Source: a virus (lineage: Duplodnaviria > Caudoviricetes). Taken from it: a stretch of DNA of 64,000 bases. The notes beneath the pieces were generated by a model, which had not been told where the DNA came from, ran no database searches, and saw nothing but the letters and a program-made list of their open reading frames with translations. Both the position numbers and the translations under genes were made by a program. The stretch lies in the IMG/VR virus record IMGVR_UViG_3300037761_000250, positions 1-64,000 of that record, one strand, 5' to 3'. Below are positions 1 through 64,000 of this stretch, one piece after another (positions within the stretch are counted from its first letter, which is position 1; each line of letters starts with the position of its first letter).

Positions 1-384
1 GAAGAGTCAGCACTTAGCATTCTCTACGGCATCGATAAAGCGCAGGATAAGACTTTGCGCGACTACGTGGGTTCTAAGGGAGAGTATGTATTCGGTTCCG
101 CAGGTGTGCGTCTCTTCTTGGCTTGTAAGAAATGTAAGATCACCATCCAGGCTCTAACCGGTGGGGTTATGTTGCGTGTAAGGGTGGTGTTGGCTTTTCT
201 GGAGAGGGACAATATCACCAGGGATGACATCCTTCCAGAAGTGGATCCTCTGGAGGGACATGTAGTTGACTATCGCACAAGTCTCCCCAAGCCATACTAA
301 CGTTTTACAAGGTTATACTAGCTACCAGTTTAACTTGTTTAGTTATCTCACCCGTCTACATTATCCTCTAATTGGTAACTTATG

Positions 385-428
385 TATATAGTATATTATA
401 GTATATAGTATATAGTATATATAGTATT
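385..428. repeat. AT-rich low-complexity TATAG(TA) tandem repeat
   Basis: tatatagtatattatagtatatagtatatagtatatatagtatt in a non-coding region. Confidence 0.7.
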
Positions 429-644
429 GTGTAGTTATGAACCGTTGCGGGACATAGCATGTGTTCCTAGTATAACTAACTGGTTTTTATAAAGAAATCT
501 CAGTTGGAGTGAGTATAATGGTATTATATCCGCTCCAACCGGTACATCTGGTAGCTAGTAGTACAGAGTAACACAACAGAAGTCACCGCAGAATTCATCA
601 CGAAGTCGATGCGGAATTCAACAGCCCTGTGGAAGCTTGTGCGT

Positions 645-990
645 GTCGATAGGCCCTTGGACCGACTCGATGACTATGAATTACGGTCGTTCGAGGGTGT
701 TTCCTTCGGCATGTATACATCCCACCATGCCAGGCAGGAATGCAGGGTCGTACCCCAGCACGTCGTCCTCGGTGCAGGGGAAGTTGTCGGCGTCAAACAC
801 GTCGAAGATCGGAGCAGGTTCGGGACTCTGTGAAGTCGTCCCGACTGTATACCCGACCACGAATGTGATGAAGCCAATGAGAAGCAGGGCCAGTGCTGTG
901 CGACCATTCATAAGTTGCTCCTTAGAGACCGATGGTAGGAGTACGATGAGTAGACCACGGCCATCGAGTCGATTCAAGGAGCCTATCGAC
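645..990. repeat. Inverted-repeat pair enclosing gene 681-911 (left array cassette 1)
   Basis: gtcgataggcccttggaccgactcgatg (645-672) vs catcgagtcgattcaaggagcctatcgac (962-990); 2 mismatches and 1 gap. Confidence 0.9.
681..911 (-). CDS. Small membrane/secreted protein
   Basis: ATG at 911 with AAGGAG RBS; N-terminal hydrophobic helix; PCTEDD...GCIH motif. Confidence 0.75.
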   Translation of the reverse strand: MNGRTALALLLIGFITFVVGYTVGTTSQSPEPAPIFDVFDADNFPCTEDDVLGYDPAFLPGMVGCIHAEGNTLERP

Positions 991-991
991 C

Positions 992-1406
992 AGAACCTGT
1001 AACCTTGGGGCAGCTCGGTGGCCTGGGGGGAATGTTACTCGATGGGGTTCAGCAGCGCGTGGACCAGGTCGTTCCGTCGATCAGGGTCGATGTAGAAGAA
1101 GAAGTCCAGCCCGTCGCCCTCGAGCGTGTCGACCCGGATGCGCTTGTGAAGCCGCTGGGACGTGTCGAAGGTCTCTTCGACCGTGGCCGTGAACGTATGT
1201 TCGGTGTGCGGATGGGTTAGGACTTCGAGGTACAATCCGAAGTCCTCGAGGGTGATCTCCTGGGCGTCGTGCTGCGATTCCGCGACGTACTGTGCCCAGT
1301 GCTGCTGGAGCGTTGCCATCAGCTCGCGTACCTGCTCGGTGCTTTGTTCGGTCATGATGTCTCCTTCGAAAGAAGGACACCAAGCCGCCTCAGGGTTACA
1401 GGTTCT
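992..1406. repeat. Inverted-repeat pair enclosing gene 1035-1355 (left array cassette 2)
   Basis: agaacctgtaaccttggggcagctcggtggcct (992-1024) vs aggacaccaagccgcctcagggttacaggttct (1374-1406); 28/33 complementary. Confidence 0.85.
1035..1355 (-). CDS. Hypothetical protein
   Basis: AAGGAG RBS upstream of ATG 1355; high-GC codon usage. Confidence 0.75.
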   Translation of the reverse strand: MTEQSTEQVRELMATLQQHWAQYVAESQHDAQEITLEDFGLYLEVLTHPHTEHTFTATVEETFDTSQRLHKRIRVDTLEGDGLDFFFYIDPDRRNDLVHALLNPIE

Positions 1407-1408
1407 TT

Positions 1409-1967
1409 GGTTCGTAGATCCTGAACTCGGGCCGATCTCCGTACTGCTGATCGTCCTAGATGCGCTTGCTGACGTACTTGATGACGAACGCTGCGGCCTG
1501 CGCCTGGGTCACCGGCTTGGTGTCCTTGACGCTCGGAACGATCATACCGTTCCGGCCGTAGTTGTACGCCGCCTGCGTCCTGATCTGGTACGGCTTGCCG
1601 TCCTTCATGACCCCGAAGATCTCGAGGACTGCGTTGAGGACGCCGGCCACCGCGTACAGGGTCAGTCGGTCACCCTTGACCGTCTCGAGAACGTCCCAGG
1701 TTGCCTGCTCGACAGTCACAGGCTCCGTCTCGGCAGCCAGTGCCTCGAGCACCGCCTCGGACTCGAGGTCGGCCTCGGCAGCCAGCTCGGTTGCCTCCAG
1801 CTCGGTCGCCTCGATGCCCTGGACGTCTTCGGTCTCGGTCGGGTCGGTCGCGTCGATCACGTCGACGGTCTTGGTCTTACTCATGGTAGTCTCCTTCTGA
1901 GTTCTGGAACAGGAATGAACGATGGACTGGAACTCAGAGATCGACCCGAGATCAGGACCTACGAACC
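1409..1967. repeat. Inverted-repeat pair enclosing gene 1456-1884 (left array cassette 3)
   Basis: ggttcgtagatcctgaactcgggccgatctc (1409-1439) vs gagatcgacccgagatcaggacctacgaacc (1937-1967); 28/31 complementary. Confidence 0.9.
1456..1884 (-). CDS. Hypothetical protein with acidic N-terminus; paralog of 2553-2852
   Basis: AAGGAG RBS before ATG 1884; shares PYQIRTQAAYNYGRNGMIV / PYQVRPQMMYNYASSGMIV. Confidence 0.8.
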   Translation of the reverse strand: MSKTKTVDVIDATDPTETEDVQGIEATELEATELAAEADLESEAVLEALAAETEPVTVEQATWDVLETVKGDRLTLYAVAGVLNAVLEIFGVMKDGKPYQIRTQAAYNYGRNGMIVPSVKDTKPVTQAQAAAFVIKYVSKRI

Positions 1968-2256
1968 TATTTGGTAACATGATACTGTTACGTTTGTCAA
2001 GATACCCGAACCCCACTCCTGGAGCTCATGGACGCGCTCGACCACGTCAAGTACGTCCATCAACCTCAGGCAGACTGGTAGTAGTCTTCTCAGCATCAGT
2101 ACTTTAAGTTTTTGTTTCTAATTTTAGTATATAGCGGTCTCTCAGCGCCCCACAAGAGGGCTCTCGCAAGATCTTTTGCACACCAGGTGTAACACTGTGT
2201 TGCAGGTTTTGGGTAGCCGGTAGTCCTTTGTTCTAGACGGTTCCGATGTTTAGGAT

Positions 2257-2478
2257 CTAGCACATACAAGATCCGTTTGTAGATCTGGCCTCGTAGCAGT
2301 CCGGACAAACAGGGTTCCGAACCTTACCTTTCCTGTTCGGCCGGATCCTGTAGCCTCCGGTCAACTTCTCGTCCGCGATCTTGTCTAGCAACCACTCCGG
2401 AGGTTTGCAGCGACCTCCAGGCCAGTTACCTTCATCCTTGTTCCGCTGTTCGCCTAAGAGGCGACTCGAGTACGTCAT
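2257..2478 (-). CDS. Small Cys-rich putative Zn-binding protein
   Basis: AGGAGG RBS before ATG 2478; C-terminal CPDC...GSCMC. Confidence 0.7.
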   Translation of the reverse strand: MTYSSRLLGEQRNKDEGNWPGGRCKPPEWLLDKIADEKLTGGYRIRPNRKGKVRNPVCPDCYEARSTNGSCMC

Positions 2479-2512
2479 GGTTTCCACCTCCTCTCTAGCT
2501 TCCGTCTTTTTG

Positions 2513-2926
2513 GACTAAGATCCTAAGGGCTGAGTCGATCTCCTAGGTAGAACTAGATGAGCTTGTTGATGAACCTGCAGATGAATTCGTAGGCCTGCAA
2601 CCGAGTTACGCTCTTGGCATTCTTATCGCCTTTGACGATCATGCCGCTGCTGGCGTAGTTGTACATCATCTGCGGACGGACCTGGTACGGAGATCCGTTC
2701 TTCGTAACCTCCAGCTGGTCCAGCGAAGAGTTCAGGTACTTCGCCAGCTGGTAGAAGGTCATCTGATGCGGCGCGTCCGCGAGAATCTGCTCGATGACGG
2801 CGTAGACATCCTTGTCGATCTCGAACAACGCGTCCTGGATGATAGTACTCATGATCTTCTCCATTCGAACTTCTGATACGAGTCTGAGGACAGAGAGAGA
2901 TCGACTCAACTCTTAGGATCTTAGTC
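2513..2926. repeat. Inverted-repeat pair enclosing gene 2553-2852 (left array cassette 4)
   Basis: gactaagatcctaagggctgagtcgatctc (2513-2542) vs gagatcgactcaactcttaggatcttagtc (2897-2926); 28/30 complementary. Confidence 0.9.
2553..2852 (-). CDS. Hypothetical protein; paralog of 1456-1884
   Basis: GGAG RBS before ATG 2852; shared YQxRxQxxYNY..GMIV motif. Confidence 0.8.
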   Translation of the reverse strand: MSTIIQDALFEIDKDVYAVIEQILADAPHQMTFYQLAKYLNSSLDQLEVTKNGSPYQVRPQMMYNYASSGMIVKGDKNAKSVTRLQAYEFICRFINKLI

Positions 2927-3067
2927 GCTGTTTAGTTATCAAAGAACTTGTAGCTGTTTTTTTTGTTCTAACTATATTATAATTCAAGATCATTATTTTC
3001 TAACGGCCGCTACGATAAAATCTCTGCCGTGCAGGAAACCTGTAGTAACACTATGTAAAACTTACCG

Positions 3068-3114
3068 TAGGCTAATCCTGTACTAGACTGATCCCGCGCT
3101 AGGCTAATCCTGTA
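3068..3114. promoter_or_regulatory. 15-bp direct repeat upstream of TerS-like gene
   Basis: taggctaatcctgta at 3068-3082 and 3100-3114. Confidence 0.45.
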
Positions 3115-3214
3115 GTAGTACTACGTTACTTGTTACTCTTATATCCTTCTGTCGTGTGATCTCTAGTCTCCTCACTATATACTTGATGTAACAACGTAGC
3201 GTTGGGAGACGTTC

Positions 3215-3559
3215 ATGGCGACCGATCCAAGCACTCCTCAGGACGAGTGGGTGACTGATGAAATGCTCGGCAGGCTCGTAGAGCCGAAAGCAGTGGAAAC
3301 CTACGAGCACGGTGCTATGAGCATATTTCGTCAGAACGCAGTAGAAGCCGCCAAGGCGATCTGCAAGCTAGCAACCCACAGCACCAACGACAGAATCAGA
3401 CTAGATGCAGCTAAGTACGTGTCCGATCGTGTTCTTGGGCGTATTAGCGAGGCACGGCCGACCGATGCTGCAGGCGCTCCATGGGAAAGTGTGTACGAAG
3501 CCGTTGTCAGAGAGCCTACTGCAACCGAACGTGAAAGCGGAGCCCAAGTAGCTCGCTGA
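3215..3559 (+). CDS. Terminase small subunit-like protein
   Basis: Helical protein with RIRLDAAKYVSDRVLG motif, upstream of TerL; C-terminal APWESVYE. Confidence 0.55.
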   Translation: MATDPSTPQDEWVTDEMLGRLVEPKAVETYEHGAMSIFRQNAVEAAKAICKLATHSTNDRIRLDAAKYVSDRVLGRISEARPTDAAGAPWESVYEAVVREPTATERESGAQVAR

Positions 3560-3624
3560 ACTGCGCGAAAGAGCACTCAGGCCCCTGTGGAGGCTGTTGG
3601 GTCGCGGCGGGCGAATTCAAGTCA

Positions 3625-4170
3625 ATGAATGGAGATGACGTGCCACTACTGAATGCTGCGGCGGGCGATACGGTTCAGTATCGCAATGCTGATGGTGAGA
3701 CCGCTAATGTGTATGTGACGGGCGTCCAGCCTACCGCACCTGCAGCTCCAAGTGTGACCACGCAGGGTACTGGCGGGACCCTAGGTGCTGCTACCTACTC
3801 GTATAGAGTCACGCGAGTAGTTGGCGGGGCTGAGGGTCCGCCTAGTACTGCTGGTTCGGTTGTGGTGGGGGCCGGCACGACCAACCGGAACAATGTTGCA
3901 CTGCCGGGTGTGGCTGGTGTACAGTACGGTGTTTACGGCAGAACAGCTGGTACTGAGCGGTTCATTGGGCTGTCTGCTGCAGGCGCAACCACGTTTGCCG
4001 ATACGGGTGCGGTGACGCCCGATGCTGCCCGGCCCGCAACTGGGGTGACTGCTGATGGTCGAATCGGGGCGTTGCAGTTTCACCCAAAGCGAGTGCTAGG
4101 TGCTCCTTCAGGTACGGTCGTTGTCAAGGCTACTAGCATGAAGGATACCGACGTTTACTTCAAGCGCTGA
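3625..4170 (+). CDS. Putative virion accessory protein (G/T/A-rich beta fold)
   Basis: PTAPAAPSV...YSYRVT...GVYGRTAG...TFADTG pattern; position next to terminase. Confidence 0.55.
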   Translation: MNGDDVPLLNAAAGDTVQYRNADGETANVYVTGVQPTAPAAPSVTTQGTGGTLGAATYSYRVTRVVGGAEGPPSTAGSVVVGAGTTNRNNVALPGVAGVQYGVYGRTAGTERFIGLSAAGATTFADTGAVTPDAARPATGVTADGRIGALQFHPKRVLGAPSGTVVVKATSMKDTDVYFKR

Positions 4171-4186
4171 GGCGTAGGGGCGGATT

Positions 4187-4411
4187 ATGGCATGGGTGCC
4201 TAAGATTAACAGGCATGTGACATTGCTGAAGCGTATTAGTGCTTCAGTTGTTAAGCCTGTTCCTGCGGTGATCATAGCCTTCGCTACTGATACCAATCCG
4301 ATTGTCCGCGTCGGACGTCATGGACAGACTTTCGGCAGTGGAGCCGTTGGTGTGCCGCGAAGAACTAATCCGGACGAGAACATTACGGTCACGAAGTACA
4401 TATCGTACTAG
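4187..4411 (+). CDS. Hypothetical protein
   Basis: ORF in plus-strand operon. Confidence 0.55.
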   Translation: MAWVPKINRHVTLLKRISASVVKPVPAVIIAFATDTNPIVRVGRHGQTFGSGAVGVPRRTNPDENITVTKYISY

Positions 4412-4471
4412 CGCCACGCTCGTATAGCTATATAAGCTAGCTACATTTACAGTAGTCCTTAATATTAGGGG

Positions 4472-7006
4472 GTGAGTGCGGGGGTGGCAAGCCTGGTTGT
4501 TGATAAACGAGCGTACTTTCAGCAGCTCGGGTATCAACCACATCCGAAGCAGTGGCTATACCACATGTCTAGATCTCGCTTCCGTGCTGCTGTATGTGGC
4601 CGGCGCTTTGGTAAGTCGTGCATGGCTGCTAGGGATCTTGAGCCGGAGCTGATGGTTCCTAACCGTCGCTATTGGATTGTCGGCCCTTGTGTCGATGAGT
4701 TGACGGAGATCTTTACAGATCGAGGTTGGTTGCGCTACGACGAAGTTGTTGTTGGCGATCGAACACTTTCGATTAACCCCAAGACGGGCTTAAGCGAGTG
4801 GGATACAGTTGAGAAGGTCTTGCGGAAGTCGGGTGTGCATCCTGTCATTCGAATGGAGGGACACTCCTTCTCATCTGTCTCCACACCTGATCACCGTTGG
4901 TTGACTAATAGACGTTGGGACAGTATTGGGGGTGCACGTGTTCCACGTCTTCCGGGGGTCTTGCAGCCGATAGCTGACAAATTGCCCAAGACTGACAACG
5001 GTTGGACTTGGCGCACTACAGCGACGCTTACGGCAGATGATAGAATTCCGACTGCGGCTCCCTGTGTCGATGTCCCTACCGAACCGAAGTACACTGATGC
5101 CTTTGTAGAACTGGTTGCTTGGATCTGGACTGAAGGCTCTCTGTCACGGAGTACGAGGCAGACCCAGACGTGCTTCCAGATACATCAGTCACACGTAGCG
5201 AATCCTGATAAGGTGAGTCGCATTCGTCGTGCGCTCGAGGCAGTTGGTGCCTCCTACTACGAATTTCAGGATGTTCGCAATGGCACACCAATGACTCACT
5301 TTGAGCTCAATGCTACTACGTCGTTCGAGTTCTGGAAGGTCTTTAAATCACATAAGGTGGTAGATCCCGAATTCATTACGTCCCTAACACGTGCACAGCT
5401 GCAGCTCTTTGTTGGCGTCTCCGTTCTCGGTGATGGGACAGGCGTACATCGAGAAACGCAGTGCAATATAGTGCAGGAGAATGAGAAACAGCTTTTTGCT
5501 GTGCAGATGGCCTGCCACCTCCTAGGCATTCGCACCAGCCTGCGTCAGCAGGATATGATGTCATACGGCAAGCCTGGAAAGAAGTGGGTGCTAGGCCTCC
5601 TAACGCAGACCTTCGTGAATCCTAAACGGGCTGTGTACAACGCCGGAGCCGAAGGTATGCGCATCACGTACGAGACGTACGAGGGGACTGTTTGGTGTGT
5701 AACAACTCGTAATGGTAACTGGCTTTCTCAGCGTAAGGGTTCTGTGTCATATACTGCAAATACCTACGATCTCGGGGAGAAAGAATTTCGGTATCTCTGG
5801 CAGGACATGATCATCAAGCTTCGGTTCGGTCGAGACAAGCGAGTCAAGAAGGCTTACAACAAGCGTAGCGGTGAGATGTATATAGAGTTTCCGTGGCAGA
5901 CGCGTGTTGAAGTAAGAAGCGCCCAGCACCCCGAGACGCTTGTTGGTGATGGCCTCCATGGCGCCATTATGTCGGAGGCCGCGAAGCACCGCAAGGACAC
6001 CTGGGAGCAGTATATTCGCGCAGCTCTTTCGGACTTCCGTGGATGGGCGACCTTCGTTACTACTCCAGAGGGCTTCAACTGGCTATATGACCTTTGGATG
6101 TTGGGCATTTCTGGAGATGTTGGGCTTAAGGACTACGAGTCGTGGCGGTTCCCGTCGTGGGACAACCCCATTGTGTATCCTGGCGGTCGTGAGGATGAGG
6201 AAATCAAGCTCATCGAGCGTACTACGGCACTAGAGTGGTTTATGCAGGAATTTGGTGCTGAGTTTGGCGCTTTCGTTGGTAAGATCTATGGCGAGTTCGA
6301 TCCGACGTTGCACATCAAGCGACACACCTTCAATCCTGCATGGGCTAACTACATTGCCTTCGACTGGGGCTTCACGAATCCGTTAGCTGCAGTAGAGTTC
6401 CAGGTTGACCCTTGGGATCGGGTGTATGTGTGGCGCGAGCACTACAAGTCCTTCCTACAATTGGGTGAACACATCCAGATTCTAAAGAATCGCCAGCAGC
6501 CTGAAGGGTACCACCTAGACGTTGGATTTGGTGATGCTGCCGATCCTGCGGCTGCGATGGAGATGAGTACACACTTTGTTGGTACGTGGGCACTTCCAGA
6601 GGCTAAGGAGAACTGGCGTCAAGGTGTGGATTTGGTTAAGAAGTTCTTGAAGCCTCGGGATGTGTATAGCCCCGGTGGTAGTCTGGTTGTTTGTGATGAG
6701 TATGGCACACCGCTTCAAGAGCCGTGGATGTTTATAGATCCATCCTGTATTAACACCATCCGAGAGTTCAACAACTATCGTGCAGCTGATGCTCGGCCCG
6801 AAGTCAACCCCCGAGAAGCAGCCAAGAAGCATGATGATCACGCGCTCGATGCTATTCGCTACGGACTCATGCACATCTTTGAGTTGGGTTGTGCGTCACG
6901 CTTGTCGGATGTGTACGACCTGAACGAGTTTTCCGACACCTCAAAAGCCTTCGGATCTGTTGAGGGCTCGGGGTACTTTACCACAAGCGATCTGGATGAC
7001 ATGTAG
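4472..7006 (+). CDS. terL: Terminase large subunit containing an intein
   Basis: Walker A GRRFGKS, Walker B IMSEA, TTPEG motif, nuclease DWG and DHALDA; collinear with 57618-59153 apart from a 358-aa insertion. Confidence 0.95.
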   Translation: MSAGVASLVVDKRAYFQQLGYQPHPKQWLYHMSRSRFRAAVCGRRFGKSCMAARDLEPELMVPNRRYWIVGPCVDELTEIFTDRGWLRYDEVVVGDRTLSINPKTGLSEWDTVEKVLRKSGVHPVIRMEGHSFSSVSTPDHRWLTNRRWDSIGGARVPRLPGVLQPIADKLPKTDNGWTWRTTATLTADDRIPTAAPCVDVPTEPKYTDAFVELVAWIWTEGSLSRSTRQTQTCFQIHQSHVANPDKVSRIRRALEAVGASYYEFQDVRNGTPMTHFELNATTSFEFWKVFKSHKVVDPEFITSLTRAQLQLFVGVSVLGDGTGVHRETQCNIVQENEKQLFAVQMACHLLGIRTSLRQQDMMSYGKPGKKWVLGLLTQTFVNPKRAVYNAGAEGMRITYETYEGTVWCVTTRNGNWLSQRKGSVSYTANTYDLGEKEFRYLWQDMIIKLRFGRDKRVKKAYNKRSGEMYIEFPWQTRVEVRSAQHPETLVGDGLHGAIMSEAAKHRKDTWEQYIRAALSDFRGWATFVTTPEGFNWLYDLWMLGISGDVGLKDYESWRFPSWDNPIVYPGGREDEEIKLIERTTALEWFMQEFGAEFGAFVGKIYGEFDPTLHIKRHTFNPAWANYIAFDWGFTNPLAAVEFQVDPWDRVYVWREHYKSFLQLGEHIQILKNRQQPEGYHLDVGFGDAADPAAAMEMSTHFVGTWALPEAKENWRQGVDLVKKFLKPRDVYSPGGSLVVCDEYGTPLQEPWMFIDPSCINTIREFNNYRAADARPEVNPREAAKKHDDHALDAIRYGLMHIFELGCASRLSDVYDLNEFSDTSKAFGSVEGSGYFTTSDLDDM
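4688..5761 (+). mobile_element. Intein with LAGLIDADG-type homing endonuclease domain
   Basis: Starts Cys (GP|CVDELTEI), block B TPDHRW, endonuclease motifs ELVAWIWTEG and FVGVSVLGDG, ends SYTAN|T; absent from second TerL. Confidence 0.92.
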
Positions 7007-7015
7007 GAGACTTAA

Positions 7016-7417
7016 ATGACAATTGGATATGATGTCACACTACGGAATACTAGGCTCGACGCAATTACCACTCGTGCTGGTAATGCTGCGTTGTTGCGTG
7101 TTTATAATGGCACCCGTCCGGCAACTGGGGCGGCAATTACTAGTCAGGTGTTACTAGCGGAGCTGACTTGTGGTTCTCCGTTTGCGGCAGCCGCTGCGGC
7201 CGGAGTCCTGACCGCAAATGCGATTACGCAGGATGGGGCGGCTGATGCTACCGGCACTGCCAGTTGGTTCCGACTCCTACAATCGAATGGTACCACTTTC
7301 GTTGTGGATGGTGACGTTGCCGCTTCTGGTTCTGATCTGAACCTGGATTCCATCAGTATCGTTGCCGGTGGTACTGTGTCGGTCACATCGTGCGTAATCA
7401 CACACGGAAACCCGTAA
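7016..7417 (+). CDS. Putative virion structural protein
   Basis: LRVYNGTRP...GTASWFRL...DGDV...DLNL resembles a widespread phage virion accessory family. Confidence 0.65.
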   Translation: MTIGYDVTLRNTRLDAITTRAGNAALLRVYNGTRPATGAAITSQVLLAELTCGSPFAAAAAAGVLTANAITQDGAADATGTASWFRLLQSNGTTFVVDGDVAASGSDLNLDSISIVAGGTVSVTSCVITHGNP

Positions 7418-7434
7418 TAGAATAGGAGAATATC

Positions 7435-7746
7435 ATGGCAGGTGGATACTACGACCTATCCACGGGAGTGACCGTCAACCAGGTGGCCGGTGGAATCGCC
7501 ACTCGAGCACGCGATGTCATGCTCGATATTGTCAAGTTCGAGGTCTTCCGGACGGCAAATGTTCTTACCGCTGCGCCGTTTAGCCTGCCACAGGCGTCTG
7601 TTGATGACATTGGCAGCGCATTCCTCGATCTCGCGCACTTCCAGAAGATTTGGGCTGGAACGGTCCAGGCTCGCGATAAGGCGGACGCGGCATTTATTAG
7701 CTATGACTTCCAAACGTTCGTGAAGCGACTTTACGGACCACGCTAA
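7435..7746 (+). CDS. Hypothetical protein
   Basis: AGGAG RBS; ORF in operon. Confidence 0.65.
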   Translation: MAGGYYDLSTGVTVNQVAGGIATRARDVMLDIVKFEVFRTANVLTAAPFSLPQASVDDIGSAFLDLAHFQKIWAGTVQARDKADAAFISYDFQTFVKRLYGPR

Positions 7747-7758
7747 TCTAACAACCAA

Positions 7759-9942
7759 ATGACTACAGTCCGTAGGCTGGGTAACGCCGACGACATCTCC
7801 TTTTCCACTGGACTCGGAGGTGTCGACGGTGCTACCTATGGTACGATTGCGATTCTGTTCCGCCCGTTGGCGGATCCAGTCTGGCATTGGCTGGTAAAGC
7901 TACACGATATCTCCGGTGTAGAACTAGGTGGTGTCGGGGTACTTAGCGATGGAAGGTTATATTGGGCCGGCGAGACCATCTGGTGGACAGAAGGACCAGC
8001 TGTTACTTTTGGTGATTGGCACGTGTTGGTCGCTCGGAAGAACACTGGCGACTTAAAGCCAAGGTTCAGCTTGCAAAATGTTGCGACGGACATGTGGAAT
8101 CATGCTGATGGCACAGAAACCCAACTGGACTGGATAGCGCCGTCGGGTGGCAGCATTCGCACCAAGGACGCGGCTTCCGGTGAGGGGCCAAACGCCGACT
8201 ACGCCGCAGCAGCATTTTGGGCAAACGAGCTACCGTGGGCGGCCGACACGACTGGCGACGCGGAAATTGAGGCAGCCAACCTCTACGAGCATTTGAACAA
8301 CTGGCGGGATCACAGTCCGTCGTCTGGCTGGCAATTTTCCCAGACTAGCTCCAGTGAAATGGTTGAAGACTTCACCCTTAATCGGGCTGATGAAACATCT
8401 ACCGGTGTTGGCACTCCAATTACCGCAACCGACCTCGACTTTACCTTTGAAGATGTCGGTATCCTCGCCCTGTCTCGTAACTTCTTTCGCGACACCCAGA
8501 CGGAACCCGGCACCGGTGGGATCATTCGGGATTTGTCGGAAACCCAAGGTACCTCCACTACGTTGACCTCGGCAGGCATCTCTGGTGGGTTCACCGAAGT
8601 ATTCCGATTTTGGCGTGTCGTTGACGCTACGGTGGACGCCAGCGTAACCATAGACACGTCAATTGCCATGTCCTCGGTGTCCGCGGCCACACTGGCCTAT
8701 CGATGGCGGGTGCAGCGTTATAACAGTGCCGGCGTGTTGCAGGAAAGTTCCAGTTACTCCAGTGAACACAACACGTTCGGCGTAAAAACGCAGACGATGA
8801 CGTTGACTGGACCATTCGTTGCTGGTGATAGGCTTGCGCTAAGTATGGAACTGCGCAAGACTTCTGGCGGCGGTTCCAGAACCGTTACCCTGAGCGTTAA
8901 CCACCCCAACTCGTGGGTCGAGTTTTCAATTGCCGAGATACCATCGATTACTGGAACCATCAATGTAATAGAGGATTCCGATACTTTAGCTGCTTCTGGC
9001 ACCTCTGTTCCCCCACCAATTAGCGGAACCATCAACGTAACAGAGGCTAATGATACTTTAGCTGCTTCTGGCACGTTTGCTAGTCCAGGAGTAACTGGTA
9101 CTATAGCAGTTACCGAAGATGATGATACTTTAGCTGCAAGTGGTACCTTTGTTCCTCCACCAATTACAGGTACGTTGTCCGTCACTGAAACTGATGATAC
9201 ATTATCCTCCTCAGGTACTTTTACTCCAGCACCAATTAGTGGTACCTTATCAGTTACCGAAGATAACGATACACTTGCAGCTTCTGGTACAGTTACTACG
9301 GGTGGTGTAGTTGGCAGTATTTCTGTAACCGAAGCTGACGATTCTATAGTTGCTACAGGAACATTTGAACTTCCAACAATTTCCGGTACATTGTCTGTTA
9401 CTGAAACTAATGACACTTTATCGGCTACTGGTACTTTTGAAAGCGAAGGTATAACTGGTTCCATTGTAGTAACCGAAGAGAATGATGATTTAACTGCTTC
9501 TGGTACAAATACACTTCCGACGATTTCCGGCATTTTATCTGTTACTGAAACTGATGATGATTTAATTGCTTCTGGTACGAATACGACGCCGACGTTTTCT
9601 GGTACTATTTCTAGTAATGAAGCTGACGATAGTTTAGTTGCTTCTGGTACTTTTACTTCTCCATCAATTACCGGAAGTGTTTCAGTTACTGAACAATCTG
9701 ATTCGTTAGTTGCTACTGGTATTGTAACTTTGCCAGTTATAACGGGTAGTATAGTTGTAACTGAGGAAAACGATGAGTTGGAGGCTTTTGAGTCTTCACC
9801 AATTGTTGCTGCAATTAGAATAATAGATGTCACTGGACCGGCTCGATCGGTCAATCCAAATATCAGTAGTGGACCTAAAATTAAACTAAATACGCCGACT
9901 GGCGTGAATGTTGCAAGAGTTATTACTGGGGTGAGGACATGA
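7759..9942 (+). CDS. Putative virion surface/tail protein with twelve 24-aa repeats
   Basis: Repeats of type PxITGTLSVTExxDTLxASGTFxx from about 8941 to 9800; beta-rich N-terminal domain. Confidence 0.75.
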   Translation: MTTVRRLGNADDISFSTGLGGVDGATYGTIAILFRPLADPVWHWLVKLHDISGVELGGVGVLSDGRLYWAGETIWWTEGPAVTFGDWHVLVARKNTGDLKPRFSLQNVATDMWNHADGTETQLDWIAPSGGSIRTKDAASGEGPNADYAAAAFWANELPWAADTTGDAEIEAANLYEHLNNWRDHSPSSGWQFSQTSSSEMVEDFTLNRADETSTGVGTPITATDLDFTFEDVGILALSRNFFRDTQTEPGTGGIIRDLSETQGTSTTLTSAGISGGFTEVFRFWRVVDATVDASVTIDTSIAMSSVSAATLAYRWRVQRYNSAGVLQESSSYSSEHNTFGVKTQTMTLTGPFVAGDRLALSMELRKTSGGGSRTVTLSVNHPNSWVEFSIAEIPSITGTINVIEDSDTLAASGTSVPPPISGTINVTEANDTLAASGTFASPGVTGTIAVTEDDDTLAASGTFVPPPITGTLSVTETDDTLSSSGTFTPAPISGTLSVTEDNDTLAASGTVTTGGVVGSISVTEADDSIVATGTFELPTISGTLSVTETNDTLSATGTFESEGITGSIVVTEENDDLTASGTNTLPTISGILSVTETDDDLIASGTNTTPTFSGTISSNEADDSLVASGTFTSPSITGSVSVTEQSDSLVATGIVTLPVITGSIVVTEENDELEAFESSPIVAAIRIIDVTGPARSVNPNISSGPKIKLNTPTGVNVARVITGVRT

Positions 9943-10280
9943 CTGCCGAATTAGAACGGGAGACCACTGAATACATATATGCTGGAATAACTGGTGATCT
10001 GCCGTCTAGTACAGTAGAGACAGCGATACTTCCAGCCGCTCAACGACCTATTGAAACTGATTGGGAAACTTCGATCTTAATAAATGACGATACGCACCCG
10101 TTGTGGGCAGATGCAATATCGTCAGGTGTCACAGGTACCTATTTTATAGGTTTATTAATTGGCAGTTTTGGCGGTAATACAGTAGTTCCGGCACCTGGTC
10201 CATATACAATTTGGTATAGAATAACCGATGTGACTGAACGTCCAGTTCGTATTGCACCAGAAGCATTGGAAATACTGTGA
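9939..10280 (+). CDS. Putative virion-associated protein
   Basis: ATGA overlap with previous gene; YTIWYRITD..E.PV motif. Confidence 0.6.
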   Translation: MTAELERETTEYIYAGITGDLPSSTVETAILPAAQRPIETDWETSILINDDTHPLWADAISSGVTGTYFIGLLIGSFGGNTVVPAPGPYTIWYRITDVTERPVRIAPEALEIL

Positions 10281-10510
10281 AAATAATAACTGCTTATGAC
10301 CATAAATCACATGATCTATCCTTCATTTACTTAGCTTTGATGCCTATTGGTTCTAGTCCACAAGAATCGGACTGGAAACCAGCCTATCGTGATATTATAA
10401 ATGGCCAAAGAGTAGTTTGGATTATAGACGAATGGAATCGTCGATCTGTTCTTTGGCTGAGAGATCGGACTGGTGAAAGAAGAGTCAAAATCATTTTGGA
10501 AAGGAGGTGA
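10277..10510 (+). CDS. Hypothetical protein, weakly similar to 9939-10280
   Basis: GTGA overlap; P....DW..A motif in both. Confidence 0.55.
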   Translation: MKIITAYDHKSHDLSFIYLALMPIGSSPQESDWKPAYRDIINGQRVVWIIDEWNRRSVLWLRDRTGERRVKIILERR

Positions 10511-10514
10511 TAAA

Positions 10515-10682
10515 ATGATTAAGCGTGTTCTCGTTGTCATGGCAATGGCCGGTATGATTCTCGGTGGCGCATCCAGCATGGCTTATGCTGAGCAGCCGGG
10601 TCCAGGTGACAGCCAGTGTGTTCCGGGGCAGCAGGGTAATCCGCACCCGGCTCACAAGGCTGGAGTATGTACTAATCCGTAA
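10515..10682 (+). CDS. Small secreted Pro/Gly/Gln-rich peptide
   Basis: AAGGAGG RBS; signal-peptide-like N-terminus ending AYA; two Cys. Confidence 0.7.
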   Translation: MIKRVLVVMAMAGMILGGASSMAYAEQPGPGDSQCVPGQQGNPHPAHKAGVCTNP

Positions 10683-10692
10683 TAATTAATAT

Positions 10693-10728
10693 AATAGCCT
10701 GGTTGTCTTCAACGGCAACCAGGCTATT
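10693..10728. terminator. Bidirectional intrinsic terminator
   Basis: aatagcctggttgtc-ttcaac-ggcaaccaggctatt 15-bp stem at the convergence of the two arms. Confidence 0.85.
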
Positions 10729-11164
10729 TCTTTAGTCTATTTAGATCAAACCAGTTATTTTTCATTTGATATTGCAGTCGATGCCTGGTGGCATCATTGG
10801 CATGTGGTTTTCCTTTAGTGTAAAGTCCTAGTTTCTTTAGTTTGTCATCGTTGAAGAAACCTTTACCATATGATGGTGTTTGAAGTGTAAGTTCGAATTT
10901 ATGTCGTTGTCCCAACCATTTAATAATGCCAATATATTCGACTGGCGTATAGTCAACATTGGACCGTTGAGTATGCACGAAACTTTCACCAACTAAATGT
11001 GTTGGCCAAACGTCTAAGATCTCTTCAATAAGTTCATCGTGGTTGACTTCTTTTTCCCAGCTTACTACACCTTGTTCCTCTGGAGGTTCACCCCTAATAA
11101 ATTCAGTAACTTCTGCAAACGAGAACCCAGTAGTCTTTCCAGGATCAATTGCCAGAATGCGCAT
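10724..11164 (-). CDS. RuvC-like Holliday junction resolvase
   Basis: N-terminal ILAIDPGKTTG, GESF, HANDA motifs. Confidence 0.8.
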   Translation of the reverse strand: MRILAIDPGKTTGFSFAEVTEFIRGEPPEEQGVVSWEKEVNHDELIEEILDVWPTHLVGESFVHTQRSNVDYTPVEYIGIIKWLGQRHKFELTLQTPSYGKGFFNDDKLKKLGLYTKGKPHANDATRHRLQYQMKNNWFDLNRLKK

Positions 11165-11434
11165 TTATTCATCCTCTGTTAGATATCTTTCCTGTCGATT
11201 TACATTCTCTACTATACGCTCGCCGGTATGTAAAAGTCCTAATGTTACGTGCTCAGCTTGGTCGCCTCCCTTAACTATACTGGAATATGTGGAAACTGAA
11301 TCTCCTTCATTGTCTATATTGTATTGATGAGTAATCAGTACCCAGGAAGTGAGAACTCCTGAATCAGCCCAACCTACATCGCGTAGATAATCTTCAACTG
11401 ATTTATCTAACTTTTCTTGTTCCTCTTTTTTCAT
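11165..11434 (-). CDS. Hypothetical protein
   Basis: ORF in minus-strand operon. Confidence 0.65.
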   Translation of the reverse strand: MKKEEQEKLDKSVEDYLRDVGWADSGVLTSWVLITHQYNIDNEGDSVSTYSSIVKGGDQAEHVTLGLLHTGERIVENVNRQERYLTEDE

Positions 11435-11593
11435 GTTATTCCTCGAATCAGCACAGTTATTCGCTCACGCTGCCGGCTGAATAAAATCAGTCCCTTACCC
11501 ATGGACCACCGAATGAGCCGATAATAAATGAAGTTGATCTTGCTTGCTGAACACATAAGATAATTATGTGTTCAATTGCTTTATCAAGATCAT

Positions 11594-11902
11594 TCATTTA
11601 CCACTTATGATGTTGGAAACAACCGCGGGGGTATCTGTCCAGGTGTTGTGTCCATCCACAATCCATTGAGCTACCTCAACGAGATCTATTGGGCTTACAT
11701 TATGGCTGGTGAATGGTGTTTTGTCACCCAGCACTGATCGTGCCTCATGCAAAGCAGCTGCTCGCGTTTGTTGCGCGCCGCTTAGGGGGTTCTCTTCTGT
11801 TTTCACCACGTTTTCATCTCCAATGACAATCTCATTCAATTGTTGTTTAGCTGAAATAGCATCAATAATTTCTTTATTCTTTGCATCAATTACGTACGCC
11901 AT
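11594..11902 (-). CDS. Hypothetical protein
   Basis: ORF in minus-strand operon. Confidence 0.65.
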   Translation of the reverse strand: MAYVIDAKNKEIIDAISAKQQLNEIVIGDENVVKTEENPLSGAQQTRAAALHEARSVLGDKTPFTSHNVSPIDLVEVAQWIVDGHNTWTDTPAVVSNIISGK

Positions 11903-12010
11903 TATCGCCTCAACCTTCGCATGGTAATTTCACGAATTCGACGTTTGTATTCTCTCCTCAATCGTATGACGAAGATCGAACGTCTGATTACGAGATTATG
12001 TTGTAACAGA

Positions 12011-12316
12011 TCAATTCGACTTAGCTTTTTTGAATCTTTGCAATGCTCGGTTTCTGATTTTGACAAGATCACTACCCTCCAAAATTGCGATGAATACGCA
12101 AGCAGTTTCAGCTCGTCCCTTGTCTAATCCATCGGCTGCTTCCTGATTAGTCATCAGCCTTTCGATTATAGTATCCAATTCTTCCCAATACATTCTGCTA
12201 AGCCAAACCATTTCTGACACCTTACCACATTTGTCATGAACCCAAGTCTGATTTCCTATGTCGGTCCACCCTGAATTTCTAGGGCGATTGCATTTACAAT
12301 ATGGTTTATCCTGCAT
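12011..12316 (-). CDS. Hypothetical protein with Cys/His motifs
   Basis: YCKC and HDKC; overlaps upstream gene. Confidence 0.6.
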   Translation of the reverse strand: MQDKPYCKCNRPRNSGWTDIGNQTWVHDKCGKVSEMVWLSRMYWEELDTIIERLMTNQEAADGLDKGRAETACVFIAILEGSDLVKIRNRALQRFKKAKSN

Positions 12317-12731
12317 TTGTGCTCCGAATCTCTCTGAGTAGAATCTCTTTGAGTATACTTAATGTGTCAGGCCAGTTTTCAAACCGCACAGCTCTGTCGT
12401 CGATGTAGAATAATGCTGGAAGTTTCCTATTAGTAACTAATATCTTTGATTGGTCTTTCCAGAATTCTAGGTCATCATAAGTGAAACCTAATCTAGAGCG
12501 TTCTGCGATATCATTTTGTGTAACACATGGAATATCAAACTGTTCTTTTATCCAAATCGCTACGTCTCCTGTGTCTCTAGTAGTTAAAATAAATACCGCA
12601 TATTTGTCCATAAGTTGTATCAAGGATTCCTTAGCTCCATAGACAGGTTCGTCATATATAGAACCATCTTTCCAACCTTGGCTATATTTATGGATAACTC
12701 CATCGAAATCTACTGCTACTGCATAAGCCAT
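12306..12731 (-). CDS. HAD-superfamily phosphatase (5'-nucleotidase/PNKP phosphatase-like)
   Basis: AVDFDGVIH motif I, LTTR, YIDDRAV motif IV. Confidence 0.8.
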   Translation of the reverse strand: MAYAVAVDFDGVIHKYSQGWKDGSIYDEPVYGAKESLIQLMDKYAVFILTTRDTGDVAIWIKEQFDIPCVTQNDIAERSRLGFTYDDLEFWKDQSKILVTNRKLPALFYIDDRAVRFENWPDTLSILKEILLREIRSTNAG

Positions 12732-12882
12732 TACTTTTCTTCCTTTGTAGTTTTGATGGGTTCGTAATAATAAAACCAGCAATCGACAAAGAACGATTTC
12801 TCGCTATAAACTCTTTGTCGAGTTCCAGTTCTTTTAGCCTCAGCATTAGCTATTTCTAGAGTTGTTTTCCAGTCGCGAAAAT

Positions 12883-13068
12883 TCATTCTACCTTCTCAAA
12901 TTCATCGGAATGCGCCCAATCGTCTGCGCCGGTCGCCGGATCCTCGAATCGGAATAATTCTGGGCTATCACAATCGTATTCGTTGCAAGTACCAATCTCC
13001 AGCACTTCTACCACGAACGCGACATTCACCATTTTCACCTTATCGCCAACGTTAAACTTCGACATCAC
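12883..13068 (-). CDS. Hypothetical SH3/KOW-like small protein
   Basis: KFNVGDKVK start. Confidence 0.55.
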   Translation of the reverse strand: MMSKFNVGDKVKMVNVAFVVEVLEIGTCNEYDCDSPELFRFEDPATGADDWAHSDEFEKVE

Positions 13069-13080
13069 TTCTCCCTTGGT

Positions 13081-13317
13081 TTAATAAACAAAAAATAACA
13101 TGACAAACATAAAAATTAATATAATTGCGGTACTTATCCACGTTAATTCCTTCTGGATTTTGGCATGTTTGATCCAAAACCGTTCCATTTCATTCCAGAA
13201 CCGTTCCATTTGACTCCAGAACTCTACTTTAGCATTGTACCACTCTAGACTGCCTGGTTTAACAGTGCGATCCATCTTGGGTGGCTTAGGTATTGGGTTA
13301 TTCCATCGTTTGAACAT
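13081..13317 (-). CDS. Small membrane protein
   Basis: C-terminal transmembrane helix. Confidence 0.6.
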   Translation of the reverse strand: MFKRWNNPIPKPPKMDRTVKPGSLEWYNAKVEFWSQMERFWNEMERFWIKHAKIQKELTWISTAIILIFMFVMLFFVY

Positions 13318-13627
13318 TTTGCGTATAGTCCTCGATCTCCCTTGGCTTAATAAAGACTGGCGTGTCGACTATATCGTATTTAATTGAATCTTGACGATAT
13401 CTTTCTGCCAAGATACGTAAATCATCTTTTAGATCTTTGTCATTTTCAGTATTTATTTCTACGCACCAGCAAGCATTTTGGTAATGATCGCCAACTTGTG
13501 TTTTCCAGAATCCATGTATGTTTGCAAAATACTCTACCACTACCCTAACATCATCGATGAAGTCTTCATATTCAACATACGACAATTTTTTGTCAGTGTT
13601 CCCAATACAAATATAGACTGTTTTCAT
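13298..13627 (-). CDS. Hypothetical protein
   Basis: GGAGG RBS; ORF in operon. Confidence 0.65.
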   Translation of the reverse strand: MKTVYICIGNTDKKLSYVEYEDFIDDVRVVVEYFANIHGFWKTQVGDHYQNACWCVEINTENDKDLKDDLRILAERYRQDSIKYDIVDTPVFIKPREIEDYTQNVQTME

Positions 13628-13747
13628 TTGTTCCTCCTTGTGTACCATCGGTAGATGGGAATTACTATTGGATTAAGTATGGGATCAGTATATTTACGGA
13701 TTCCATACCATAAAACAGCAAACTTGGTGTGAAGATACTTATATATC

Positions 13748-14026
13748 CTAATTACAATTCTCCGTAATTCTTCTACTGAGCTCATTAGATGCTTTCTCTT
13801 GAACATCTTTACTTACCTCTATGTTATACGGCGAACGAGTTAACCTATTGACTAACGCTTCTACCATGTTATCGGAAACAGCAGTTAAACAATTTCCTGC
13901 AATAGCATTTTTTGCTTCTTCCATATGTACGTATGTGTGAACGTATTCATCTTTTTGTACAATATGAAATGTCAGCCGCCAGATGTTGTATTTGGCAACA
14001 TAATCTACGAAATAAATTATTTTCAT
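13748..14026 (-). CDS. Hypothetical protein
   Basis: ORF in operon. Confidence 0.55.
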   Translation of the reverse strand: MKIIYFVDYVAKYNIWRLTFHIVQKDEYVHTYVHMEEAKNAIAGNCLTAVSDNMVEALVNRLTRSPYNIEVSKDVQEKASNELSRRITENCN

Positions 14027-14035
14027 TCTACCTTC

Positions 14036-14614
14036 TCAAACTCCACGTGTCGGCCACCCCGAGAATTTCCTAAGATCAGTTCTAAAGTATTTGATATCTA
14101 CCAAGCAATCTTGCCAATATTCGTAATGGGCAATATAAGGTAGATATGTGAATAGATTCTCTCGCGGTCCAACTACCATGATTTGCCTATTGGTTGACCA
14201 TCTTGAAGAATATGGTTCTAAATCACTAAGTGATTTTAGAAGTTCAATAACACCAATGGCAATTCCTAACTCCACGTGTCGGCCACCCCGAGAATTTCCG
14301 CTTCTAGGTTCCTCAGTAAATGCTATCAATGTATCAGCGATCATTAGATCTTCAACATCGTCATGTACGAATTTTTGTCTTAGTTTGTATGTTTCTAGTT
14401 CCTTGTCTTTAATACTAGCAAGATTGGTGCCATCATCTTCTACTAGTTTTTCACCTAGTTCGGAAATAGGACTGCCTTCATTGTCAATTTGATGCGATCC
14501 GTTAAGCCATCTAGAAGTGACTTCAATACCTAAATAATTTAAGTCTTCTCTGTATGCACATAATTCAAGACGACGACTGTATCTAGCAGCCAGATAAATT
14601 TTATTTGGTTTCAT
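14036..14614 (-). CDS. Nucleoside 2-deoxyribosyltransferase-like protein
   Basis: IYLAARYSR, D..D...AD.LIAFTE, GGRHVELG.A, VVGPREN.F motifs. Confidence 0.7.
   Translation of the reverse strand: MKPNKIYLAARYSRRLELCAYREDLNYLGIEVTSRWLNGSHQIDNEGSPISELGEKLVEDDGTNLASIKDKELETYKLRQKFVHDDVEDLMIADTLIAFTEEPRSGNSRGGRHVELGIAIGVIELLKSLSDLEPYSSRWSTNRQIMVVGPRENLFTYLPYIAHYEYWQDCLVDIKYFRTDLRKFSGWPTRGV
14039..14299. repeat. 32-bp exact direct repeat
   Basis: aactccacgtgtcggccaccccgagaatttcc at 14039-14070 and 14268-14299. Confidence 0.9.
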
Positions 14615-14615
14615 G

Positions 14616-16934
14616 TTACAATTCTCCAAGCCTAGTGGCGTAAGTTGTGTCTACCGTGAACGGAACAAGATCAGTAAATTCTGCGGCCGACCTTACCATT
14701 TCCTCAACCATAATCTTCGCAACTTCTTCTTTATCTTTCTCGGCACATTCTGCTACGATTGAATCATGCACTAGAAGTCTTATCAATGCAATACCTTCCA
14801 GCCGTGGACGCAATCTGATTGCAGCTCTTAGACAAATATCACTGGCGATGGATTGTGGCTGGAATGACAATGCTTCGTTTAATACATCTTTTAAATTTTC
14901 ATTTGTTATCAGGTGGAAGGTCCGTTTTCGTCCGAATGGAGTCCATAATTCTTGCTCGTTCAGCGTCTGCTGCTTTACGGATTGTTGCCACGCTACCACA
15001 CCAGGAATAAGCTCTTTGAAATCCCGCAAAAGTTCTACCGACTCTGATAAAGATATCCCCAGTTCGTGGGCGATCGACTTCGCTTCTCTCCCGTAACTTA
15101 ATCCGTAGAAAACGGATTTTATGCTTACTCGTCGTTCCTTCTTGAGAACTTGGTTGTTCCACCACTCACCTTCACCCCAAATCTGCATACATAAATTATT
15201 GAAAATGTCCACTTTGGTGTTTCGAAATAATGAAAGAAGGTATTCGTCTTTGCTCAAATGTGCAATTGTCCTACCCTCGGCTTGTTTGTAGTCGCCTTGG
15301 ACGAATACATGTCCCGGGAGGCAAACGAACTGATTACGAATGTCTTTGTCTCGGTCCACGTTTTGCAAGTTAGGGTTACGAGAAGCAAGTCGTCCGCTAG
15401 TGGTTGCATGTAGAGAATAAGTGGTGTAGATTTTTCCATCTCTAACCTTTCGTCGTAATCCTTTTACGTAAGTTCCATATAATTTTCCAAATCGACGATT
15501 TACTAATAGTAAGTCTACAAACGGACCAACTGGATCGCGCAATGACAAACGAATCTGTTTCAAGAAATCTTTTGATGTTGTTGGTATTGTATATCCGTGT
15601 TCGGCAAAATATCGCTGAATCTGAATTGGAGATCGAGGATTCAACTTCTTACCAATAGCCGCTTCGATCTCGGCCTCAGACTTATCTAATTTTTCTTCAT
15701 AAACTTCGTGTAGATGCTGGTTGTATTCAAGGTCGAAGTAGATTCCGTTTAATTCAATGTGCATCAGTTCATTTGCTGCTTCGATCAAGAATTTGTGCAA
15801 CTTCTTGTTATCTGCCGACATCTTGGATTCTTGTTGTTCAATCAAATCCCAAGTAGAGCAAGCATCATATGCATTGTATTTGTAAAGAATAGGTTTTGGA
15901 ATTTTGGCGTAACTTCCGTCTTTTCCTTTAACGTACTTTTGTATTTCCTCGTCATAACGAGGAGCACCTAAGTCTTCAACCGCTCTGTCTTTAAGGCCAT
16001 GCTGGCGTGGTCGTTCATCCAATACGTAAGATCGAAGCATCCCGTCTCCACTTAATTTTTTTACTCCAAACAGTGGAGATAGCCCAAGCATATCGAATTT
16101 TCCATTCCAGGCTTCTACTGGAACTTTCTCTATCAATTTGGCAAATGCGGCAATACAGGCTTCGTCTTTGAATACCCGATCTCCAAAAACCACAGCCTGT
16201 GACTTGGTGTACGCCACACCCACACAAAGGATTTCATAGTTCTCTGGGTGGGAATCATCCAAATCTTTGTCCGAAGCCGCCTCGATATCAATGACAACTT
16301 TGTCGACCGAGCTAAGCCTATTAATAGCCACAAGCGCGGTAGTCGGATCGTTAAATACTTTATATATGGGCGGCCGCCAACTGAGTGGATCATTGAATAA
16401 TTTTCCTACGTCGGTAACGAAACTTGGGAAAGCATCAGGTGTCCTTAAACAAAATGCCGGATGCCAGGTACTTATTACTGGACCATACTTTGATGAACGA
16501 TCCCAACCAATCCGAAGTTTTGTAATTTTAGTTTTGGTATTAAGAAGAACCTGGGCCGATGTACCGCCAACGGCAAGAATCTTCGGAGCTGCTGCTTTCT
16601 CTAGATCATATTCCAACCGCTCATTACAGGCACTAATTACTTGCTTTGGAGGTTTTTCAGTAGGTCCATATGGACGACAGCTTACAGTATTAATTAAAGC
16701 AATATCTTTGCGCTCAATTCCGTGATAATTTAGTACCGATTCCAGCAACTCACCCGAAGGTCCGGTGAACGGGATGCCGGACCTAGCCTCCTGCGCTCCC
16801 GGTGCCTCGCCCACCACCGCTAGCCTAGCCGAGCCGGCTGGGAATTGGCTTGGGACGTACTTGCCTACCTCACGCCACGGGCAAATTTCGCACGCTGCCT
16901 TCGGATGCTTTCTTGCTGGAATTTCCATTTTCAC
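14616..16934 (-). CDS. polA: Family A DNA polymerase with N-terminal family-4 uracil-DNA glycosylase domain
   Basis: VGEAPG, PFTGPSG, TWHPA and Fe-S Cys (UDG); DIEA and YNAYDA (3'-5' exonuclease); TSGRLAS..PNLQN, GDYKQAE, K...YG..YG, VHDSI (PolA). Confidence 0.95.
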   Translation of the reverse strand: MKMEIPARKHPKAACEICPWREVGKYVPSQFPAGSARLAVVGEAPGAQEARSGIPFTGPSGELLESVLNYHGIERKDIALINTVSCRPYGPTEKPPKQVISACNERLEYDLEKAAAPKILAVGGTSAQVLLNTKTKITKLRIGWDRSSKYGPVISTWHPAFCLRTPDAFPSFVTDVGKLFNDPLSWRPPIYKVFNDPTTALVAINRLSSVDKVVIDIEAASDKDLDDSHPENYEILCVGVAYTKSQAVVFGDRVFKDEACIAAFAKLIEKVPVEAWNGKFDMLGLSPLFGVKKLSGDGMLRSYVLDERPRQHGLKDRAVEDLGAPRYDEEIQKYVKGKDGSYAKIPKPILYKYNAYDACSTWDLIEQQESKMSADNKKLHKFLIEAANELMHIELNGIYFDLEYNQHLHEVYEEKLDKSEAEIEAAIGKKLNPRSPIQIQRYFAEHGYTIPTTSKDFLKQIRLSLRDPVGPFVDLLLVNRRFGKLYGTYVKGLRRKVRDGKIYTTYSLHATTSGRLASRNPNLQNVDRDKDIRNQFVCLPGHVFVQGDYKQAEGRTIAHLSKDEYLLSLFRNTKVDIFNNLCMQIWGEGEWWNNQVLKKERRVSIKSVFYGLSYGREAKSIAHELGISLSESVELLRDFKELIPGVVAWQQSVKQQTLNEQELWTPFGRKRTFHLITNENLKDVLNEALSFQPQSIASDICLRAAIRLRPRLEGIALIRLLVHDSIVAECAEKDKEEVAKIMVEEMVRSAAEFTDLVPFTVDTTYATRLGEL

Positions 16935-16956
16935 CTACTAATACTATTTATTATTT

Positions 16957-17169
16957 CTACGTGTTCAAATATTTGATCAAGATCAGTGCGTTCTTTGTAA
17001 GTTCCATAAAATACAAATTTCGCCTTGGATACTCCCCGCAATTGTGAACAGTGGGAAACATATATCGCTTTTTCTTGTCTCTTGGGTTTATGTCATTCTC
17101 GCGGCAATAATCATAAAACTGCCTGTAGTCTCCAGCTACAACATACTTAGTAATTGGTTCCATTTTCAC
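16957..17169 (-). CDS. Hypothetical protein
   Basis: ORF in operon. Confidence 0.5.
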   Translation of the reverse strand: MKMEPITKYVVAGDYRQFYDYCRENDINPRDKKKRYMFPTVHNCGEYPRRNLYFMELTKNALILIKYLNT

Positions 17170-17435
17170 CTCCTGGATTTATATATGACTTCAATTAAAA
17201 TTTCTGGATTGATACCAGTTTTCAAACAACCCTGCATAAATTCAGTGATTTGTTTAACCGAAAATCCGTATGCCCAAAGCAGCTTGGTCCACTCGTGTGT
17301 TTTGGTATATGAAAATGGTAAGTACCGACTAAGATTAGTTGCTAGTTCTTCGTATTCTTTATCCACTACTACCGTAACCAGTTCCGTCAGGATATATAAT
17401 TGTGTAAGGCAATTTTGCTGATTTTGCATATTCAA
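17166..17435 (-). CDS. Hypothetical protein
   Basis: ORF in operon. Confidence 0.5.
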   Translation of the reverse strand: MNMQNQQNCLTQLYILTELVTVVVDKEYEELATNLSRYLPFSYTKTHEWTKLLWAYGFSVKQITEFMQGCLKTGINPEILIEVIYKSRR

Positions 17436-17865
17436 TTGTGGTCCAAGTACCAGATCTTGGAACTTTTTTCATGGTTTTTGGAGTTGCTAGCAGATAAGCA
17501 GATTCAGTTATAATGTTAAGGTCTCTTTCTAAGTATGTTTTTGGTTTTCTGGTAACATCGTTCAAGTACATTTCACCCATCATGAACTTTTCATTGATTG
17601 GTGGATGACCAATGACAGTGAAATCCAAACCTTTTGCTATAAGGGCAACTTGGTAGTCCGCGCCTATGCAGCATCCATGATGTAATACATTGAATCTGTG
17701 GTAGGTTAGAAAATTGATTACTCCAGCCATTTGCTTGTGTGATAGCCCATATTTTGTTCCTGTGAATCCTAAATGATTTTTGTTTTTTACAGGTTCTTCA
17801 TAAGTTTTCACGTTTTCGTCTATAAAATACTCTAGCACACTAGAGTATTCTAACACACTTGTCAT
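17359..17865 (-). CDS. SLOG (DprA/YspA-like) Rossmann-fold protein
   Basis: GFTGT, HHGCCIGAD, RD..I, SGTW.T..YA motifs. Confidence 0.7.
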   Translation of the reverse strand: MTSVLEYSSVLEYFIDENVKTYEEPVKNKNHLGFTGTKYGLSHKQMAGVINFLTYHRFNVLHHGCCIGADYQVALIAKGLDFTVIGHPPINEKFMMGEMYLNDVTRKPKTYLERDLNIITESAYLLATPKTMKKVPRSGTWTTIEYAKSAKLPYTIIYPDGTGYGSSG

Positions 17866-18012
17866 TTTTACTCCACAATTATAATACGGAACTTTTTGCA
17901 ATCACAGCCTATGCACAAGCATTTCCCCACCCGATCAAGGTGGGCGCCGTCTGCATGTTTACAACGACACCATTTAATCTTATCTATAAGTTCGAATATA
18001 TTTTTCATTATG

Positions 18013-18399
18013 TTACCGTGAAGGTCCTTGTGGAGTGTCCTTGGGGTTATCAAGATTCAGTTCACGTTTAGGCCCACACATGTCAAACAATGCTATTAAG
18101 GCAGGATGTTTTGGATATGCTGCGCCTTGAGGACGTGAGCCACGCTTGCGTGCAGCATATAGTTGAGGTCCTATAAATGCTGCCTCGGACACCCGGTTGC
18201 AATCAATTACTGATTCTTCGAACAACTTCACGTCTTCTTTTGATCCTATTTTTTCACAGTCGGAAGTTGCCCACCAGAATGTATCGTCACAAAGTGCAAA
18301 TACAGTTAAATCATCGTGCCAGAAAATTCCTTCTTGGATGTCGTATTTAGCAACAAGTTTGGCCACTTCTAGGAAGATTTCTATTCTCTCATTTTTCAT
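18013..18399 (-). CDS. Hypothetical protein
   Basis: CDDTFWWATSDCE and RPQGAAYP motifs; ORF in operon. Confidence 0.65.
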   Translation of the reverse strand: MKNERIEIFLEVAKLVAKYDIQEGIFWHDDLTVFALCDDTFWWATSDCEKIGSKEDVKLFEESVIDCNRVSEAAFIGPQLYAARKRGSRPQGAAYPKHPALIALFDMCGPKRELNLDNPKDTPQGPSR

Positions 18400-18679
18400 T
18401 TGCTAGCTCCCTAAAAAGATGCCAAACAAATCCATTAGTTGCCAATGCGGTTCCCACGTATTGGATACTGGAGACAATTTCTGGTACTGGCCAACCAGTG
18501 CCAAATGCCTTAAACATGTAAGATATTGGTGGATGGTCATTTGTCCATGACCAAAATTCCACTATGTCTGATTCACGACTTGCAACATGCAGGATTGGAC
18601 CGGTTAGAGTAATTTTGTGCCATTCCTCGTCTACTGGAACTTCGTACCGATAAATTCTTTGTGGCTGTTTATTCGTCAT
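18389..18679 (-). CDS. Hypothetical protein
   Basis: ORF in operon with overlaps. Confidence 0.65.
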   Translation of the reverse strand: MTNKQPQRIYRYEVPVDEEWHKITLTGPILHVASRESDIVEFWSWTNDHPPISYMFKAFGTGWPVPEIVSSIQYVGTALATNGFVWHLFRELANEK

Positions 18680-19349
18680 CTGCCAACTCCTTTAATATAT
18701 CGTCCATCTTGTCAATATCAATTGGTTGGTCACTACTAACTGGATCAATACCAACTTTTCCAAGACGTTCGTGCATCGATTGAAACGATGAGAAAATCTG
18801 ATGATGCCTTAGTTTTACCCGATCAAATGAAGGTTCTATTTCTGGTTTCCAGTACGAAGTTGGATCGATTCGGAGGATTTCTTTTGGGTTTAAAGTACCT
18901 AGTTTCATTATAGCATCCTCTGTAGCTATTTTATTGAATATCCAGTTTCTTCCTTCAAAATGTCGGTCGGTAAATATCAATACGCTTCCATCTCGAAATC
19001 TTACTCGAAGAGATGGACATTTTTTGTGTGTAAGAGTTCTAGTAACAGCTTCTAATCTACTATTTTCAATTTTTATTTCGTAAACTACGTCAAGATTCAA
19101 AGTAGCATCGGAAAATATTACTAATTTTTGTCCAAGTTTCCATGGGCCGCAAGTATCGCAGGCGTAACTTTTGCATCGAATGACGTGATAGAAATGTTGT
19201 CCATTTTGTTTTACACCCCAAGCTGGTAGTAAGCACCTCCTATTGTTGCCATGGATGATTACTTTACTACCGGATTCTTGGGTCATCGCATCACTCAACC
19301 AAATATGGTCAGACGCTTTTTGGCCCTGGTTACTCCGGTGTATAGCCAA
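18669..19349 (-). CDS. Rep-like Zn-finger (CxxxxCxxC) protein; paralog of 50885-51469
   Basis: RCKSYACDTCG, LDVVYEI, ILRID shared with the 51-kb ORF. Confidence 0.6.
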   Translation of the reverse strand: MAIHRSNQGQKASDHIWLSDAMTQESGSKVIIHGNNRRCLLPAWGVKQNGQHFYHVIRCKSYACDTCGPWKLGQKLVIFSDATLNLDVVYEIKIENSRLEAVTRTLTHKKCPSLRVRFRDGSVLIFTDRHFEGRNWIFNKIATEDAIMKLGTLNPKEILRIDPTSYWKPEIEPSFDRVKLRHHQIFSSFQSMHERLGKVGIDPVSSDQPIDIDKMDDILKELADDE

Positions 19350-20572
19350 CGGTCATATTCACGACCATTAGCAAGCCTTTTTTGAAACGAGCTGTCGGGT
19401 TCAAAAATCACCACCTCATCATACTCTGAACCTTGAGCTGTATGGGTAGTCTGTGCATATGCATATGACCAACGCTGTAGATGGTCAGCTCCATCCGGCA
19501 TCATCCCTTCGAATTGTTTCGCTGAAATATGGACTCTACTCAGTGTTTTTCCATATTCAGTGGTGATAGTTGCCAAATAAGTTTGACTATCTAATTCTTT
19601 CAACCAATCAATGACACCTCTTGTTCCCTTTGGAATTCCATGGTGTCGGATGTTTTTAGCAAGAACAACACGTTCACCAGGCTTTGGTGGTCCACTAAGA
19701 CCTCTTATAGACCTAACACCTTTATTTAGATAGTGAAATGTGAAATTGCGATTAGGTTTACTTGTAACGTAGTAGTTTTCTCTACTAAAGAAAGTCAGCA
19801 TCATTAAATCCGGATTATCCAGATCAATGTCGAACTCTCCATCATTCGGAAATGATAACCGACGTACATCTTGACTAAATTCTCCGTATTCCAATCGCTC
19901 ACCATTTCTAATTTTGTGAGCTAATTGGATTATTGGTGAATCTTTTGCTTGTCGGTGGATATCGGCAACATTATCCATCTTAATATTAGCGTCTGACATT
20001 AGATCTAATTTTGATTTATAATTATATCCAAGTCGGACTAATTCACTTCCACTCTCTACTGGAGGTAATTGAAAGTGGTCTCCAAAAAAGATAATACTGG
20101 AGTTTTTTGGCATGGTTTCAATTATATCATCATAGAGGATGCGACCTACCATGGAACTTTCGTCGCAAATAAGAAGACGTGTGCCTCCGATTTCTCTTGG
20201 ATTAAAAGAAAGTACACATCCACAAGCATTATAGGTTCCTGATCCATGACAAAGATCTCGTTCGTCAGTTCGGTATGGACAGGTACTACAATGATGTGAA
20301 ATTGGACGATAAAATTTGTTATGTATAGTAACAACACGTTGTGAGATATCTAGAGCCTTGTGCTTTTCGCCCAATACCAAGGTTGCTTTGTTCGTTGGGG
20401 CAATAAAACATACTTCCTTTCGATCTATGCCAAGCAATTCAGGCAATTGGACAGCTAAGGTGGTCTTGCCAGTTCCGGCTAGACCACCTACTTTAACAAT
20501 TCTTTGTCCATTTCTAAGTGAATTATCAATTTCCGACACTACCCATGCTTGCTTTTCAGTAAGTTCAATCAT
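19295..20572 (-). CDS. SF1B (Dda/RecD2-like) DNA helicase
   Basis: GLAGTGKTT, DESSMV, GDHFQLPPV, HRQA, YAQTTHTAQGSE, LYTGVTRAK. Confidence 0.9.
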   Translation of the reverse strand: MIELTEKQAWVVSEIDNSLRNGQRIVKVGGLAGTGKTTLAVQLPELLGIDRKEVCFIAPTNKATLVLGEKHKALDISQRVVTIHNKFYRPISHHCSTCPYRTDERDLCHGSGTYNACGCVLSFNPREIGGTRLLICDESSMVGRILYDDIIETMPKNSSIIFFGDHFQLPPVESGSELVRLGYNYKSKLDLMSDANIKMDNVADIHRQAKDSPIIQLAHKIRNGERLEYGEFSQDVRRLSFPNDGEFDIDLDNPDLMMLTFFSRENYYVTSKPNRNFTFHYLNKGVRSIRGLSGPPKPGERVVLAKNIRHHGIPKGTRGVIDWLKELDSQTYLATITTEYGKTLSRVHISAKQFEGMMPDGADHLQRWSYAYAQTTHTAQGSEYDEVVIFEPDSSFQKRLANGREYDRWLYTGVTRAKKRLTIFG

Positions 20573-21570
20573 ACTTTCCTTCTCAAAGTTGTATGGGCAG
20601 CTACCCGTCTTGGAATTTTGTTTCTTATTAGAATTTCGAAATCATGTCTGGTTCGTTCATTTAAAATAATTGAAGTTCCACAAGCACAAGATGAAGTTAT
20701 GTTATCCACGTGTGCAAGTACGTAATCAACTTCGCTATCCCACTCGCTTTGTAAGTCACGTGATCTAGGTGCATTGACGAAAATGTTTACTAGAGTTTCT
20801 AGAGCGTACTTAACCCCTGAATGACCATGACTGCCAGCGGTGAGTATTTTTCCAATAATGGTTAGTCCAGTGTCATGAACACCACCATCGTAGGATAATT
20901 GTAACTGTTGTGAACATTCTATCATAAGTTTAGACATGAATTCACAGATTGATTCATTTGGAAATGAATCTAATTCCTTGAATTCTTGTCGGGGAGATTG
21001 AATAAATATGGACCTTACCGGTTCCTCTACTAACTGCTCGGTCCACATTTCTGGTAACTCTGTTAGGTCTTTGATTTCTGGAATTTGTCCAACTAACTCA
21101 TTTCCACCCAGTCCGTTATACCATAAATAACGAGATTCTGCTTCTTTGTTCCATGATGGATAAGTAATCACGTATCTATGAGTGTACTGAATTACCGTTA
21201 TTCCGTTTATGGTACTGTACCATTTTCCGTTTTCATATTTTTCCGGAATACGATAAAGTATCTTCCCGCCTTCACCACCCCGGGCATCTACATTGAATGT
21301 AGTTGGTAGCTTTCCGTACTTGTTTTCTAGTTCTTGTAATTTGTTAAGGTCATCTTTGTAAGCATCTATATCTAGTGCTATTACGTTCTTAGGTAAACGA
21401 ATAGCTATATTTGCCCATTGGTACTCGCCTATCCACTTTTTAATTTGTTGATTAGTGGCAAGTCCGTATCCACCACTTACACCTTTTACAATTATATTTT
21501 TTCCTTTTGCTGGTAGAGGAGAGAACCCGGCCATATAATATGTTTCAGCAGCAAGTCCGTATGGTCCCAT
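20569..21570 (-). CDS. Bifunctional primase-polymerase (PrimPol/AEP) domain protein
   Basis: FSPLP..GK, NIAIRL, IALDIDAY, YVITYPS motifs. Confidence 0.8.
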   Translation of the reverse strand: MGPYGLAAETYYMAGFSPLPAKGKNIIVKGVSGGYGLATNQQIKKWIGEYQWANIAIRLPKNVIALDIDAYKDDLNKLQELENKYGKLPTTFNVDARGGEGGKILYRIPEKYENGKWYSTINGITVIQYTHRYVITYPSWNKEAESRYLWYNGLGGNELVGQIPEIKDLTELPEMWTEQLVEEPVRSIFIQSPRQEFKELDSFPNESICEFMSKLMIECSQQLQLSYDGGVHDTGLTIIGKILTAGSHGHSGVKYALETLVNIFVNAPRSRDLQSEWDSEVDYVLAHVDNITSSCACGTSIILNERTRHDFEILIRNKIPRRVAAHTTLRRKV

Positions 21571-21891
21571 GGGTGCTCCTCATTATGCAGAAAAATTATT
21601 TTCCCATTCTATGTTCGCATTCTATGTTCGCAGTCACACCAGCTATCACCTCGACATAATTCGTGTTTTTTGTTTTTACATGGTTCACATATAAACTTCA
21701 TATTGAATTCAGTCACCTACCTTCATTCATTATAAGTCCTTAGCTATCTTCTTCTAGTTTGTCTTCAATATCTCTGCACGAATGTAAGCCTGCGAAATAA
21801 CCCGCGAAGAATCCAATATAAATTAAAAATGCCGCAGCAAGTAGTTTAAGCATTATCAGAAGTTTCCGGTAGTCCACGACAGATAATTAGT

Positions 21892-22101
21892 TTAGGCATT
21901 TTCTTCCATATTTTTCGGTGTAAAAGAAATAAATCCATCAGTAGGCAGATTCAAGCACAAATAAATTGCTTCGAGTGCGTTTATAGAATCAGCTATTAGC
22001 TCGTTTATTGTTTGTGGACTTGGATTGTTTAAAGAATTCTTGACCATTTCAGCTCTAGCTACTCGCAACTCTGATAGTGCAAGTAACGCATCTTCTACCA
22101 T
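21892..22101 (-). CDS. Hypothetical protein
   Basis: ORF in operon. Confidence 0.5.
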   Translation of the reverse strand: MVEDALLALSELRVARAEMVKNSLNNPSPQTINELIADSINALEAIYLCLNLPTDGFISFTPKNMEENA

Positions 22102-22436
22102 TGGTATTGCTCCAATCGATACAGCTCAAGCCACTTCCAGTTGCTCATTTCGTTATAATTATCCCACTTTTCCTTTAACCTAGCCTTTAAGTTCAGCATT
22201 TTTATAGTTGTCTCCGTATCCACCCTTCGACCTTCGGTCAACATATCAATCGACTTCATCCACAAGTAAGGGTATTTAGTGCTGGTTGGATGCCAATATT
22301 TGCTAACTCTGGGTTGTACGTCATAAGCAGCGTGCTTGGCCTTGTATTTATTTTTTGGGTTTGCAATGATCCATACTAATAGTACAATTCCAGAAACGAT
22401 CAAGATAGCACCTAGGAACATAAAAAACGTCAACAT
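22095..22436 (-). CDS. Membrane-anchored hypothetical protein
   Basis: N-terminal transmembrane helix. Confidence 0.6.
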   Translation of the reverse strand: MLTFFMFLGAILIVSGIVLLVWIIANPKNKYKAKHAAYDVQPRVSKYWHPTSTKYPYLWMKSIDMLTEGRRVDTETTIKMLNLKARLKEKWDNYNEMSNWKWLELYRLEQYQW

Positions 22437-22440
22437 ATTA

Positions 22441-22707
22441 TTACCACTTCCAAGAGTATTGACTGTATGTGTGTTCGTTACAACTAACTTCTACCTTGTA
22501 GTGAGAGATATCAAAGCTCAGGAAAGCCATTATCCTTTGATATAATTCAGCACAAACTGCTTCCGTATTATCTGCTTTTATTCCCTTCGAAACAATATGC
22601 ACTTGCTTTATTAGTGTATCTTGGTTAAGTGTAATTTTTCCGTTGTTGAAAACTTCGATTTCAATGAAGTAGCCATTCCATTTAGTCTGTACTTTCATCC
22701 CGTACAT
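22441..22707 (-). CDS. Hypothetical protein
   Basis: ORF in operon. Confidence 0.5.
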   Translation of the reverse strand: MYGMKVQTKWNGYFIEIEVFNNGKITLNQDTLIKQVHIVSKGIKADNTEAVCAELYQRIMAFLSFDISHYKVEVSCNEHTYSQYSWKW

Positions 22708-23161
22708 CGACTACCTCTCCCTCAATTAAAACAGTCTCATATACTTTTTCCCATGGTGCCCTTTGAATTCCAGCAGACAAATTTATCGAAGCAGTTTCCA
22801 TTCCATAAAGTTTTGATTTCCTTTCAAGTGCCTTTAGGACAATAGCCGCGGCCAGTTTGTCTCCACGGCTAGCATCGTCAATGAACCGCTCAACAATATT
22901 ATCAATTTGGTGTGCCATAGTCTCCCGAAGTTCATTTACTCCAGGAGCCTTTACTTTCTGAAACATTCTATTTAGATATGCACGTACGTTATCTTCACTG
23001 ATGTTTAGTGTTTCAGCAATATCGTAGTAAGACTTCCCAGCATATCTCATTCGAACTATTGCCTTAACCATCTTTCCATATCTAAATCCAAGCGCTTTGA
23101 AATTAGTAATTTCTAATGCTTGTTCTAAAAGATCGGGTTCTTGTTCGGGTTTGTATTCCAC
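22682..23161 (-). CDS. HTH protein, terminase small subunit-like
   Basis: HTH GKSYYDIAETLNISEDNV, LERKSKLYG, C-terminal APWEKVYE as in 3215-3559. Confidence 0.6.
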   Translation of the reverse strand: MEYKPEQEPDLLEQALEITNFKALGFRYGKMVKAIVRMRYAGKSYYDIAETLNISEDNVRAYLNRMFQKVKAPGVNELRETMAHQIDNIVERFIDDASRGDKLAAAIVLKALERKSKLYGMETASINLSAGIQRAPWEKVYETVLIEGEVVDVRDESTD

Positions 23162-23198
23162 TTAGAATCACCACCCATATTTTATATCTTTCAGTTAA

Positions 23199-23233
23199 AG
23201 AGACCCAGGGCACCCCCCGTGCCCTGGGTCTCT
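23199..23233 (-). terminator. Intrinsic terminator
   Basis: Perfect 15-bp stem agagacccagggcac/gtgccctgggtctct followed by T residues on minus strand, after SSB gene. Confidence 0.85.
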
Positions 23234-23265
23234 GGCGATTAATTTATTTAGTTAAAATAGCCAAC

Positions 23266-23751
23266 CTAAGAAGGAAGCGGAAGTCCACTTCCAGACTTGT
23301 CCTTGGCACTATCCAACTTCTGGAAGACAACGTTGAACTCGTCCCGCTCCCGAATCTCGCCGTTCTTCTTCTTGGTTCCAGCCAGGAACTTAGTGCCCTT
23401 GACAGAGCACTTCTGACCGATGAAGGAGGTGGGGTCGGGAGCACCATTGGGTGCCGTAGGCAAGTGGATTTCCTTGTCAACAACATATTCGGGATGAACG
23501 GCATCACAAAGCCATTTAAGCGCGTAGGCTTCTCCCCAAAGCATGATGTTGGTGTATACCGGGAGACCTTGGTATTTTCCTTCTTCAATGGTCAGCTTGG
23601 TCCGCCAGAACGGCTTGCCCGTGTTCTTGCCCTGCTGAACTTCTTCCGAAGTTATATCGGAAATCATGACAACGTATCGACCAGTTGGAGGAAGTTCGTA
23701 TTCTCCTGAACTAGCTGCCACGTTATCTGACATATTAAGCTTGAAGGTCAT
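23266..23751 (-). CDS. ssDNA-binding protein (DUF669-like)
   Basis: YELPPTGRY, GKP....KLTIEEG.Y, position after AAA ATPase. Confidence 0.7.
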   Translation of the reverse strand: MTFKLNMSDNVAASSGEYELPPTGRYVVMISDITSEEVQQGKNTGKPFWRTKLTIEEGKYQGLPVYTNIMLWGEAYALKWLCDAVHPEYVVDKEIHLPTAPNGAPDPTSFIGQKCSVKGTKFLAGTKKKNGEIRERDEFNVVFQKLDSAKDKSGSGLPLPS

Positions 23752-24484
23752 TGGTTAATTTCTCGCCCTCTTGAATTTGTTTGAAAATATATTGCATGGT
23801 TGGATTTAAGATTTGTTTGTCTAAGAGATTGGTTCGATCTTTTGCAATTACTCCTGGTATGCTGTCAGTTAATAGAATTCGTTCGTTTTTTTCCTCCACA
23901 GTTTCAATGTATAAGTGTGCAACTATATCGAAGAAAGCTGAGACCTCATCAGCAGCTTTGCCTGTTAATGATGGCTTCTTTGTTGTCATGGTTGTCCGTT
24001 TGTCAACGTCTACTCGCACCAGCGCGGTCATAATGACGTTCATTGGAAGATCTCGGAACTTCCGAACAAATTTCCTTACATGTTCGGTGTTTATCCCCCA
24101 TTCTTTAATTTCTGGAATTGCCATTGGATCGTTACCTTTTCGGGTATCCATGGTAAATTCCATGCTCAACTTTTGTACTTCGGTTAAGCTATCAACTACT
24201 ATTGTTTTGAATTCATGTTTGCCAGTTTTTAGTTCTTCATACAAAGAATCAAACGCTTGCCAAGAACCGATTCGCACCTTTTCAACGTTTGGAAACATGT
24301 TTCGAAGACTAAGTGTACCACCTTCTACATCAATAAATAGTACAGGGCGCATCTCTGAAACTGAATCGGATGATCCAGCAAGCGTGGTTTTGCCTGCACC
24401 ACTTATCCCATAAATTAGCATATTGAATTTTAGTAATTCATCTCTAACAGACCGAATTGGCAGACCGGCAATTGTTGATATCAA
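23735..24484 (-). CDS. AAA_24/Sak4-like ATPase
   Basis: LIYGISGAGKTT, FIDVEGG, IVVDSLT, AKDR motifs. Confidence 0.85.
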   Translation of the reverse strand: MISTIAGLPIRSVRDELLKFNMLIYGISGAGKTTLAGSSDSVSEMRPVLFIDVEGGTLSLRNMFPNVEKVRIGSWQAFDSLYEELKTGKHEFKTIVVDSLTEVQKLSMEFTMDTRKGNDPMAIPEIKEWGINTEHVRKFVRKFRDLPMNVIMTALVRVDVDKRTTMTTKKPSLTGKAADEVSAFFDIVAHLYIETVEEKNERILLTDSIPGVIAKDRTNLLDKQILNPTMQYIFKQIQEGEKLTNDLQA

Positions 24485-24555
24485 AATATTATCCCTTGAA
24501 GATTTACTGTGTTATGTCCATTATGGTTCGACGTTACCACAGCTCAGGGAGCGTG

Positions 24556-24891
24556 TCAAGGCGTGAGTGCATCGGTTAATTTAAGATCATCAATGCGTTG
24601 GTAGGCCAGCTCGCCAGCCAATAATGAGGCGCACCGATTTTGTTCATCACGCCAAAATATGTATTTTTTGTATGCTGATTGAAGGTCTGGTTGGACTGCT
24701 TTAGTTTCATCGATTCGGTATTTAATTATTATTGGGTCTGTTATATTTCGTTGTCGGCAAGTTTCTAATTCTCGATCTTCGAACATTTTGTCTAGGCGAT
24801 TATACTCTTCACTGTTTTCCTTGGCCTTCGCTGCTGCCAACCTCATCCTTGTTAGAATCTCCAAGAAGTTTGTGTAGTTCATATTTTTCAC
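24556..24891 (-). CDS. Hypothetical protein
   Basis: ORF in operon. Confidence 0.55.
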   Translation of the reverse strand: MKNMNYTNFLEILTRMRLAAAKAKENSEEYNRLDKMFEDRELETCRQRNITDPIIIKYRIDETKAVQPDLQSAYKKYIFWRDEQNRCASLLAGELAYQRIDDLKLTDALTP

Positions 24892-25198
24892 CCAAATAGA
24901 ATTCGTCTATTTTCTTCGAATGTAATACAAAATTTCCAGATTTAACAATGAATCTGGAAACGTCTTTACCATAAACTTCAAAATGAAAAGAAAAATATTC
25001 GCTATGATTTTCGTTTGTAACTTTTGTACATTTAATATAATAATACATTTTACTCATTTCATTAGAGTTTCTCGATCGATCATACTCGGTTAGTATTTCA
25101 GCTAGACAGCTGACAACTGAACCCTGTCGACTGTGCCGCTTACCCGCACGCCGATCGAGTATCTCTATCAAATTATCGGGTACCTGTTCTGGAGTCAC
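24809..25198 (-). CDS. Hypothetical protein
   Basis: ORF in operon. Confidence 0.5.
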   Translation of the reverse strand: MTPEQVPDNLIEILDRRAGKRHSRQGSVVSCLAEILTEYDRSRNSNEMSKMYYYIKCTKVTNENHSEYFSFHFEVYGKDVSRFIVKSGNFVLHSKKIDEFYLGEKYELHKLLGDSNKDEVGSSEGQGKQ

Positions 25199-25348
25199 GA
25201 CTTCGTTTTCCCTGCTTCACGTATGTGGTCAAATGATTTCGGCATATCGCTGTCCCGTCGACTAGGTAGAGCGCCGCCTTATCGCATGTCAGGTTTGACG
25301 ATGTGAAAATTGGACAATAGAACATGCTCATATTAGTCTCTACTTAAC

Positions 25349-26155
25349 TTATTTCATTAGAGTTTGAAGCTGATCAAATTTCTTTGCCTTTTTAATGGTT
25401 TCAGGATCAGCTTCTATTGCAGATATGTCCTGTACCAATTTAACCATGCTGTGCCTAATTTTGTTTAGCTCCCAGTATGTATTGTCTATTTGCTTCGAGA
25501 TTTCCATTGCAAGTGCAATAAATCCAGTTTTGTTAGTCTTCTTTGAAATAGCTTTCTTAGGACTTTGTGCTGCGCCATTCCTTGGTCGATGCTTGCCCAA
25601 GTGAGCACGTACACTAATTCCAGAATCAGCCGTGTATACAAGACAAATGTCACACTGATATACTACACTTCCATCTTCGAGTAGAACTTCACTAATGTTC
25701 TTGAAAGGAACTGCCTTTCCTCCAGTTATTGGAGTTTCGATTTTTGCTTGGGATCGTTCGATGATCTTTACACCATTGATGAAATCTTTGTTGTTTGATT
25801 GAACTTCGTCGATATTTCCACGAACGGTGGCTATATCTGCAATTTTATTTGAGGATTGTTCAATTCTCTTCATTCTATTTTTATCTTTCTTTTTTGAAAG
25901 GTTAGCTTCTGCCTCAAGAAGACCATTTCGTTTGCACCAAGCTTCCGCATTGCGAAAGCCTCGGCCTCGGCCTGCGTCTGGTGTAGATGGAAACGATTCT
26001 GCGGCTCCGTTCGGTGCACGAATAAAAAAGTGACCTCCTCCAGTTCTACGGACGGGCCAACCAACTGCTTCACATCTTTCCATAAGTTGCTGAAATTGTA
26101 GCTTTTTACTGGACATATTGATCTTCTTCGTAGTAATGTAATTCTTTTTTGACAT
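25349..26155 (-). CDS. HicA-like N-terminal domain fused to C2H2 Zn finger and coiled coil
   Basis: GWPVRRTGGGHF..RAPNG...PSTP; YQCDIC...VRAHLGKH. Confidence 0.55.
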   Translation of the reverse strand: MSKKNYITTKKINMSSKKLQFQQLMERCEAVGWPVRRTGGGHFFIRAPNGAAESFPSTPDAGRGRGFRNAEAWCKRNGLLEAEANLSKKKDKNRMKRIEQSSNKIADIATVRGNIDEVQSNNKDFINGVKIIERSQAKIETPITGGKAVPFKNISEVLLEDGSVVYQCDICLVYTADSGISVRAHLGKHRPRNGAAQSPKKAISKKTNKTGFIALAMEISKQIDNTYWELNKIRHSMVKLVQDISAIEADPETIKKAKKFDQLQTLMK

Positions 26156-27344
26156 ATAAAGTGTCTAGGGTATATTTATAATCCTCATCCATGTTTTTTC
26201 CAATGCAAGGAGTCTTATACGCACAGTGGTTACAGGTGAATCTAGAAGGCATAGGATAAACTCTTGGATTTTCCATCATATCTTTAACTTCGTTTAGCAA
26301 ATCTCTCCAAGTGTTTTCGATTTCGTATCGATTCTTGATAATTTTGTGTCGTTGGTAGAATTTAGGGCCTTCGGCACTTTTTAGGTAGGCGACGTAATCA
26401 TTATAAATTCCATGATAGTATCCAGGATCGTTCGCTTCTACTTCCCTAATAAAAAGGTCTAGCTCAGTAGGTGCATTCTTGTCGGTACTATATAGGCGAC
26501 CTTTGTATGGTCGCTTCAATTTTTGTGGTGGCTCCGGTACTGCCTTCCTCTGCTCATGATAAATGAAGCCATCCACAGGCCGACCTAGTTTGGCTAGAGC
26601 CATTGGATACCTACCGACCTGCGTGTCTAATTGTAGAAAGGATGATTCTGTGTCGTCAGCGATAATCCTAGTGGTCGTTTTCCAGTCTACAATCAAAAGT
26701 CTATGCTCTAAATCCTGGAAGATTGCATCAATTATACCTCCATAGGTAACTGGCAAACCTTCCCATAATTCGTAACTTCGGTTTCCCGAATCTACTATTT
26801 CTTTTGGAGTCATAGTAGTTGTGTGCTTAAGCCATTTCTTCCAACATCTAGTGCATTTACACCATAGTCCCAAATCAACTTCAAATGGAATTTCAACCGT
26901 CAGTGGTGTTAGACCAACATCAAGTTTTGGGCTAACTTCCTTGGTGTAATATTCTAGCATTCGTCTTCCAAGATCAACGCGTTCTTGGTAATCTTGAATT
27001 ACTTCATCGCTAGGTTCGCCGTTTACTTCCTTATAATAGTCAAGTTGCTGTTTGACTACTACATTGAACTTGGCAAAGGCAGCGGCTGCCATCATCTCAC
27101 GATCTTTGCGCCACATGTCTGGGTCATACCAGATTTGTTTCGCAGCGTGCCAGGCCATACCAAATTCCAACGGCTTAGGAGTTACGGTTGGATAATAACC
27201 TTCTCTGTAAACCCAGTCCCATCGTCTACGACAGGATTCGAACGAACGAATTTCGGAGTTGTGAAAACTGTGTTGTAACTTAGCCTTGATTAGTTCGTCT
27301 CTGTTCATCATATGCTCCATGAGTTGGACAGTGTTGTGATCCAC
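26106..27344 (-). CDS. Cas4-like/PD-(D/E)xK exonuclease
   Basis: SEIRSFESCRRRW, GIIDAI, IVDWKTT, C-terminal CNHCAYKTPC. Confidence 0.85.
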   Translation of the reverse strand: MDHNTVQLMEHMMNRDELIKAKLQHSFHNSEIRSFESCRRRWDWVYREGYYPTVTPKPLEFGMAWHAAKQIWYDPDMWRKDREMMAAAAFAKFNVVVKQQLDYYKEVNGEPSDEVIQDYQERVDLGRRMLEYYTKEVSPKLDVGLTPLTVEIPFEVDLGLWCKCTRCWKKWLKHTTTMTPKEIVDSGNRSYELWEGLPVTYGGIIDAIFQDLEHRLLIVDWKTTTRIIADDTESSFLQLDTQVGRYPMALAKLGRPVDGFIYHEQRKAVPEPPQKLKRPYKGRLYSTDKNAPTELDLFIREVEANDPGYYHGIYNDYVAYLKSAEGPKFYQRHKIIKNRYEIENTWRDLLNEVKDMMENPRVYPMPSRFTCNHCAYKTPCIGKNMDEDYKYTLDTLYVKKELHYYEEDQYVQ

Positions 27345-27681
27345 AATCTATGATACCAATTCCTACGTCTGCTTCACAACATGGAGTATCACAAGTGCAA
27401 ATTGACTCATTTTGGGGTAGTTGTACGAAACATTCTTGACAAAGTTCATGTTCACAATCATCGCATTGGTTGTCATCGGCAGCTATGTGTCCGTCCTTTC
27501 CTAATTTTCTACAAGCACAGCATATGTTGCATAGTGGTAAACCCATTCTGGAGAATTCCATATCTTCGCAAATGTAACATCCTTCTCTGTGTACTTTAGG
27601 AACCGATACCATGGAATCTTTTAGTAGTTGATAGGCTGGGTCGTTCGGTCGTTGATGCATTCTAGGTGTTCTATGTGTCAT
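27280..27681 (-). CDS. Cys-rich putative Zn-binding protein
   Basis: Multiple CxxC motifs. Confidence 0.6.
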   Translation of the reverse strand: MTHRTPRMHQRPNDPAYQLLKDSMVSVPKVHREGCYICEDMEFSRMGLPLCNICCACRKLGKDGHIAADDNQCDDCEHELCQECFVQLPQNESICTCDTPCCEADVGIGIIDCGSQHCPTHGAYDEQRRTNQG

Positions 27682-27711
27682 AATTCAGCTCTATTCATCT
27701 CTCACATTTCT

Positions 27712-27933
27712 CTAATTGTCGTCACTGATGAATCCATTGCTGTTAACTTCATCAATGATTTTCTTAAGATATGTCAACTCTTTTTCAGGGATTTTCCAGT
27801 TTTTAATATTGTCATGGTAGAATCGGTAATCTCCTTTCTCTTGTAATAGTAATATAGTCTCAATCACTTCTTTGGTTCGACAGCCTAGATGATTAGCTGC
27901 TTGTGTCGGTGAGAACCATTTTCCTGAATTCAA
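27712..27933 (-). CDS. Excisionase/MerR-like HTH protein
   Basis: WFSPTQAANHLG...WKIP pattern. Confidence 0.55.
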   Translation of the reverse strand: MNSGKWFSPTQAANHLGCRTKEVIETILLLQEKGDYRFYHDNIKNWKIPEKELTYLKKIIDEVNSNGFISDDN

Positions 27934-28163
27934 CGTGTTCCTTCTTTACACTTAGCCTTGATTAGTTCAGTTCTGTTTATCAAGAAACCCATCTTTAATT
28001 CTAAGTCTGTTTAATTGACTATAGCACCTATAAAATTCCCGTTCTATTATCTTATTAGATTCTACCGCTTCCTCATCAATAATTTGGAAGGTTCTTAAAT
28101 CATCTGGAATTGTAAAAACGCTTACCGTTTTACGTTCGTGATCGGTAATTGCTATTGATACTA

Positions 28164-28349
28164 TTAATCTTTCCATTGATTTTCTTTCTTTAAAGTAATC
28201 AATGCTTGAGCATGGATGCCACCTTGTACGTAACCCGCGTGGTCCATGCACACCGATTGTCCGTTTATTATCATATCCGCATAAGCTGCTTCTGTTGGTG
28301 GAGTAGGTTGGGGTTGGAATACGCAAATACTACAAAGCAACTCAGTCAC
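28164..28349 (-). CDS. Small Zn-binding protein
   Basis: CSIC and INGQSVCMDH. Confidence 0.55.
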   Translation of the reverse strand: MTELLCSICVFQPQPTPPTEAAYADMIINGQSVCMDHAGYVQGGIHAQALITLKKENQWKD

Positions 28350-28677
28350 GGGGCACCGCCTCGTCCTGGGTGACCAACCGAACGGTACGGATGTCCTGCT
28401 CCAAGGCGTCCAGCACCAGCAGCCATTGGCCGCCTATCTCGGCGTGGAACCGAATACGTGGTGGGGCGTCCGCCTTGTCGCCGAACAAGTAGCCTAACAA
28501 CGCGCCGGTCCAACTTACCTGGCTTGCTTTTACGTGTTCAGTGTGGCCACTGGTCCACGTGATTTCGTACGTTTGCAGTTTTCCACGCTTGGAATGTGGT
28601 GTTGGTTCAGTAAATCTAGGCGGAGTCCGCTTGGGGAACAGGGGTAGGGGCTCGTCTGTAGGGTAGTAGGGAATCAT
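28342..28677 (-). CDS. Hypothetical protein, locally high GC
   Basis: GGAG RBS; GC-rich codons compared with flanks. Confidence 0.65.
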   Translation of the reverse strand: MIPYYPTDEPLPLFPKRTPPRFTEPTPHSKRGKLQTYEITWTSGHTEHVKASQVSWTGALLGYLFGDKADAPPRIRFHAEIGGQWLLVLDALEQDIRTVRLVTQDEAVPRD

Positions 28678-28708
28678 GGTCTCTCCATTCTGGCGTCGTT
28701 ATTATTTC

Positions 28709-29014
28709 CTAATATGGAAGATCGTGCTTTTTGGCTAATTTGTAGGCTTCAAGTTCTTCCTTTTCCTTTTTTTTTTCCTTATTAATCTCACGCTTTTGTC
28801 GGTTAGTTGGTCGACTTATCCAAGCCAATAATGCCATTCCAATACCAATGAGAGCTGCTACTGGCCAAGCAATCATAATTGCGAACAAAGGTATCCAACC
28901 ATCTTCTTCGGGATCCATACAGTTTTCGAAATATTTATCATCTATAATATATGCCAAACGAGCTGAAAATACTCCAACTAACAAATAACCTAGTATAATC
29001 ACCCAAACCAACAA
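28709..29014 (-). CDS. Membrane protein
   Basis: Two hydrophobic helices and basic C-terminus. Confidence 0.65.
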   Translation of the reverse strand: MLVWVIILGYLLVGVFSARLAYIIDDKYFENCMDPEEDGWIPLFAIMIAWPVAALIGIGMALLAWISRPTNRQKREINKEKKKEKEELEAYKLAKKHDLPY

Positions 29015-29203
29015 CTAGTTCACGTCCTTAGTTATAGAATATCCGCATTGTTTCAATGCTTTAATTACATTTTGTGCAAAACGCTCGCGCACGCTAAAAT
29101 TTAAGAATGGTTTTCCTCCTGGGGCAAGTGGCCTACCAAATTCTTTGCATGCCTCGTTAGCTATAATGGATATGTGAATTGAATGATTATGTTTTGATGT
29201 CAT
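29015..29203 (-). CDS. Hypothetical protein
   Basis: Tightly packed ORF. Confidence 0.5.
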   Translation of the reverse strand: MTSKHNHSIHISIIANEACKEFGRPLAPGGKPFLNFSVRERFAQNVIKALKQCGYSITKDVN

Positions 29204-29382
29204 GGATGCTTAACCCAATCTAATGTTTCTTGGATACTTTTTCCAATATTCAGCCAATTTGTATTGTAAACCTTTTTTCTGTTTTGAAGATTTGCTCTAG
29301 CCAAACAATAACGAACAGCGTTATCTAGCAAATCAATTGTTTCATAATGGGATTCATTGGGAACTTCAAACGTTATTTTCAT
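29200..29382 (-). CDS. Hypothetical protein
   Basis: Overlapping start/stop with neighbours. Confidence 0.5.
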   Translation of the reverse strand: MKITFEVPNESHYETIDLLDNAVRYCLARANLQNRKKVYNTNWLNIGKSIQETLDWVKHP

Positions 29383-29563
29383 TTACGTCAACCTCGTATA
29401 GTTTCACATCTACGTAACCATTATGTGCATCTCTCCTAGCAATCCTGCGTGCTCCCCATCTTGTGCACGCATAGGATATAACCCTACCTTCATTTGTAGA
29501 GACTTCATAACGAAATATTATGGGAACGTGTTCATAGCGAACAATTTTATATATTTTCTTCAT
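29366..29563 (-). CDS. Hypothetical protein
   Basis: Tightly packed ORF. Confidence 0.5.
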   Translation of the reverse strand: MKKIYKIVRYEHVPIIFRYEVSTNEGRVISYACTRWGARRIARRDAHNGYVDVKLYEVDVNENNV

Positions 29564-29566
29564 TTT

Positions 29567-29839
29567 TTATTTTTCCACCCGTGGAGAGTAATATTTTGAC
29601 CTTCCCTCTATTTTTACTTTTTGTAGATCAGCTAGTACGTCATGTTCCGGATCGTCCCATGGTAGTACGTGTGGAGGTTCGCAATCATCTCCGTAATAGT
29701 GCGTTCGGGGAAGCGCGCTTGGGCATTTTTTGTCATGCTTAATTTCTCCATTTCTCCATGGTTTATGACAAATAATGCAACGTTGTCCATCCATATTAAT
29801 TCTTTTCTTGTATTGTCTTCTCACGGACGTGCTTACCAA
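29567..29839 (-). CDS. Hypothetical protein
   Basis: CIIC...HDKKC motif. Confidence 0.5.
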   Translation of the reverse strand: MVSTSVRRQYKKRINMDGQRCIICHKPWRNGEIKHDKKCPSALPRTHYYGDDCEPPHVLPWDDPEHDVLADLQKVKIEGRSKYYSPRVEK

Positions 29840-30182
29840 ACCGCCGAAGCATATCTATCACTTCATCCTTTAAACGGTACTTGGCGTCGTTCCACTCGAC
29901 GTATTCATCTATACCTGAATGAAGACACCCAGCTTCCGTTATCGTAAATTCAGTGAGTGCATCTTCCAGTGATGCATCCAAATTGTCGAACGACTGTATA
30001 GCAGAAAACAACGGCACAACACCTGCTTCTATTTCGACATTAAGAGCTGCCAACAGTCCTCCGCGCATACACACTTTGCCATCGGCATCGATCTCTTCAC
30101 CTTGGCACCACCCGCGTATGCTGATTTCGTCTGCGGCCTTGTCGGCAATATCTGCCCATTCGGGTTTTAAGTTATGATCCAT
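29796..30182 (-). CDS. DUF6197-like actinobacterial protein
   Basis: GWCQG, GKVCMRGGL, WND...R...V..ML pattern. Confidence 0.55.
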   Translation of the reverse strand: MDHNLKPEWADIADKAADEISIRGWCQGEEIDADGKVCMRGGLLAALNVEIEAGVVPLFSAIQSFDNLDASLEDALTEFTITEAGCLHSGIDEYVEWNDAKYRLKDEVIDMLRRFGKHVREKTIQEKN

Positions 30183-30373
30183 CAGTGATCTTCCTTATAT
30201 TTTGCTGTCATGTAGGCCATGTGATCCTTGTAGAGAATAAGCTGTGTTCATTATTGTGATACAATTTAATTAGGTCCTGTTCGGTAGCTGATTTATTATT
30301 CTTTTTTAGTTTTTCAAAAAGCAAATCGAACAGAATTCCTTCATCATCAAACAATTCAACGCATGCTTCACAT

Positions 30374-30604
30374 TTATTTTCCATTTTTAAAATTCCAAAA
30401 TTCTTCAATTTCTTCTATAAGTTGATGGGCATAGGAAGGATCGTCATGACATATTGACAACATCCACTGTTCAACAACATTTTCAAATGTTTCAGGTCCA
30501 CGGAAAACATAGTCTGAATCATATCTTGCTACAAAATATCGGTGAATTTGAACTTGTATATCAAGATCACTTTTATCACCAAAATGGTCTGCTACTTTGC
30601 TCAC
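30374..30604 (-). CDS. Hypothetical protein
   Basis: ORF in operon. Confidence 0.5.
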   Translation of the reverse strand: MSKVADHFGDKSDLDIQVQIHRYFVARYDSDYVFRGPETFENVVEQWMLSICHDDPSYAHQLIEEIEEFWNFKNGK

Positions 30605-30616
30605 TTTATACTCTTT

Positions 30617-30799
30617 CTATTTTTGAAAATATGAGTGGATAAGTGCAGTAGACAAATAGCACAAACCTAACAATACTGGACATGCTTCAATGGCTGTTCG
30701 TGGGTCGATAATTGCCACCGTTAAAGGAACTACGATACCAATGCCAAGCGCGCTTAGTAAAGCAATTATTCTCCATATAAAACAATTGCGCGCTGCCAC
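30617..30799 (-). CDS. Small membrane protein
   Basis: Two hydrophobic segments. Confidence 0.5.
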   Translation of the reverse strand: MAARNCFIWRIIALLSALGIGIVVPLTVAIIDPRTAIEACPVLLGLCYLSTALIHSYFQK

Positions 30800-30805
30800 A
30801 CGGCA

Positions 30806-31171
30806 TCATCCATCTGTTTTTGAAGTAACGAGCACCATCGTCGCTCCCTCACGAAGTAGGTCACTCACGGACACACCCCGCTCGGTAGCCAGATCGCGCA
30901 GAGCAATCACAATTTCCGAATCCAACCTAAACGAGATCATCTGGCCAAGTCGCTTTGGTGCAACGGGCACGGCGGACTCGACATCAATCTCATCACAATT
31001 AATTTGCGCCAAATCCCTGCGTTTATTCTCACTTAGATGTTCAACTATGTGAACCCGGCACATCGCTGTCCCATCGACCAGGTAATCCACTGGCTGATCA
31101 CATATGATGCCGTGTGTGAATATTGGACAATAGAGCGTGCTCATATCAACTCTTTCTCCATAACCACCCAC
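30806..31171 (-). CDS. Ribbon-helix-helix (CopG-like) DNA-binding protein
   Basis: MISFRLDSEIVIALRDLATERGVSVSDLLREG. Confidence 0.7.
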   Translation of the reverse strand: MGGYGERVDMSTLYCPIFTHGIICDQPVDYLVDGTAMCRVHIVEHLSENKRRDLAQINCDEIDVESAVPVAPKRLGQMISFRLDSEIVIALRDLATERGVSVSDLLREGATMVLVTSKTDG

Positions 31172-31175
31172 TTAT

Positions 31176-32585
31176 CTACAATTCTCCAAGTAGTTGTTTA
31201 ACAACTGCCCAGTTCATGGCAATTCCGTCAAGACGCTCTGCGTCTAGCGTGTCGTCAGCTACAATGTCAATTACTTGGGTAGCGTTCTTTTGTCCTATTC
31301 GATGCAATCTGTCTTCTGCTTGTATGTTAAGCGATTGTGCCCAATCTCGATCTGTAAATATTACTGTGTTGCTATTGGTAAGAGTAAGGGCTACGCCTCC
31401 AGCTTTAATTGTTCCAGCGAACACTCTTAGTTTATTATTTTGGAAATTATCAACTATTCGATCTCGTTCGGTCTTCTTGACCGAACCGGTATATATACCA
31501 TGACTAATCCCAGCCTTTTCCAAACGAGCGCCTAGTAGATTAATCATTTGACTGAATTGACTAAACACTACAATAGGTAAATCAGTAGACTGAACAATGT
31601 TCAGGACTGCGTCTAGCTTAGATGACGGATCATCCAAAAATACTTTAGTTCTAACTTCTTCTTGAAAATCTGCCCGTGCACCTTGAGGATGTGGACCAAT
31701 GTGTTCTAATCGTGCATAAGCACAGGCAAATTGTTGTAATCTCATCAACTGTGCAATTACTATTGGAGCGTTGATGGGTTCATGTTCGTGTTCACCAACC
31801 CAAGCAATCATATCCTTTTTCATTGCATCGTATGCTTTGCGTTGCTTGCTGTGAAGTTCAACCTTTATCGTACTATAATATTTGTCTGGTAAGTCTTTAA
31901 GAACTTCTGCTTTGCGACGTCTAATATAGAACGGTCGCATTTGCGACATTAACTCTTCTTCGTTTTTTACTCCAACAACTTGCTTATAACCATTCCAGTC
32001 GGCCCATTCAATATACCGTTTGAAATAGCTCCAATAACTTGACCAAAACTTCGGATACAACCAGTTCAGAATTGACCACAAGTCGTCTGGCTTATTGAAT
32101 ACCGGAGTACCGGTCAGTCCAGTCTTATACATTGACTTGATTTTTTTGAGTGCTTTGGTCTGAGCCGATTTACGATTTTGTAGGTTGTGTGCCTCATCAC
32201 CAATTACGTGAAACCATGGGTATTTTTCCAGTTCAGGTTCTAGCCTAAGCATAGGCCAATGGCAAATGTAGACGTCGAAGTAACCGGCCTCTACTGCCTC
32301 CATAAATGGCTCACGGTTTTTGTTATTGATCGGCATGACCGATAGGTGGGGAGCCCACTTTCGAAAATGCTCGGTCCAGGAACTATCTGAACCAGAAACT
32401 ACGCTAAGTGGGCACACCACCAAAGTCTTAACTGGCTGATCTAGCTTCTTTCGTCGCTCAACATCTAAAGCGATGGCAGTAACTGTCTTACCTAAGCCCA
32501 TGTCGTCACCAATTAGAACACTACGGATATCATTTAATTTATCCACAGCTTCTTTTTGGAACGGAAACAAACTTAATTTGGTCAC
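31176..32585 (-). CDS. SNF2-family helicase
   Basis: GDDMGLGKT, DEAH, LTGTP, RRRK, QAEDRLHRIGQ. Confidence 0.93.
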   Translation of the reverse strand: MTKLSLFPFQKEAVDKLNDIRSVLIGDDMGLGKTVTAIALDVERRKKLDQPVKTLVVCPLSVVSGSDSSWTEHFRKWAPHLSVMPINNKNREPFMEAVEAGYFDVYICHWPMLRLEPELEKYPWFHVIGDEAHNLQNRKSAQTKALKKIKSMYKTGLTGTPVFNKPDDLWSILNWLYPKFWSSYWSYFKRYIEWADWNGYKQVVGVKNEEELMSQMRPFYIRRRKAEVLKDLPDKYYSTIKVELHSKQRKAYDAMKKDMIAWVGEHEHEPINAPIVIAQLMRLQQFACAYARLEHIGPHPQGARADFQEEVRTKVFLDDPSSKLDAVLNIVQSTDLPIVVFSQFSQMINLLGARLEKAGISHGIYTGSVKKTERDRIVDNFQNNKLRVFAGTIKAGGVALTLTNSNTVIFTDRDWAQSLNIQAEDRLHRIGQKNATQVIDIVADDTLDAERLDGIAMNWAVVKQLLGEL

Positions 32586-32597
32586 TGGAATCGCCCA

Positions 32598-32840
32598 CTA
32601 ATTACTTGATTTGTTTACATCACGTTTGTCCATTTGTTTTTTGATAAAGTTTGATACATCTTGCAAACAGTCTTGACTCCATATCGCGGGCACATTGTCT
32701 ACACTCAAACTGAGTACGTACCTTCGCCATCCTCCATACCACTTTACATATCCAAGGTAGGAGCCGTCGTTAGAGTTTTCGACTTTCCACACCTTTGTTT
32801 TACCAGTGTCTGATATTTCTGTAAATTGCAAAAATGTCAT
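32598..32840 (-). CDS. Hypothetical protein
   Basis: LG.VKWYGGWRRY motif; ORF in operon. Confidence 0.6.
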   Translation of the reverse strand: MTFLQFTEISDTGKTKVWKVENSNDGSYLGYVKWYGGWRRYVLSLSVDNVPAIWSQDCLQDVSNFIKKQMDKRDVNKSSN

Positions 32841-33073
32841 GGTGTGTTAGGCCAATCAAAATCAGGATCATAGAAGTAATTGTATGATATTGTAAGTTCG
32901 CTCACCGGAAAAGATCTTATGTCCGGCTTGAGAACAGGTGCGTTTATCTTTCTTCCACAAAAGTAACACTTGCCATGGAGATCAGCAATTCCATGACCGC
33001 TAATTGATTCTTGGCATTCCCGTGGCCAATTACGTTCCTCCGTATACCAAAATAATTTGGTGTATCCCATCAT
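32837..33073 (-). CDS. Hypothetical protein
   Basis: ORF in operon. Confidence 0.55.
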   Translation of the reverse strand: MMGYTKLFWYTEERNWPRECQESISGHGIADLHGKCYFCGRKINAPVLKPDIRSFPVSELTISYNYFYDPDFDWPNTP

Positions 33074-33399
33074 TACTCAATTCTTATTTCTTTAATCTTA
33101 GATAAATGATCGGCATTCCTTTGGGCACGTTCAATTCTTTCACGTGCACTCACGCCACCAGTTGTCGGAAAACTTTTTTCACGATTCGTTGTTGGCTCAG
33201 GAACTGTGCCGTCTGGTCGTACCTGAACGATCCAATCTCGATCAAATCGCTTGCACCTAGTGTTTGCACACCTAAAAATATGTAGCTCACCAGGTGGTGG
33301 CTCGAATTTCTTCTTTGGAAGAGGTCGACGTCCGGCTGACTTACCTAGTTCATTACAAGTAGGACAACGGCGGGCCTCATCTAAAGTTGAATCAACCAT
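33073..33399 (-). CDS. Zn-ribbon hypothetical protein
   Basis: CPTC and CANTRC. Confidence 0.6.
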   Translation of the reverse strand: MVDSTLDEARRCPTCNELGKSAGRRPLPKKKFEPPPGELHIFRCANTRCKRFDRDWIVQVRPDGTVPEPTTNREKSFPTTGGVSARERIERAQRNADHLSKIKEIRIE

Positions 33400-33545
33400 A
33401 TCTCCACATCAATTCTTAGAAAATTTCATAACTTTTTATTATCGACGAAATGCTAACAGCGTTTTGATGCTGAGCACTATCGAAAAGAATACTAACAGCA
33501 CAACGCCAGCGGTCAGAACGATATCTTCCATCTTACACCTCTTTC

Positions 33546-33746
33546 TTAATCGTCTTCATCGTCTTCATCGTCTTCATCGTCTTCATCGTCTTCATACTCG
33601 CCATCACCATCACAGTATTGACAATTAGTCGAACCTCGACAGTCGGCACAAGTTTCATCATTATCATTTTCTTGTACTACTGTGCCAGTACCTTCACATT
33701 CTGCACATTCACCGGTACCGTCACACTCTTCGCAATTAATCAACAC
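33546..33746 (-). CDS. DnaJ-type CxxCxGxG Zn-finger mini-protein with acidic tail
   Basis: Four CxxCxG motifs; tail encoded by five 9-bp tandem units at 33549-33593. Confidence 0.7.
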   Translation of the reverse strand: MLINCEECDGTGECAECEGTGTVVQENDNDETCADCRGSTNCQYCDGDGEYEDDEDDEDDEDDEDD

Positions 33747-33942
33747 TTTCGTCTCCGTTTTCTAGAAGCCTATGTACTTCTTTAACTGGATACCTACGAC
33801 GTCCATTTGGTAATTCTATGTTGATAATTCTACCTTCTTTTGCCCATTTATTAACTGTTTTTGGACTTACACGAAAAAAGGCAGCTACTTCTGATGGAGT
33901 GTAAAAACATTGGACTTTTGGATCTAGTTTGTTTTCATTCAT
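33736..33942 (-). CDS. BldC-like MerR-family DNA-binding protein
   Basis: YTPSEVAAFFRVSPKTVNKWAKEGRI closely parallels Streptomyces BldC LTPAEVATMFRVDPKTVTRWAKAGKL. Confidence 0.8.
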   Translation of the reverse strand: MNENKLDPKVQCFYTPSEVAAFFRVSPKTVNKWAKEGRIINIELPNGRRRYPVKEVHRLLENGDESVD

Positions 33943-34327
33943 GATCTAAGGACCCATGAATTTGTTTGGCTATTTCTTGGGCAGTTTGACCATGATCTAC
34001 CCAATCATAACCTTTACGAGCTAACTCATAAGCAATTGATTTGTCAACTTCATGCTTTTTTTCGAGTATTTCACCAACCGATACCTCATCATAAATTTTC
34101 ATTTTACCTCTCAAAATTTTCTCACGCTGCCTCTGAGTCGTTCCTCCCCAAATACCATGTAATTTAGTCACGGGCCAACTGAGCGCGTATCTTAAACATT
34201 CATTGGTAACTGGACAGCGACGGCAAACTGACTTTGCCTTTTTTGGTTTTCTTCCAGCGTCCTTAAAGAATATTTCTCTATCATAATTACGACAAAGTGC
34301 TTTTTCTTGCCAAGATAGGTCGTCCAT
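33935..34327 (-). CDS. whiB: WhiB-family Fe-S transcription factor
   Basis: W...A.C, FF, AK.VC..CPV..EC, GIWGG.T...R. Confidence 0.92.
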   Translation of the reverse strand: MDDLSWQEKALCRNYDREIFFKDAGRKPKKAKSVCRRCPVTNECLRYALSWPVTKLHGIWGGTTQRQREKILRGKMKIYDEVSVGEILEKKHEVDKSIAYELARKGYDWVDHGQTAQEIAKQIHGSLDHE

Positions 34328-34547
34328 ATGTCAACTCCAAATTTCCTCTTTCGTCATATTCAAAGTTCAGCTTTGTTACATCGACGACAAAGGACTTAGG
34401 AAGTGAAATATATCCACCAGCATGTTTTACCACACCGGCCAAAAGCTTAGTTACCGTCAAGAAAGCTTCTACTTCCTTTAGGTCTTGAGTTTTGGACACG
34501 ATAGATACGTAATCATCGATCAATTTGCCCTCAAAGTCCCCTACCAC
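34287..34547 (-). CDS. Hypothetical protein
   Basis: ORF in operon. Confidence 0.55.
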   Translation of the reverse strand: MVGDFEGKLIDDYVSIVSKTQDLKEVEAFLTVTKLLAGVVKHAGGYISLPKSFVVDVTKLNFEYDERGNLELTYGRPILARKSTLS

Positions 34548-34738
34548 TTTTCATTCTCCCAATTTTGGTAGACAATCCAAGCATATTTGGTTCCATGCTT
34601 TCCATACCAATTGAACAAAGCACGCTTACGTTGCGAATCCGAACGCAGATTATTTAAGTAATTTACATCTTTGTCTGTTAGTTCACCTATGTATCGATAT
34701 CTATTTATAGGTGTTTCACTTACCCATTCAATTACCAT
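34541..34738 (-). CDS. Hypothetical protein
   Basis: ATG at 34738 directly after stop of a 56-codon ORF (34740-34910). Confidence 0.5.
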   Translation of the reverse strand: MVIEWVSETPINRYRYIGELTDKDVNYLNNLRSDSQRKRALFNWYGKHGTKYAWIVYQNWENEKW

Positions 34739-34933
34739 ATTACGAAAATACAATGCCAGCAGCAGTGAACAGGCCATTATCTACTAGGCAAACGGGTAAA
34801 TAATTTGCTGTACTATGAAATTTCCTCGGTGCACCTGCTGGCAATCGAACTCCATTTTCAAAAAGCCATGCCTCTTTGGTCATATTGGTCGGATTAATAT
34901 AAATTCCCATTTCTACCTTCTTTCTTTTAGGAG

Positions 34934-35006
34934 TGCCCCCAACAGGATTCGAACCTGCGACCTTCGCATTAAAAGTGCGTAGCTCTGGCCACTGAGCTAT
35001 GGAGGC
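34934..35006 (-). tRNA. trnK: tRNA-Lys(UUU)
   Basis: Cloverleaf: GCCTCCA/TGGGGGC acceptor, loop CT-TTT-AA, GGTTCGAATCC T arm. Confidence 0.92.
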
Positions 35007-35056
35007 AAAAATGGGGAGGCTATATGCCTCCCCGTTTTTATTTCAACAAATATGTT

Positions 35057-35557
35057 CTACAGTCCTACCTCAGTTGCTGCATGTTCCGCTTGCTTTGTGG
35101 TAAATCCTTCGAATTCCAACTGCTCGATCAGTCCTTGACGGGAGAAGTTCGAGAACTCAAGGTAATTCTCGGCACTACCAACAGCCTGCGCCATCCAGTC
35201 TACATCTAGATAATCAACCGCGAACTCGGCATCTTCCGTAGAGAATCCTTCGAGTTCTAATTGATTAATAAGTCCCTTGCGGGAGAAATTGAAAATATCC
35301 AGGTAATTTTGAGCCGATCCAGTTGCTTGTTTCTGGGCAGTTGTCAACTCTGGATCGGTTGACATTTCTGTTTCTTTATTATTCTCAGGTTGAACGGTAA
35401 TGTTATCGCTCTGTCCTAAAGACGTAAGGGTAACAATTGTACCAAGAAGACACATCCCCAAAATTCCAACTAATACAATTAGAACAATCCTTCTTGTTTT
35501 GTTCTTCTTCTTTTTCGGAGGAAACTCTCCGTTTTGTTGTGGATAATACTGTGTCAC
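35057..35557 (-). CDS. Ltp-family lipoprotein (superinfection exclusion-like)
   Basis: TM helix then two SA.NYL....FSR.GLI.QL..EGF repeats. Confidence 0.85.
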   Translation of the reverse strand: MTQYYPQQNGEFPPKKKKNKTRRIVLIVLVGILGMCLLGTIVTLTSLGQSDNITVQPENNKETEMSTDPELTTAQKQATGSAQNYLDIFNFSRKGLINQLELEGFSTEDAEFAVDYLDVDWMAQAVGSAENYLEFSNFSRQGLIEQLEFEGFTTKQAEHAATEVGL

Positions 35558-35604
35558 TAAATTCCTTTCAAGTATTTAAGATATAATATATGGTTTCACT
35601 TGCG

Positions 35605-35677
35605 TAGTCCCAATGGGATTTGAACCCATGTCTCCGGAGCGAAAATCCGGAATCCTTGGCCACTAGACGATGGAACC
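35605..35677 (-). tRNA. trnE: tRNA-Glu(UUC)
   Basis: GGTTCCA/TGGGACT acceptor, CCGGA-TT-TTC-GC-TCCGG anticodon arm, GGTTCAAATCC. Confidence 0.9.
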
Positions 35678-35679
35678 AG

Positions 35680-35779
35680 GGAATAGTGTTGCGGTTGGAA
35701 ATTCCGCCTCCGTGCCTCACTATTGCTCAATGGCAAGATTACTCGGCAAGGTACCTTCCACGGCCCTCTTCACTATTCC
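35680..35779 (-). ncRNA. Candidate 100-nt structured RNA between tRNA-Glu and tRNA-Gln
   Basis: Terminal 9-bp helix GGAATAGTG/CACTATTCC, internal CCGTG/CACGG and hairpins. Confidence 0.45.
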
Positions 35780-35780
35780 G

Positions 35781-35852
35781 CTGGGATACCAAGATTCGAA
35801 CTTGGACTGTCGGAACCAAAATCCGATGGCCTGCCATTTAGCCTATATCCCA
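35781..35852 (-). tRNA. trnQ: tRNA-Gln(UUG)
   Basis: TGGGATA/TATCCCA acceptor, TCGGA-TT-TTG-GT-TCCGA, AGTTCGAATCT. Confidence 0.9.
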
Positions 35853-35856
35853 TTGC

Positions 35857-36290
35857 AGTGTTGAGGTTATTCACGTCTCTAGAAAGTAAACGGACAAAGA
35901 AAACTTTCGAGCCGAAGAACAGGAATGTTTGGAGCCATTCCTGCATTGTTCTTAAAACAATTGTTCCCTCAACACTACGCTTATTGAACCCACGTCAGTG
36001 ACCTAAGATGATTAACAGCCTGTGATGTTAATTTATCATCTTATATTAGATGGTCATTGACGTGGGTCTTTCACAACTCAGGACTTGACTAATAATCAAG
36101 TAAGGCGCCTGAGCTAGCTTTAAGTGGGTATCGTGGTTGCCAGCCCATACCCAGTAAATCTCACCTGGCCGAACAGATGTATTCACAGTGCGTCGGTGCA
36201 CAGACAGAGCGTTCTATTGTCCAAACGGGTCAGGGTGCTTGAGCAATTAACGGGTGTCTTTACCATTTGTTAGTAAAATTTACTAACATC
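35857..36290 (-). ncRNA. Candidate structured ncRNA region
   Basis: Consecutive stems 35857-35866/35967-35976, 35988-36003/36052-36067 and further hairpins; no credible ORF. Confidence 0.55.
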
Positions 36291-36294
36291 GACG

Positions 36295-36436
36295 TGGGGC
36301 GGACAGGACTTGAACCTGTATCCTGCTGTCGTCGTTCACCCACCGGAAACCTCGCCTTGGTTGGCTACTCAGCCCAGCTATTTTCCAGCTTAACAGGTGG
36401 TGCTAGCACGCAGCTCTACCGTTGAGCTACCGCCCC
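36295..36436 (-). tRNA. Atypical 142-nt tRNA with ~69-nt structured insertion (Ala-like body, possible AGC anticodon)
   Basis: GGGGCGG/CCGCCCC acceptor, GCTC/GAGC D stem, ACAGG-TTCAAGT-CCTGT T arm; insertion folds into three hairpins. Confidence 0.7.
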
Positions 36437-36438
36437 TC

Positions 36439-36742
36439 GATGGAGGAAAATGGCCATTCCCTCCATCTATCTACATTTGTTTAAGGAAAATAAACGTAGA
36501 AAACAACCCCACAGTTTAGGATGCACGTCCCGAGATAGCGGTTCTCACAACTTTTGTGTGACTTGTCACGAACCACCAGCTAAAGAAGTTTGTAAACGTG
36601 CATTCCAAACTTCTTTACTGGTTCAGTCGATGACGAGGAGTAAGTTGCCAACTCACCTCGAACCTCACGCAGTCGAGGCCAAGCGTCCAGTTTTGGTTTT
36701 GTTCACTTTAAGTGAACCAAGGTGTAACTGGAAAACACCTCG
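36439..36742 (-). ncRNA. Candidate ~300-nt structured ncRNA
   Basis: Stems gatggagg/cctccatc, 36581-36592/36606-36617, gttcact/agtgaac; loop complementary to 36521-36528. Confidence 0.55.
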
Positions 36743-36815
36743 TGCGCCAAGTAGGATTTGAACCTACACTATACCGGGCTTAAACCGGTTGCCTCTACCG
36801 TTGGGCTATTAGCGC
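36743..36815 (-). tRNA. trnL: tRNA-Leu(UAA) with short variable loop
   Basis: GCGCTAA/TTGGCGC acceptor, ACCGG-TT-TAA-GC-CCGGT, 5-nt variable region, GGTTCAAATCC. Confidence 0.85.
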
Positions 36816-36829
36816 GTCTAAATGAGTTG

Positions 36830-37791
36830 TTTAATTTATTATTTACCACTTAATGTGGAAGTGTCGCGTCGACTTTGCAACTCAGTATCCGGCGGTCCTT
36901 CTTGTTTAAGACAGTGTATCTGTCACCGTCAATACTGGACACTTCCACATTAAGTGGTCAATAATAAATTAAAAGTTAAAAAGTTGTGAGTAGTCCCGGA
37001 CGGATTAGTCTTAGTCTGTTCTCCCAGGCCGGGACACCCAGTTCCAGAACTTTTAGTGCGCGCGCTCCGTGGTCTCGTCGCCGAGATTGCATACTCACAA
37101 CTTGGACAATAGCCAATATATCTAGATATACTGACTATTATCACTTGGGCACATAACTAGATGTCGTTTAATACCGAGGTTCTCCAACCAGGTACCCCAA
37201 GCTTAGTAAAGGTCAACAGACGAATAATAATCCCCTATCCGTTCTGCCCGTTACCGGATTTTCGACCTTCACTGATTCAACTTTTGGAACTACGGCGTCG
37301 ACCAAACCGCACTTGCCTCTTTAATCCCTATGCCTAATCCTGACGGACAGGTCTCCCTCACGGGTGGCCACGGGCCGCAACGCAGAGCTACCTCGTTACG
37401 GTAGATGCGGTTCCTAACCCTTATCAATCCCGGAGGATGATAAGGAATTAATTTGTCCATCGTGACGACAATGTTTGCTCCGTCCATGAACTTTCGGTTT
37501 GACCAGAGGAACTATTGCGCGGATTCAGGCAATTAATCTCACGATTAATGCAATCTCCGAGGAGATTATCTTTGCTCATCGCTCACACTTCCGGAGTGTC
37601 CACCGGAAGACTCCTACCACCGACAGGGAAAATTCGAAGGTATGCCTTTAGTTCGCTAAGCTGAACAGGTCATGACTCCTGCGTGCCACATCCGTGGAAG
37701 TACCACTGTTATATGACATACCAACGTTTTAGGTGTCCCGTTTTTCGCGCACCTTCGGGACCACAAGGCGAGGAAGCATTAAATGCCGCGG
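36830..37791 (-). ncRNA. Candidate large structured ncRNA (~960 nt)
   Basis: 36-bp IR (35/36) at 36830-36865/36938-36973, 12-bp helix 36981-36992/37092-37103, many hairpins, no credible ORF. Confidence 0.6.
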
Positions 37792-37865
37792 TGGCGGGGA
37801 CGGGATTTGAACCCGTGAACTCCAGATTATGAGTCTGGCGTGGTACCGAACTCCACTACCCCGCG
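37792..37865 (-). tRNA. trnM: tRNA-Met(CAU), initiator-like
   Basis: CGCGGGG 5' end with C1xC72 mismatch, CCAGA-CT-CAT-AA-TCTGG, TTCAAAT T loop. Confidence 0.88.
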
Positions 37866-38185
37866 TCACGTAGCGGTTGGTTAGGCCGCTACGGTCGGGA
37901 ACCACCCGACAAGTCCAAGAGAAATATTAATTCCTAACCGATTATAGGATCGTTATTCTCTTGGAGGTTTGAGTGGGCGCCTGTTCAGTCTATCGTATTG
38001 GCGACAATCCCTTGACGCCTCAAAAGTCAGGCCGGTCGTTTAAAACATTCCAGCGCGTGTAAGAATGTCCCCACGTGTATTTCTAAGAATTCAATTGTCA
38101 ATGTCCGTTTGCTGCCCGTTTGTGGCCCGTTCGGGCGCCTCTCGCCCTATCGTAGCGCATGGGCGGGCAGGCGCGCAACCCGGTA

Positions 38186-38219
38186 TCAAGATCAAGTTAC
38201 TCGAGTAACTTGATCTTGA
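38186..38219. promoter_or_regulatory. Perfect 34-bp palindrome upstream of tRNA/ncRNA cluster
   Basis: tcaagatcaagttactc|gagtaacttgatcttga. Confidence 0.7.
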
Positions 38220-38236
38220 CGAATAGGACTGGTGTA

Positions 38237-38479
38237 CTAATGCTGTTTATTCCAGGCCAAATCAAACGCATCATCCGCATCATCATTGGATGGTCCAATT
38301 GAATTAGTCGGATCAGGTGGTGGCAATGGAACTACACTAGTTGGTAATGTAAAATTATCCGTCGGTCTATCTTTAACTAGCCAATTAATAATTTCCCATG
38401 GAATCCAAATTAGTGCTCCAAACCCGCAAGTCAGTATGGTAATAATGCACAGGAATAGTCTTATTTTTCTTGATTCCAT
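38237..38479 (-). CDS. Small membrane protein
   Basis: N-terminal TM, Pro-rich then acidic tail. Confidence 0.65.
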   Translation of the reverse strand: MESRKIRLFLCIITILTCGFGALIWIPWEIINWLVKDRPTDNFTLPTSVVPLPPPDPTNSIGPSNDDADDAFDLAWNKQH

Positions 38480-38490
38480 GTATATATACC

Positions 38491-38730
38491 TTACACTGAT
38501 AGCAGTTCATTCTTAACTAAGTAATTAAAGCTTACATCACTTAGCCATAGATTTATTCCATAATTATTAACGTCCGCAGTTACTGCGAAACTGCTACCAT
38601 ATGGTAAATCTTCACGTTCCATCAAAGACTTAACTAACTCATTTACTGTTTCTCGTTTTGCTTGAACGTGGTGTGGAAATACATCGGGCAAATTCTTTTG
38701 GTAAATTGACATATTAATTTCACTTACCAA
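38491..38730 (-). CDS. Hypothetical protein
   Basis: ORF in operon. Confidence 0.55.
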   Translation of the reverse strand: MVSEINMSIYQKNLPDVFPHHVQAKRETVNELVKSLMEREDLPYGSSFAVTADVNNYGINLWLSDVSFNYLVKNELLSV

Positions 38731-38996
38731 TCTTTTCTATGTTGAGAAATGTGAAGTCCTCTTGACTTTAGCATTTCTTCAAGTCTGTCTACCTTTAAAA
38801 TAGACAGAGCCTGCTTGTCTAATGCCTCTTCTACTTCCTCAATGACAGGTGGTGTTGAACTTAATTTAGTAGGTTTATATTCTTCACGACAAGACTTACA
38901 ACGTACTGGTGGTCGACCGCGCCCTCCTCGAATTTTAAATTCCTGACGACAGTCTCGGCAAACACGAGTATTAGTTAACACTGTTAATAATTCCAA
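38724..38996 (-). CDS. Zn-binding hypothetical protein
   Basis: CRDC...GRPPVRCKSC. Confidence 0.6.
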   Translation of the reverse strand: MELLTVLTNTRVCRDCRQEFKIRGGRGRPPVRCKSCREEYKPTKLSSTPPVIEEVEEALDKQALSILKVDRLEEMLKSRGLHISQHRKDW

Positions 38997-39192
38997 TCAC
39001 TAGAACAATAATTGCAAAGATTGCAATTATTATGAATGGCCAGCCCGTAAAATGTTCACCATCACTATCACCATTACCATTCCAGTCGGGCATTTTTATT
39101 CTCCAAGATCATTTTGTAGGTACACTAATGTTAATCCATTTCATAGGTGGTAAGAGGAGGAGTGCCGAGCGTCCATAACGACACTCCTCCAG

Positions 39193-39266
39193 TGGGACAA
39201 GAGGGACTTGAACCCCCGACCGATCGATTATGAGTCGACTGCTCTAACCAGCTGAGCTATTGTCCC
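39193..39266 (-). tRNA. tRNA(CAU), elongator Met or Ile2
   Basis: GGGACAA/TTGTCCC acceptor, GTCGA-CT-CAT-AA-TCGAT, GGTTCAAGTCC; anticodon arm resembles Ile2 tRNAs. Confidence 0.88.
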
Positions 39267-39311
39267 AACAATGACGCAGCTTCTATAACTACGCCATGTT
39301 AATTTGGGTGT

Positions 39312-39581
39312 TTAACTCTTTGCTATTAATCCCAATATATTCAATAATGCCTCTGCACTAGTTTTAGCTTCTTGTAATTCATTCTTTATTTCTTCTAATG
39401 TTCCAGACAGAATTGGTTCCTCTGATTCTGAGCTATACAAAACATATACTTTAATTGATTTGTATCCAATTACCCTTTTGTATTCATATGTTCCATCAGG
39501 TAATGGATATTCAGTAGTTATTTTATCAGTAATTGGTCGTAGTACGTCAGGTTGATTTTCAAATCGAAAAAAGAATTTCAT
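39312..39581 (-). CDS. Hypothetical protein
   Basis: ORF with upstream AGGTAG. Confidence 0.55.
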   Translation of the reverse strand: MKFFFRFENQPDVLRPITDKITTEYPLPDGTYEYKRVIGYKSIKVYVLYSSESEEPILSGTLEEIKNELQEAKTSAEALLNILGLIAKS

Positions 39582-39755
39582 CTAACTACCTATTTAACTG
39601 GTGAAGTGATTGACAAGTGTGATGACAGCCCAGGCAATCAGTCCCAAAATTCCTAGTCCAAGTAGGGCGCAGAACGCGAACCATAGCATGAACCACCAGG
39701 GCATACCAGGAAGCTCCGGCTTACGGTCAGAGAATCGCATTATTTGTATCCTTTC

Positions 39756-39944
39756 TTAGCAAACACAATTCTCAGTTAGGCGCACAAACCATGCACTTGG
39801 GGACCAATGATCGGAATAGCGAGCGGTTACCCACCCATCTTCATCCTCCTCTAAGATGACTTCGGCATTCCTCTCCGTTGCTTTTCGTTCCATATCTTTC
39901 AAGGTGCAATAATTACATCTGGTCAGTGTACTCATCTCAGTCAT
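39756..39944 (-). CDS. Small Cys-containing protein
   Basis: CNYC and terminal CVC. Confidence 0.55.
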   Translation of the reverse strand: MTEMSTLTRCNYCTLKDMERKATERNAEVILEEDEDGWVTARYSDHWSPSAWFVRLTENCVC

Positions 39945-40239
39945 CCCTTGGCGTGATAGCGTCTCGAATGCTGTTCAACACATTGAGAAATTCTCGCTCA
40001 CCGTACCTAATCGGCACAGCACCTAGTAGAATACTGGCCGCGACACCTCTTTCATATCCTCGCCTGACGTGGTTGAGAATATCTGAAATTACTCGAACTA
40101 GAATATCCCGCTCCCGAGCAGTCAGCTCGCGCTTAGGTGGATTGTTTGACCCGTCATAAGCATCGGTGCCTTCCGGCCAAGACTTGTAGCCATTGCCTTC
40201 CATAATTTTCTTTATTCTCTCTAATAATTCATCGTTCAT
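39937..40239 (-). CDS. Hypothetical protein
   Basis: GGGAAG RBS before ATG 40239. Confidence 0.6.
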   Translation of the reverse strand: MNDELLERIKKIMEGNGYKSWPEGTDAYDGSNNPPKRELTARERDILVRVISDILNHVRRGYERGVAASILLGAVPIRYGEREFLNVLNSIRDAITPRDD

Positions 40240-40490
40240 TTCTTCCCTTTCTGTTTGATGTACCAACCGGCCACACAGTTTCAACTGTGTAGCCTATTGG
40301 CAGATCAAAATAGAGTTACTACCTTGAAATCAATCGTCTTATAAGAATCGTCCTTTGTTTTAATTACATCCAATAAAACATTCTTAATGAATTCTTGAAC
40401 ATCTGAAATAGAATCTGTAAAAGCGCTGAATTTCCAATGTGGTTCTTTATTTGCAATTTGAAATTTAACGAACAGGGCAAACGTAACCAT

Positions 40491-41189
40491 CTATGTACCA
40501 ATTCCTTTTCTATTTTCTCGGGAAAGTTTGCTGCTGCCTAGATCTGCCCGCCGGCCAGCGGCGAAGCCGTCTGTAAATCCGTTTTGGCTAGAAGCGGTTA
40601 GGTCATGCTTTATATATTTAAGATTAGGAAACGCCTCGTCTACTGCTTGATCAACTTCGGTTTCTCGATTCCGAAGCACTGGCAGATTGTCCGGCTCTTC
40701 GGTTTTTATTCGTTTGTTCATGTAGTGAAGTCGGTTCCCGACTTCAACCACAAAACCATACATCCAACTACTATTATAGGACTTCCCATTTATGTAGCTT
40801 GGTTTCTTGGTTGATGCTTCCATCACTCCGAATAACATTTGGGTATGTAGAGATGCGTACAACATCTTAATTCGGTCCAGATCACCCTTGTAACCAAACA
40901 CACGGACAGCGTTTGAATTATCAAGGAAAACAGGTTTGCCACCAAGGTGGATAGCAATTTCTGCAAGTAAGGTTTTTGCTTGCTTTCTGTAATGAGAACT
41001 GAACTTAATATCCAAGTAAATAACCTGTTCACCAGTTACCTTGTCTCGGGCTTTAGCCTCCTCAATTCCATACTTGGCCATTAGATAGGTAGCCTTGTCA
41101 ATCAAGGCATCGCGTTCGGCTTCGGTTACACCGGCCGCATTTGCCTTAGTTAGCAAGCCTTCTATTACGTTTCTCCATTTTTCTGCCAT
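40491..41189 (-). CDS. DUF2786-family protein
   Basis: I..LL.KA, E.......A..LMAKYGI, SW..GF, G...GRRADLG. Confidence 0.75.
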   Translation of the reverse strand: MAEKWRNVIEGLLTKANAAGVTEAERDALIDKATYLMAKYGIEEAKARDKVTGEQVIYLDIKFSSHYRKQAKTLLAEIAIHLGGKPVFLDNSNAVRVFGYKGDLDRIKMLYASLHTQMLFGVMEASTKKPSYINGKSYNSSWMYGFVVEVGNRLHYMNKRIKTEEPDNLPVLRNRETEVDQAVDEAFPNLKYIKHDLTASSQNGFTDGFAAGRRADLGSSKLSRENRKGIGT

Positions 41190-41195
41190 TGATTA

Positions 41196-41468
41196 TTACT
41201 TTCGTTTTTGTAGCCAATATCGAATATTATCCCAAGTTTTTTCTATTTTCCATATCCACCAAGTAGGATCAAGAAGTTGGATGTTGATTGGTAATACTAT
41301 GATCTTGCATTCACTACAACGGTGAAGATGCCACCTATACCAACGACTATCGTAGTTTATCTTAAGAAGTCTACCGTTGCAAGTATATTTCTTTGGATAT
41401 TTAAATCCACCTCCGGCCCAACCAGGACAACGGCGAGGCTTGTCGTAACAATGCCGACTAATCTTCAT
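41196..41468 (-). CDS. Cys/Trp-rich hypothetical protein
   Basis: ORF in operon. Confidence 0.55.
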   Translation of the reverse strand: MKISRHCYDKPRRCPGWAGGGFKYPKKYTCNGRLLKINYDSRWYRWHLHRCSECKIIVLPINIQLLDPTWWIWKIEKTWDNIRYWLQKRK

Positions 41469-41471
41469 GTA

Positions 41472-41777
41472 TTAGAAATCCCAATCATCGAGACCCGAAG
41501 GATTTTCGATGGCAACAATTTGCTGGTCCCGAAGATAATTCAGAACAAGAATCTTTACCGCCTCGAATGGAATATTCAATTCCGCCAGTTCTTCGTCGGT
41601 TTTGTTTGTCCAAGTTCCTGCTGGTACCTTAACCACATCGGCGATCCTGTTTGGCAAAATGAACTTTACATTTCCAGAGTAATCTCCGTTATGGTGCATG
41701 GTAACTTGAGTTTCTTCGAACTCTCCACGTCGGAGACGTTCGTTTTGGGCGTCACCTTTCCAACTAATCGTGTGCAC
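41472..41777 (-). CDS. Hypothetical protein
   Basis: HHNGDYSG motif; GGAG RBS. Confidence 0.6.
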   Translation of the reverse strand: MHTISWKGDAQNERLRRGEFEETQVTMHHNGDYSGNVKFILPNRIADVVKVPAGTWTNKTDEELAELNIPFEAVKILVLNYLRDQQIVAIENPSGLDDWDF

Positions 41778-41946
41778 GTGTCATCTCCTTTCAGGAAAAT
41801 TCACAACTTGTCATTGACAGATTGTGAATCAACCTGACTGTAGATGCTATCATATGTCCTGTACTAAACCGTAAAGTACAATTGCTAGTGCAGCAAGAAG
41901 CAACACTAGCAGGACTGTTCCTCGCCAACCTTGCATGTTTATCTTC

Positions 41947-42159
41947 CTAGAGCGATAGGAGTTTCCAACAATGGGGACAGGCATTTAGGATTTTTGCCTG
42001 TATAAACGTGCATTGGTCACACCATAGTGGAGCCCAGCATTGCAGTTTATCTTCCTGTTCCTCGGTAAGGTCTCGCATTCTAGTAGTTTCGTCCCAATAG
42101 TGGCACAACCTACAGCGAATTTGTTCATCATTGGTATGAGTCACACTACGAGTAGCCAT
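41947..42159 (-). CDS. Small Cys-rich protein
   Basis: CRLC, CDQC, CPHC. Confidence 0.6.
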   Translation of the reverse strand: MATRSVTHTNDEQIRCRLCHYWDETTRMRDLTEEQEDKLQCWAPLWCDQCTFIQAKILNACPHCWKLLSL

Positions 42160-42188
42160 GTCATCTCCTTAACTAGAAAATTTCATTA

Positions 42189-42494
42189 CTACCCATAAAG
42201 TTCCATCTCTTCTAGTGCATCTCTAAATGAATTCATGAGATCTTCAAGTAATAGGCTAATGTCATCATTTTGGTGCCACTTCTGTAAAAATCCATGTAGC
42301 TCCTGCAACTCTTTGGCATTGATTCGGAAGGTGGCATCTTGTCTTAATTCAGTTCGTTCCATTTTACTCTCCCTGTCAAAATCATAGTCATATAACACAG
42401 CTTCGCGCTCTGCCAACGCAGAGCGCCTTGCTTCTATTTTTAGAAAATCATCGGTAACAATATCTAGTGCTTCGGCCCAAGAAAGTTCACCCAT
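42189..42494 (-). CDS. Hypothetical protein
   Basis: ORF in operon. Confidence 0.6.
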   Translation of the reverse strand: MGELSWAEALDIVTDDFLKIEARRSALAEREAVLYDYDFDRESKMERTELRQDATFRINAKELQELHGFLQKWHQNDDISLLLEDLMNSFRDALEEMELYG

Positions 42495-42777
42495 CTAATT
42501 CCTCCTCCTCTTCTTCTTCCGACCTTTGCCAAGCCTCCATCTCTGCGTCTTCCTGCAAGGCTTCTTTCAAAGCGAAATCACGATCGCTCAAACTAGCCCG
42601 ATCGTATCCTTCGGCGTTCAAGGATTCGAATGCCCTCTTTACAAGTGTCTGGGCGGCCAGAATGTGTGATTCAGTGGTCTCACCCATTACCCAGGCCCGA
42701 GCCAGCTCGATATTTGAGAGTGGGCTGATGGCAACTAAATCGCCGCCATCAATTGCTATGATCATGAGTTTTTTCAC
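42487..42777 (-). CDS. Hypothetical acidic protein
   Basis: ORF in operon. Confidence 0.6.
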   Translation of the reverse strand: MKKLMIIAIDGGDLVAISPLSNIELARAWVMGETTESHILAAQTLVKRAFESLNAEGYDRASLSDRDFALKEALQEDAEMEAWQRSEEEEEEELDG

Positions 42778-43006
42778 TATTTGCCAATCTTATACAGGCA
42801 CAGTGATTCCATGAACAATTACTAAAATCACCAGGCTTATTTGGATAAAGGTAATTGCCAATTACATCCCAATGCTCGGCTCGTCTGGTCAGACGGTACC
42901 ATAGTGCCTGTCGCCAATTGACAATCCAGGGGTATATTTCCCTGACCACAGCTAATTTGTAGCTGCAATCTTCGTATAGCTCACCAACCTTAATTGGTTG
43001 CTTCAT
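42749..43006 (-). CDS. Hypothetical protein
   Basis: GELYEDC...CSW.HC motif. Confidence 0.55.
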   Translation of the reverse strand: MKQPIKVGELYEDCSYKLAVVREIYPWIVNWRQALWYRLTRRAEHWDVIGNYLYPNKPGDFSNCSWNHCACIRLANSEKTHDHSN

Positions 43007-43136
43007 TTATTGGCTTCCGTTTCGAGTATTGGGTAGATTTCATTGTCTAAAGTATCTTGCGAAACAGGTTGTGAAAGAACTACCCATCCATCAATTACCA
43101 CCAGAATCTTAATGTCTATAGGATTTGTATTCTTCT

Positions 43137-43727
43137 TTATTCATTGCCTTCCTCATTCAGTAGTTCAACGACTTCATCTATTGACACTGGTCGGTAATCC
43201 CAAGCGTCCACACCGACATGTACCTGTTGATTACGAATTTGTAGACTACTGTGAGTGTGCCCATGCAAGAGAATTTTGCCATCATCCTTTGGTCTATTTT
43301 GTTCGGGGATTATATCTCTGTGGGTGTCCCCAAAGTATGGGAAATGTGATAAGCTCCAGATTTCTGTCCCTCTCTCACTGAAATTCAGTAAGCTTACTTG
43401 TTCTGTTTCAACAGTGAAGCCAACGTTGCTATACATTTCAAAATCCTGGGCGCGCGGTCCGCCTTTACGGTATCCAGAAAAGCACCGATCGTGATTCCCG
43501 GGTACCAAATGTTTGATTCCGTTCAATTCAGTAACAACTGACAGTGAATCTTGAATAGGTCCAAGTGCCACATCACCCAGCACCCAAACGACATCTGATG
43601 GAGTAACCCGGTCGTTCCAGCGCCTAACAATCTCTTTATTCATTTCTTCGATAGAAGAAAATGGACGGTTGCATAGTTCGATAATCCGAGCATGACCAAT
43701 ATGTAAATCAGACGTAAAGAAAATCAT
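43137..43727 (-). CDS. Calcineurin-like metallophosphoesterase
   Basis: SDLHIGH, LGDV, GNHD, HFP, LHGHTH, VGVD motifs. Confidence 0.9.
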   Translation of the reverse strand: MIFFTSDLHIGHARIIELCNRPFSSIEEMNKEIVRRWNDRVTPSDVVWVLGDVALGPIQDSLSVVTELNGIKHLVPGNHDRCFSGYRKGGPRAQDFEMYSNVGFTVETEQVSLLNFSERGTEIWSLSHFPYFGDTHRDIIPEQNRPKDDGKILLHGHTHSSLQIRNQQVHVGVDAWDYRPVSIDEVVELLNEEGNE

Positions 43728-43918
43728 GCTTTCTCCTGATATTTTTTCTTTTCAATTTCGATGGCATCAATCCATCGAAGTCGGGAGGCGACATTCACCA
43801 TGATATCCATGGCCCGATCATAGAATTCCAAATCTGGAATGCGTTTGTCATCAATAACAACCTTCAATATACTTCGTAGTTCCTGAGACATTTTCCTCTT
43901 AAACTCTTTGCTTGACAA
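43724..43918 (-). CDS. Hypothetical protein
   Basis: ORF in operon. Confidence 0.5.
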   Translation of the reverse strand: MSSKEFKRKMSQELRSILKVVIDDKRIPDLEFYDRAMDIMVNVASRLRWIDAIEIEKKKYQEKA

Positions 43919-44024
43919 TGCTATCTCCTTCTAATTTTCTTTTGTCGATCCCCCTTAGCTGTAAAGAAAAGGAACGACCCGACAAATACTAAGACTGCTA
44001 ACATAGCAAAAGTTATTGAATTCA

Positions 44025-44276
44025 TTACACATCTTCTACAAAGTAGTAGTTGGTAGTGCGTTCTACCATGTATACTTGATAATCTACATTGGAATCTTCG
44101 GAAGCTTGCTTAGCAACAACCTCTGCCTCTTCCTTAGAATTGTAAACATTTGGCTCTGATGTCCAGAACATTTTGTGCTCTGTACCAAAGTCTGCCATTC
44201 TACCATACACATAGAATCGGGCACGGTATTGTTTGGCTATCTTCTTTTTACTATCCTTGAATTCCATCGTTGTCAT
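44025..44276 (-). CDS. Hypothetical protein
   Basis: ORF in operon. Confidence 0.55.
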   Translation of the reverse strand: MTTMEFKDSKKKIAKQYRARFYVYGRMADFGTEHKMFWTSEPNVYNSKEEAEVVAKQASEDSNVDYQVYMVERTTNYYFVEDV

Positions 44277-44725
44277 GTTTTTCCTTCTTGGGCCGAGGCT
44301 AATTCGTTGATTGATTTAAGCATTTCTCTCTTCTCGGCTTCCAGCTTGTCCAGATTAATTCCATGAAACTCCGCAAGAACCTCATTGATATTACGCCGAT
44401 CGCGTACCCAGTCCTCGTGGTGGTGTGTTATTTCATACTCGTGCTTGCCTTTACATACTTTGCAAGTACACCGTTCTTTAGTCAACTCGGTGTAGTGAGT
44501 ACAAAAGTCGCATACTCTCTGAGTAGTTTCGTCCCACTCTTCGAACTTCATTCGTTGTACGCCCTGGCTGGACAGCCATTCGAGCAATTCACCTTGTGCT
44601 TGACTAATTTCCATAATTACTTGCAGATTGTCATGCTCAGGATATTTACTACTTTGCATGTTTCCTACTACTCCATTCACCAAGTAACTGCTCAAATGGT
44701 ACATGATACCAATTAACCCCGTCAT
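44273..44725 (-). CDS. Hypothetical protein with Zn-finger insert; start uncertain
   Basis: CDFC...CKVCKG. Confidence 0.55.
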   Translation of the reverse strand: MTGLIGIMYHLSSYLVNGVVGNMQSSKYPEHDNLQVIMEISQAQGELLEWLSSQGVQRMKFEEWDETTQRVCDFCTHYTELTKERCTCKVCKGKHEYEITHHHEDWVRDRRNINEVLAEFHGINLDKLEAEKREMLKSINELASAQEGKT

Positions 44726-44989
44726 TGGAGTTCATTAGGATAATACCATACTTGTCATAGACCCAATCGAGAAACTCGGTAATTGCTTTAGATTGTTCAG
44801 ATGGTAAATGATATTTACTCATTTAAGTTCCTATTTTCGGTATATAGCCCGTGTCTATAAGCCACCGCTGAATCACTTTACTGTCGTAGGTACCCGTCAG
44901 CCAGAGCACCAAATTTACAAATTCCTCTCGTTTGTGGTCTGGTAAGCTGTCAGCAATCGAGCTGAGAGTTTCATACAGCTCTTTCCTAG

Positions 44990-45250
44990 TCATGAGCGTT
45001 CACCAACCGGAAGCATCATCCGCCAATCGACGGGTTCCCGCTCGACGGCCTCGGTCGTGATGGCGCCGTCTAGGATGACGCTCTGCTTCTTCAAGACCTT
45101 TCGTCCTGACTCGCACAGAGCCTTCTGACGGGCTACTGCACGCTCTCGGCGCTCTGCTTTCCGCCACCGTGCTCCATATGGCCCGTGGCCACTTGGATGA
45201 TAGTTTGGACTATTTCGTCCAAGCTCTTCTGCTTTAGTCTTTACTGTCAT
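44990..45250 (-). CDS. Hypothetical basic protein
   Basis: ORF with GAGAGG upstream. Confidence 0.55.
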   Translation of the reverse strand: MTVKTKAEELGRNSPNYHPSGHGPYGARWRKAERRERAVARQKALCESGRKVLKKQSVILDGAITTEAVEREPVDWRMMLPVGERS

Positions 45251-45413
45251 TTTTCATTCCTCTCTTTTTTCGTTATAGAAAAAGGACACTTGTTACGGTG
45301 TCCTTATGGCAGACTACGCCGCTACTATGAAGCGTACACGTAGCCCGTGCGTTTTTCCGACCACAGCCCGTCGTATGAAGCCTATACTACCATGTCCGTT
45401 ACCATGATCGCCA

Positions 45414-45671
45414 TTAGCAATTCTCCCATGGCCAAACACAGGCAACGTGAAGAGGCAGCCAAATGACGAATGTTGTCCACAGTGCAGCAACGGTAACCCA
45501 TAGCCACATCACGTTCTTACGTCGAGGCTCTATGCCTAACCATTTTCTCAATGGACCGGTGTAAGGTCCACGATTTCTAAGTCCAATGGTCTGAGCCACA
45601 GCAAAAACTGCCAATGGAATTACCGTGAATAGAATCCAGAATAGTTCGCTAGGCATTATCCTCCTCCCCAT
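45414..45671 (-). CDS. Membrane protein
   Basis: Two TM helices. Confidence 0.6.
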   Translation of the reverse strand: MGRRIMPSELFWILFTVIPLAVFAVAQTIGLRNRGPYTGPLRKWLGIEPRRKNVMWLWVTVAALWTTFVIWLPLHVACVWPWENC

Positions 45672-45981
45672 CGTGCCTTGACTTGATTATGTCACTTAGG
45701 AGTTTGACATTTTCGTCGTCTAGTTCATTTCCATAATCATCAAGTACAGTTACTTCGTTATCCATCTCGAAATGCTGAAAATCGTCGTCGTTGCCATCTA
45801 GTCCCAATGGAACTGCCTCGATATTCTCGATGAAATTAGAAATAACGTCACGATTATCCAAGTCCCGCTCGTAGGCTACTGCCTCAACTAAGGTTTCTGC
45901 TATGTCGTTAGGGTAATAGTTCTTATCGTATGGAACTTCACTGATAACCGTGATGGTGGTTTTTACTCGAATCTTAGGCAT
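45649..45981 (-). CDS. Hypothetical acidic protein
   Basis: ORF in operon. Confidence 0.6.
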   Translation of the reverse strand: MPKIRVKTTITVISEVPYDKNYYPNDIAETLVEAVAYERDLDNRDVISNFIENIEAVPLGLDGNDDDFQHFEMDNEVTVLDDYGNELDDENVKLLSDIIKSRHDGEEDNA

Positions 45982-46171
45982 CTAGCTTAGTTCCAATCCT
46001 TTGATTGTACCTAGCTGGCTTTAGCCGACTGTTTACTGCCAACTTACGTGATTGGCGCCAACGCTTGAACATTCGCGTTAGCTCCCAATCGGTGTATTCC
46101 TTGGAATGCTCAAGGTACCACCAGCGATCGTAGCTAGTGCCATTGAACATGGCCGGAATCGTCTTGGTCAT
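45974..46171 (-). CDS. Hypothetical protein
   Basis: ORF in operon. Confidence 0.5.
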   Translation of the reverse strand: MTKTIPAMFNGTSYDRWWYLEHSKEYTDWELTRMFKRWRQSRKLAVNSRLKPARYNQRIGTKLDA

Positions 46172-46216
46172 AGTGCTATCGATCTCCCTTTGTTAGGTTT
46201 TGGAAAGAACCATCCC

Positions 46217-46495
46217 TTATTCGACATCCGGGTAGTCTCCAATTTGAGCGTTGTAGATATTGTAGGGGCAGGTATGCCACTCGCACCTGATTGCGCCGTC
46301 ATTGTCATACAGTCTGTAAGTGTTGCCAGCGTGAATGTGGTGGCCCTTTACTGTGCTCCGCCTACGAATCTCAGTGCCTGCACGCAGAATTGCGTTTGCC
46401 ATCCTAGTACAACTCATCAGATACCGGTGGTCACAATTGCAACCCTCACGATTGTGGATCTCGGTTGCCAAGGTAATTAGCTCAGTATCATCCAT
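46217..46495 (-). CDS. Hypothetical protein
   Basis: GGAGG RBS before ATG 46495. Confidence 0.6.
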   Translation of the reverse strand: MDDTELITLATEIHNREGCNCDHRYLMSCTRMANAILRAGTEIRRRSTVKGHHIHAGNTYRLYDNDGAIRCEWHTCPYNIYNAQIGDYPDVE

Positions 46496-46531
46496 AATTT
46501 TTCCTCCTCGTATTCGACTAAGTAACCAACT

Positions 46532-46560
46532 GGGTGGTTGGGAAAAATTCCCAACCACCC
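46532..46560. terminator. Perfect 13-bp hairpin, terminator/processing site-like
   Basis: gggtggttgggaa-aaa-ttcccaaccaccc just downstream of 46582-47244; no U tract. Confidence 0.55.
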
Positions 46561-46581
46561 TATTGGCAACTTACTCGTGGT

Positions 46582-47244
46582 TCACTCGTCGTCGGCAATT
46601 TCCTCTTCCTGGCTGGAAACCCACTCCGCGTAAGCTTCCTTGGCATCCTGCCAGGTCTTGCCAACCTCTTCAAGCAATTCACCGTACCGCTTAACCTGCT
46701 TTTCCAGCTTCGCCAACCGACTGTGAGCCTTGCCAGCTCGCAGGACCCGGGCTTCGATCTGGTTGGCATCGAGCGGCCCCCGGCCAGTTCCCTCTCCGCG
46801 CTCCGGCCGGGCGTCCCAGGCCGCCATGGCGGCCTCCAGAGGGAGGACTACGCCCCCACGCACCTCAGTGCCGCTCGGCAAAACCAGCTGAGCCGAAGGG
46901 ATGGTGTGGCGCTTTGCCTGAGTGGAAATATAAACCAACTGCTCAGGCACCATGTCATTTTCGGTAGGCGTCTGCCCATTTTCGATTCGATTCTGGAAAT
47001 TCCGCTGAGTCATCGTGAACGCGAAAGTCTTCACGCTCACGTAACCTGCTGGAATTTCCGAAACGTCCTGGACGGTAATCTTGGGACGCTCCACGTCGGG
47101 AAGCTTGCGGGCACCCCGGCGCTTGCTGGTTTCCTCGACCTCTGTGGTCTCGGTCTCGGTGTTGACCTGCTCGGTCTCGGCGGCTTCCACCTGATTGGCA
47201 GTCTCCACCAGGTCATCGAACAGACCCGTGCTGGTGTTACTCAT
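46582..47244 (-). CDS. Hypothetical protein with acidic N-terminus, high GC
   Basis: AGGAG RBS; GC-rich codons; behind a consensus promoter. Confidence 0.75.
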   Translation of the reverse strand: MSNTSTGLFDDLVETANQVEAAETEQVNTETETTEVEETSKRRGARKLPDVERPKITVQDVSEIPAGYVSVKTFAFTMTQRNFQNRIENGQTPTENDMVPEQLVYISTQAKRHTIPSAQLVLPSGTEVRGGVVLPLEAAMAAWDARPERGEGTGRGPLDANQIEARVLRAGKAHSRLAKLEKQVKRYGELLEEVGKTWQDAKEAYAEWVSSQEEEIADDE

Positions 47245-47301
47245 GATCCATAATCTCCTAGCTTGTAGTTGGGTTGCTACCCGTTCGTGCTTGTCCGTTC
47301 C

Positions 47302-47330
47302 AGGATAGCAAAACCTCGCTCGGGTGTCAA
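47302..47330 (-). promoter_or_regulatory. Sigma70/HrdB-type promoter
   Basis: TTGACA-17 nt-TATCCT on minus strand upstream of 47244. Confidence 0.7.
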
Positions 47331-47665
47331 CTTCCCGAGCAAGATTTTTCTACACCGGTTGTCCATTCAAACTTTTGTGCTACTGTTTGTCCGTGATACC
47401 GACAAATCGGACATGGCTGCCCGCAGCTCAAGAATCGCGTTCAACGCGCCGGTATATGCGCGTAACGTTCTGACCGCTTGCGCCTTGCTGGTGCCTAGCA
47501 GCCTAGGAAATAGGGTGTCGTTGTAACTTCCGTCTGAATTTTTTGACCAGTAGCCAAAAAATACCATCTTCCTCAACTACTGAAACTCGGTCGGTAACAA
47601 ACCCAAGCCTATTTGCCATTTTGATGAATGTATCGAATGCATCTAAGGCTTGCTCATTCTGCAAG

Positions 47666-47857
47666 CTAAACCACACTCGCTTCGACACGCGTAATTGTGT
47701 GCCATGGGTGAATGTATTTAGTTCTCTTACTTATTAGAACCAAACCGTATGATTCAAACCTGTAACTATTGAACACGTAATCTGGTCCAATAAACATAGG
47801 TGATTGGTCCACATCTCTGTTTTCATTTGCCCATGATATGGTTAGGCTGGTTGTCAT
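47666..47857 (-). CDS. Hypothetical protein
   Basis: ATGA overlap with upstream gene. Confidence 0.55.
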   Translation of the reverse strand: MTTSLTISWANENRDVDQSPMFIGPDYVFNSYRFESYGLVLISKRTKYIHPWHTITRVEASVV

Positions 47858-48072
47858 TGCGCAGTGAACCTCTTTTCCAAGGTTCGATATCGAGCCCAGG
47901 CACCCGCTCCGGTATACCCGACCATGGCTGAGATATCTTGCCAAGTCAATCCATCACTTCTAGCATCTCGAATCAAATGGTACTCTTGGGTATCGGTCAA
48001 AGTACCCTTGAATCGCTTGGCATAAGATGGGAACAATGATCTGGTCCGGTACGACTTCGACTTACGTTGCAT
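47854..48072 (-). CDS. HTH DNA-binding protein
   Basis: ARSDGLTWQDISAMVGYTGAGAWARY. Confidence 0.65.
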   Translation of the reverse strand: MQRKSKSYRTRSLFPSYAKRFKGTLTDTQEYHLIRDARSDGLTWQDISAMVGYTGAGAWARYRTLEKRFTAQ

Positions 48073-48169
48073 CTCACTTCCATTCTTTAGGGTTAGCGCC
48101 GGATTTTGTAGCCATCCATTAGCTTTTGTTCCGACCTTAGCGATAATATCCTCGGATAACCGCCGTTTG

Positions 48170-48269
48170 TGTCCGCGTGTGGAATCGAACCACACCCACC
48201 CTGCCCAACCGTATTAGAGCGGTTGAATGCTGGGCTACGCTAAAAGTAGTATTACCTTCCAGCACGGAC
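48170..48269 (-). ncRNA. tRNA-like element (100 nt) with non-canonical D/anticodon region
   Basis: GTCCGTG/CGCGGAC acceptor-like stem, TGTGG-TTCGATT-CCACA T arm, CAACCG/CGGTTG stem with 8-nt CTCTAATA loop. Confidence 0.6.
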
Positions 48270-48273
48270 AAGA

Positions 48274-48678
48274 CTACCAATTTCCATTCTCAACTCTCGA
48301 ATCTAGAACTGCTGGAATATAAAATTCATCCGAAAGGTACAACCAACCACCGATCAATTCTGTGGATGGTGCTAGACTGTTAACTACGGAACATGTTCGT
48401 ACGTAGGTAGCTCCCGAGGAGATGAAATCGTCAACGAATAGCCAACGATTTCCTACTTTACCCTCTAGACCAGCTTTACTATGAGACGAGTCATTCGGCT
48501 TACGGACTACTGCAAACATTCTATGGCTGGCGGTTGCCATTAGTGCAGCCGCAATCGACCCACTGATACCCGTACCAATTAAGGTATCATGGTCTGGCAA
48601 ATTTGCCTGCAAATAACTCTCAATTATTTTTTGAGGGTTATCAAATAACCGTGTACTATAATGGTAGCTATTATACAT
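48274..48678 (-). CDS. Phosphoribosyltransferase-like protein
   Basis: GTGISG, VRK, FVDDFISSGAT PRPP-binding loop. Confidence 0.8.
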   Translation of the reverse strand: MYNSYHYSTRLFDNPQKIIESYLQANLPDHDTLIGTGISGSIAAALMATASHRMFAVVRKPNDSSHSKAGLEGKVGNRWLFVDDFISSGATYVRTCSVVNSLAPSTELIGGWLYLSDEFYIPAVLDSRVENGNW

Positions 48679-48705
48679 AATTTCACCTCCTGTTCGGTGT
48701 TTGTC

Positions 48706-48756
48706 TGATATTACAATACCGAACAAGTCCATGGACTTGTCCGGTATTCTCGCATC
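48706..48756 (-). promoter_or_regulatory. 51-bp hairpin/extended -10 element, copy 1
   Basis: TGATATTACAATACC-hairpin-GTATTCTCGCATC; near-identical flanks at 49186-49236. Confidence 0.6.
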
Positions 48757-49156
48757 AGGCAGCGCCAAAATAGAGGTCCCGGTCGTGGTTACCAGGACCG
48801 TGCCAGCGGGTCATACCGTCAAGCTGGTGGGGGTGGAATGGCGCCCACAGTGTCGGATTGACCCGGAGGTACTCTCTCATTTCGTGGGTGTCGATCTCGA
48901 TGATCCGCTCAGCCACGAAACGATATAGGGAAATATCATCGCAGTTTGGTCCGATCATGATATAGAAAGCCGCGTAGGGCAAATTATCCTGATCATAACC
49001 GGCGCGGGCAGCTTGCCGTGATGTTTCCTGGGCCGGATAGTCGATTCGAAGTCGAATCGCATTCTCATGCCGGTTGGTTGCATCCTCGGCAGTTATTTTC
49101 CAACCAGGCTTGTAAATCAGCTGGTTTACAAGCTGGATGGCACTCTCTACCAACAT
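48755..49156 (-). CDS. Hypothetical protein
   Basis: Y.PGW, HE.RE.LR, PFHPH motifs; AGGAG RBS. Confidence 0.7.
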   Translation of the reverse strand: MLVESAIQLVNQLIYKPGWKITAEDATNRHENAIRLRIDYPAQETSRQAARAGYDQDNLPYAAFYIMIGPNCDDISLYRFVAERIIEIDTHEMREYLRVNPTLWAPFHPHQLDGMTRWHGPGNHDRDLYFGAA

Positions 49157-49185
49157 TCTTTCTCCTGTCCGTTTGTCCGTTTAGC

Positions 49186-49236
49186 TGATACTACAATACC
49201 ATGGACAGCTAATGCTGTCCATGATATTCTCGCATC
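49186..49236 (-). promoter_or_regulatory. 51-bp hairpin/extended -10 element, copy 2
   Basis: TGATACTACAATACC-hairpin-ATATTCTCGCATC. Confidence 0.6.
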
Positions 49237-49243
49237 GGATTGT

Positions 49244-49426
49244 TCACGTCTGGTAGCCAGCGGTACGCATGAACTTTTCCCGGTCGAAGTGGTCGTTGAA
49301 CTGACCTACCGCATAGGCGAGCCGACTGGTGACGTAATCGATTGCTACCAACTCGGCAGGATCGGTGAAAGCCACCCGCGTTTCGGCAATCGCATCGGCA
49401 ATTGCCTGAAAGTGCTTTCTGGTCAT
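49244..49426 (-). CDS. Hypothetical protein
   Basis: AAGGAG RBS; MTRKHFQAIA...F..EKF...A. Confidence 0.7.
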   Translation of the reverse strand: MTRKHFQAIADAIAETRVAFTDPAELVAIDYVTSRLAYAVGQFNDHFDREKFMRTAGYQT

Positions 49427-50051
49427 CGTTTTTCTCCTTTCATATTCCGTATTCGTCCCGTAATTCCATCCAAAACAGGACGTCACTGAACCGAATAATT
49501 TGCATTCTCCGGTTACGTTTTCTGTAACCACGTCCGTCGTAAACCCACTTACGCTGTAAGAATCCGCAATGGACGCCTTCCCAGATCAGGTTTGTGCAGG
49601 TCTTAGGCACGACATCACCGGCTGCCATCATCCGGCGCACAATTGGTCTTTGATCATGCCAATCCTCATCCTGCAATTCTTGCAAAACCACGGTCCAAGC
49701 TGCACCCAATCGTAAACTAAGTAATGGAAAACGGTCCGGTGACAACGGGTGGAAGCCTCTAGGCAATCCTTCACTTGTTAACCTGACTTTCCTACTGATC
49801 GCTGCCACTAGCGGCTCTTGTGTTTCCGGTCAAGAATTCTTTGACAATTCTTGAGCGAACTACTCACTGCCACTTTCATGCAAATACAGATAGCGGCGAC
49901 TGTGAAGTCGCCGATATTTTTGTATTCCATGGTTTTCAAGTCCCGACGACTGTCCTTGGTACACTCCATAGTTTTCCCTTTCTAAACTATGTGGTCAGAC
50001 GTTCATAGCGGAATTTGGAGAGTTCCAAATACTACTAAAATCGTCTGTTCG

Positions 50052-50294
50052 TTAGTCCGGCTGGGACATCCATTCTCTGTATTCGGCATCGGTTCCGTAC
50101 ATTATCAGTGTGTCTCCAATGGCTTGTTTAGAGACGATATCTGGTTGTGCCTGATACCATCTATCGGCACCGAATGTGCAGGTTGGCATAGCTGTCATCC
50201 ATTGAATGTATTCAAACATTTCTCCGGTGATACCGCAAGTCATACACACGGTACCGTCATTCTCGGAAACCCATTTGTGGGACATATAAGTCAT
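50052..50294 (-). CDS. Hypothetical protein
   Basis: AAGGAG RBS; CMTC. Confidence 0.6.
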   Translation of the reverse strand: MTYMSHKWVSENDGTVCMTCGITGEMFEYIQWMTAMPTCTFGADRWYQAQPDIVSKQAIGDTLIMYGTDAEYREWMSQPD

Positions 50295-50354
50295 GTTTCT
50301 CCTTTTTACTCTTCACTTTTTTACAAAAACATGAAGAATCTATAAGGCTAACTA

Positions 50355-50892
50355 ATCGATGATCTTGAACTAGCTATCTTCAAGGTCATCGATGAGACAC
50401 CCCCCTCTGACCTGCGAGTATGCGGTGAATCTACGCGATCTGCTTTATTAGTAAATGAGAATCGATGATCTTGAACTAGCTATCTTAAAGATCATCTATG
50501 TGTCACCCCTTCTGACCTGCTCATATTCGGTGAATCCACGTGATCTGCTTTATTAGTAAATGAGAATTGACCACTGTCGATCACTACTTGATCTACTAGA
50601 TCAGTGGTCGTCGATTCTACGTGATCTGCTTTATTCGTAAATGAGAATGCCCTGGTCAGAGCGTTTTTGATCTCATTTACCTCTTAGAATGAAAATGAGA
50701 ATTTGCAAGATCAAAATACCTCCTGAGCTGCACATTCTCATTTTCTCTTATCTATGAGCGGATCACGTATATTTGATGGTTGTCAATTCTCATTTACTAA
50801 TATAGCAGATCACGTAGATTTGCCGAGTATGCGCAGGTCAGACCCGGTGTTCCATCGACGATCTTGAAGATAGATAGTTCAAGATCATCGAT
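50355..50892. repeat. ~105-bp unit: two direct copies, one partial, one inverted; putative replication origin
   Basis: Units 50355-50460, 50461-50565, partial 50616-50648, inverted 50785-50892; each full unit contains an internal palindrome. Confidence 0.85.
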
Positions 50893-51469
50893 GACCCGAG
50901 TGACTTTTTGCCCATTCTCCGCAAAAATCTATGCGGAGTATTGATTGAGGAGCTTTTTCTAGGTTAAATAGTCTAGAAATTGCCCGTTCCACTGACATTT
51001 CTTGCGATTGCCAGTGTCTGCCTTGTATTTGTCTATCTACTATTACCCATAGCGTTCCGGTTTTTAACCGGATGCGCATTGACGAACTAACCCGCTGAGT
51101 AAGTGACCTGGTTATTGTGGTCACTCTATTGTGGGTTGTGTTTTTGTCTGTGGGTTGCAACAGGATTTCGTAGACGACATCGAGATCTTTGGTCAACTGA
51201 CGAAAGGTCGCCAAATGTTGCATTACCTTTTCTTGTCCACAAGTTGGACAAGCGTAACAGCCACAACGCCAAAAATTGTTTTTGGTTGTTGGACAGACTT
51301 TCTTTTCTTTCACTTTTTCCTTTTCTTTCCTTTCCTTTTTCCTTTCCTTTTTCCAATTCACCCGTAGGGGTAAAGAAATTAGAGGAAATAGGAAAATTGG
51401 GAAAATTAGGAAAATTGGGAAAAATAAAGGTGGTGCGCGACTAGAAACCACCCGCCGTGACCGGGGCAT
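50885..51469 (-). CDS. Rep-like Zn-finger (CxxxxCxxC) protein with low-complexity N-terminus
   Basis: GGAGG RBS before ATG 51469; RCGCYACPTCG, LDVVYEI, ILRID shared with 18669-19349. Confidence 0.65.
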   Translation of the reverse strand: MPRSRRVVSSRAPPLFFPIFLIFPIFLFPLISLPLRVNWKKERKKERKEKEKVKEKKVCPTTKNNFWRCGCYACPTCGQEKVMQHLATFRQLTKDLDVVYEILLQPTDKNTTHNRVTTITRSLTQRVSSSMRIRLKTGTLWVIVDRQIQGRHWQSQEMSVERAISRLFNLEKAPQSILRIDFCGEWAKSHSGHR

Positions 51470-51900
51470 TTTAAGTCCCCTCCACATCCGCTGTGAAAAC
51501 CGAATCTAGCCGCTATAGAGTTGTCAAACGGTGTTGCTGGGATCGATGACTACTTGCCTATGGATGGTTTGGTTAGCGTTAGCGCCATTGTTGGTAGAGG
51601 GATATCCTGCTCGTTGCCACTCTGGGCAAGTCCACACTAGGAATCCGGATATACCGACGTAACGGTTGCCAATTCCACTTACACTCTAAGGCTATGCAGT
51701 TGTCGATCTTTTCCGCCCTATCCCGTACTGTTCGGGCGGAGTAATCGTGGCCTGTTTGTATTCCCGGTGGTTTCTCAAGCCACCTTTGGTACGGGACCAC
51801 GTTGTTAGGACAGTCAGACCTAACCTGACCGTACAATCCGCTCACTTACACTTACCCCTTATGGGCATCGGTGGGTGAACATTTGTAGTATCCCAACTAG

Positions 51901-51974
51901 GGAATACGGTGGGAGTCGAACCCGTTATTACTGCCCGAACAGTGTAGCTTTAGCCACCCCGGGAACCGTATCCC
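51901..51974 (-). ncRNA. tRNA-like element (74 nt) without anticodon loop
   Basis: 9-bp GGGATACGG/CCGTATTCC stem, GGG-TTCGACT-CCC T loop, two small hairpins. Confidence 0.5.
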
Positions 51975-52394
51975 GTTACTCATGCTAGCGTTAACTCTAT
52001 CCTAGGTTAGAGCCTGACCCGAGTAACTAAGCCAGTCTTCCGAGTAACTCTCACTACATTATCCGGAAGCTCAGTTGTCGTTGTGCCGTTTCTCCGTAAG
52101 CTTGGTATCCTTGGCACGCCACGGGCCTTCACGTTTTGCGCGTTCGGTGCCCGGAACGTTCCGCTTGATAAGCTTGCGGTTGTCGGCGTTCAGCCTACGC
52201 TTCATGCTAGCTCCGTTCGTTTTCAGTTGTGCTTGCGATTGCCAGTCTAGTTGGCTTCCGTCTGGACTGTCAACCCTGTTGACCGGTTTTCTTTATTTTG
52301 GAAAAATGAACAATTGGGACATTTTGCTGTACTGTAACGATCATGGCCAGCACAGCGGAAACCCCTCTCAGCGCCACGCTGACGGGTTGGAAAT

Positions 52395-52577
52395 TCAGAC
52401 CCTACCAGGGGTAGGGGTTTGGCTTGTGCGTCCGTCAGGTTGCGGTAGGTCGGTCCGCTGGTGCTCTGCCTGCCCGCAACGCGAGCACCATAGCTTGCCA
52501 CCGTGCTGGCGCGCCATCTCTTCCTCTCCGGTGAACGGACAGAACACAATTGCGAACTCTTGCCGATGAATTTTCAT
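52395..52577 (-). CDS. Small Zn-ribbon protein
   Basis: AAAGGTGG RBS; CPF...WCSRC..EH. Confidence 0.55.
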   Translation of the reverse strand: MKIHRQEFAIVFCPFTGEEEMARQHGGKLWCSRCGQAEHQRTDLPQPDGRTSQTPTPGRV

Positions 52578-52597
52578 ATTTCCACCTTTTTGTTTGT

Positions 52598-52937
52598 TTA
52601 TACCACTATATGGTGACTCGCCACGGATGTACAGTTTTTACAGGCTACTGCCGATAAAGTCGATAACCTTAGTTTGGAACAGTTTGATTGCTCTGTTCCA
52701 ATTGTGCGTATAGGTGCCATTGATCCATCCGCCGCAACTGAGCGATTCTTCCGTTATGGTGGCAACTACGTACTTTGTAGGTGCTTGTGTCCAGTGGTCT
52801 GGATAGATTTCTACCAGAATGACGCCAATTGTCGGACCCGTGTAGGAATGAATCACTGTGTACCCATTGAGGGTACTTGGGATTTTTAGCATGACTTGTC
52901 CGTTTCTATGTGGGCAAGTCACCATATAGTGGTATAA
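52598..52937. repeat. Inverted-repeat pair enclosing gene 52638-52892 (right array cassette 1)
   Basis: ttataccactatatggtgactcgcc (52598-52622) vs ggcaagtcaccatatagtggtataa (52913-52937); 24/25. Confidence 0.9.
52638..52892 (-). CDS. Hypothetical protein
   Basis: YVVA.I....L..GGW..G.Y motif; ACGGACAA upstream of ATG. Confidence 0.65.
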   Translation of the reverse strand: MLKIPSTLNGYTVIHSYTGPTIGVILVEIYPDHWTQAPTKYVVATITEESLSCGGWINGTYTHNWNRAIKLFQTKVIDFIGSSL

Positions 52938-52979
52938 CACTTAATTGTCTAGGCATGTGCCTACTTGTCCGGAATTGTG

Positions 52980-53186
52980 CTAGTTGCGAGGATAGACCAT
53001 TTCGCACTTTTCGCACTCTACTGTGCGGGTTTGTGCAACTGTGTCCAGATCCTCATCATTCACGTACATCATCCCGGAAACCCACGAATGAAGGCATTCG
53101 TCCGGATAATCTGGAATGTCCGGATCGTCTGGATAGCTGTTTCTGTCCTCATAGTCCATTTCGAGGAAACTGTCCAGTTCGTACAT
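52980..53186 (-). CDS. Acidic Zn-ribbon small protein
   Basis: CLH.W...CEKC; ATG 53186. Confidence 0.6.
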   Translation of the reverse strand: MYELDSFLEMDYEDRNSYPDDPDIPDYPDECLHSWVSGMMYVNDEDLDTVAQTRTVECEKCEMVYPRN

Positions 53187-53190
53187 TTTG

Positions 53191-53361
53191 CTACTTCCTG
53201 TCCAGATAGAGAACATTGTCACCGATTACCACAAATGACTGACCGGTACCGTTTCCCTGGATTTGCGCATTCCATGCGCAAAAGCCCGGACTGTCCTCAG
53301 TTGGGCAGGATGGGGCAATTGCGAACAGAATCGCAATTAGGAAGTTTAAGAAAAATTCCAT
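53191..53361 (-). CDS. Small secreted/membrane protein
   Basis: Hydrophobic N-terminus, PSCPTEDS..C.WNA..GNG.G.SF; GAGG RBS. Confidence 0.65.
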   Translation of the reverse strand: MEFFLNFLIAILFAIAPSCPTEDSPGFCAWNAQIQGNGTGQSFVVIGDNVLYLDRK

Positions 53362-53457
53362 GGTTTGTACCTCTCTGTCCGTTTTGTGTGGACAAGTAGG
53401 CGCAAACCTAGACAATTCTAGATGAATCCGGACATATGCTGCCATGTCCAATTTGTC

Positions 53458-53724
53458 TTAAAGGATCTGATCTTTCCGAACTAGGTAGGTTCTGTGTGAA
53501 TTGACCGATTCGACTAGGTATCGGTCAATTGGGATGACAAATCCATTGTGGTACTGTTCGTACGGCTTTGCGTCGAGTATCACCTTCACCCGAATTGGGA
53601 TCAATGCGTCATCTAGCATGACTTCGACCGTATCCTGGATATTTGTGCCGTAATAATCGGTTCCGTACTTTTCGCTGCATTCGCGGCAATAGCGCGGATC
53701 GTGGTCGTGTGTCCTAGTTGTCAT
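53458..53724 (-). CDS. Hypothetical protein
   Basis: H.H...C..C; ORF inside cassette. Confidence 0.6.
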   Translation of the reverse strand: MTTRTHDHDPRYCRECSEKYGTDYYGTNIQDTVEVMLDDALIPIRVKVILDAKPYEQYHNGFVIPIDRYLVESVNSHRTYLVRKDQIL

Positions 53725-53730
53725 GATTTG

Positions 53731-53976
53731 TCAGTCCGTCAACAGATTCGCGTGGAGTAGATTGGAAAGTCTGGTATGGAACCTAGTGCGTGCGATGATG
53801 TATCTGTCCGTAAACTCACAGTCGCCCAATTCGTCCCGTTCGAGACTTTTTATTGAAATGTTCCCCACGACCCATTCGTCCTTATCCTCATTGGATGCGA
53901 GGATAATACCAAATACGGGGGTAACATATGCCATGTGCACTTTGTACCCTTGGATACTATCCGGAACCTTTAGCAT
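53731..53976 (-). CDS. Hypothetical protein
   Basis: ORF inside cassette; GGACAA upstream of ATG. Confidence 0.6.
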   Translation of the reverse strand: MLKVPDSIQGYKVHMAYVTPVFGIILASNEDKDEWVVGNISIKSLERDELGDCEFTDRYIIARTRFHTRLSNLLHANLLTD

Positions 53977-54025
53977 GATTTGTCCATTCTGTTAGGACAT
54001 AGCAGCATATGACCGGATTCATCGT

Positions 54026-54548
54026 GACTTATACCGTTATAAAGTGACTCGCCTGGATTGCCTCAGATGTGGACGTTGTGCCGTTCGCGTAGTACGTCCC
54101 CATTGAGCAGAAGGTACTTTTCGCTCCATGTGCGATCAATGTACTCATTGGCCAGATTGATCGAATCGTTGTACTTTGCCCCAAGAACCTTGGAAACGAC
54201 CATTCCGTCCGTAGTTCTGTGGAATGCTCCATTTTCGGAGGTAAGTGCGCATGGCCAGGCTTCGACCATAATGCCCACAATGCCTTCACTTGGGACGATA
54301 AGGACGTCTCCGTCCTTAATGCCGTCTTCGACCTGAGTTAGGTTATATGCGTCTCTTGACCCATATGCGAAGATATGCACCTTTGGTGCGTATTGTGCTT
54401 CTTGTGCGATTCGTACTTCTCCGACGGTTAGGTCCGTTCTGCAACTTCCGTCACAGTTAGACAGGTTATCCACGCATTTGTCGGAATTGTTCATGATGAT
54501 CCCTTTGTCCGTTTTGACTAAGCGAGTCACCATATAACGGTATAAGTC
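54026..54548. repeat. Inverted-repeat pair enclosing gene 54063-54494 (right array cassette 4)
   Basis: gacttataccgttataaagtgactcgc (54026-54052) vs gcgagtcaccatataacggtataagtc (54522-54548); 25/27. Confidence 0.9.
54063..54494 (-). CDS. Hypothetical protein
   Basis: AYN.TQ....IKDGDVL.V.SE..VG....AWP.A motif. Confidence 0.7.
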   Translation of the reverse strand: MNNSDKCVDNLSNCDGSCRTDLTVGEVRIAQEAQYAPKVHIFAYGSRDAYNLTQVEDGIKDGDVLIVPSEGIVGIMVEAWPCALTSENGAFHRTTDGMVVSKVLGAKYNDSINLANEYIDRTWSEKYLLLNGDVLRERHNVHI

Positions 54549-54550
54549 TA

Positions 54551-54937
54551 GACGTGTTCGGACAAATGCCACTTTATCTGTTTTGCACTACTTGCGGATG
54601 ATTGTACCATTCTCGTCATAGAAGACGATTTGTCCGTTTGCATCCCGGAATGAGATGAATTGACCGGAAAGTGCCATACCGGTGTTATGGCGCACGTTTG
54701 TGCGCAAAACACCAGAATCGGGGGAAATGTCCGGGTTTGCTTCGGCTTGACGCAGTACATCCCAATATGTGTACTTTGCCTTGATACCCGGGGGTTTGTT
54801 CACCTTGATGCGCTTTGGGCGCCTTTGTCCGTTTTTGTGAACCATTCCGTGGTAATTGGGCATAATACCCTCCATGTCTGGGAAAATCGGAATTGTCCAG
54901 ATTTTTACAGACAAAGTGGCATATGACCGAACACGTC
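54551..54937. repeat. Inverted-repeat pair enclosing gene 54588-54863 (right array cassette 5)
   Basis: gacgtgttcggacaaatgccactttatctg (54551-54580) vs cagacaaagtggcatatgaccgaacacgtc (54908-54937); 27/30. Confidence 0.9.
54588..54863 (-). CDS. Hypothetical basic protein
   Basis: GGAGG RBS before ATG 54863. Confidence 0.65.
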   Translation of the reverse strand: MPNYHGMVHKNGQRRPKRIKVNKPPGIKAKYTYWDVLRQAEANPDISPDSGVLRTNVRHNTGMALSGQFISFRDANGQIVFYDENGTIIRK

Positions 54938-55410
54938 ACAAAGTGCTACGCAATGTGTATGTATGCGCTGTTTAGTTGGCAATGTACCGAAATGTCCGAA
55001 TTTCTCCGGCTGCCTACGGTATGTCCGTAGCGTCCCGTTTTCGGGCACTTTAGGCGAAATACGGACTATGTCCGTACATCACCTGAAATGTCCGTTATGC
55101 CAGGGGATCGTACCCTATGCCTGAAACGAACCTTTCGTACGCCCTTACGAGCTTTTGGGCGTATTCGTGGGAGATGTCACCTTGGTAGTGGTCTGCTATG
55201 GATTGTGCCACTTCCAGGTGGTATTCCTGCATTTCGGTGGAGTAGTCCTGTTTTGTCATGGTGTGTACTCCTATGTCCTGCTATGTCCGTTTCGCCCCTG
55301 TCTGGGCGCTTTCGTCCATTGTAGCATGTGGGAACGCTCCCAGTATGTTGATCTTGGAGTAATTTCGCTATTTGCCAAAAGAGACCAATCTGGACATTTG
55401 ATGATAGATC

Positions 55411-55500
55411 ATGTTAAATGATGTTAAATGATGTTAAATTATTATTTGTTATAATATATTGTGATATAATATGATATATAGCTATATTATTGATTTGTCC
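55411..55500. promoter_or_regulatory. AT-rich divergent control region with 3 x 10-bp tandem repeat
   Basis: atgttaaatg atgttaaatg atgttaaatt (55411-55440) followed by TATAAT hexamers, between divergent arms. Confidence 0.55.
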
Positions 55501-55659
55501 AATTTGTTGTAATTGCACGCCAACCCCCACAAACTGCAAGGTAAATATTGACTGTCCACATTGGACTCAAGGTCTACATTGACCGTCCAGGAGCTGGGCG
55601 AGCTGGCTGATGTCGCCCAGCTATAGACAAGACAGGACATAAGGTGTACCGTACAGCTC

Positions 55660-55956
55660 ATGAAAACTGTTGACCTAGATAAGGCTCTTCAAGAAATAGA
55701 TCCTAAAGATGGAGAAACGGTTTTAAGACCAGCCGTTATTTCTGGTTTTGTATTTGCAGCAGGGTATGTCCTAATATCATTTGGTCTTGATTTATCATCG
55801 GATCAGTTAAATGCAATTGCAACTTTTGCATTGTTTCTAGTTCCGATCGGTGCTGGTCTCTGGGCGCGTAAGAAGGCATGGTCGCAAAAGAGTGTTGCCA
55901 TGGTGGTCGAAAAGTTTAATCCGGAAGTGTCTACAGAAATGTCCACAAACGATTAG
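55660..55956 (+). CDS. Holin-like membrane protein
   Basis: Two TM helices, basic RKK after second; resembles actinophage holins. Confidence 0.5.
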   Translation: MKTVDLDKALQEIDPKDGETVLRPAVISGFVFAAGYVLISFGLDLSSDQLNAIATFALFLVPIGAGLWARKKAWSQKSVAMVVEKFNPEVSTEMSTND

Positions 55957-55970
55957 GAAGACAATAAACA

Positions 55971-56213
55971 ATGAACTTGGAAAGATTCAGAGGACGACAC
56001 AATTCTACTTTGCAGCTACTACAATGGTTTCAGTTTGAACATTTACCTGGATACTTGCAGGAAATTTCTAAAGAATCGGCGGGGTTAGCCGAGCGGATGG
56101 CCGATGCCTTGTCCGATGGTCCGGAGTTGTCGGCCGGACTGCGCAAATTGTTGGAGGCAAAAGACTGTTTCGTTAGGGCAGCGCTTTCCGAGGTAGGTCG
56201 CAGTGGACGATGA
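55971..56213 (+). CDS. Conserved phage hypothetical protein
   Basis: F...HLP..LQ.IS...GPE...GLRKLLEAKDCFVRA. Confidence 0.7.
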   Translation: MNLERFRGRHNSTLQLLQWFQFEHLPGYLQEISKESAGLAERMADALSDGPELSAGLRKLLEAKDCFVRAALSEVGRSGR

Positions 56214-56505
56214 TACTTCCGTTGCTCGTGATCGGTACTATAGAGCATTGCACGCTATGCAAAGTGGCGTTGCTGCTAAAATGGACATTGATCCTGCGGA
56301 TGAGGTAACACCTAAACACCTTCGAGTGGGTATAAATTCGTCCCTGGTCAACTCTAGTTCATTGGCATCGTTATTAATTTCCAAGGGAATTATTACTGAG
56401 TTGGAGTACATAACTGCGGTTGCTGATGGAATGGAAGACGAGAAAAAAGCATATGAAGAATACTTGCGTGAAGCAACTGGAAACGATAGGATATCACTTC
56501 TATGA
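56203..56505 (+). CDS. Conserved actinophage hypothetical protein
   Basis: HAMQSGVA...PKHLRVGINS motif. Confidence 0.7.
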   Translation: MDDDTSVARDRYYRALHAMQSGVAAKMDIDPADEVTPKHLRVGINSSLVNSSSLASLLISKGIITELEYITAVADGMEDEKKAYEEYLREATGNDRISLL

Positions 56506-56741
56506 ATAAAAACGAAAATTGGAATGGGAACGAAGGATTTTACGAAGAAGATGAACCTGTTCAGGACGTTATTGACGCATATAAGAAAGATGTAACTGGC
56601 GCATATAATTATCAAACTTATCGATGCGAACATTTTAGCGTTGGCGTACCTGCCGGTGGCCCGCCTTGGTGCTATATGTGTAATGGTGAAATGAAGAATT
56701 ATCAGGTTACCACCAGTACAAGTACGGGTGTCAAACTATGA
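56502..56741 (+). CDS. Hypothetical protein
   Basis: ATGA overlap; CEH...CYMC. Confidence 0.55.
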   Translation: MNKNENWNGNEGFYEEDEPVQDVIDAYKKDVTGAYNYQTYRCEHFSVGVPAGGPPWCYMCNGEMKNYQVTTSTSTGVKL

Positions 56742-57427
56742 TAACAATAGGATACATTTACCCAACCGACCGATATGCTGTGGTCAGCCACAACTTCTTC
56801 TATTCCTATTGCCAAGCATTCAGTAATGACAAAGCTGGATTGCTTAGTCAGAATAGCATAGCTGTTAGTTGCCATGGTATTGGAATGGTTGTTGGACGCA
56901 ACAAGTTAGTTGAATATTTCCTGGACAATACCGAAGACGAGTTCTTATGGATTCTCGACACCGATATTGGTTTCCAGGCAAATGCTCCCGGAATGCTTTT
57001 GGATACGATCACGGACACGATTGAAGACCCCGACAAATTAGATGTAGTGGTCGGTGCGTTGTGTTACGGACAAGACAACAACCGATCAGACGGATTTGGT
57101 GGATACATAAGCGAAAAATTTCCGGTCGTTTACGATTTTGTGAGAGACGAGAGTGGCCTGGCCGGATATGCAATTAACAGAGACTGGAACCATGGACAAA
57201 TTGTTCAGGTTGGGGCCACCGGGGCGGGTTGTTTGTTGGTCCCTAGGCAAGTTCTGCTTGCCGTGGAAAAGGAATATGGACGATCTTGGTTTAACCAGGT
57301 AAAGTATTCCAACGGTGAGGTAGTTAGTGAAGATTTGAGTTTTTGTTACCGACTGAGTACGCTAGGCATTCGGATTTTTGTAAACACGAACATTCGAACC
57401 AGTCACCATAAGGCGGTTTGGATATGA
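56738..57427 (+). CDS. GT-A fold (family 2-like) glycosyltransferase
   Basis: GRN.LV..FL, LDTDIGF, GATGAGCLLV, SEDLSFC. Confidence 0.8.
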   Translation: MITIGYIYPTDRYAVVSHNFFYSYCQAFSNDKAGLLSQNSIAVSCHGIGMVVGRNKLVEYFLDNTEDEFLWILDTDIGFQANAPGMLLDTITDTIEDPDKLDVVVGALCYGQDNNRSDGFGGYISEKFPVVYDFVRDESGLAGYAINRDWNHGQIVQVGATGAGCLLVPRQVLLAVEKEYGRSWFNQVKYSNGEVVSEDLSFCYRLSTLGIRIFVNTNIRTSHHKAVWI

Positions 57428-57603
57428 CCGATGATTTCCAAACACCCATGTTACGACCGTCAATTAACATTAGGGTAGAGTACCGTCAGCTAGGTGCCGG
57501 TCCTGAGTCAATTGAGGTGCAGTGGGATGAAGGAACCATTGTTCCATCGGCGGAAGATATTTGTAAGATAATTGACAAACTTATCAGTTTAGTAGAGAAG
57601 TAG
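57424..57603 (+). CDS. Hypothetical protein
   Basis: ATGA overlap with glycosyltransferase. Confidence 0.5.
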   Translation: MTDDFQTPMLRPSINIRVEYRQLGAGPESIEVQWDEGTIVPSAEDICKIIDKLISLVEK

Positions 57604-57617
57604 AATGATTAGATAAA

Positions 57618-59153
57618 ATGGCTATTGACATAGATCATAACGAGTATGAGGATGATGCTGTCTATGATGTAGAAATAGATGTCAATGACCAGGAACAGGA
57701 GCCTCCTAAAACTAGGGTTGATAAAAACAAGTATTTCGACATGGTTAACTACCAGCCACATGGTCGACAGTGGCTTTTTCATCGAAGTAAGGCAAGGTTC
57801 AAGGTAGTCGTAGCCGGCAGGCGAGCTGGAAAATCCTTAATGACTGCCAAGGACATTGAACCAATGCTAATGGTTCCAAATAAACGTGTCTGGCTAGTCG
57901 GAAACACGTATGATTTAGCTGAAAAAGAATTCCGGGTGATCTGGGATGACATGATTATCCGGCTAGGATTTGGGCAGGACAAGCGGGTAATTAAGGCTTA
58001 CAACCGTAAACAAGGAAATATGTTCATCAAGTTTCCTTGGAATACAATCATTGAATGTCGGTCGGCCGAACGTAAGGAAACCTTGGTTGGTGACTCGCTA
58101 GACTTAGTGGTACTGTGCGAGGCAGCCAAGCACCTCCGCGAGACCTGGGAGCGGTTTCTTAGGCCGGCGCTGTCGGACCGGCGTGGTAGTGCCATTTTTA
58201 GTACAACTCCAGAAGGACAAAACTGGGTTTACGAATTATGGCAGCATGGCCAGAACCCTCGTCCAGAATATGTAGATTATCAGAGCTGGTCGTATCCGAG
58301 TTGGGAAAATGATGTTATCTATCCTGGGGGATATGATGATCCGGAAATTCAGCTCATGCGACTTACCATGTCTTCGGACGAATTTGACCAGGAAATTGGC
58401 GCTAGCTTCACTAGTTTTAGTGGTAAGATCTATGCCGAGTTCGATGAGAATGTTCATGTCAAGGAACATATTTTCAACCCGGCGTGGAGAAATTATGTTT
58501 GTATGGACTTTGGATTCAATAACCCATTCGCAGCGGTTGAATTTCAGGTAGACCCGCAGGACAGAATATACGTATGGCGAGAATACTACAAGTCCGGAAT
58601 GCGCTTGGAAGACCACCTGGATTTTATGAGATCAAGGAAACAGCCAGATGGTTACCGAGTTGATATGTGCTTTGGTGATGCGGCTGACCCGGAAGCTATC
58701 GAAACCATAAATGTAAAGTTTGGTCCCTGCGTCGGCGACCCGTTGTCTAAGGTTAACTGGCGAGAGGGTATTGAGCAGGTCAAGTTTTTCTTAAAAGTTC
58801 AAGGTGAAGGCGATGACGGCCAGCCTTGGTTGATTTTAGACCATAGTTGTAAAAATGGCATTCGAGAGTTTAACAACTACAAGGCTCCAGACACTGGTCG
58901 AGTTGAACGTAACCCACGAGAAGATGCCAAGAAGCATGATGACCACTTCTTAGACGCACTAAGATATGGAATTATGCATGTGTTCAAGCTAGGATATCGA
59001 GTTCGGTTCAGTGATGTCATGTCAGTAGATGAATTACGAAGAACTGTTAGTCCACAAGACGGCGGAGGATACGTAAACCTGGCCGATGTTAAAGGGTATC
59101 CGGCGTTGGAGAATGCTGGTTTCGTAACTTTAGACGATCGAAGGCGGTTTTGA
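57618..59153 (+). CDS. terL: Terminase large subunit (intein-free)
   Basis: GRRAGKS, VLCEA, STTPEG, MDFG, DHFLDA. Confidence 0.95.
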   Translation: MAIDIDHNEYEDDAVYDVEIDVNDQEQEPPKTRVDKNKYFDMVNYQPHGRQWLFHRSKARFKVVVAGRRAGKSLMTAKDIEPMLMVPNKRVWLVGNTYDLAEKEFRVIWDDMIIRLGFGQDKRVIKAYNRKQGNMFIKFPWNTIIECRSAERKETLVGDSLDLVVLCEAAKHLRETWERFLRPALSDRRGSAIFSTTPEGQNWVYELWQHGQNPRPEYVDYQSWSYPSWENDVIYPGGYDDPEIQLMRLTMSSDEFDQEIGASFTSFSGKIYAEFDENVHVKEHIFNPAWRNYVCMDFGFNNPFAAVEFQVDPQDRIYVWREYYKSGMRLEDHLDFMRSRKQPDGYRVDMCFGDAADPEAIETINVKFGPCVGDPLSKVNWREGIEQVKFFLKVQGEGDDGQPWLILDHSCKNGIREFNNYKAPDTGRVERNPREDAKKHDDHFLDALRYGIMHVFKLGYRVRFSDVMSVDELRRTVSPQDGGGYVNLADVKGYPALENAGFVTLDDRRRF

Positions 59154-59181
59154 GTATTGTTCTTTGTAACAGGGGGCAGGT

Positions 59182-60693
59182 ATGTCGGAAGGTATGTCGG
59201 AAGGTATGAATGAAAAAGTTACTACTCAACAGGCAGTAGAAATACTTGAGGAGCAAAATCGTCTAGGCGAAATGACGCTTCGAGAGGCACTGCACGAGTA
59301 TGACATTGTTGATATACATTATGAGCCAGGCGGAGGTTCCCACGTAGTTTTATCGGAACGAGAATCGACCATTGATCGAGGTACTGGTTTTCGAGAAATG
59401 GGATTTGTCGATCCTAGTCCGTTCACTGCCTGGACTCGTCTTGAGCATGTGTCGGAACTTAGAGAACGACGTGGTATTCGAACTTATTACGACATGGCAA
59501 GGTCCGATGGTACCATTCGGGCCGCGCTTAGAATTCTTAAAACGCCTATTCAAGGTGCGGATTGGTACATTGAATCAGCTTCGGATTCGGTTATTGATAG
59601 AAATATTGCCGATTTTGTGGCCAATAATTTGTTCGAAGAGCTGGATACTACCTGGGAAAGGGTGGTCGAAGATTGTCTTCGAATGCTAGATTATGGCTTT
59701 TTCCCAATGGAGAAAGTTTATAAGATTGATGGTAACCGGATCAAGCTAGAAAGATTAGCACCAATTCACCCGTTGGACGTTCAGTTATGGGAATATGATC
59801 CAAATGGTCGGGTAACTGGGCTAACGATGGAGCCGTTGACTGGTATTGATCGAGATATTCAACCTATCCATATACCGTACAGTAAACTGTTAATGTTTGT
59901 ATTTGAGATGGAGGGAAGCGATCTACGCGGTACTTCGGTATTGAGGTCTGCCTACAAACATTTCTATTACAAGGATATTCTCTACAAGCTGGATGCCATT
60001 CAAAAGGAACGGCATGGAATTGGCGTTCCTTGTATTAAACTTCCGGTGGGATATAGTAAGGAAGACAAGGAAATTGCAAATGAGTTGGGTAGAAACCTTC
60101 GTACCAATGAGCGAGCATTCATTGTTGCTCCGTTAAGTTGGGAGATTGGTTTCGCCAAGATTGAAGGGCAACCAGTAGATTGCATTCCTAGCATTAACCA
60201 CCATGATCAAAAGATTATGCAGAATATTATGGCCACATTTACGGCCAATAAGACCGAAGAAATGACCAAGGAAAGCTTGGATACCTTCTACAAGTCTACT
60301 AGGTACATTGCCAATGGCGGGGTGGCGGCTGTTTTCAATAAGTTCTTGATTAAAGAACTTGTCGATATGAACTTTTTGCGTAAGAGTGGATTTCCCAAAC
60401 TTCGGGTTCGTCGTATGGGCGAGTGGGAAGACACCCGGACCATGACATTTGCTCTGCGTAACTTGGTGGGTGCCAAATTTATTACACCCGATGATCCGAC
60501 CGAGGTGTTTCTGCGTAAGTTGCTTTCTCTGCCAGAGATGGATAAAGCTACTGCTCGGGGTATGGAGGGACCGTTGGCCGATCCTAGTAAAAATGTTGAT
60601 AAACCAGAAGTTGGATTGCCTAAACAACAGCCAAAACCACCGATTCAACCACCGGCTTTGCAAGCTGGCGCTGATCGGTCGGGCGGCGATTGA
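59182..60693 (+). CDS. Portal protein (DUF935/Mu gp29-like)
   Basis: Follows TerL; RML.YGF...EKVY, G.SVLRSAYK....K, ERHGIGVP. Confidence 0.85.
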   Translation: MSEGMSEGMNEKVTTQQAVEILEEQNRLGEMTLREALHEYDIVDIHYEPGGGSHVVLSERESTIDRGTGFREMGFVDPSPFTAWTRLEHVSELRERRGIRTYYDMARSDGTIRAALRILKTPIQGADWYIESASDSVIDRNIADFVANNLFEELDTTWERVVEDCLRMLDYGFFPMEKVYKIDGNRIKLERLAPIHPLDVQLWEYDPNGRVTGLTMEPLTGIDRDIQPIHIPYSKLLMFVFEMEGSDLRGTSVLRSAYKHFYYKDILYKLDAIQKERHGIGVPCIKLPVGYSKEDKEIANELGRNLRTNERAFIVAPLSWEIGFAKIEGQPVDCIPSINHHDQKIMQNIMATFTANKTEEMTKESLDTFYKSTRYIANGGVAAVFNKFLIKELVDMNFLRKSGFPKLRVRRMGEWEDTRTMTFALRNLVGAKFITPDDPTEVFLRKLLSLPEMDKATARGMEGPLADPSKNVDKPEVGLPKQQPKPPIQPPALQAGADRSGGD

Positions 60694-60928
60694 TAAATGG
60701 AAGAATTGGTCCAAGGTGGACTAAATCGGACAAGTCAGACAAAAACCGGAATTATCCTCAACGCCACAGCGTGGGGCATTGCGCGCAAGCAGGACGTATC
60801 GTATGCTCAGCTCAGCACCAGCCCGACCTCGCCTACCCAAAGACAGCGGGCAGGCTTAAGTAGGAAAATTCTAATCTCAAAAGAGTACACGGCAACTAAA
60901 AATCTAGCCGTAAAAGTAGGTATATCGT

Positions 60929-62275
60929 ATGTCCATGTATAGTCCTAGTGGATCAGGCGAAGTGCATGTTGACAAAGTAATTTCAGGCAAGAAAGGAGGT
61001 AGTCGAGTGCCTTATGAGATTAGAATGAATAATGGTCGGCATTGTGTCTACAAAAAGGGCACTGATAAAAACTTAGGTTGTCATGATACGCACGATGGCG
61101 CGCAGCAACAATTAGCTGCTCTATATGCGTCGGAAGGAATGAAAGGAATGGACGAAGGTCACTACAGTTATTTGGTTAGCTTGGACTCCATTAACCTGGA
61201 AGAGGTTAATGGAGTAAGTTCTTGCTGGGTACATGCGCTACCAATTGGTAAGTATAACCACCCAGTTCTCGGTGTACTTGATATTACTGCTCAGCGAGCT
61301 GCAAAATTTGCCGAGAGTGTTAATAACAAGGTCCGAGGTATCGAACCAAGTATCAACTACAACCACAACAATAAGGACGAAGCTGCCGGTTGGACCAAAA
61401 AGGCAGAGGCTCGCTCTGATGGACTTTGGCTCTTTGTTGAATGGGTAGATGATGCTGCCGAGAAGATCAAGAAAAAGAAGTATAAGTATTTCTCGGCCGA
61501 GATTATGGATAAGTGGGTAGATGCGGCCGGCAAGGAATTTTCCGACGTACTGTTCGGAGGCGGGCTGTCCAATCGGCCGTTCATGAAGAACCTGGTTCCG
61601 ATTAACTTGTCTGAGTCCACCATCGAAAATGCTTTCGAATTGGTGTCGACGATTACCGGTACTTCCGTTGATAATTTGAAGGGTGACGGAATGCAACTTA
61701 GCGAAGAAGATCTGAAAAAGATCACGGATAGTGTTATTGCTGGTCTTAAGGGTACCAAGCCGGCAGAGCCCGAGCCTACCAAACTGGAAGATATCGCCGA
61801 GCTTAAAGCACTCGCCGAAGATAACCCGACCGTGAAGGCGCTGTTACATCACTTCGAGACTCAGGGTTCCAACCTTCACGAAACTACTAAAGTACTTCGA
61901 GAAACTCAGGTCCAAGCCAAACTTGCCGAGTTTGATAACTCCAAGTTGACACTTACTCCTTCGGCAAAGGAACTTCTTCGGGAGATTATGACTCACGAAA
62001 AGTTGCCGACCGAACTTAGTGAAAAACTTTGGGGTCTTATGGAGCAGGTTCGGACTTCCCAGAGTTTCCTGGTAGAATTGGGTGAACGGTCTGGTGCTGG
62101 TGTTAGGTATGGATACGGAATGGTCGAAAAGTCGGCCACTCAGGAATTTAGCGAGCGAGTTAATAAGTTGATGGCCGAAGAGAAGGCTTCCTTCCTCGAT
62201 GCGGCCGATAAGGTTGCCCGAGACGACCCAGAACTTTTCAATGCATATCGGGCCGGCGACGGCGCCAAGAAGTAA
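60929..62275 (+). CDS. Prohead protease/scaffold (Mu I-like) with capsid-like N-terminal extension
   Basis: YNH, GLWLFVEW, YKYFSAE, GGGLSNRPF; coiled-coil C-terminal scaffold; second start GTG 61007 with AAAGGAGG. Confidence 0.85.
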   Translation: MSMYSPSGSGEVHVDKVISGKKGGSRVPYEIRMNNGRHCVYKKGTDKNLGCHDTHDGAQQQLAALYASEGMKGMDEGHYSYLVSLDSINLEEVNGVSSCWVHALPIGKYNHPVLGVLDITAQRAAKFAESVNNKVRGIEPSINYNHNNKDEAAGWTKKAEARSDGLWLFVEWVDDAAEKIKKKKYKYFSAEIMDKWVDAAGKEFSDVLFGGGLSNRPFMKNLVPINLSESTIENAFELVSTITGTSVDNLKGDGMQLSEEDLKKITDSVIAGLKGTKPAEPEPTKLEDIAELKALAEDNPTVKALLHHFETQGSNLHETTKVLRETQVQAKLAEFDNSKLTLTPSAKELLREIMTHEKLPTELSEKLWGLMEQVRTSQSFLVELGERSGAGVRYGYGMVEKSATQEFSERVNKLMAEEKASFLDAADKVARDDPELFNAYRAGDGAKK

Positions 62276-62290
62276 TGAAAGGATACTTAA

Positions 62291-62704
62291 ATGGCTAACT
62301 ACGTTCTTGACATTACTCGAATTCCAGAAGCTGCCACTACCAACCCAGATGGTGATACTGGGTCAGTTTCTGCTTTCCGATTTGTTGCTCAAGGTTCCGC
62401 CGATACTGGAGTAGATACCACACCCACTTTGAACGGTCCAGTTATTGGCGTTACCATGGACGAATTGGACCCAGATAAGGTTACTGCTGGTGGTTCAGTA
62501 GCAGTTCGAGTTATGGGAATTGCTCCGGTTCGAGCTGGTACTGGTGGTACAACTGCTGGTACTCGGGTTTCTGCGGGAGCCGATGGTAAAACTGTGGCAG
62601 TTGGTACTGCTGCCACTAACTTCTCGGTTGGTATTGCACTCCAGTCCGGTTCGGTGGGTTCGATTGTTGATGTCCTGCTAACTCCTGGTGTTCTGGCAGT
62701 CTGA
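62291..62704 (+). CDS. Capsid decoration/cement protein (DUF2190-like)
   Basis: Between scaffold and MCP; VRVMGIAPV.AG, G..VSAGADGK.V, GIAL. Confidence 0.75.
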   Translation: MANYVLDITRIPEAATTNPDGDTGSVSAFRFVAQGSADTGVDTTPTLNGPVIGVTMDELDPDKVTAGGSVAVRVMGIAPVRAGTGGTTAGTRVSAGADGKTVAVGTAATNFSVGIALQSGSVGSIVDVLLTPGVLAV

Positions 62705-62749
62705 TAGCAGTCGGTTAATTGAAATGGTTAGTTGAAAGGATAAAATTAC

Positions 62750-63718
62750 ATGGCCATGTATTCTCCAAGTGGATCTGGGGAAGTCCATGTCGATCAGGTC
62801 TTAACCCAGATTAGTATTGGTTACAAAAACGAAGCGTTGGTTGGCGATCAACTTTTCAAGTCTGTACCTGTAAAGAAAAAGTCTGACAAATATTACGAGT
62901 TTGGTCGAGAAGGGTGGCTTCCGGAAGATGACCGGCGAGCGCCCGGAGCTGCGGCTCGGGAAATTGTCGGGGCCAAGGTTTCCACGCATACTTACTATGC
63001 TGAGGAGCACTCGCTTTCCATCGCAGTTACCGATGAGGAGCGAGAAAATGTCGATTCTCCGCTGGCTCCGGACCGGGATGCTTCCGAGTTGGTTACGGAT
63101 AAGGTTTTGCTGAGCCGCGAGCGTACCATTCAAGTTCTTGCGACCACGGCAGCAAATTATCATGCTGACAATACAGTTACGCTGACTCCAGCGACGGATA
63201 CTTGGGATGTATACGCTACCTCGGACCCGATTGGTGACCTGCGGACTGGAAAGTCTACGGTTCACTCTAAGATTTTCCGGGAGCCGACGCTAGGTTTGTT
63301 TCCATATCAGGTTATGACGAAGCTGGAAGACCACCCAGACTTCCTTGAGCGTATCAAGTATTCCGAGCGAGCAATTTTCTCACCTGATCTGTTGGCGGCC
63401 ATTATTGGCCTTGGAAAAATTCTTGTTCCGGGAACTGGAATTAACAACGCCCAGCTTGGCTTGCCCGATGACATTGGTTATCTGTGGGGAGTCGATGTTG
63501 TGCTGGCTTATGTTCCGCCTCGTCCGGGAATGAAAATTCCTTCTTATGGGTATGAATTTACTCAGGGTGGTCAAGTTGTTGATCGGTGGCGGGTTAATGA
63601 ACGGAAGTCTGATTTGGTTCGGGTTTCTCGGAACTATGATATTAAGATGACCGCAATTGATTCTAGTGGTGACCAGCTTGCAGGTTATCTGATTAAGACC
63701 GCTGTGGACGTGAGCTGA
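62750..63718 (+). CDS. Major capsid protein
   Basis: HVDQVLTQISIGY, V.V.KKSDKYY, RAPG; 322 aa after protease and decoration gene. Confidence 0.88.
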   Translation: MAMYSPSGSGEVHVDQVLTQISIGYKNEALVGDQLFKSVPVKKKSDKYYEFGREGWLPEDDRRAPGAAAREIVGAKVSTHTYYAEEHSLSIAVTDEERENVDSPLAPDRDASELVTDKVLLSRERTIQVLATTAANYHADNTVTLTPATDTWDVYATSDPIGDLRTGKSTVHSKIFREPTLGLFPYQVMTKLEDHPDFLERIKYSERAIFSPDLLAAIIGLGKILVPGTGINNAQLGLPDDIGYLWGVDVVLAYVPPRPGMKIPSYGYEFTQGGQVVDRWRVNERKSDLVRVSRNYDIKMTAIDSSGDQLAGYLIKTAVDVS

Positions 63719-63725
63719 TATTATT

Positions 63726-64000
63726 ATGGCAAAGAAAATTATGACGGTAACTCGGTTGAAGGTTAAGGGTGACTTGCTTTTTCCTAATACCGAATTAGAT
63801 GTTCAGAAGTATAAATTAACTCAAGACCAATTGATAAAACTACATAAAGCAGGATCTATTAAGGTAGTTGATACTTCCGAGCCGGTGGATCGACCAGAAC
63901 TTACCCCGGCTGATGTAGTAACTAAGTCTTCTACTGAGGAAAATAATGGCACGAGTGGAGATGGCACAGGTTCAGGGGTGGTTGGAACCAACCAAACTGA
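63726..64000 (+). CDS. Hypothetical protein after capsid (runs off window end)
   Basis: Open frame from ATG 63726 to the window edge. Confidence 0.55.
   Translation, partial: MAKKIMTVTRLKVKGDLLFPNTELDVQKYKLTQDQLIKLHKAGSIKVVDTSEPVDRPELTPADVVTKSSTEENNGTSGDGTGSGVVGTNQT

Follow-up and report, generated by a model that had tools for sequence, protein, structure and literature searches.

Small-gene cassettes enclosed by long inverted repeats in the early region of an uncultured sediment phage, and a putative role for the repeats as RNA stems

Cassette arrays and their cargo

The window analysed here is a stretch of 64,000 nucleotides (positions 1 to 64,000 of IMG/VR record IMGVR_UViG_3300037761_000250) from an uncultured sediment phage whose 79-kb genome is rated 100% complete. 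Its early-gene region carries an array of five small-gene cassettes (array 1), each bounded by an inverted repeat (IR) pair whose partner arms lie 290-545 nt apart with the ORF or ORFs in between. An initial annotation had reported five such pairs, each with one or two small minus-strand genes inside, in cassettes only 2-5 nt apart. We found that this description holds: a repeat search and a separate IR scan both recovered the five pairs, the ORF list agrees on the genes inside cassettes 1-5, and the inter-cassette spacers measure 5, 3, 2 and 2 nt.

All arms and genes of array 1 are given here for the minus strand, on which the arm with the lower coordinates is the 3' arm. Cassette 1 is bounded by 52598-52622 and 52913-52937 (25 nt, 96% complementary) and encodes a single protein of 84 aa (52638-52892). 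Cassette 2, bounded by 52943-52970 and 53390-53417 (28 nt, 89% complementary), has a cargo span of 52980-53361 with genes for a 56-aa membrane-type protein (53191-53361) and a 68-aa protein (52980-53186). Two genes are likewise found in cassette 3 (arms 53421-53449 and 53995-54023; 29 nt, 93% complementary), whose cargo span of 53458-53976 encodes proteins of 81 aa (53731-53976) and 88 aa (53458-53724). Cassette 4 (arms 54026-54052 and 54522-54548; 27 nt, 93% complementary) encodes a 143-aa protein of the P0001 family (54063-54494), and cassette 5 (arms 54551-54581 and 54907-54937; 31 nt, 90% complementary) a 91-aa protein (54588-54863), with its 3' arm starting 6 nt past the stop codon. The 3' arms of cassettes 1 to 4 were each assigned from the repeat search, the IR scan, the fold and the wobble tally described below, and the cassette-1 5' arm from the first three of these.

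Almost no matches were obtained when the cargo proteins were compared with Pfam and PHROGs. The 56-aa protein of cassette 2 matches phrog_19904; phages of Microbacterium and Arthrobacter encode homologues, and its counterpart in L006, a related contig, is 83% identical. The 91-aa protein of cassette 5 matched no Pfam or PHROG family and has orthologues in the contigs L005 and L006 (78% identity) and L007 (52%). The 81-aa protein of cassette 3, for which no relative was found among 1.8 billion representatives, is a distant paralogue (25% identity) of the 84-aa protein of cassette 1. The P0001 protein of cassette 4 has the homologues P0002-P0005, all of which are IR-enclosed in their own contigs; the conserved core of the family also occurs inside larger Streptomyces phage proteins, and the AlphaFold model of the family has a mean pLDDT of 52.

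Upstream of cassette 5, the leftward unit of array 1 continues into an AT-rich divergent region with promoter-like sites (54938-55560, minus strand), which is homologous to positions 1-538 of L005 and contains four CGGACAT motifs, a 54-aa gene (55095-55259, minus strand) and a local hairpin (55042-55094). In a consensus scan, minus-strand promoter-like sites appeared only in this divergent region, at 55513-55408, and no terminator-like sites were found on the minus strand within array 1. Nor did the scan reveal a promoter or terminator consensus that recurs from arm to arm, and the idea of a promoter or terminator in each arm was dropped. A T7/SP6-type promoter in the A-family arms was dropped as well, as no ORF long enough for a single-subunit RNA polymerase was seen. 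A second array of the same build (array 2) lies at 645-2926 on the minus strand, with pairs at 645-672/962-990, 992-1024/1374-1406, 1409-1439/1937-1967 and 2513-2542/2897-2926.

Genome-wide, we found 14 long-range IR pairs (at least 20 nt, at least 80% complementarity, within 1.5 kb), compared with 0-2 (mean ~0.3) in 20 composition-preserving shuffles. Independent contigs of other samples (L003/L004/L009, L005, L006, L007 and L029) and from several assemblers show the layout too, in diverged sequence, and thus it is not an assembly artefact. The only point in favour of such an origin is that all of the sequences derive from metagenome assemblies. The shuffle counts and the recurrence in other contigs refute the notion that the repeats are chance matches or artefacts, and we give it practically no weight.

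Arm families and probable pairing in the sense RNA

The five pairs had been described as each distinct in sequence, a claim that did not survive comparison of the arms: cassettes 1 and 4 share an arm family (family A, 80% alike), and cassettes 3 and 5 share another (family B); the arms of cassette 2 belong to family C. Altogether, families A-E occur in array 1 and four others in array 2. No sequence is common to all of them; what is conserved is complementarity rather than any one sequence. Where two cassettes adjoin, the arms that abut are not complementary to each other.

Between the window and L005, the arms are 89-100% identical and the cargo 76-80%. The cassette-5 5' arm contains 28 nt that are identical in L005 and L006, with covariation in L007; the cassette-4 5' arm is 97% identical to the L005 arm; the cassette-3 5' arm and its leader are 89% conserved in L005 despite different cargo; and the cassette-2 5' arm is conserved in L005 and L006. 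All members of family B retain a U.U mismatch (GGTCA opposite GGACA), and this constancy hints at an added sequence-specific reader.

The initial annotation had proposed that the sense RNA loops each gene out by a helix of about 30 bp, and had named folding of the minus-strand transcript and arm covariation in homologous phages as checks. The arm pairs are predicted to form helices 25-33 bp long, perfect at their ends and with the true mismatches in mid-helix; the calculated duplex energies lie between -41 and -57 kcal/mol. When the 2356-nt sense RNA was folded, the MFE structure included all five closing helices. Duplex energy favoured the sense over the antisense strand by 2.4-9 kcal/mol in five of the nine pairs; the other four were within 1 kcal/mol, one of them favouring antisense by 0.7 kcal/mol. 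Transition mismatches in the array-1 families, counted as distinct events, produced G.U pairs 16 times on the sense strand and twice on the antisense strand. The corresponding counts for array 2 were 7 and 4, a weak bias, and the raw sense:antisense tally was 29:11 (p = 0.006), a comparison of small counts in which some events are shared by descent.

Covariation was observed as well. In an RNAalifold analysis of cassette 5 from three phages, the closing helix was kept around a loop that ranges from 387 to 512 nt, with four compensatory pairs along with four wobble changes confined to one side. In addition, the window and the 96%-identical L029 differ by three arm substitutions: a U-A to C-G double change, and a C to U change giving G.U. 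Together, the compensatory changes, the sense G.U bias and the central mismatches favour the view that the arms pair in the sense (minus-strand) RNA. The proposed looping out of each gene is likewise supported by the fold, the covariation, the G.U bias and the lack of internal terminator-like sites in our scan.

Helices formed in the RNA might also remain uncut and either insulate the cistrons or switch their translation: the 5' arm could mask its own ribosome-binding site until the 3' arm displaces it, or the closed loop could favour re-initiation on the same cistron. A precedent exists in icaR, where pairing between the 5' and 3' UTRs controls translation (PMC3868564). When the 5' arm and leader were folded without the 3' arm, the inner half of the arm paired with the Shine-Dalgarno/start region in most cassettes, and the close spacing of stop codons and 3' arms (6-15 nt) also fits such a scheme. 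Of 13 usable cassettes, 4 had better complementarity between arm and start than shuffled arms gave (p <= 0.02); the mean z was -1.5 over 14 rows scored, one of them invalid through arm/start overlap. These models weakly suggest that the 5' arm may mask the ribosome-binding site. However, most cassettes showed no significant arm-start complementarity, and a switch could work with helices far shorter than 25-33 bp, a length that should recruit RNase III in bacteria. We consider uncut helices an unlikely answer.

Exchange of cargo and cassettes among relatives

The same arm families surround the same or different cargo in related metagenome contigs. In L005 and L006, the cargo of cassette 3 is replaced by an unrelated 73-aa gene, exactly between the conserved arm and leader sequences; L005 carries two extra cassettes relative to the window; and the array-2 cassette at 992-1406 is missing as a whole in L029. 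All cassettes have one orientation across all relatives. In an unrelated phage, which has a P22-type portal, a gene of the P0001 family likewise lies between A-family arms. The initial annotation had suggested looking for gain or loss of cassettes at the arm junctions, and this is what we found: the cargo swap, the extra L005 cassettes and the L029 absence fall at the arms rather than at boundaries that ignore them. Given that the arms have diverged less than the cargo and that different phages have them in common, we suggest that they also serve as recombination joints.

Exchange of this kind might instead reflect DNA-level mobile units with terminal inverted repeats, moved by an enzyme acting in trans, whether by site-specific recombination or by transposition via a circle whose ends abut, such that insertion beside existing ends builds an array. 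Whole cassettes, arms included, are indeed present or absent in close relatives, and the A-family arms in an unrelated phage could be read in the same way. The 1-5 nt spacers also recall the abutted IS ends of IS30 and IS3 circle junctions. However, the complete 79-kb genome yielded no resolvase, tyrosine recombinase (PF00589), rve, DDE_Tnp_1 or Y1 transposase, and a PF00589 integrase is absent from the L009 record. Every cassette has different ends, and therefore no single enzyme could recognise all of them. Target-site duplications are absent, as no cassette has its flanking spacer (5, 3, 2 and 2 nt) repeated on the other side, and no inverted or relocated copies were seen. The sense-strand G.U bias would not be expected for a DNA site, and in one case the arms were kept and the cargo alone changed. 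From these results, we judge mobile units improbable. The array similarly differs from TIR transposons and MITEs (no transposase, ends that differ per cassette, no target-site duplication) and from invertible segments such as Gin/Cin and shufflons (no resolvase/invertase or tyrosine recombinase, one orientation in all relatives).

Alternatively, the arms could act mainly as portable homology patches for recombinational shuffling, as proposed for the PeSLs of T4-type phages, with the inversion having no RNA role. The cargo replacement in cassette 3, with its limits exactly at the conserved arms and leader, is in line with such patches. Outer segments are common to the arms of different cassettes, and the sequence before one L005 arm matches the sequence before the window's cassette-5 arm. 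PeSL-mediated shuffling is, moreover, documented (PMC2839356). Homology patches do not need inverted copies, however, and they predict neither compensatory changes within a pair nor the sense wobble bias nor central mismatches; in addition, the arms have no conserved promoter or terminator. There is little reason, in our view, to expect that shuffling alone accounts for the arms. A role as homology patches is compatible with an RNA role side by side.

Beyond these relatives, no match to the 3-kb region was obtained when 50,697 phage records were searched at the DNA level. For the P0001 family, no related loci were confirmed in metagenome contigs, and among viral contigs only the L003-type phage was found. 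An arm-pattern scan of viral and metagenome contigs returned nothing but single chance matches without inverted repeats. Homologues of individual cargo genes occur in the actinobacteriophages SoJo, PapayaSalad, OneinaGillian, RhynO and Molivia, and we found no gene-enclosing repeats in those regions; the OneinaGillian region has a local palindrome only. A sequencing-run search matched no RNA run but three sediment DNA runs, whose contigs yielded fragments of relatives and no interpretable joints.

Candidate stem-enclosed cistrons and known systems

Our preferred explanation, to which we assign a probability of about 0.55, is that the arms are RNA elements that close each cistron within one leftward early transcript for host RNase III-type cutting and end-clamping, and that they double as recombination joints. 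We infer that the region would be transcribed leftward as a single polycistronic early transcript, in which the sequence before each gene or gene pair would pair with the sequence after it into a helix of 25-33 bp that is mismatched at its centre and perfect at both ends. This pairing would turn every cistron, ribosome-binding site included, into a closed loop, with neighbouring helices 1-5 nt apart. Helices of such length and form should be recognised by the RNase III of the host, which is specific for double strands, and cutting would give mono- or bicistronic mRNAs with both the 5' and 3' ends clamped in a half-helix. The clamped ends are predicted to be shielded from exonucleases and from 5'-end-dependent decay, and the folding of each cistron would be insulated from its neighbours. 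As joints, the arms would permit cargo to be exchanged between them and whole cassettes to be gained or lost. Neither RNase III nor RtcB was found in the phage, and a phage without its own RNase III would need the host enzyme. By analogy with pre-rRNA stalks, the stems most likely serve to have each cistron processed by a host enzyme of the RNase III type or to clamp its ends.

Against this explanation, translating ribosomes and co-transcriptional folding could block pairing across 300-600 nt in vivo, the arms are more conserved in sequence than a pure structural constraint needs, and the presence or absence of whole cassettes also fits DNA-level mobility. If it is correct, each fast-evolving early gene would be a self-contained expression unit, cut out, stabilised and insulated at the RNA level, which would explain how unrelated small genes dropped into an operon still get expressed and would extend rRNA-style processing stalks to protein-coding messages. 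It would also bear on the turnover of host-takeover and anti-defence genes. Abutting long-range IRs around small ORFs could provide an annotation signature for early accessory islands in uncultured phages, and the stems may offer natural parts for gene insulation in synthetic operons. Our literature searches turned up no account of phage mRNAs in which stems enclose the genes. We raise only tentatively the broader idea of a general phage mRNA architecture, in which every accessory gene would be closed by a long-range helix and trimmed by a host dsRNA nuclease into end-clamped (or ligated circular) single-gene messages; the arms would then be plug-in sockets, with RNA structure setting the boundaries of gene exchange without a dedicated recombinase.

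Precedents for such stems come from rRNA, where RNase III cuts the long stems flanking 16S and 23S rRNA (PMC6582327). As in the phage, a polycistronic precursor has its functional units enclosed by long-range complementary flanks, the helices are two to three turns long and internally irregular, and the units stand back to back; the phage units, in contrast, are protein-coding cistrons with ribosome-binding sites in arrays of four or five, and their cleavage is putative. RNase III also excises an ORF-bearing intervening sequence (IVS) bounded by inverted repeats from the 23S rRNA of Coxiella burnetii (PMC4990558), which similarly is an insertable unit with a small ORF inside repeats that form an RNase III stem. 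The IVS, however, sits in an rRNA helix and is removed as waste, whereas the phage genes are the presumed product and are arrayed in mRNA.

In T7 and T3, host RNase III divides the early polycistronic transcript into separate, stable mRNAs at sites (R0.3-R1.3) that are local hairpins between genes with a central internal loop. The arrays described here share the setting, a phage early polycistronic transcript with putative host RNase III cutting into single mRNAs, and the central irregularity. They differ in that the two helix strands lie on opposite sides of the gene, such that the two ends of the product would stay paired.

PeSL cassettes also carry small accessory ORFs in hyperplastic early regions, with conserved intergenic motifs at which insertions, deletions and replacements occur (PMC2839356, PMC4122927). 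PeSLs, however, are direct copies of one promoter (sigma-70 early) plus terminator stem-loop motif, whereas each phage cassette has its own inverted pair without such a consensus. Integrons and CALIN attC arrays resemble the phage arrays in their promoterless single-gene cassettes of one orientation and in boundary elements that keep a fold rather than a sequence. CALINs have no IntI by definition. An attC site is a local hairpin downstream of the ORF that needs the IntI integrase, whereas the phage arms enclose the ORF. Integron-like gene capture, which the initial annotation had offered as a possibility, is not supported, because the complete genome has no integrase, resolvase or transposase (neither tyrosine nor serine recombinases were found) and the array contains no attC-type local hairpins downstream of its ORFs. 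Finally, the SAS/ESAS elements and the 17-18 bp start-associated inverted repeats of actinobacteriophages (PMC3203893, PMC7302621) likewise lie directly upstream of the starts of small leftward genes near a genome end, but they are short local motifs of one consensus and not gene-enclosing complementary pairs. A CGGACA-type motif upstream of gene starts is also present in the phage described here.

Arrays of cassettes enclosed by inverted repeats

We scanned the whole 79,278-bp record, whose first 64 kb form the window, for inverted repeats (IRs) with a purpose-written seed-and-extend search, and found 14 long-range IR pairs of at least 20 nt and no more than 1.5 kb apart, versus 0-2 such pairs per shuffle in shuffled sequence (n = 20). 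All five pairs that the initial annotation had described at 52598-54937 (array 1, cassettes 1-5) were recovered, with arms of 25-31 nt that are 89-96% complementary and with adjacent cassettes 2-5 nt apart. ORFs confirmed the one or two small minus-strand genes inside each pair. Contrary to the claim that every pair is distinct in sequence, cassettes 1 and 4 share arm family A and cassettes 3 and 5 share family B; cassette 2 carries family C.

The virus record, from sediment metagenomes, is linear with a completeness rating of 100%. Leftward genes for DNA polymerase, primase, helicases and an exonuclease are found at ~10-50 kb, with six tRNA genes at 35-39 kb; rightward genes for terminase, portal, protease and capsid follow from 55.66 kb. 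These directions place array 1 at the start of the leftward unit, with an AT-rich region between this unit and the divergently oriented structural genes. Promoter-like sites occur on the minus strand of this region, and a consensus scan found no minus-strand terminator-like sites inside array 1. The conserved proteins have their best matches in actinobacteriophages (~30% identity); an actinobacterial host is at most a tentative guess. The cargo proteins matched almost no known families.

The same scan revealed array 2 (645-2926, minus strand), which has four IR pairs and two gaps of just 1-2 nt. Its arm families are unrelated to those at 52-55 kb. Like array 1, it is divergent from a terminase module, and its first gene (681-911) falls in Pfam GP79, whose members are right-arm genes of cluster A mycobacteriophages. 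The two large-terminase paralogues in this one genome (4472-7006 and 57618-59153) are 48% identical; the former has an additional ~285-residue segment (residues 75-360) with no Pfam match and lies within a 10-kb block of 53% G+C, versus ~40% in the replication genes. Mosaic insertion, a resident satellite-like element and chimeric assembly are all possible explanations.

Relatives and the exchange of cassettes

The 143-aa cargo protein of cassette 4 (54063-54494) has four homologues in a large protein collection, and every contig bearing one has the IR-enclosed layout. The related metagenome contigs L005 and L006 each carry five abutting cassettes, and L007 carries two. A further phage, which has a P22-type portal and is otherwise unrelated (contigs L003, L004 and L009), carries two abutting cassettes heading its early genes, with family-A arms; this is evidence that arms and cargo can move together between phage lineages. 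Because these are independent assemblies with diverged sequence, the layout is not an artefact. In L003 the two cassettes lie at 9972-11475, and their family-A-like arms enclose a homologue of the cassette-4 protein, as also seen in L004 and L009. The core of the cassette-4 protein (DGDVLIVP...GIVG..VEAWP) also occurs as a domain within ~445-490-aa Streptomyces phage proteins, all annotated hypothetical (L024 3611-5083, SoJo gene 49; L025 4225-5559).

The initial annotation had proposed looking in relatives for cassette change at the arms, and gain, loss and cargo replacement were all found there. The window is collinear with L005/L006. In cassette 3, the 5' arm and leader are 89% identical and the sequence from the 3' arm onward 92%, while coding from start to stop is unrelated (81 + 88 aa in the window, 73 aa in L005/L006). 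L005 has two further complete cassettes upstream of cassette 5; the outer part of one of their arms, together with the sequence before it, matches the beginning of the window's cassette-5 arm and the sequence before that. The family-A cassette of L005 contains an additional 61-aa gene. The array-2 cassette at 992-1406 is wholly absent from the related contig L029, leaving nine bases between the neighbouring arms. Where compared between the window and L005, arms are 89-100% identical and cargo 76-80%. Together, these results indicate that the arms mark where change begins and ends.

We also weighed integron-like, invertible-segment and transposon readings, each of which lacks a defining feature. 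The complete genome was searched for resolvase/invertase, tyrosine recombinase, rve, DDE_Tnp_1 and Y1 transposase, none of which turned up, and the cassettes have no target-site duplications, inverted copies or common ends recognisable by a single enzyme. The integron-like gene capture suggested initially is thus not supported. An enzyme of an unrecognised family, or one from the host, may nevertheless act on the cassettes as DNA.

Probable pairing of the arms in sense RNA

Four results point to pairing of the arms in sense RNA. What is conserved is complementarity and not a shared sequence: nothing recognisable links the array-1 arm families to those of array 2. In the RNAalifold consensus of the cassette-5 sequences from L005, L007 and the window, the closing helix is kept, with four pairs changed in compensation on both sides and four changed on one side to a wobble; the loop it encloses ranges from 387 to 512 nt. 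Similarly, the GP79-family cassette differs from its L029 copy by three arm substitutions, a U-A to C-G double change and one C to U leaving G.U; the neighbouring proteins are 96% identical.

Transition mismatches also show a strand bias. Among distinct events tallied by hand, with the two GP79-family rows (W_gp79 and L29_gp79) read with their one-base bulge, the array-1 family has 16 cases of G.U in the sense strand against two in the antisense, and array 2 has 7 against 4; counted raw, the ratio is 29:11 (p = 0.006). We infer that mutational asymmetry should not yield this excess, because transition fluxes balance at compositional equilibrium. The sense duplex is more stable by 2.4-9 kcal/mol in 5 of 9 pairs, and the other four differ by <1 kcal/mol. 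About 17 of 19 distinct true mismatches lie in the central third of the helix, and the terminal 9-12 bp pair perfectly at both ends; the repeat finder is blind to mismatches at the outermost few positions, so this argument is weaker but still stands.

All five closing helices appear in the minimum-energy structure predicted for the 2356-nt sense RNA. This fold, the covariation and the sense G.U bias agree with the initial picture of a transcript in which a helix loops out each gene. We put the probability that the RNA helices exist and are under selection at roughly 0.85.

Possible processing, motifs and other structured regions

We propose that the arms would close every cistron into a loop on one polycistronic early RNA, and that bacterial RNase III would cut these helices, which are 25-33 bp long and irregular at the centre, giving single-cassette mRNAs with ends still paired. 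Helices of such length and irregularity are RNase III targets in pre-rRNA (PMC6582327), and RNase III likewise cuts such stems in ORF-bearing intervening sequences (PMC4990558). Neither RNase III nor RtcB was found in the complete genome. The conserved arms might double as recombination joints, resembling the PeSL motifs of T4-type phages (PMC2839356), which would account for cassette-wise exchange without a dedicated recombinase. We judge this full account, RNase III cleavage included, slightly better than an even bet.

The helices may instead switch translation on, a reading with partial support: the 5' arm of some cassettes shows complementarity to the ribosome-binding region of the same cassette, and of 13 usable cassettes, 4 have better pairing to the start than shuffled arms do. 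With the 3' arm left out, folding predictions for several 5' arms (52913-52937, 53390-53417, 962-990 and others) pair their inner half with the Shine-Dalgarno/start region of the enclosed gene.

Our literature searches turned up no account of phage mRNAs with stems that enclose genes; the closest published actinobacteriophage motifs are short start-associated sequences and local palindromes (PMC3203893, PMC7302621). The sense-strand motif CGGACA(T) is concentrated at 52897-55300, where 10 of the genome's 21 copies of its complement are found. Most start codons have the motif upstream, and four copies fall within 54981-55094; it may be a regulator site, like start-associated sequences or stoperators. 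It also lies antisense inside family-B 3' arms, always opposite GGTCA in the 5' arm, and every family-B member retains a U.U mismatch. These features suggest a sequence-specific factor in addition to structure.

The IR scan also identified a block at 50355-50892 of dense direct and inverted repeats (33-61 nt; five interlocking pairs, 89-94% complementary), followed by a low-complexity ORF (50885-51487); the block could be an origin or other structured element. Finally, a near-perfect 36-bp helix around 72 nt (36830-36973) lies in a ~1-kb ORF-free stretch with tRNA-Leu on one side and tRNA-Met on the other.
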